From the NCBI GenBank assembly GCA_902785275.1, contig CACZYB010000011.1, forward strand, positions 1 through 20,734: DNA of 20,734 nucleotides, read 5' to 3'. The notes beneath the pieces are model-generated. The model searched no databases and was not told where the DNA came from. It worked only from the letters and a program-made list of their open reading frames with translations. Both the position numbers and the translations under genes were made by a program. This document shows positions 1 through 20,734 of the stretch, piece by piece (within the stretch, counting starts at the first letter, position 1; the number at the start of each line of letters is the position of its first letter). This stretch comes from an uncultured Pseudomonadota bacterium (GTDB taxonomy: Bacteria; Pseudomonadota; Alphaproteobacteria; Rs-D84; CACZYB01).

Positions 1-135
1 GATTTTTTAGGAATATAGATAAATAATCAAAATAGTAAAGAAAAAAGGGTCCTTTTTTGTATATCACTCAAAAATCTTTAATAAATGGCTGTTTCCTGCA
101 AAATACAGAATTTTTGTATTGCATTTTTAGAAAAC

Positions 136-162
136 AAAAAACCTCCCATTCGGGAGGCTTTT
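136..162 (-). terminator. Intrinsic terminator downstream of ssb (probably bidirectional)
   Basis: CCTCCC-ATTC-GGGAGG hairpin at 142-157, with an A-run on the left (U-tail on - strand) and TTTT on the right; ~25 bp after the ssb stop. Confidence 0.85.
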
Positions 163-181
163 GAACTTTTATTCCAATCTA

Positions 182-631
182 TTAAAACGGAATTTCGTCA
201 TCAATGTCGCCTGATGGTGCGGAATTATCCCAACCAGCATCAGGTGAAGCACCTGCATCTTCAGAACCAGCAAATTCTCCAGATGTCTTATCAAGCATAA
301 TCATATAGGCATTGAAACCTGACAATACAATTTCTGTTGAATATCTGTCTGCACCAGATGCATCTTGCCACTTACGTGTGCGAAGTTGACCTTCCACATA
401 AACCTTTGAACCTTTTTTCAAGTATTTTTCAGCAACTTCAGCAAGTCCAGGAGAAAATATAACAACACGATGCCATTCTGTCCTATCCTTTCTTTCACCA
501 CTTTTATCTTTCCAAGATTCAGATGTTGCAACATTAAATGTAACAATTTTATTACCATCTTGTGAATGTCTTACTTCTGGATCTCCACCAAGATTTCCTA
601 CTAAAATAACTTTATTAATTGATCCTGCCAT
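182..631 (-). CDS. ssb: Single-stranded DNA-binding protein
   Basis: [15 protein letters not shown] start, TEWHRVV and [17 protein letters not shown]-fold motifs, acidic C-terminal DDEIPF; AGGAG RBS upstream. Confidence 0.98.
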
Positions 632-656
632 ATTAATTTCTCCTTTATAAATTTTC

Positions 657-682
657 GCCCATACTATGTTTCAAGTATGGGC
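657..682. other. Perfect 9-bp stem hairpin between eno and ssb
   Basis: GCCCATACT-ATGTTTCA-AGTATGGGC; a T-rich tail follows only on the + strand. Confidence 0.7.
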
Positions 683-692
683 TTTCTATTTT

Positions 693-1970
<1,278 letters not shown>

Positions 1971-2011
1971 TTACTTTCCTTTCATAATTAATAAATTTGA
2001 CATGTGAGAAA

Positions 2012-2040
2012 ATTATAATACCTTGGTTTTTATTTTGCAA
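2012..2040 (-). promoter_or_regulatory. sigma70-type promoter of eno
   Basis: On - strand: TTGCAA (2040-2035), 17 bp, TATAAT (2017-2012). Confidence 0.75.
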
Positions 2041-2049
2041 GATTCTTAT

Positions 2050-2742
2050 TTATAAAATATGCATTATTATTGGTATTATAAAAACTGTTATCAATCCGGC
2101 AATAATAATAGCAACGGAACTCATGGCACCTTCAAGCTCACCTATCTGTAAAGCTTTTGATGTTCCAATCGCATGTGCAGATGTTCCATGAGCAAGCCCA
2201 ATAGCCACCGGATTCGTTATTTTAAATATTTTACAGATTCTTTCCGCACTTATTGCACCAATAATTCCTGTTAAAACTACCGCCATAACAGTAATAGTCG
2301 GAATACCACCAATTTCATTTGATACACCCAAAGCAATCGCTGTTGTTATTGACTTTGGCATTAGTGATTTTGTTGTAATAATATTAAAACCAAAAAGCAT
2401 AGAGGACAATATAACTGTTAAAATTGCACAAACACTACCTACAAGAACTGATAAAAATACCGCCCTTCTGTACTTCTTTAATATATTAAATTGCTTATAC
2501 ATTGGAACCGCCAAACAAATTGTCGATGGTGTTAATAATAAAGATATAGATGAAGTTCCAGCCTTATACACAGAATAATTTATATTCGCAGAAATAAGGA
2601 ACATAATTATAAGTGCACTTGCAATCAAAATTGGATTTAAGACTGTATACTTGAACTTTTTATTAACCTTTACACCAAACCAATATGCAAAAAGTGTCAA
2701 AATAATACCAAAGTAACCTGAATTTTCAAAAAGCTCTTTCAT
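2050..2742 (-). CDS. lrgB: LrgB/CidB family membrane protein
   Basis: Multi-pass hydrophobic protein with LNPILI, TICLAVPMY, PKSITTAIA, GTSAHAIGTSKA, EGAMSS motifs; start overlaps the lrgA stop. Confidence 0.93.
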   Translation of the reverse strand: MKELFENSGYFGIILTLFAYWFGVKVNKKFKYTVLNPILIASALIIMFLISANINYSVYKAGTSSISLLLTPSTICLAVPMYKQFNILKKYRRAVFLSVLVGSVCAILTVILSSMLFGFNIITTKSLMPKSITTAIALGVSNEIGGIPTITVMAVVLTGIIGAISAERICKIFKITNPVAIGLAHGTSAHAIGTSKALQIGELEGAMSSVAIIIAGLITVFIIPIIMHIL

Positions 2743-3116
2743 TATTTTTTATCCTTAATTTTTTTTGAATTATTTGTTCTTTTTATCACAAATTCTGCAG
2801 TCAAGCCCGTTGAAATAACAACAGAAAAAGTACTTAATACTATGATTGCAAGATATTTAAAAATATCAGCCTTTATATCAAACATAATTTCAATAATAGC
2901 AACAGCCGGTGGTACAAAAAGTACAGGCATTATTGCCAACAAAAAGTTTGAAATTTCTTCAATTTGTTTAAGCTTGATAATCTTTGTAAACAAGCAAAAG
3001 GCCAATATAAGTAAGCCATAAATACTTGATGGAATCTTAAATGGGATGAAATGATAACAAACTTCTCCCAAAAAAGAAATTATGCAAATAAGCAAAAATT
3101 GAAAAAGATATTTCAT
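2742..3116 (-). CDS. lrgA: CidA/LrgA family (holin-like) membrane protein
   Basis: 124 aa, about 4 TM segments, IPSSIYGL and MPVLFVPPAVAI motifs; directly upstream of lrgB. Confidence 0.92.
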   Translation of the reverse strand: MKYLFQFLLICIISFLGEVCYHFIPFKIPSSIYGLLILAFCLFTKIIKLKQIEEISNFLLAIMPVLFVPPAVAIIEIMFDIKADIFKYLAIIVLSTFSVVISTGLTAEFVIKRTNNSKKIKDKK

Positions 3117-3173
3117 TAAAACTCTCCATATTTAATGCAAAGATTCCTAGCACTAAGATATACCTAAGTCAAT

Positions 3174-3204
3174 AAAAAAAATCCCCACAAAACGCAGGGA
3201 TTTT
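3174..3204 (-). terminator. Intrinsic terminator after the lipoprotein gene
   Basis: AAAATCCC...GGGATTTT inverted repeat with a long A-run on the left (U-tail on - strand), ~20 bp past the stop at 3226. Confidence 0.7.
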
Positions 3205-3225
3205 AATTACACAAAATAAATCAAA

Positions 3226-3939
3226 TTAGTATCTTGGAGGTTGTCCAACACCATTTGAATTTGATTTATAATACATATTTGATGCATTACCTAAACCCAA
3301 TGAACCAGCAGCACTTTTATTTGAAGTATTCATTGCAGGAATACCACTTGTGTGTTGTTGATTATAGTTTTGTGGTTGTTGGTTATAACCACCTTGTTGT
3401 TGATAAACAGGTTGGTTATTTTGTTGCATATTCATATCAGCAGGTTGATTTTGATACCCACCTTGTTGTTGATTTGAATTTACACCATCACTATTGTTAT
3501 TTGCACTACGTTGACATCTCTTTGATGGAGATGGAGCCATAGAGATAATAACTGTTGTGCCACCACGGAAACCATTTGAAACAAGTTGAACTGTTGCAAC
3601 ACGGCAATTATATCTGTATGTCAAAACAGAGTTTGAACCACGAACAGATGTTAATTCTTTCCAGTTAAACTTTGGCATTTCTTCCATATAGAAATCAAAT
3701 ACACCAGAAACATTATATGGAGCATAGAATGTCATTTTTCCCATCCAATCTGTTTCACGACCGAACATCATACTTCTATCCAAGTCCATTTGTGAACCAT
3801 CTGGAATAGGAATATCAGAAAATTGCGAAAATGTATAAGGAAGTTCTTGAGACTTATCCTTTTTTAAATCTTGTGTATCTAATGCACAACCGGCAAGAAC
3901 TGCAGTCACTGCACACAATAAAGTTTGAAATTTTTTCAT
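3226..3939 (-). CDS. Putative lipoprotein of unknown function with Q/N-rich low-complexity C-terminal tail
   Basis: MKK + hydrophobic stretch + lipobox LAGC; globular N-domain (FSQFSDIPIP...VFDFYMEEMP); Q/N/G/Y-rich tail; AGGAG RBS. Confidence 0.85.
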   Translation of the reverse strand: MKKFQTLLCAVTAVLAGCALDTQDLKKDKSQELPYTFSQFSDIPIPDGSQMDLDRSMMFGRETDWMGKMTFYAPYNVSGVFDFYMEEMPKFNWKELTSVRGSNSVLTYRYNCRVATVQLVSNGFRGGTTVIISMAPSPSKRCQRSANNNSDGVNSNQQQGGYQNQPADMNMQQNNQPVYQQQGGYNQQPQNYNQQHTSGIPAMNTSNKSAAGSLGLGNASNMYYKSNSNGVGQPPRY

Positions 3940-3975
3940 TTTTATCTCTCCTTAATTGAAGGTTTTAACAAGCTG

Positions 3976-4004
3976 ATTATAACCTATTTTTACCCCTATT
4001 TCAA
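3976..4004 (-). promoter_or_regulatory. sigma70-type promoter of the lipoprotein gene
   Basis: On - strand: TTGAAA (4004-3999), 17 bp, TATAAT (3981-3976). Confidence 0.7.
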
Positions 4005-4022
4005 GCAATTTTTATCTATTTT

Positions 4023-4502
4023 TTATTTTTTTCTTAAATTTTTAAAAAATTTTTTCAAAAGTTCAGAGCTTTCTTCTTTCAAATAACCATAATTTACAGT
4101 CGGTTTATAAAGATTTTTCATATTCTCATATATCTTTACACCATTAACAACAGCCCCACCCTTTTCATCCACAGTCGAAAAATAAACATTTTTTATTTTT
4201 GCCAAAGATATTGCAGTAGCACACATAGGACATGGTTCTAGTGTAACAAAAATACTGCAATCCATAAGATATTTTTCATTAAGTTTTTTACATGCCTTTT
4301 GTATGGCAAGTATTTCGGCATGACACAAAGAATTTTTCTTTGTTTCCGTAAGATTATGAGCTTTGGAAATAACTTTTCCATCTTTTGATACAATCACTGC
4401 ACCAATAGGAACCTCAGCCTTGTCAAAAGCCTTTTTTGCCTCTAAAAAAGCAATTTTCATATATTTTTGAAAATTTTTATCAATTAAGTCTTTATTTTCC
4501 AA
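4023..4502 (-). CDS. tadA: tRNA-specific adenosine(34) deaminase
   Basis: EVPIGAVIV, HAE and TLEPCPMC zinc-deaminase motifs, KGGAV, LLKKFF. Start uncertain: TTG at 4502 (GGGG RBS) or ATG at 4460. Confidence 0.88.
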   Translation of the reverse strand: MENKDLIDKNFQKYMKIAFLEAKKAFDKAEVPIGAVIVSKDGKVISKAHNLTETKKNSLCHAEILAIQKACKKLNEKYLMDCSIFVTLEPCPMCATAISLAKIKNVYFSTVDEKGGAVVNGVKIYENMKNLYKPTVNYGYLKEESSELLKKFFKNLRKK

Positions 4503-4564
4503 TTTTTTACCCCTATATTATAATAGTATACTAAAAATTTTTATTTTAAAGCATTTTATTTATC

Positions 4565-4594
4565 TTGACCTTTTTGTCCTATATGTAATAAAGT
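4565..4594 (+). promoter_or_regulatory. Putative sigma70-type promoter of secA
   Basis: TTGACC (4565-4570), 18 bp, TAAAGT (4589-4594). Confidence 0.5.
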
Positions 4595-4645
4595 GTTACA
4601 GATAAAAATATACAGTTTAAAAAAGAAGTAAGGAAAGGCTTTTAA

Positions 4646-7297
4646 ATGATTGGATATATCACAAAGAAAATTTTCGGCACAGAAAATGAAAGAATTCTTA
4701 AAAAATATCGTGCAAGAGTAAAAGATATTAATGATAAAGAACCAGAACTTATCAAACTTTCTGATGAAGAATTACAAGCAAGAACCACTTGGCTTAAAGG
4801 AAGACTTGATGCTGGTGAAACTCTTGATGATATTTTGGTTGATGCTTTTGCAACTGTAAGGGAAACTGCAAAACGTGTTTTAGGACAAAGACATTATGAT
4901 GTACAACTTATCGGAGGTATGATTCTTCATGATGGCCAAATCACAGAAATGAAAACAGGTGAAGGTAAAACATTGGTTGCGACACTTCCAGTTTACCTTA
5001 ATGCCCTAACAGGAAAAGGTGTTCACGTTATCACAGTTAATGATTATCTTGCAAAACGTGATGCTGAATGGATGGGAAAGCTTTATCGATTCCTTGGTCT
5101 TTCTGTTGGATGTATTTTAAATGAACTTGATGATGATGAAAGACGTGAAGCATATAATTGCGATATCACATACGGTACAAACCACGAATTTGGCTTCGAT
5201 TATCTTCGCGATAATATGAAATTCAGAATTGAAACTTTGGTTCAAAGACCTTTCAACTATGCTATTGTCGATGAAGTTGATTCTATTTTGATTGATGAAG
5301 CAAGAACTCCACTTATTATTTCTGGACCAAGTGAAGGAACTTCTGATTCATATAAACAAGTAAATTCAATAATTCCTCTTTTAAACGAAACTCATTACCA
5401 AATTGATGAAAAAGATAAAAACGCAACCCTTACCGAAGCAGGTATGGAATTTGTTGAAAATATTCTTTTTGAAAAAGGTATTACAAAGGTTAAAAACCTT
5501 TACGATATTTCAAATGCGACAATTGTTCATCACTTGGATAAATGTTTAACTGCACACAAACTTTATAAACGTGATGTTGATTACCTTGTAAAGGATGATC
5601 AAGTTTATATTATTGATGAATTTACTGGTCGTATTATGGAAGGTAGAAGATATTCAGATGGTCTTCACCAAGCATTGGAAGCAAAAGAAAACGTAAACGT
5701 TCAAAACGAATCTCAAACTTTGGCAAGTATCACATACCAAAACTACTTCCGTTTATATCCAAAGCTTGCCGGTATGACTGGTACAGCTTTAACCGAAGCT
5801 CAAGAATTCGAAGAAATTTACAAATTAAGATGTATTGAGGTTCCAACAAATCTTCCTGTTCGTCGTGTAGATTACAACGATGAAATCTATTTAACAGAAG
5901 CAGAAAAATACGAAGCAATCGTAAAATTGATTAAGGAATGCCACGCAAAACAACAACCTGTTTTGATTGGTACTGTTTCTATTGAAAAATCTGAAAAGCT
6001 TAATAAATTTCTTATTTCAGAAGGTATTCACGCTCAGGTATTGAATGCAAAATATCATGAATCCGAAGCATACATTATCGCCCAAGCTGGTGTTCCTGGT
6101 GCAATCACTATTGCTACAAACATGGCTGGTCGTGGTACTGATATACAGCTTGGTGGAAACCTTGAAATGCGTGTTCAACAAGAAACAAAAGGTATTGAAG
6201 ATGCCGAACTTCTAAAGAAAAAAATCGATGAAATAAAAGCTGACATAAAGGCAAAAAAAGAAATCGCATTACAGGCTGGTGGTCTTTATGTTATCGGTAC
6301 AGAAAGACACGAATCTCGTCGTATTGATAATCAACTTCGTGGAAGAACTGGTCGTCAAGGTGATCCAGGTGCTTCAAAATTTTTCTTATCTATGGAAGAT
6401 AACTTAATGAGAATTTTCGGCGGTGATAAGATGAAAGCAATGCTTTCAAGATTGGGTATTAAACGTGGTGAAGCAATTATTCACCCTTGGGTATCCCGTG
6501 CTCTTGAAAAGGCTCAAATGAAAGTTGAAACTCATAACTTTACCATCAGAAAAAATCTTCTTAAATACGATGATGTTATGAATGAACAAAGAAAAATCAT
6601 TTATGCTCAACGTCATAAAATTATGGATATGGATGAAATCCACAGACATATTGATGAAATGCGTCTTGATGTAGTAGAAGATATCGTTGGAAAGGCAATT
6701 CCTGAAAAAACTCACTTTGAAGATTGGGATATTGCTGGCTTAGAAAAAGATTGTTTCGATATCTTGGGTGTAACAATGTATTTTGATAAATACTTTGAAG
6801 ATCATCCAGATGCAACTCCTCAAGATGTTTTTGAACTTGTTGATGAAGCAAGTGATGAAAGAATGTATGTTCAAGAAAAACGTTATACAAAGGACTTTAT
6901 GAGATATGTTGAAAAAGCAATATTCTTACAAACTTTGGATCAAATTTGGAAGGAACATTTACAAGCACTTGACTTCTTAAAACAAGGTATCGGTCTTCGT
7001 GCATACGGACAAAAAGATCCACTAAATGAATATAAGCGTGAGGCATTCTTGATGTTCGAACAAAATATGTTCCGTATTAAAGAAAAGATTATTAAACTTC
7101 TTGCAAAAACAGACTTCTCTCAAGAAGGAATGGCTGAATTCACAGATGAAGACGAAGCAATAGAAATGCAAGAAAATCAACCTGCTGAAAAATTGGTTGA
7201 AAGACAAGATCCTGTAAACCTTACAATAGGAAGAAATGATCCATGCCCATGTGGAAGTGGATTAAAATATAAACATTGTCACGGTAAATTAAAATAG
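4646..7297 (+). CDS. secA: Preprotein translocase ATPase SecA
   Basis: EMKTGEGKT Walker [45 protein letters not shown]-terminal SEC-C motif [19 protein letters not shown]. Confidence 0.99.
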
Positions 7298-7309
7298 GGT
7301 TTAGTTTAA

Positions 7310-10300
7310 ATGAGTATTGCTCCTTTTGTTCACCTCAGAAATCATACTGCATATTCGGTGGCAGAGGGAGCTTTAACCTCAGATAAAATTCGTGATCTAT
7401 GCCGAAAATACAATATGCCTGCGGCTGGAATCACTGATACAAACAACATTTTCGGTGGAGCAGAATTTTCAACACATTTAGAAGAAGTTGGTGTCCAACC
7501 AATACTTGGCACACAACTTGATGTTGATTTTGATTTACCACAGGTAAGCTTTCCAAAAGACAGATATTCACAATTAATATTCCTTGTTCAAAATAGTGTT
7601 GGATATCACAATCTTATAAAACTCATTTCTTATGCTCACCTTAGAAAAAAAGATACAGAGTATCCTCACATAACTCTTGATATGTTTGAAGGTAAAACCG
7701 ACGGTTTGATTGTCCTTTCTGGTGGTACAAAGGGAGTAATTGGTAAATGTCTTCTTGCAAATAATTTTGATTTAGCCGAAGAAAAATGCCTTATATTAAA
7801 AAAGCTTTTCGGTGATAGATTCTATATAGAATTACAACGTCACGGACTCCCAGAAGAAAAGAAAACCGAAGCTGACTTTTTAAAACTTGCATATAAACAC
7901 AATATTCCATTAGTTGCAACAAACGAATGTTTCTTTGCTACACGTGATATGTACCAAGCACACGATGTTTTGCTTTGTATCGCTGAGGGGCGATTTGTTG
8001 ATGAAGAAGACAGAAGAAAAGAAACAGAAGAACATTATTTCAAAACACCTGATGAAATGGTCGAACTTTTTTCTGATTTACCAGAAGCAATAGAAAACAC
8101 CATTGAAATCGCAAAAAGATGTGCATATAAGTTCACAGTTTCCGAACCTTTACTTCCTCACGTGGAAAAGGGTGAACATTTTACCATCGATGAAAATTTT
8201 GCATCACAAATTCCATCTATAAAAGCTCTTGCCGAAAAAACAGAAGCAAGTCTTAAAAAGTTTTGGAATAATTTTAAGGAAGACAAACGTACTTCATATC
8301 AAAATATAATAGATGATACCATAAATATAATATCTAATCCTAACACCCCATTAGATGAAATAAAGAAAAAAATCGATATTTTCACTCAAACTGCAATGAA
8401 ACTAAGCGAGGCAGAACTTCTTACAAAACGTGCACACGAAGGTTTAAAAGTCCGCCTTGAAAAAGCTGAAATTATCGGAGAAGAAGCTCAAAAACCATAT
8501 TGGGAAAGATTGGAATATGAACTTAGTGTTATTATAGGTATGGGATTCCCTGGCTACTTCCTTATCGTTGCAGACTTTATCGGTTGGGCAAAAGAACATG
8601 ATATACCTGTTGGCCCTGGACGTGGAAGTGGTGCTGGTTCTATTGTTGCATGGGCAATGAAAATTACTGATTTGAATCCTTTACGATTTGGTCTTCTTTT
8701 CGAAAGATTCTTGAATCCAGAACGTGTTAATATGCCTGATTTCGATATTGACTTCTGCGAAGATAGACGTGGTGAAGTTATTCACTATGTTCAGGAAAAA
8801 TATGGTGCAGATAGCGTTGGTCAGATTATAACTTTCGGTCAGTTAAAGGCTAAAAACGCAATAAAGGATGTTGGACGTGTTTTACGAATTGGTTATTCTC
8901 GATGTGATGAACTTTGCAAACTTATTCCAACAAAAGTAAGATTCCAAAATGATAAAGGTGAAGAAATTGAAAAAGAAGCCAACCTAACCCTTTGTCTTAA
9001 ATACGTTCCTGAATTTGCCGAAGCGGTTGATCACGATGATGTGTTAAAGGGGCTTATTAATATTGCATTAAAAATAGAAGGTCTTTTCAAAAGTACCGGT
9101 ATGCATGCGGCCGGTGTGGTTATTGGTGATAGACCACTTGATGAACTTGTTGCCCTTTATAAAACAGATAAATCCGATTGGCCTGTGACACAATATAATA
9201 TGAAGTTTATTGAAAATACAGGTCTTATCAAATACGATTTCTTGGGCCTTAAGACATTGACTGTTATTAAAAAAGCTTGTGATATGATTTACCAAAATCA
9301 CGGAGTCAAGATTGATATAAATAACGTTTCAATGGATGATAAACCTACATACGAACTTTTACAGGCAACAAACACTCCTGCTATATTCCAGCTTGAATCA
9401 CAGGGGATGCAGAACGTTATTTTAGGATTAAAGCCTGATAAGATAGAAGATTTGGTTGCTTTGGTTGCGCTTTACCGCCCTGGCCCAATGGATAATATTC
9501 CAACATACATCGCACGAAAATTTGGTGAAAAAATTGAATACCTACATCCAAAGCTTGAACCTATTCTAAAGGAAACCTATGGTATTATGGTTTACCAAGA
9601 GCAGGTTATGGAAATCGGTAAACAGCTTGCCGGATATACAAAGGGTATGGCTGATGATTTGCGTAAAGCTATGGGTAAAAAGATTAAGGAAAAAATGGAT
9701 CACCACCGTGAAATTTTCAAGGAAGGTTGTTTGAAAGTAAGTGGTATTGAAGAAACTCTTTCAATGAAAATTTTCGATGCTATGGCTCAATTTGCCAGCT
9801 ATGGTTTCAATAAATCCCACGCTGTTTGCTACGCTTGGGTTTGTTATCAAACTGCATATCTTAAAACTCATTATGCACCTGAATTTATGGCATCATCAAT
9901 GACCTATGATATGACAGATACTGATAAACTTGCATTCTTTGCCGATAATGTGAAAAAGATGGGGATAAAAATTCTTCGCCCAGATATCAATAAATCATAC
10001 GAATATTTCTCTGTTGAAAATGGTGCAATAAGATACGCAATGGCAGCCATAAAGAATGTTGGTGTCGGTGTTGTACAAGCTATTGTTGCTGAACGTGAAA
10101 AAAATGGTCCATTCAAAAATATAACTGACTTTATCTCAAGGGTTGATCCTAAAAATCTTAACAAAAGAATGTTGGAAAATTTGATAAAGGCCGGTGCATT
10201 CGACGATTTGGAACCAAACCGCCACAAAATGTTTGATAATGTAAACTATATCATTTCACAAATTGCTTCAATAAATAAAGATAAAGAAACAAATCAAACA

Positions 10301-11029
10301 AGTCTTTTCTCTTTGGATGAGATAGAGGTAAAACGTGATGATATAAGACTTTCCGAAGTTCCAGAATGGAAACCATTGGAACGTCTTGGCTTTGAAAAAG
10401 AAGTTATTGGATTTTATGTTTCCGCACACCCTCTTGATGTTTACGAAAATTCTTTGATTGCACTAAATGCAAAGTCATCTACTGATGTCGCTTTAATTAA
10501 GGAAAATACAAAAATTTGCGTTGCCGGTATTGTAGAGGCAGCCCACCTCCGTACTTCAAAAACTGGTAAAAACTACATTATGGCAAAAATAAGTGATAAA
10601 ACCGGTATTGTTGATGTTCTTTTCTTTGAAAGAAAACCTTCAAATTATAATCCAAAGTTTTCAAAGCAAGAACCAAGACAATCATTAGAAGATATTCAAA
10701 CAATTTTACAATCTGGTAAGCCAATACTTATATATGCAGACACAAAATGTGGTGATGATGGAAAGGTTACACTTTTTGGAAATAAAGTTGAATATCTAAC
10801 ATTAAATACCCAACTTGGAACAAATATGTTTATCCAAATTGATAGTGTTGATGCCGTTCGTTCTGTAAAAAAGGCACTTTCTTCCATTCCTCCTGGATAC
10901 ACTACAATACACTTGCAAGTCATTGAAAATGGCAAGAAAGTAAGCATCCTTCTTCCTGAAAAAAAAGGAATGACAACCGAAACATTGGAAATGTTTAAAG
11001 TTATTCCAAATATTGTAATTCATTTCTAA
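7310..11029 (+). CDS. dnaE: DNA polymerase III alpha subunit
   Basis: PHP domain (FVHLRNHTAYS), PGRGSGAGS, FERFLNPER, PDFDIDF catalytic motif, KYDFLGL, YGFNKSHA, clamp-binding QTSLF at 10295-10309. Confidence 0.99.
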   Translation: MSIAPFVHLRNHTAYSVAEGALTSDKIRDLCRKYNMPAAGITDTNNIFGGAEFSTHLEEVGVQPILGTQLDVDFDLPQVSFPKDRYSQLIFLVQNSVGYHNLIKLISYAHLRKKDTEYPHITLDMFEGKTDGLIVLSGGTKGVIGKCLLANNFDLAEEKCLILKKLFGDRFYIELQRHGLPEEKKTEADFLKLAYKHNIPLVATNECFFATRDMYQAHDVLLCIAEGRFVDEEDRRKETEEHYFKTPDEMVELFSDLPEAIENTIEIAKRCAYKFTVSEPLLPHVEKGEHFTIDENFASQIPSIKALAEKTEASLKKFWNNFKEDKRTSYQNIIDDTINIISNPNTPLDEIKKKIDIFTQTAMKLSEAELLTKRAHEGLKVRLEKAEIIGEEAQKPYWERLEYELSVIIGMGFPGYFLIVADFIGWAKEHDIPVGPGRGSGAGSIVAWAMKITDLNPLRFGLLFERFLNPERVNMPDFDIDFCEDRRGEVIHYVQEKYGADSVGQIITFGQLKAKNAIKDVGRVLRIGYSRCDELCKLIPTKVRFQNDKGEEIEKEANLTLCLKYVPEFAEAVDHDDVLKGLINIALKIEGLFKSTGMHAAGVVIGDRPLDELVALYKTDKSDWPVTQYNMKFIENTGLIKYDFLGLKTLTVIKKACDMIYQNHGVKIDINNVSMDDKPTYELLQATNTPAIFQLESQGMQNVILGLKPDKIEDLVALVALYRPGPMDNIPTYIARKFGEKIEYLHPKLEPILKETYGIMVYQEQVMEIGKQLAGYTKGMADDLRKAMGKKIKEKMDHHREIFKEGCLKVSGIEETLSMKIFDAMAQFASYGFNKSHAVCYAWVCYQTAYLKTHYAPEFMASSMTYDMTDTDKLAFFADNVKKMGIKILRPDINKSYEYFSVENGAIRYAMAAIKNVGVGVVQAIVAEREKNGPFKNITDFISRVDPKNLNKRMLENLIKAGAFDDLEPNRHKMFDNVNYIISQIASINKDKETNQTSLFSLDEIEVKRDDIRLSEVPEWKPLERLGFEKEVIGFYVSAHPLDVYENSLIALNAKSSTDVALIKENTKICVAGIVEAAHLRTSKTGKNYIMAKISDKTGIVDVLFFERKPSNYNPKFSKQEPRQSLEDIQTILQSGKPILIYADTKCGDDGKVTLFGNKVEYLTLNTQLGTNMFIQIDSVDAVRSVKKALSSIPPGYTTIHLQVIENGKKVSILLPEKKGMTTETLEMFKVIPNIVIHF

Positions 11030-11038
11030 AAATTTTTC

Positions 11039-11067
11039 TTGAATTATTAACTATTTAGGTGTACAAT
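11039..11067 (+). promoter_or_regulatory. sigma70-type promoter of the Cys-rich protein gene
   Basis: TTGAAT (11039-11044), 17 bp, TACAAT (11062-11067); GGGAG RBS follows near 11100. Confidence 0.7.
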
Positions 11068-11111
11068 AGGTAACGTTTAGGTGAGAAAACTTAAAAATTG
11101 GGAGAAGATTT

Positions 11112-12401
11112 ATGAAATCAAAATATTTAACAGTTGTTTTAACAATCATCGCATCTTTGTTGGTTGAGGATTCTCTTTACGCTAAAAGGACAACCAAAAC
11201 AACAAAGGGTTCTTCAAAACGTTCTGGTTCAAGTAAGAAAAAGAATACTACAGGTTCTTCAAAACGTTCTGGATCAAGCAAGAAAAAGAACACTACAGGT
11301 TCTTCAAAACGTTCTGCAAGTTCACAATCTGGCTTGAAAACAAAGTCTTCAAAACGTGCTGCATCAACTAATGCAAGACGTGCTTCTGCAACAACTGCAA
11401 ATGCAAGACGTGCAAGTGCAATCGCTGCAACAGCAAAGAAAGCTGCTGCTGCAAAAACAACAACTTCAACAGAAGAAAAGAAATCTGTTGAAAATCCATG
11501 TCCAATTGGAAAATTGTTAAAGAGAGGCTTTGATGAAAACGGAAACGAAGCTTATTTCAAAACAAAAACTGCAACATGTAATCCTCCTGAAAATACATCT
11601 GAAATTTCATGGAATATGAACGATGCTGAAAAACTAAAACAATATACTGTTAAAAAATCATGGATTTCTGAAGACGAAGCAGTTGCATTTGAATGCGAAA
11701 GTGGTACATTGCTTTACAAAAATGCTTGTGAATCATTCGAAAACTTCTGTCCTTTAAATGAAATTATTGAAAGAAGTGCTGAGAAAAAATACATCAATCC
11801 ATACACAGGTGAAAGCTGTGTTATAGGTAATGGTGTATCTGCAAAGAAAGTAACTGCAAGTGAAAACGATTCTGATATCGAAACAGGTAAAGCTTATCGT
11901 CTATCTTGCCCAGATAACTTCTACACAAATACTGAAAATTATGTTCAATGTGTTGCTTGTCCAAGTAACAAACCATACAGTACAAAAGGTTCAAATATTG
12001 GCGAAAAATCTTGTTTTGCTGGTACACCTACTGAATGTGAAGCTGGATCATGGATTGGTAATGGTGAAACAGAATGTAAGCCATACGCATCATATGAATT
12101 TACTGATATGACAATCCAAGATAACGGAACATTGGGTTATGGTTTATATGAAGTTGTTCCATCTGATGCCTCAAAGTGTAAAGACGGAACAAAAACTTCT
12201 CCATTTACAGTAAATGCAGATGCTCAAGCTAAATTTGCAAAGATTTCAAGCAACTCTGGAAGCTACTTTGCAATCAATGGTGAATTCGTTAAAACTTGTG
12301 AAGGTAGTAACGTAACATTCACTCTTAAAAAAGCAAATGGTTCTGAAGGTTTAAAAGACTCTGGAAAACAAGCTGAGAGTAAAACTAACACTTCAAAATA
12401 A
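11112..12401 (+). CDS. Secreted protein with basic K/R/S/A-rich repeat region and Cys-rich domains
   Basis: Signal-peptide-like N-terminus, ~100-aa basic low-complexity region, then 14 Cys; own promoter, RBS and terminator. Confidence 0.85.
   Translation: MKSKYLTVVLTIIASLLVEDSLYAKRTTKTTKGSSKRSGSSKKKNTTGSSKRSGSSKKKNTTGSSKRSASSQSGLKTKSSKRAASTNARRASATTANARRASAIAATAKKAAAAKTTTSTEEKKSVENPCPIGKLLKRGFDENGNEAYFKTKTATCNPPENTSEISWNMNDAEKLKQYTVKKSWISEDEAVAFECESGTLLYKNACESFENFCPLNEIIERSAEKKYINPYTGESCVIGNGVSAKKVTASENDSDIETGKAYRLSCPDNFYTNTENYVQCVACPSNKPYSTKGSNIGEKSCFAGTPTECEAGSWIGNGETECKPYASYEFTDMTIQDNGTLGYGLYEVVPSDASKCKDGTKTSPFTVNADAQAKFAKISSNSGSYFAINGEFVKTCEGSNVTFTLKKANGSEGLKDSGKQAESKTNTSK
11208..11316 (+). 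repeat. 45-bp in-frame tandem repeat (GSSKRSGSSKKKNTT x ~2.4)
   Basis: GGTTCTTCAAAACGTTCTG recurs at 11208, 11253 and 11298; units 1 and 2 differ only at synonymous positions. Confidence 0.95.
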
Positions 12402-12419
12402 TAAAAATTAAACCATTAA

Positions 12420-12456
12420 AAAGGTCTTAGGTAAAGCTAAGACCTTTATTTTTTTT
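12420..12456 (+). terminator. Intrinsic terminator
   Basis: AAAGGTCTTAG-GTAAAG-CTAAGACCTTT perfect 11-bp stem followed by A and a T-run. Confidence 0.9.
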
Positions 12457-12531
12457 CAAATTTTTAAAAATTCCCCTACCCTTAAAAATTTTTCTATGCT
12501 AAAATACATCATAAATAAAAAGGAGAATAAA

Positions 12532-13305
12532 ATGATTATCGCAACATTCAATGTAAATTCCGTACGTGCCCACCTTCCAAACATTCTTGATTGGATAAAG
12601 GAGTTTTCTCCTGATGTTATTTTAATGCAAGAAATAAAATGCGAAACAAACGTTTTCCCATATATGGAATTCGAAGATATCGGTTATAATGTAAAGGTTT
12701 TCGGCCAAAAATCATATAACGGTGTTGCTATTCTTTCACGCTATTCTATCGAAGATGTAACAGTTGGACTTCCAACCTTTACCGAAGATTCGCAATCTAG
12801 ATATATCGAAGCCATTATCGATGGTCACATCCGTGTCGCAAGTGTTTATGCCCCAAATGGCAATCCTGTTCCATCGGATAAATTCGAATATAAAAAAGAA
12901 TGGATGAAACGTTTCAATCAACACGTTCAAACATTACTAAAAAATGATGAAGGGTTAATCATAGGTGGCGATTTCAATGTTGCACTAACTGACCGCGAAA
13001 TCTATAATCCAAAGGCATTTATTGATGATGCAATAACCCAACCGGAATCAAGACAAGGTATGAAAGAGCTTTTCAATTTAGGTCTTTCAGATTGTTACCG
13101 AATTTTTAACCCTGATAACAATAAAGCATACACATATTTTGGTTATCGAGGAGGTTGTTTCCAAAAAGGTTATGGTATACTTCTTGATTACTTCTTGGTA
13201 AACAACAAAGCAAAAGATATTATCATAAACGCAGGGATAGATTTAAATCCACGTAGCAAAGAAAAACCATCCGACCACACCCCACTTTGGATAGAAATCA
13301 AATAG
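12532..13305 (+). CDS. xth: Exodeoxyribonuclease III / AP endonuclease
   Basis: IATFNVNS, PDVILMQEIK, GQKSYNGVAILS, VYAPNG, GDFNV, PSDHTP. Start moved to ATG 12532 (AAGGAG RBS) rather than 12496; TGCTAAAAT extended -10-like element at 12497-12505. Confidence 0.96.
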   Translation: MIIATFNVNSVRAHLPNILDWIKEFSPDVILMQEIKCETNVFPYMEFEDIGYNVKVFGQKSYNGVAILSRYSIEDVTVGLPTFTEDSQSRYIEAIIDGHIRVASVYAPNGNPVPSDKFEYKKEWMKRFNQHVQTLLKNDEGLIIGGDFNVALTDREIYNPKAFIDDAITQPESRQGMKELFNLGLSDCYRIFNPDNNKAYTYFGYRGGCFQKGYGILLDYFLVNNKAKDIIINAGIDLNPRSKEKPSDHTPLWIEIK

Positions 13306-13321
13306 TTTTTAAAATTTTCTA

Positions 13322-13350
13322 TTGCAAAAGTTTGCGAATCGTGATATTAT
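13322..13350 (+). promoter_or_regulatory. sigma70-type promoter facing into the 3' end of rppH
   Basis: TTGCAA, 17 bp, extended -10 TG-A-TATTAT; no protein-coding gene downstream on this strand. Confidence 0.65.
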
Positions 13351-13356
13351 AGTTAC

Positions 13357-13417
13357 ATACATTGATAGAAAAACAAACAACACTTTGGAAGGTTAAAATC
13401 TTTAAAGTGATTTTTTA
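13357..13417 (+). ncRNA. Putative ~60-nt small RNA (copy L)
   Basis: Lies between the promoter at 13322-13350 and hairpin 13381-13409 + T-run; a homologous copy is on the other side of rppH. Ends are inferred. Confidence 0.5.
13381..13417. terminator. Bidirectional terminator hairpin (ends putative sRNA L on + and rppH on -)
   Basis: CACTTTGGAAG-GTTAAAAT-CTTTAAAGTG followed by ATTTTTT on +; on - it is followed by TTGTTTGTTTTT. Confidence 0.7.
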
Positions 13418-13969
13418 TTTCTTAATACACTTTTTCGTAATATTTTTCGATTTCATAATATCTTCTAGGATAGGACGGATTTTCTTAATAACATTTCTAT
13501 AAACTTCACGTTTAAATGGAACAACCTTGTTTACTAAACTAAGTGAAAAATTACTCCACTCATAATCAACAAGTTCTTCATTTGGAATAGTAAATTCAGT
13601 TTCATCACCAAAATATTCAATCAAAAACCACTTTTGTATTTGGCCGTGAACATTTTTATAGTAATCATGATTTTTTTTCGAAAATTTCATTTCTGCAGGA
13701 AACTTATACGCACGCCAAACATTATCCTTATAGACAATCTTTGCGTTTTTTATACCTGTTTCTTCAAAAAGTTCTCGCATAACAGCGACATCAGTCGTTT
13801 CCCCAGTATCAACCCCACCCTGAGGAAATTGCCATCCATAGGTAATTTTTTTCTGATTTCTTTTTGTAAAAAGTACTTTTCCTTCGGAATTAAAAACAAT
13901 TATTCCAACATTTTTTCTGTAGGTACAACCATCAACTTCTATATATTCAGAATTATCTTTTTCGACCAT
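13415..13969 (-). CDS. rppH: RNA pyrophosphohydrolase (Nudix)
   Basis: YRKNVGI, WQFPQGG-x5-E-x6-MRELFEETG Nudix box, GQIQKWFL and VVPFKREVY RppH signatures. Start set to ATG 13969 with AAGGGG 7 nt upstream. Confidence 0.93.
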   Translation of the reverse strand: MVEKDNSEYIEVDGCTYRKNVGIIVFNSEGKVLFTKRNQKKITYGWQFPQGGVDTGETTDVAVMRELFEETGIKNAKIVYKDNVWRAYKFPAEMKFSKKNHDYYKNVHGQIQKWFLIEYFGDETEFTIPNEELVDYEWSNFSLSLVNKVVPFKREVYRNVIKKIRPILEDIMKSKNITKKCIKK

Positions 13970-13989
13970 TTTCAAACCCCTTTTAAAAT

Positions 13990-14056
13990 AAAAAATCCCT
14001 TTAATAGTAATCAGCTATCCAAAGAGGCAATATATTTTTCTTATTTTCAATGTCAT
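13990..14056 (-). ncRNA. Putative ~65-nt small RNA / terminating leader of rppH (copy R)
   Basis: Between promoter 14063-14091 and hairpin 13997-14026 (CTCTTTGGATAG-loop-CTATTAAAGGG on -) plus U-run 13990-13995, just ahead of the rppH RBS. Ends are inferred. Confidence 0.5.
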
Positions 14057-14062
14057 AACACT

Positions 14063-14091
14063 ATGATATCACGATTCGCAAATTTATGCAA
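14063..14091 (-). promoter_or_regulatory. sigma70-type promoter upstream of rppH
   Basis: On - strand: TTGCAT (14091-14086), 17 bp, extended -10 TG-A-TATCAT (hexamer 14068-14063). Confidence 0.65.
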
Positions 14092-14173
14092 GCACAAAAA
14101 TAAAATATCCTTGTTTTTTAGTAAAATATAGAGTAAAAATAACCAAATGAATAAATAATAGGAGTTATAAAAA

Positions 14174-14872
14174 ATGGAAGCATCAACTTTTTCGCTTTTT
14201 GGACTTTTTACCCAATCCGATTTAATGACAAGATTCGTTTCAATAATGCTTGTCCTTGGTTCAATCTATGCATGGGCTATTATCATTGAAAAGGTATTTA
14301 CCCTAAAGAAAATAAAGGCTCAAAGTTTTGCATTTGAAAAAAAGTTCTGGAGTGGTGGTTCATTAGAAGAACTTTTCACCGCACTAAAATCAAAAGCTGT
14401 TGACCCAATGGCTATTGTTTTTATCGCTGCGATGAAGGAATGGAAAAAATCATCTTCTCTTTTAAGAAGTAAAAACAATGCATCAAAAACCGCAAATCTT
14501 CATCAAAGAATTGAACGTGTGATGAGTATCACAATGGAACGTGAAATGGCAAAACTTGAACAAAGAATTGATTTCTTATCTATGATTGGAAGTATTGCTC
14601 CTCTTGTTGGACTTTTCGGTACAATTTGGGGTATTATGAGCAGCTTTTCAGCCATCGGTTCATCAAGCAGTACAACATTGGGCGTAATTGCACCTGGTAT
14701 TGCAACCGCACTTTCCACAACTGCACTTGGCTTGATTGTTGCAATTCCTGCTGTTATTGGATATAACAAAATAACAACAGATTTATCAAACTATGCAATG
14801 AAACTTGAATCATTTACTGGAGAATTCACTGCAATCATATCTCGTCAAATTGATGAAAATATTAACAGTTAA
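14174..14872 (+). CDS. tolQ: Tol-Pal/ExbB family proton channel TolQ
   Basis: FEKKFWSGGSLEEL, APLVGLFGTIWGIM, IAPGIA-x-ALSTTALGLIVAIPAV; first gene of a QRA cluster. Confidence 0.93.
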   Translation: MEASTFSLFGLFTQSDLMTRFVSIMLVLGSIYAWAIIIEKVFTLKKIKAQSFAFEKKFWSGGSLEELFTALKSKAVDPMAIVFIAAMKEWKKSSSLLRSKNNASKTANLHQRIERVMSITMEREMAKLEQRIDFLSMIGSIAPLVGLFGTIWGIMSSFSAIGSSSSTTLGVIAPGIATALSTTALGLIVAIPAVIGYNKITTDLSNYAMKLESFTGEFTAIISRQIDENINS

Positions 14873-14880
14873 GGTGTACT

Positions 14881-15297
14881 ATGATTGTAAAGAAATACAC
14901 AAAAATTGGTCACATAAAACCAGAAATTAATTTGACATCTATGATTGATGTTATGTGTATCTTAATGTCTGTTTTTATGGTTACTGCCCCTATGCTTACA
15001 ACAGGTATGAGTGTTGACCTTCCAAAGGGTGGCAAGTCCGCAATTGAAGGTGCAGAAAAGGCTGTCGACATAACAATTGATAAACTTGGCAACATTTACA
15101 TTGGTAAAGAAAAGGTTGCTCAAACAAAGCTTAAAACAAAGCTTGCATATATGCTTAAACAAAATCCAAAACTTTCAATTGTTATAAGTGGTGATTCAAA
15201 AACTCAGTATGGAAAAATTATTGAAGTTATGAGCAGTTTAAAAGAAGCTGGCTTTAAAAAAGTCGGACTTAAAACCGAACCAATAACAAAAAAATAA
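14881..15297 (+). CDS. tolR: TolR/ExbD family protein
   Basis: EINLTSMIDVM (conserved TM Asp), FMVTAPML, VDLP, GD...YGKIIEVM...AGFKKVGL. Confidence 0.92.
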   Translation: MIVKKYTKIGHIKPEINLTSMIDVMCILMSVFMVTAPMLTTGMSVDLPKGGKSAIEGAEKAVDITIDKLGNIYIGKEKVAQTKLKTKLAYMLKQNPKLSIVISGDSKTQYGKIIEVMSSLKEAGFKKVGLKTEPITKK

Positions 15298-15299
15298 AA

Positions 15300-16241
15300 A
15301 TGAAAAGAATAAGAATAAATTTTTACGAAGTATTAGGATTTTCCTTAATTCCACCTTTTTTAAGGGATGGCTTCGTTATATCAATTATTCTTCATCTTTT
15401 CTTTATTATGCTTATTATGGTAAGTCCATACATAAGGATTCATTCATTTATCCCAAGGGTAAAATACGACGAGCCAATAATCGTTGATTTGGAAAATTTA
15501 ATTATTGGAAAGGAAACAATTCTTCCACCATCCGCACCTGCCCCACAAAAGCAGGTCGAAAAAAAGGAAAAGGAGAAAGAATACGTTAAACCTACTGTAA
15601 AAAGTGAGGAACTTCCTCCACCACCTCCTACACCAAAGGAAACAAAAGAAGAAAAATCAAAGGATTCTTCTGGTGACTTTATTGAAGAAAAAGCAAAGAA
15701 AGAAGAAAAAGTTGAAAAACCAAGGGATATAAAGAAAGAGCGTATGGGCGGACTTGACAATCTTCTTGCATCCGTTGATGGTTTGAAACCTGATGAAAAA
15801 AAAGTAATTGAAAAAGAAAATCAAAAGCCAAAAGATGAAAAAGTTATTCCTTTGAAAAAAGGTATTGAAGCCGTTGATTTTGGAACTGATAACTATCAAA
15901 AAAATTCCGCATCTGACTTCTTAAAAAAGCAAATGGCTGTTTCTTATATTGACGCGATAAGAATAAAGCTTCGTTCATGTTGGAATTTGGATCCAGGTGC
16001 AAAGGATATAAAAAATATGAAAATTGTAATCCGCACATCCATTTCCCCAGACGGAAATATAAATGCTATTGAAATTTTAAACAAGGAAGAATATTTATCT
16101 TCACCATGGTTTAAGGCTGTTGCCGAAAGTGCAAAACGTGCACTTATAATCTGCAGTCCTTATAGCCTACCAATTGAATTTTATAAGGATTGGAAAGATA
16201 TTGTCTTTACATTCTACCCAGATAAAAAATCAGTACAATAA
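15300..16241 (+). CDS. tolA: TolA-like energy transducer
   Basis: TM anchor with S-x3-H (SIILH), Pro/Lys/Glu-rich linker, TonB/TolA-type C-domain (SCWN...PDG...AESAKRA...CSPY...W...FTF); follows tolQR. Confidence 0.8.
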   Translation: MKRIRINFYEVLGFSLIPPFLRDGFVISIILHLFFIMLIMVSPYIRIHSFIPRVKYDEPIIVDLENLIIGKETILPPSAPAPQKQVEKKEKEKEYVKPTVKSEELPPPPPTPKETKEEKSKDSSGDFIEEKAKKEEKVEKPRDIKKERMGGLDNLLASVDGLKPDEKKVIEKENQKPKDEKVIPLKKGIEAVDFGTDNYQKNSASDFLKKQMAVSYIDAIRIKLRSCWNLDPGAKDIKNMKIVIRTSISPDGNINAIEILNKEEYLSSPWFKAVAESAKRALIICSPYSLPIEFYKDWKDIVFTFYPDKKSVQ

Positions 16242-16253
16242 AGGAGGAATGCT

Positions 16254-17561
16254 GTGAAAAAAATCGTTTTAAAAAGACATCCTGAAAAAAAAGATTTTCT
16301 TGAAATCTTAGGTATTATTTTTCATAAGATTTTCAAGGAAAGAACTTTGATTTCAAATAAAAATGGTAGGTTCGTTTACTATCATTTTTCCCCTATTCTT
16401 CAATTTACAATTTTTACAACATTTGCTGCGCTTACCTATTGGACATTATTTACAACAAAAATTTATCTTTTAAACGTTGATACACTTAAGATAAAAGAAT
16501 CTCAAATTGTTGATGCAAGAAATAAGTTTAATCGTGTAATAGCCGATGTAAACGCATACAAAGATACAATTGCAGAAATAAACAAAAAATTGGAAACATC
16601 AAATACAAACATCTTAAACCTTTTGGAAAAAGATGAAAAAATTACCAAATTAGAAAAGGATACTTTGGTAAAAAACAGACTTCTTTTATCAACAGAACTT
16701 AATTATGTAAATAACAAGCTTACCGATTTTGCAAAAGGTGTTACATGGGCAAATGTTGATACAAAGGAACCTTTCTATAAAATAACCAAAAATGAATTAG
16801 AAAGAAACGTTGTCCTAAATGAAAATGTATACCTTAAAAAACAAAATAATCGTCTTGAAAAAACTTTGTCTGATATGAAACAACTTCAAGATAACATTAT
16901 TGATAAAGTTCAAGTTTTAGCAGACAATGGTATAAATGACATCGAAAATACTTTATCAAAGGTTGATATAATTCTTTCACAGGTACACCTTAAAAACAGG
17001 AATAATTTAATTAAAAAAGTTCAAAATGAAAAAGGTGAAGGTCTTGGTGGTAAATATATACCTCTAAAAGATATTGATCTAATGGATGAAGATTTGGATG
17101 CAAAATTCAAAAACCTAAATGTAAAGGTAAATCTTTGGGAAGGTTTATCAAAGGCCAAAACAATGCTTCCACTTGGTGCTCCTGTAAAAAAAGTTCGTAT
17201 AACCTCACCATACGGCATACGTCCAGATCCATTCTTTAAAACCCCTGCAATGCATACAGGTATTGATTTTGGTGGAAAAGAAGGAACTCCACTTTACTCA
17301 ACCGCTGCAGGTAAAGTTATACAGGCCGGCCCACGTGGTGATTATGGCCTAACCGTAGAAGTTGACCACGGACTTGGTTTCACAACTCTTTACGGACACC
17401 TAAGCAAAATTTCTGTTGAAAAAGGTGATATCATAGAAGAAGGTACAAAGGTTGGACTTGCCGGTTCAACAGGCCGAAGCACCGGTCCACACTTACACTA
17501 TGAGCTTCGCCATAACGCACACGCTTTAAACCCATACGCATTTATCAAAGTTGAAAATTAA
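16254..17561 (+). CDS. Membrane-anchored coiled-coil M23 family peptidoglycan endopeptidase (LmdC/Csd1-like)
   Basis: GTG start with AGGAGG RBS; one TM, long coiled coil, C-terminal M23 motifs HTGID and STGPHLHYE. Confidence 0.92.
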   Translation: MKKIVLKRHPEKKDFLEILGIIFHKIFKERTLISNKNGRFVYYHFSPILQFTIFTTFAALTYWTLFTTKIYLLNVDTLKIKESQIVDARNKFNRVIADVNAYKDTIAEINKKLETSNTNILNLLEKDEKITKLEKDTLVKNRLLLSTELNYVNNKLTDFAKGVTWANVDTKEPFYKITKNELERNVVLNENVYLKKQNNRLEKTLSDMKQLQDNIIDKVQVLADNGINDIENTLSKVDIILSQVHLKNRNNLIKKVQNEKGEGLGGKYIPLKDIDLMDEDLDAKFKNLNVKVNLWEGLSKAKTMLPLGAPVKKVRITSPYGIRPDPFFKTPAMHTGIDFGGKEGTPLYSTAAGKVIQAGPRGDYGLTVEVDHGLGFTTLYGHLSKISVEKGDIIEEGTKVGLAGSTGRSTGPHLHYELRHNAHALNPYAFIKVEN

Positions 17562-17574
17562 TAGGAGAAAAAAC

Positions 17575-17910
17575 ATGTTTGGTCTTACAAAAAAAATTAC
17601 CCCATCAAGTTTAATAAGCAGTTCTATGACTGTAAAGGGTACAATCGAATCAAATTCTGAAATTTACATTGACGGTGTTGTTGAAGGTAACATCTCATGT
17701 AAAACATTAATCGTTGGAATAAACGGAAATGTAAAAAGTCAACTTATTCAAGTGGAGAAAATCGTTGTTCACGGTGTAATAGAAGGTAATATAAACGCAA
17801 TTTCTGTATACCTTGGTCCAACTGCAAGAATTAATGGAAACATTTCTCATAAAGATATTTCCATTGAAAATGGTGCATTTGTAAGTGGAGAAGTAAAACA
17901 AACACGATAG
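17575..17910 (+). CDS. Bactofilin (polymer-forming cytoskeletal protein)
   Basis: SLIS...VKGTI...IYIDGVVEGNI...VHGVIEGNI...ARINGNI...IENGAFVSG beta-helix pattern. Start moved to ATG 17575 (AGGAG RBS), giving N-terminus MFGLTKK. Confidence 0.93.
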   Translation: MFGLTKKITPSSLISSSMTVKGTIESNSEIYIDGVVEGNISCKTLIVGINGNVKSQLIQVEKIVVHGVIEGNINAISVYLGPTARINGNISHKDISIENGAFVSGEVKQTR

Positions 17911-17921
17911 GAGTTTTTTCA

Positions 17922-18356
17922 ATGAAAAATATAGTTATCGGTTCCGATCATGCAGGTATTGAACTTAAATCTTTTTTAAAAGATTATCTTTCATCAAATG
18001 ATTACAAAATAACTGATGTTGGAACATTCGATTCGAAAAGTTGCGATTACCCAGATATCGCAAAATCATTGGCAAATCATATTGAGAAAAATCCAAATGA
18101 CTTTGGCATACTTATTTGTGGTACAGGAATTGGAATGTCTATTGCAATAAACAGATATTCTTTTATTCGTGGCGCACTTTTGTATAACAAAGAAACAGCA
18201 AAACTTGCACGCGAACACAACAAAGCAAATGTCGCAATTCTTGGTGCAAGAATGTTTTCCAATGATGAAAACCTTGAATTTTTAAAAACATTCTTATCAA
18301 CAGACTTTTCAAACGAAGAACGTCACAAAAAACGAATTGAAAAACTCTGTAAATAA
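17922..18356 (+). CDS. rpiB: Ribose-5-phosphate isomerase B
   Basis: IGSDHAG, DYPD, GILICGTGIGMSIA, AREHNKAN, LGAR, RH-x-KRI motifs. Confidence 0.96.
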   Translation: MKNIVIGSDHAGIELKSFLKDYLSSNDYKITDVGTFDSKSCDYPDIAKSLANHIEKNPNDFGILICGTGIGMSIAINRYSFIRGALLYNKETAKLAREHNKANVAILGARMFSNDENLEFLKTFLSTDFSNEERHKKRIEKLCK

Positions 18357-18359
18357 ATT

Positions 18360-18395
18360 AAAAAAGAGTGCCCGTAAATAACACTCTTCTTTTTT
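18360..18395. terminator. Bidirectional terminator between convergent rpiB and glyA
   Basis: AAGAGTG-11 nt-CACTCTT flanked by an A-run and a T-run. Confidence 0.75.
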
Positions 18396-18410
18396 ATCAT
18401 TTCAAATGAA

Positions 18411-19673
18411 TTAGTATATAGGATGCTTTTTGCAAAGTTCTTTTACTTTTTCCCTTACACCCTTAATCACATCAGATTCATAATCTTTGTTTTTAACAAA
18501 GTCATCAACAACTTCTGTAATCAAATTTGCAACTTCAATAACATCATCTTCCTTAAATCCACGGGTAGTAATAGCAGGAACACCCAAGCGGATACCAGAA
18601 GTTATTGAAGGTGGATTTGGATCATTTGGAATACCATTTTTATTGCAAGTAATTCCAGCATTTTCCAATGCAAGATCAGCCTCTTTTCCAGTAATTCCCT
18701 TACTTCTTAAATCAACAAGAATAAGATGAGTGTCTGTACCACCACTTACCAAATCAAAACCATTTTTAACCAAAGTTTCACCCAAAACTTTTGCATTTTT
18801 AAGGATTTGACTTGCATAATCTTTCCATTCTGGACGAAGTATTTCACCAAACGCAACAGTCTTTCCAGCAATAATGTGTTCCAATGGACCGCCCTGGATT
18901 CCTGGGAATACTGCTTTATTTATCTTTTTTGCAATCTCTTCATCATTTGTTAAAATCATACCACCACGTGGACCACGAAGTGTCTTATGAGTTGTAGTTG
19001 TTACAACATCCGCGATTCCAACAGGTGAAGGTATTACACCACCCGCAACCAATCCAGCAAAGTGAGCCATATCAACCATTAAATACGCCCCAACCTTATC
19101 TGCAATTTCTCGGAAGCGTTTGAAATCAACTAATCTTGGATAAGCAGAACCACCTGCAACAATAAGCTTTGGTTTATTTTCCAATGCCAATTTTTCAACT
19201 TGTTCATAATCAATATAGCCATCTTCTTTTACACCATATTGAACAGAATTAAACCATTTTCCAGAGATTGTAGGTTTTGCACCATGTGTCAAATGACCAC
19301 CTGCATCCAAGCTCATACCCATAACTGTATCGCCAGCATTAAGCAAAGCAAAAAATACAGCAGTATTTGCCTGAGCCCCACTGTGAGGTTGAACATTCAC
19401 AAAATTACAACCGAAAATTTTCTTTGCACGTTCGATACAAAGTGTTTCCATTTCATCAATGAATTTACATCCTTGATAGTATCTGTGACCACTGTAACCT
19501 TCGGCATACTTGTTTGTAAGTATGGAACCCATAGCCTGTAAAACAGCCTTTGAAACAATATTTTCCGAAGCAATAAGCTCAATACAATTTTGTTGTCTAT
19601 CAAGTTCAGATTCTATGATATTATAAACGGAACTATCAGCAACATTAAGACTATCTTTGAAAAAATCAACCAT
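18411..19673 (-). CDS. glyA: Serine hydroxymethyltransferase
   Basis: [43 protein letters not shown] (PLP lysine), SGIRLG. Start set to ATG 19673 behind GGAGG; ATG 19685 is the alternative. Confidence 0.99.
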
Positions 19674-19716
19674 CTCAACCTCCATTATTAAAATTACACT
19701 AAAACGTTACGGAAAG

Positions 19717-19745
19717 ATAATATAATATAAATACTTATTTTTCAA
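19717..19745 (-). promoter_or_regulatory. Putative sigma70-type promoter of glyA
   Basis: On - strand: TTGAAA (19745-19740), 17 bp, TATTAT (19722-19717). Confidence 0.6.
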
Positions 19746-19771
19746 CCAGATAATAAGATTTATTTCCCTAT

Positions 19772-19806
19772 AAAAAAAGGTGAAACATTTTAACGTTCCA
19801 CCTTTT
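19772..19806 (-). terminator. Intrinsic terminator of the Cys-rich gene
   Basis: On - strand AAAAGGTGGAAC-GTTAAAAT-GTTTCACCTTTTTTT. Confidence 0.85.
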
Positions 19807-19827
19807 GTCGTATAATAAAGATAATTT

Positions 19828-20733
19828 TTACTTAAGTTCAACTTGTCCAGTTGTAGCATTACATGTAATACTAAATGAAGAAGTTGTGTTAAAATCAAAA
19901 TATGCAGTCTTACAATTTGTTTTTTTAACTCCGTTAACTGTACATGTATAACAATCCTTATCTGAACAATCACCGTTAAAATTTGAACAAAAATTAAAGC
20001 TAAATCCTACGCTAGGACTTTTTCCCCCATTAGCCATACCACCATAAGAGTTACCACCAGAAGTTGAAGAATTTGAAGCTCCACAGCAAGGATGCTTTGG
20101 TTGAATACCTGATTTTACACAAATTTCATTAAGTGTATAATTACCAACTCCTATAGCTGAACCATACTTATATCCTACAATTGGAATAGTACCATTACAA
20201 CTCTGACAATTTCCGCTATTACCATCATTATAAGTTCCTTCCCCACAAGCTTTACATGATGAATAAGAATTATCTCTACGTGGTATTCCAGTTTTTATTA
20301 CTCCATCACATTTAAAAGAATGAATTGTAATAGGAGCACAAGGTGGAAAAATACATATAACAGGATCCTGTGTAACCTCTTTTTCATCAGATATAACTCC
20401 TCCACAATAAGTAGTATTCATATAATAAGATAATCCTGTCCCATTTTTTCCATATCCGGCAGGACATTTATCAATCTCACATTTTCCATTATTGCAGGAA
20501 TAACCACTTTGGCAACTTTTTGAAATTGTTTCTGTTTCTTGTTTCGGATTTGCAGTTGAAGATGTGTTTCCTGTTGAATTACAGTATGTTGTCTTTGTAC
20601 GAGTTCTTGTTCCACATTCCTGTGATGACCAAGCAGAATATGTTGCACCGCTACAAGAACTACAACTTCCTGAACCTGCACTTGCATACTGACCAGCTGG
20701 ACAAGTATTACAGCTTGTACCATCATTACCATA
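19828..20733 (-). CDS. Cys-rich repeat protein, C-terminal part (5' end outside the window)
   Basis: The frame of ORF 19828-20421 stays open to the window edge: YGNDGTSCNTCPAGQYASAGSGSCSSCSGATYSAWSSQECGTRTRTKTTYCN...SCQSGYSCNNGKCEIDKCPAGYGKNG... with repeated C-x2-C-x2-G-x-Y units. Confidence 0.88.
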   Translation of the reverse strand, partial: YGNDGTSCNTCPAGQYASAGSGSCSSCSGATYSAWSSQECGTRTRTKTTYCNSTGNTSSTANPKQETETISKSCQSGYSCNNGKCEIDKCPAGYGKNGTGLSYYMNTTYCGGVISDEKEVTQDPVICIFPPCAPITIHSFKCDGVIKTGIPRRDNSYSSCKACGEGTYNDGNSGNCQSCNGTIPIVGYKYGSAIGVGNYTLNEICVKSGIQPKHPCCGASNSSTSGGNSYGGMANGGKSPSVGFSFNFCSNFNGDCSDKDCYTCTVNGVKKTNCKTAYFDFNTTSSFSITCNATTGQVELK

Positions 20734-20734
20734 A

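Follow-up and report, generated by a model that had tools for sequence, protein, structure and literature searches.

Two homologous, inverted units that resemble small transcription units tightly enclose rppH, the gene for RNA pyrophosphohydrolase, in the DNA analyzed here (the window, 20,734 nucleotides). This arrangement raises the question of whether they form a regulatory module built around this gene, as a sequence-only reading had proposed, or belong to something more widely distributed.

Two units enclosing rppH

The two units occupy 13322-13421 on the forward strand and 14091-13985 on the reverse strand. In a repeat search, the longest inverted repeat of the window consisted of the arms 13322-13353 and 14060-14091 (32 nt, 91% complementary), and the position and homology of the units were as originally described, including a match of 29/32 between their promoter arms. 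The 17-mer TTTGCGAATCGTGATAT had exactly two mismatch-free occurrences in the window; with up to three mismatches allowed, three matches were found against 0.11 expected, a number reached in 0 of 100 shuffles. Homology between the left and right units extended along their entire length, with a mean column identity of 80% over 149 columns including flanks. The features of the locus are as follows, each with its basis.

12496..13305, + strand: xth (exodeoxyribonuclease III); gene calls, profile match
13322..13421, + strand: left unit, standalone type, with promoter, predicted RNA of ~64 nt and terminator; covariance model R1, 104.8 bits
13322..13350, + strand: left promoter, -35 TTGCAA (13322-13327), 17-nt spacer, TG (13342-13343), -10 TATTAT (13345-13350); promoter scan, alignment
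13357..13368, + strand: predicted +1 (A13357) and conserved 5' segment AUACAUUGAUAG, candidate seed; +1 placed by conservation
13381..13409, + strand: left hairpin, 12 pairs, one bulge, -7.2 kcal/mol; folding
13410..13421, + strand: left U tract ATTTTTTATTTC, overlapping the rppH stop codon (13415-13417); sequence
13415..13969, - strand: rppH (RNA pyrophosphohydrolase), ATG at 13969; NF001938
13977..13982, - strand: rppH ribosome-binding site (RBS) AAGGGG, two bases after the right U tract; sequence
13985..14091, - strand: right unit, rppH-leader type, with promoter, predicted RNA of ~72 nt and terminator; R1, 94.7 bits
13997..14026, - strand: right hairpin, -5.6 kcal/mol, followed by the U tract 13996-13985; folding
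14063..14091, - strand: right promoter, -35 TTGCAT (14091-14086), TG (14071-14070), -10 TATCAT (14068-14063); sequence, alignment
14174..14872, + strand: tolQ, divergent from the right unit, 82-nt gap; gene calls, profile match

Each unit contains a sigma-70-type promoter followed by a hairpin and a U tract, and the fit around rppH is as tight as had been noted, with the left U tract covering the stop codon and the right one ending just before the RBS. The right unit lies immediately upstream of rppH on the same strand; its promoter is weaker than that of the left unit and fell below the threshold of the promoter scan. The assignment of rppH was upheld by the profile NF001938 (RNA pyrophosphohydrolase; 142.4 bits, cut-off 116), and the window RppH aligned full-length with its orthologue from RGIG8969. 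The start of rppH is placed at TTG 13975 in the list of open reading frames. A deletion fusing rppH to the tail of a sulfatase-family gene was also considered and rejected, as RppH aligns to the orthologue through its last residues. The xth gene ends 16 nt before the left -35 element, and no terminator of its own lies between it and the left unit. The left hairpin sits where terminators of xth and rppH would be needed; on the reverse strand it is followed by a U-rich run, UGUUGUUUGUUUUU, which is not conserved in the other copies.

Distribution of the units

A genome scan brought the total to ten units, namely the window pair and eight units in four other metagenome-assembled genome (MAG) assemblies. 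The copies per assembly (two in the window, three in E19__bin253 [L001 and two in L006], two in RGIG8969, and two in Mgla_MAG_30-bin_7) are minimum numbers, as the scan relied on a perfect match of 19 bases. The covariance model R1 scored the ten units at 94.7-118.1 bits, and the next best match in 55,176 bases reached 20.6 bits; with filters off, R1 revealed no further diverged copy over the 55 kb of window and loci. Two loci, L003 (Erysipelotrichaceae) and L007 (Agathobacter), were discarded as chance matches to the promoter core only (17.9 and 20.6 bits, respectively).

All ten units are intergenic, and eight of them lie tail to tail with a convergent gene, facing its 3' end; rppH is preceded by the right window unit and its counterpart L002 only. 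Elsewhere, the neighbors include secG, a MerR-family gene, an NrtR-like Nudix gene, a ComM-like gene, and lipoprotein-like genes. In RGIG8969, the closest relative, two copies 2.7 kb apart enclose rppH together with a 655-codon sulfatase-family gene. The idea of a module built around rppH was thus not borne out, since the same unit stands beside unrelated genes in other MAG assemblies.

The RNA family had not been recognized from the sequence, and the Rfam scan likewise gives no known family for the units: Rfam 15 yielded no gathering-score match in the window, and at E <= 10 over 13200-14200 only sub-gathering noise was obtained, with no bacterial small RNA. Across seven loci at E <= 1, the only match was a tRNA in L008. 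The left unit had no blastn match in plasmid and phage collections. In the literature, we found neither the motif string nor a report of a small RNA upstream of rppH, nor any work joining RF32, Alphaproteobacteria, and sRNA, and the literature listings held nothing specific on an rppH leader.

Conservation and origin of the copies

The right unit agrees with its orthologue (L002 1992-2097) at 91 of 104 aligned bases, and the left unit with L004 at 94 of 99. As a baseline, the four-fold degenerate sites of tolQ and tolR, the only two genes counted, are identical at 77 of 150 positions (51%) in the same genome pair. Judged by this comparison (88-95% against 51%), the orthologous units are under purifying selection. 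The intergenic stretch between tolQ and the right unit is also similar in RGIG8969 (66 of 79 aligned bases identical). Among paralogues, L006a and L006b have 153 nt in common and adjoin genes for paralogous proteins (28% identity); for L008 and L009, the common stretch is 176 nt. Such paralogues were copied together with the neighboring gene, which indicates an origin by duplication and not by transposition.

Anatomy of the predicted RNA

The predicted transcripts are 62-72 nt long, and their segments have been conserved to very different degrees. The discriminator (columns 30-35) has no invariant column among six and a mean pairwise identity of 61%, while the 12 columns that follow include six invariant ones and reach 82%. 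Identity is 43% in the linker and 74% in the hairpin, and the U tract, AUUUUUUAU, is invariant in 8/8 columns. Conservation is thus low in the 6-nt discriminator and returns precisely at the predicted +1, and this segment pattern fits the order of promoter, +1, and RNA expected for a transcription unit. In the right unit, the predicted +1 is A14056, so its RNA would begin with AUG.

Both window hairpins still pair despite their divergence, as had been observed, with pairing kept through changes on both sides. The ten-unit alignment demonstrates the same for the family: 88.9% of the cells of the 12 pairs are paired, and three pairs have changed on both sides (A-U to U-G, A-U to U-A, and G-C to A-U). 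The covariation score of the hairpin was reached by 0 of 500 shuffles, and sliding the pairing partners left only 29-60% of cells paired; the covariation counts do not represent independent events, as the ten copies, which come from five genomes, fall into no more than about six different hairpin types. The hairpins are weak, with energies for the hairpin alone of -4.4 to -9.7 kcal/mol across the units, whereas a canonical terminator of the window reaches -14.5. Whole-RNA folding z-scores of -1.5 (left) and -0.8 (right) are not significant alone. The 5' segment is unpaired in most predicted folds.

No convincing coding potential was found in the units. A forward-strand reading frame in the standalone copies was rejected by eye, as the linker indels are not multiples of three and AUG is absent. 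When the window and loci were searched for sequences complementary to the 5' segment (CTATCAATGTAT, two mismatches allowed), only the units themselves and a few two-mismatch sites inside genes came up, and a comparison of the two 5' regions with 19 start regions in the window by duplex energy gave a best z of -2.25; no target of the 5' segment was found in the 55 kb examined.

Promoter and putative regulator site

Every unit has its own predicted promoter directly upstream in intergenic sequence (TTGCAA-17-TG-n-TATTAT, a consensus match only), and the pattern across the family is TTGCAA, a 17-nt spacer, and TG-n-TAT(T/C)AT. The -35 region (columns 1-9 of alignment A3), which lies outside the search pattern, is kept in 10/10 units. 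The apparent invariance of columns 10-29 is partly artefactual, because 7/8 of the additional copies were recovered through a perfect match to 19 bases of the promoter; L006b, the sole copy found without the search pattern, has three mismatches in these columns. Within the spacer, TTGC[A/G]AA occurs twice at 10-bp spacing, an arrangement equally readable as the inverted repeat GCAAA-N2-TTTGC. As this conservation exceeds what RNA polymerase needs, a shared regulator probably binds there. To our knowledge, none of the sigma-54, EcfG, FixK/Fnr, PurR-box, or dif/Xer motifs fits the unit promoter well enough to be claimed.

A family of sibling small-RNA genes as the favored explanation

Our data are best explained if the units are paralogous members of a small-RNA gene family with a shared, probably regulated promoter in AT-rich uncultured gut Alphaproteobacteria, a reading to which we assign a probability of roughly 0.55 on the evidence of comparative sequence analysis. 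A near-consensus sigma-70 promoter with an extended -10 element (TG-n-TATTAT) would drive each unit as an independent transcription unit, and a conserved A, seven bases past the -10, is its predicted start. The resulting RNA would begin with a conserved single-stranded 5' end, AUAC[A/U]UUGAU, as candidate seed, continue through an A-rich linker that evolves fast and a 12-bp hairpin with a bulge, and finish with AUUUUUUAU; it may act in trans by base pairing. Most copies lie tail to tail with a neighbor, and the unit hairpin probably terminates that gene as well; in the window, the left hairpin probably serves both xth on the forward strand and rppH on the reverse strand. The right copy would at the same time be the 5' leader of rppH: as it fills the interval from the sole conserved promoter of rppH to the RBS, on the same strand, it is a leader of this gene as much as a separate RNA gene. 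Expression of rppH might then depend on the family promoter and on read-through of the weak terminator, which would place RppH under the same control as the small RNAs. Most likely, the units represent an unnamed small-RNA family of a familiar kind and not an rppH-specific device.

Several of these observations could also be accommodated by action in cis only, with a regulated promoter and a leaky terminator whose short RNA is a by-product. At rppH, the unit would then be an attenuator-type leader that sets expression of the gene, and elsewhere read-through would run antisense into the convergent gene (from the left unit into rppH), resulting in interference or antisense control by the same regulator. 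Read-through is plausible given the weak hairpins, 8/10 units are directed into a convergent gene from its 3' end, and both the right unit and L002 separate the sole conserved promoter from the rppH RBS; an internal ATGACA-16-TATATT site in the window has no counterpart visible by eye in L002. The rppH-type copies also begin with AUG and carry an open frame of 13 or 14 codons running into the hairpin. However, an indel shifts this frame, so that the encoded peptide is not conserved, and by our estimate an open frame of 13 codons is expected by chance in about one of three cases at this base composition. The minimum-free-energy folds of the two rppH-type leaders contain neither antiterminator pairing nor a helix competing for the terminator arm, no Rfam riboswitch matched, and the placement typical of an attenuator or riboswitch (promoter, unit, and co-directional gene) is seen in 2/10 units (the right unit and L002) and not in the other eight. 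A by-product RNA would moreover leave unexplained why the 5' segment and hairpin loops are conserved between orthologues whose four-fold sites are 51% identical, and the convergent genes are functionally unrelated. We therefore regard action in cis alone as rather unlikely. A role mainly as a DNA site, either an operator or a nucleoid-protein site for the divergent neighbor with ordinary terminators as hairpins and no dedicated RNA, appears distinctly less probable still. It would account for a spacer conserved beyond promoter needs with its direct or inverted repeat, for a divergent gene 28-440 nt from the -35 in 7/10 units, and for conservation of the entire divergent intergenic region in L008 and L009. 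Yet the genes on the divergent side are not related to one another (tolQ, a CoA-transferase gene, lipoprotein-like genes, and hypothetical genes), and similarity between genomes forms a single block of ~100 nt, bounded exactly by the -35 and the U tract and constant in orientation and spacing, which a transcription unit fits better than an operator that happens to be close to a terminator.

The units might alternatively encode a small protein on the opposite strand (..Y-I-I-S-R-F-A-N-F-C..), whose frame 0 is open for at least 25 codons in 10/10 copies, with an ATG start at the same place in five copies and another in-frame ATG in the right unit. This was rejected as very improbable after examination of all copies in three frames: an in-frame ATG is missing in 4/10 (L001, L006a, L006b, and L002), no Shine-Dalgarno sequence lies upstream, and the C-terminal tails are unrelated and of 4-22 residues. 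The codons TCA, CGA, and GCA have not varied synonymously at their four-fold sites, an invariance due partly to the search pattern, whereas the changes that are seen are non-synonymous (N/K, A-N to V-D, and F to L); the same bases form a near-consensus promoter on the other strand. A MITE-like or other selfish dispersed repeat without host function, which had been named among the outcomes that could overturn the small-RNA interpretation, would be in keeping with the presence of several copies in one genome, in either orientation and at loci that are not related. We consider it hardly credible, as terminal inverted repeats are absent (the ends of a unit agree at 4-7 of 20 ungapped positions) and no target-site duplications were found: in 8/10 units there are no flanking direct repeats beyond chance, and the two best, of 4-5 nt, were reached by 32 and 18 of 300 shuffles. 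The exact-match scan showed only two or three copies per assembly, as lower bounds, and R1 none further in 55 kb; plasmid and phage collections gave no match, and the units hold orthologous positions with high sequence conservation across species, their paralogues having arisen via segmental duplication with a neighboring gene.

Relation to known systems

Sibling small RNAs are familiar in Proteobacteria, for instance Qrr1-5, OmrA/B, and PrrF1/2, and NgncR_162/163 of Neisseria are reportedly of this type. Like them, the units comprise at least two paralogous short RNAs with a common promoter type, a conserved single-stranded candidate seed, and an intrinsic terminator, all of these predicted here. 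They differ in matching no Rfam model, in being dispersed or inverted around a gene and not simply tandem, and in that one unit doubles as an mRNA leader. Bidirectional intrinsic terminators also occur between convergent genes, and the left hairpin is comparable to these, situated between convergent xth and rppH with a U tract on the forward strand and the U-rich run UGUUGUUUGUUUUU on the reverse strand. Unlike the units, a plain terminator has neither a promoter 35 nt upstream nor a conserved 5' segment.

In anatomy and copy number, the units resemble the csRNAs of streptococci, which have a conserved CiaR-dependent intergenic promoter followed by a terminator, RNAs of 51-202 nt, two to six per genome, and an RNA body more variable than the promoter (PMC3091779). 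The CiaR box, TTTAAG-N5-TTTAAG, lies ten bases upstream of the csRNA -10 (PMC3091779). The units come from a different phylum and have no sequence homology with the csRNAs as described there, with TTGCAAAAG-TTTGCGAATCGTGATAT in place of the TTTAAG-N5-TTTAAG promoter. Membership in the csRNA family was ruled out on the same description, because the unit promoter reads TTGCAAAAGTTTGCGAATCGTGATAT and has no CiaR box; a unit is predicted to work like a csRNA gene. For the right, rppH-leader copy, the nearest precedent is the alphaproteobacterial rnTrpL of Sinorhizobium meliloti, a trans-acting RNA released at a terminator in a 5' leader (PMC6614838). rnTrpL derives from an attenuator that depends on the ribosome and has both a conserved leader peptide and alternative structures. 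Neither feature was found in the rppH-type leaders, and 8/10 units are not leaders at all.

Possible link to RNA decay

The rppH-leader copy invites a further reading, which we put forward as conjecture and consider improbable. The family promoter would be the operator of one regulator that induces the sibling small RNAs and, via the leaky unit copy, RppH, thereby acting as a pulse generator: the RNA would be induced first, and RppH, delayed by terminator read-through, would limit the lifetime of the RNA and its targets. With the AUG gained at its predicted +1, the rppH-linked copy might also be a leaderless-peptide attenuator. RppH removes the 5' triphosphate of RNA and thus starts 5'-end-dependent decay.

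If the small-RNA prediction holds, the units would be the first candidate regulatory RNA family for poorly known uncultured AT-rich gut Alphaproteobacteria, with a promoter motif sharp enough for computational definition of a regulon. The rppH-leader copy would then tie expression of an initiator of RNA decay to a small-RNA signal, a wiring that is testable. Such a family would overturn nothing; as promoter-plus-terminator families of sibling small RNAs are well known, its main value would be as an annotation and a lead to regulation in this clade.

Two of the copies lie within 0.5-0.8 kb of rnc (L005) and an RNase E/G gene (L009), positions that were noticed post hoc and would fit a link with RNA decay.

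Results

Paired units around rppH

The gene between the two units encodes an RNA pyrophosphohydrolase (NF001938; 142.4 bits, NCBIfam cut-off 116), with xth upstream (+) and tolQ-tolR-tolA downstream (+). The inverted homologous pair described around it in the sequence-only reading was recovered by the repeat search (arms 13322-13353 and 14060-14091). It ranked first by length among the window's inverted repeats, its arms being 32 nt with 91% complementarity, in agreement with the reported 29/32 match of the promoter parts.

13322-13421 (+): left unit, W_left; predicted promoter TTGCAA, 17-nt spacer, TATTAT, with TG one base upstream making an extended -10 (promoter scan); predicted +1, an A 7 bases past the -10, at 13357 (+); 64 nt from there to the U-tract end; hairpin -7.2 kcal/mol
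13985-14091 (-): right unit, W_right; predicted promoter TTGCAT and TATCAT, scoring under the promoter-scan threshold; predicted +1, likewise an A 7 bases past the -10, at 14056 (-); 72 nt; hairpin -5.6 kcal/mol

Two exact copies of the 17-base core TTTGCGAATCGTGATAT are present in the window; allowing as many as three mismatches brings the count to 3, with 0.11 expected and no shuffle out of 100 attaining 3. In same-orientation alignment, the likeness of the units extends beyond the promoter-like arms: both contain the -35, spacer, -10, ACATTGA, CTTTGGA, TTAAAG-GATTTTTTATTT and an intervening stem-loop, and RNA folding yielded a bulged hairpin followed by AUUUUUUAU in both predicted RNAs. The hairpins are weak compared with the canonical terminator behind a 429-codon ORF within the window (-14.5 kcal/mol), and the folding z-scores of the whole predicted RNAs (-1.5 left, -0.8 right) are not significant alone. 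As had been described, the units end tightly on rppH, with its stop codon under the left U tract and the right U tract stopping 2 bases before the RBS. For xth, which lacks a terminator of its own, and for rppH, the left hairpin occupies the position at which termination is needed; its minus-strand side is followed by UGUUGUUUGUUUUU. The RppH alignment to the orthologue of the closest relative, the Alphaproteobacteria MAG RGIG8969, extends to the last residues.

Family members in other genomes

Relatives were sought across genome contigs with a promoter-core pattern of 19 specified bases, an exact match being demanded, so that copies per genome are lower bounds. Two of the nine loci returned, one in an Erysipelotrichaceae genome and the other in a MAG of Agathobacter, have only the core in common (17.9 and 20.6 bits with the covariance model described below) and were set aside as chance matches. 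The remaining seven carry eight full units, the window's own genome not being among the sources:

MAG E19__bin253, labelled uncultured Alphaproteobacteria: L001 (convergent gene hypothetical) and two units in L006, L006a (lipoprotein-like) and L006b (MerR-family)
MAG RGIG8969: L002 (co-directional with rppH) and L004 (convergent gene sulfatase-family)
Contig CAYJFW010000031.1, 5949 bases, in a MAG labelled Bacteroidales, a binning that may be wrong: L005 (convergent gene ComM-like)
MAG Mgla_MAG_30-bin_7: L008 (convergent gene NrtR-like Nudix) and L009 (secG), 56 kb apart

The ten units were used to build a covariance model, which scored them at 94.7-118.1 bits, and the search for further copies with this model, filters off, returned nothing else above 20.6 bits in 55,176 bases. 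Cross-genome similarity is confined to about 100 nt, from the -35 through the U tract. The locus orthologous to that of the window is L002 (tolA-tolR-tolQ-unit-rppH), with 80.9% identity across 2687 aligned columns.

Every one of the ten units lies between genes, and eight are directed towards a convergent gene from its 3′ side, that gene being rppH itself for W_left; a co-directional downstream gene, rppH in both cases, was found only for W_right and L002. The RGIG8969 pair lies 2.7 kb apart and encloses a 655-codon sulfatase-family gene in addition to rppH. The window's tight bracketing of rppH is therefore a local, unconserved arrangement, and the earlier idea of a module built around rppH was not supported. 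In both species the convergent gene's stop codon lies within the A run opposite the U tract (L004 1929-1935; window 13415-13421), even though the window has rppH at this place and RGIG8969 a sulfatase-family gene. An RNase III gene (L005 2519-3226, -) and an RNase E/G gene (L009 2811-4019, -) lie 0.5 and 0.8 kb from their units, each with one hypothetical gene between; together with rppH this makes three genes of RNA decay in the vicinity of six independent loci, a non-adjacent, post hoc pattern that may be coincidence.

Duplication and conservation

Within genomes, the copies were duplicated along with the adjoining divergent gene. L006a and L006b have 153 nt in common, beside flanking paralogous proteins 28% identical, and L008 and L009 have 176 nt in common, beside divergent genes 22% identical (E=0.006), plus a 65-nt terminator segment of 98% identity (L008 2830-2894; L009 2752-2816). 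In the MAG of these two loci, Mgla_MAG_30-bin_7 (L008/L009 1912-2085: unit and divergent 5′ region in common), the non-coding flanks are far better preserved than the protein-coding gene between them. A MITE had been named as a possible alternative; terminal inverted repeats and target-site duplications were not found at the units, nor was the unit matched in plasmid and phage sequence collections. Together with the co-duplication, this indicates that the units behave as a gene family and not as a mobile repeat, a selfish element being a very remote prospect.

The promoter columns (23/29 invariant, 94% mean pairwise identity) are inflated partly by the search, as, of the eight extra copies, seven came from an exact match to alignment columns 10-29, where identity is partly by construction. 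Independently of the pattern, the 29/32 agreement of W_left and W_right stands, the -35 and next three bases are retained in all ten units, and L006b, detected solely through adjoining L006a, retains CGAATCGTGATAT with three changes just upstream. The figures for the other segments are also independent of the pattern: no invariant column and 61% mean pairwise identity in the six bases past the -10, six invariant and 82% in the next twelve columns from the predicted +1, 43% with indels in the linker, 74% in the hairpin, and 8/8 invariant columns in the U tract. The suggestion that hairpin pairing is kept despite sequence divergence was supported (88.9% of cells paired, three pairs altered on both sides, in a hand-set 12-pair structure). 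None of 500 shuffles equalled the observed covariation score, and shifted partners lowered pairing to 29-60%; with about six hairpin types among the ten rows, the independent events are few. In the comparison of the window with RGIG8969, identity is 91/104 aligned bases for the right units and 94/99 for left-type units, versus 77/150 for four-fold degenerate sites in tolQ and tolR, so purifying selection acts on the units, loops included.

Coding potential

A single opposite-strand frame (..YIISRFANFC.. across the promoter block) is open in 10/10 copies. As a gene it was rejected: four copies have no ATG, a Shine-Dalgarno sequence is absent, the tails are unrelated, and the substitutions are all non-synonymous with four-fold sites invariant (partly a search-pattern effect). 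Such a small ORF is therefore highly improbable as the explanation of the units. On the forward strand, standalone copies lack an AUG, and linker indels break every frame. In the rppH-linked copies an extra G creates an AUG at the predicted +1, opening 13 codons in W_right (window 14056-14015, -) and 14 in L002 (2027-2071, +) into the terminator hairpin, a length expected by chance about 1 in 3 times; the peptides diverge after about five residues through an indel frame shift.

Discussion

Our data are best read as a family of sibling small-RNA genes (probability roughly 0.55). The predicted family promoter would be strong and probably regulated, and its spacer contains TTGC[A/G]AA twice at 10-bp spacing (alternatively GCAAA-N2-TTTGC), as a putative bound regulator would need. 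The unpaired conserved 5′ end is a candidate seed, and the rest of the RNA would comprise a free-running linker, the terminator hairpin and a U tail. Searches of the 55 kb of window and loci gave no target. The closest working analogue is provided by the streptococcal csRNA genes, which are reported to have been found through an intergenic conserved regulator-dependent promoter followed by a terminator, with RNAs of 51-202 nt and two to six genes per genome (PMC3091779).

W_right doubles as the predicted rppH leader. Its internal promoter-like site is not visible in the orthologue L002, so the conserved route to rppH expression would start at the family promoter and read through the weak terminator. 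The nearest precedent is rnTrpL of Sinorhizobium (PMC6614838); unlike that case, no leader peptide was evident here, nor any antiterminator in the RNA folds of the rppH leader.

Purely cis-acting units, with the promoter and leaky terminator serving as an attenuator at rppH and, for the other units, as a source of antisense transcripts, would be consistent with the weak hairpins and the convergent genes; set beside the conservation from the predicted +1, this is unlikely. Still less credit is due to a DNA site lying near terminators by chance, with which the spacer repeat would agree, and beside which stands the single block of cross-genome similarity from the -35 through the U tract. The sibling small-RNA reading thus keeps the observation of the sequence-only reading, which was confirmed, and part of its interpretation, the rppH-centred module being unsupported. 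In our searches of the literature, the promoter motif appeared in no paper, no small RNA was described upstream of rppH or from RF32-type Alphaproteobacteria, and nothing specific stood among the papers listed on rppH leaders. The family is unnamed and new, and its kind is already well known; its value lies chiefly in annotation for an uncultured clade and in a link of rppH to the family promoter that can be tested.

Further features of the window are as follows.

3226-3939 (-): 237-codon ORF without an NCBIfam match, with 31-nt internal repeats at 3353-3473
13634-14131 (+): 165-codon ORF antisense to rppH, ending in the opposite-strand frame of W_right; most likely a shadow ORF
14174-17561 (+): tolQ-tolR-tolA, followed by a 435-codon protein and not tolB-pal; the sole matches of this protein, at C-terminal residues 311-433, are to the M23 peptidase domain
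11112-12401 (+): the 429-codon ORF, matched by no NCBIfam model
11208-11387, within the 429-codon ORF: tandem 45-nt repeats, with three near-identical cores of 19 nt spaced 45 nt apart and degenerate copies
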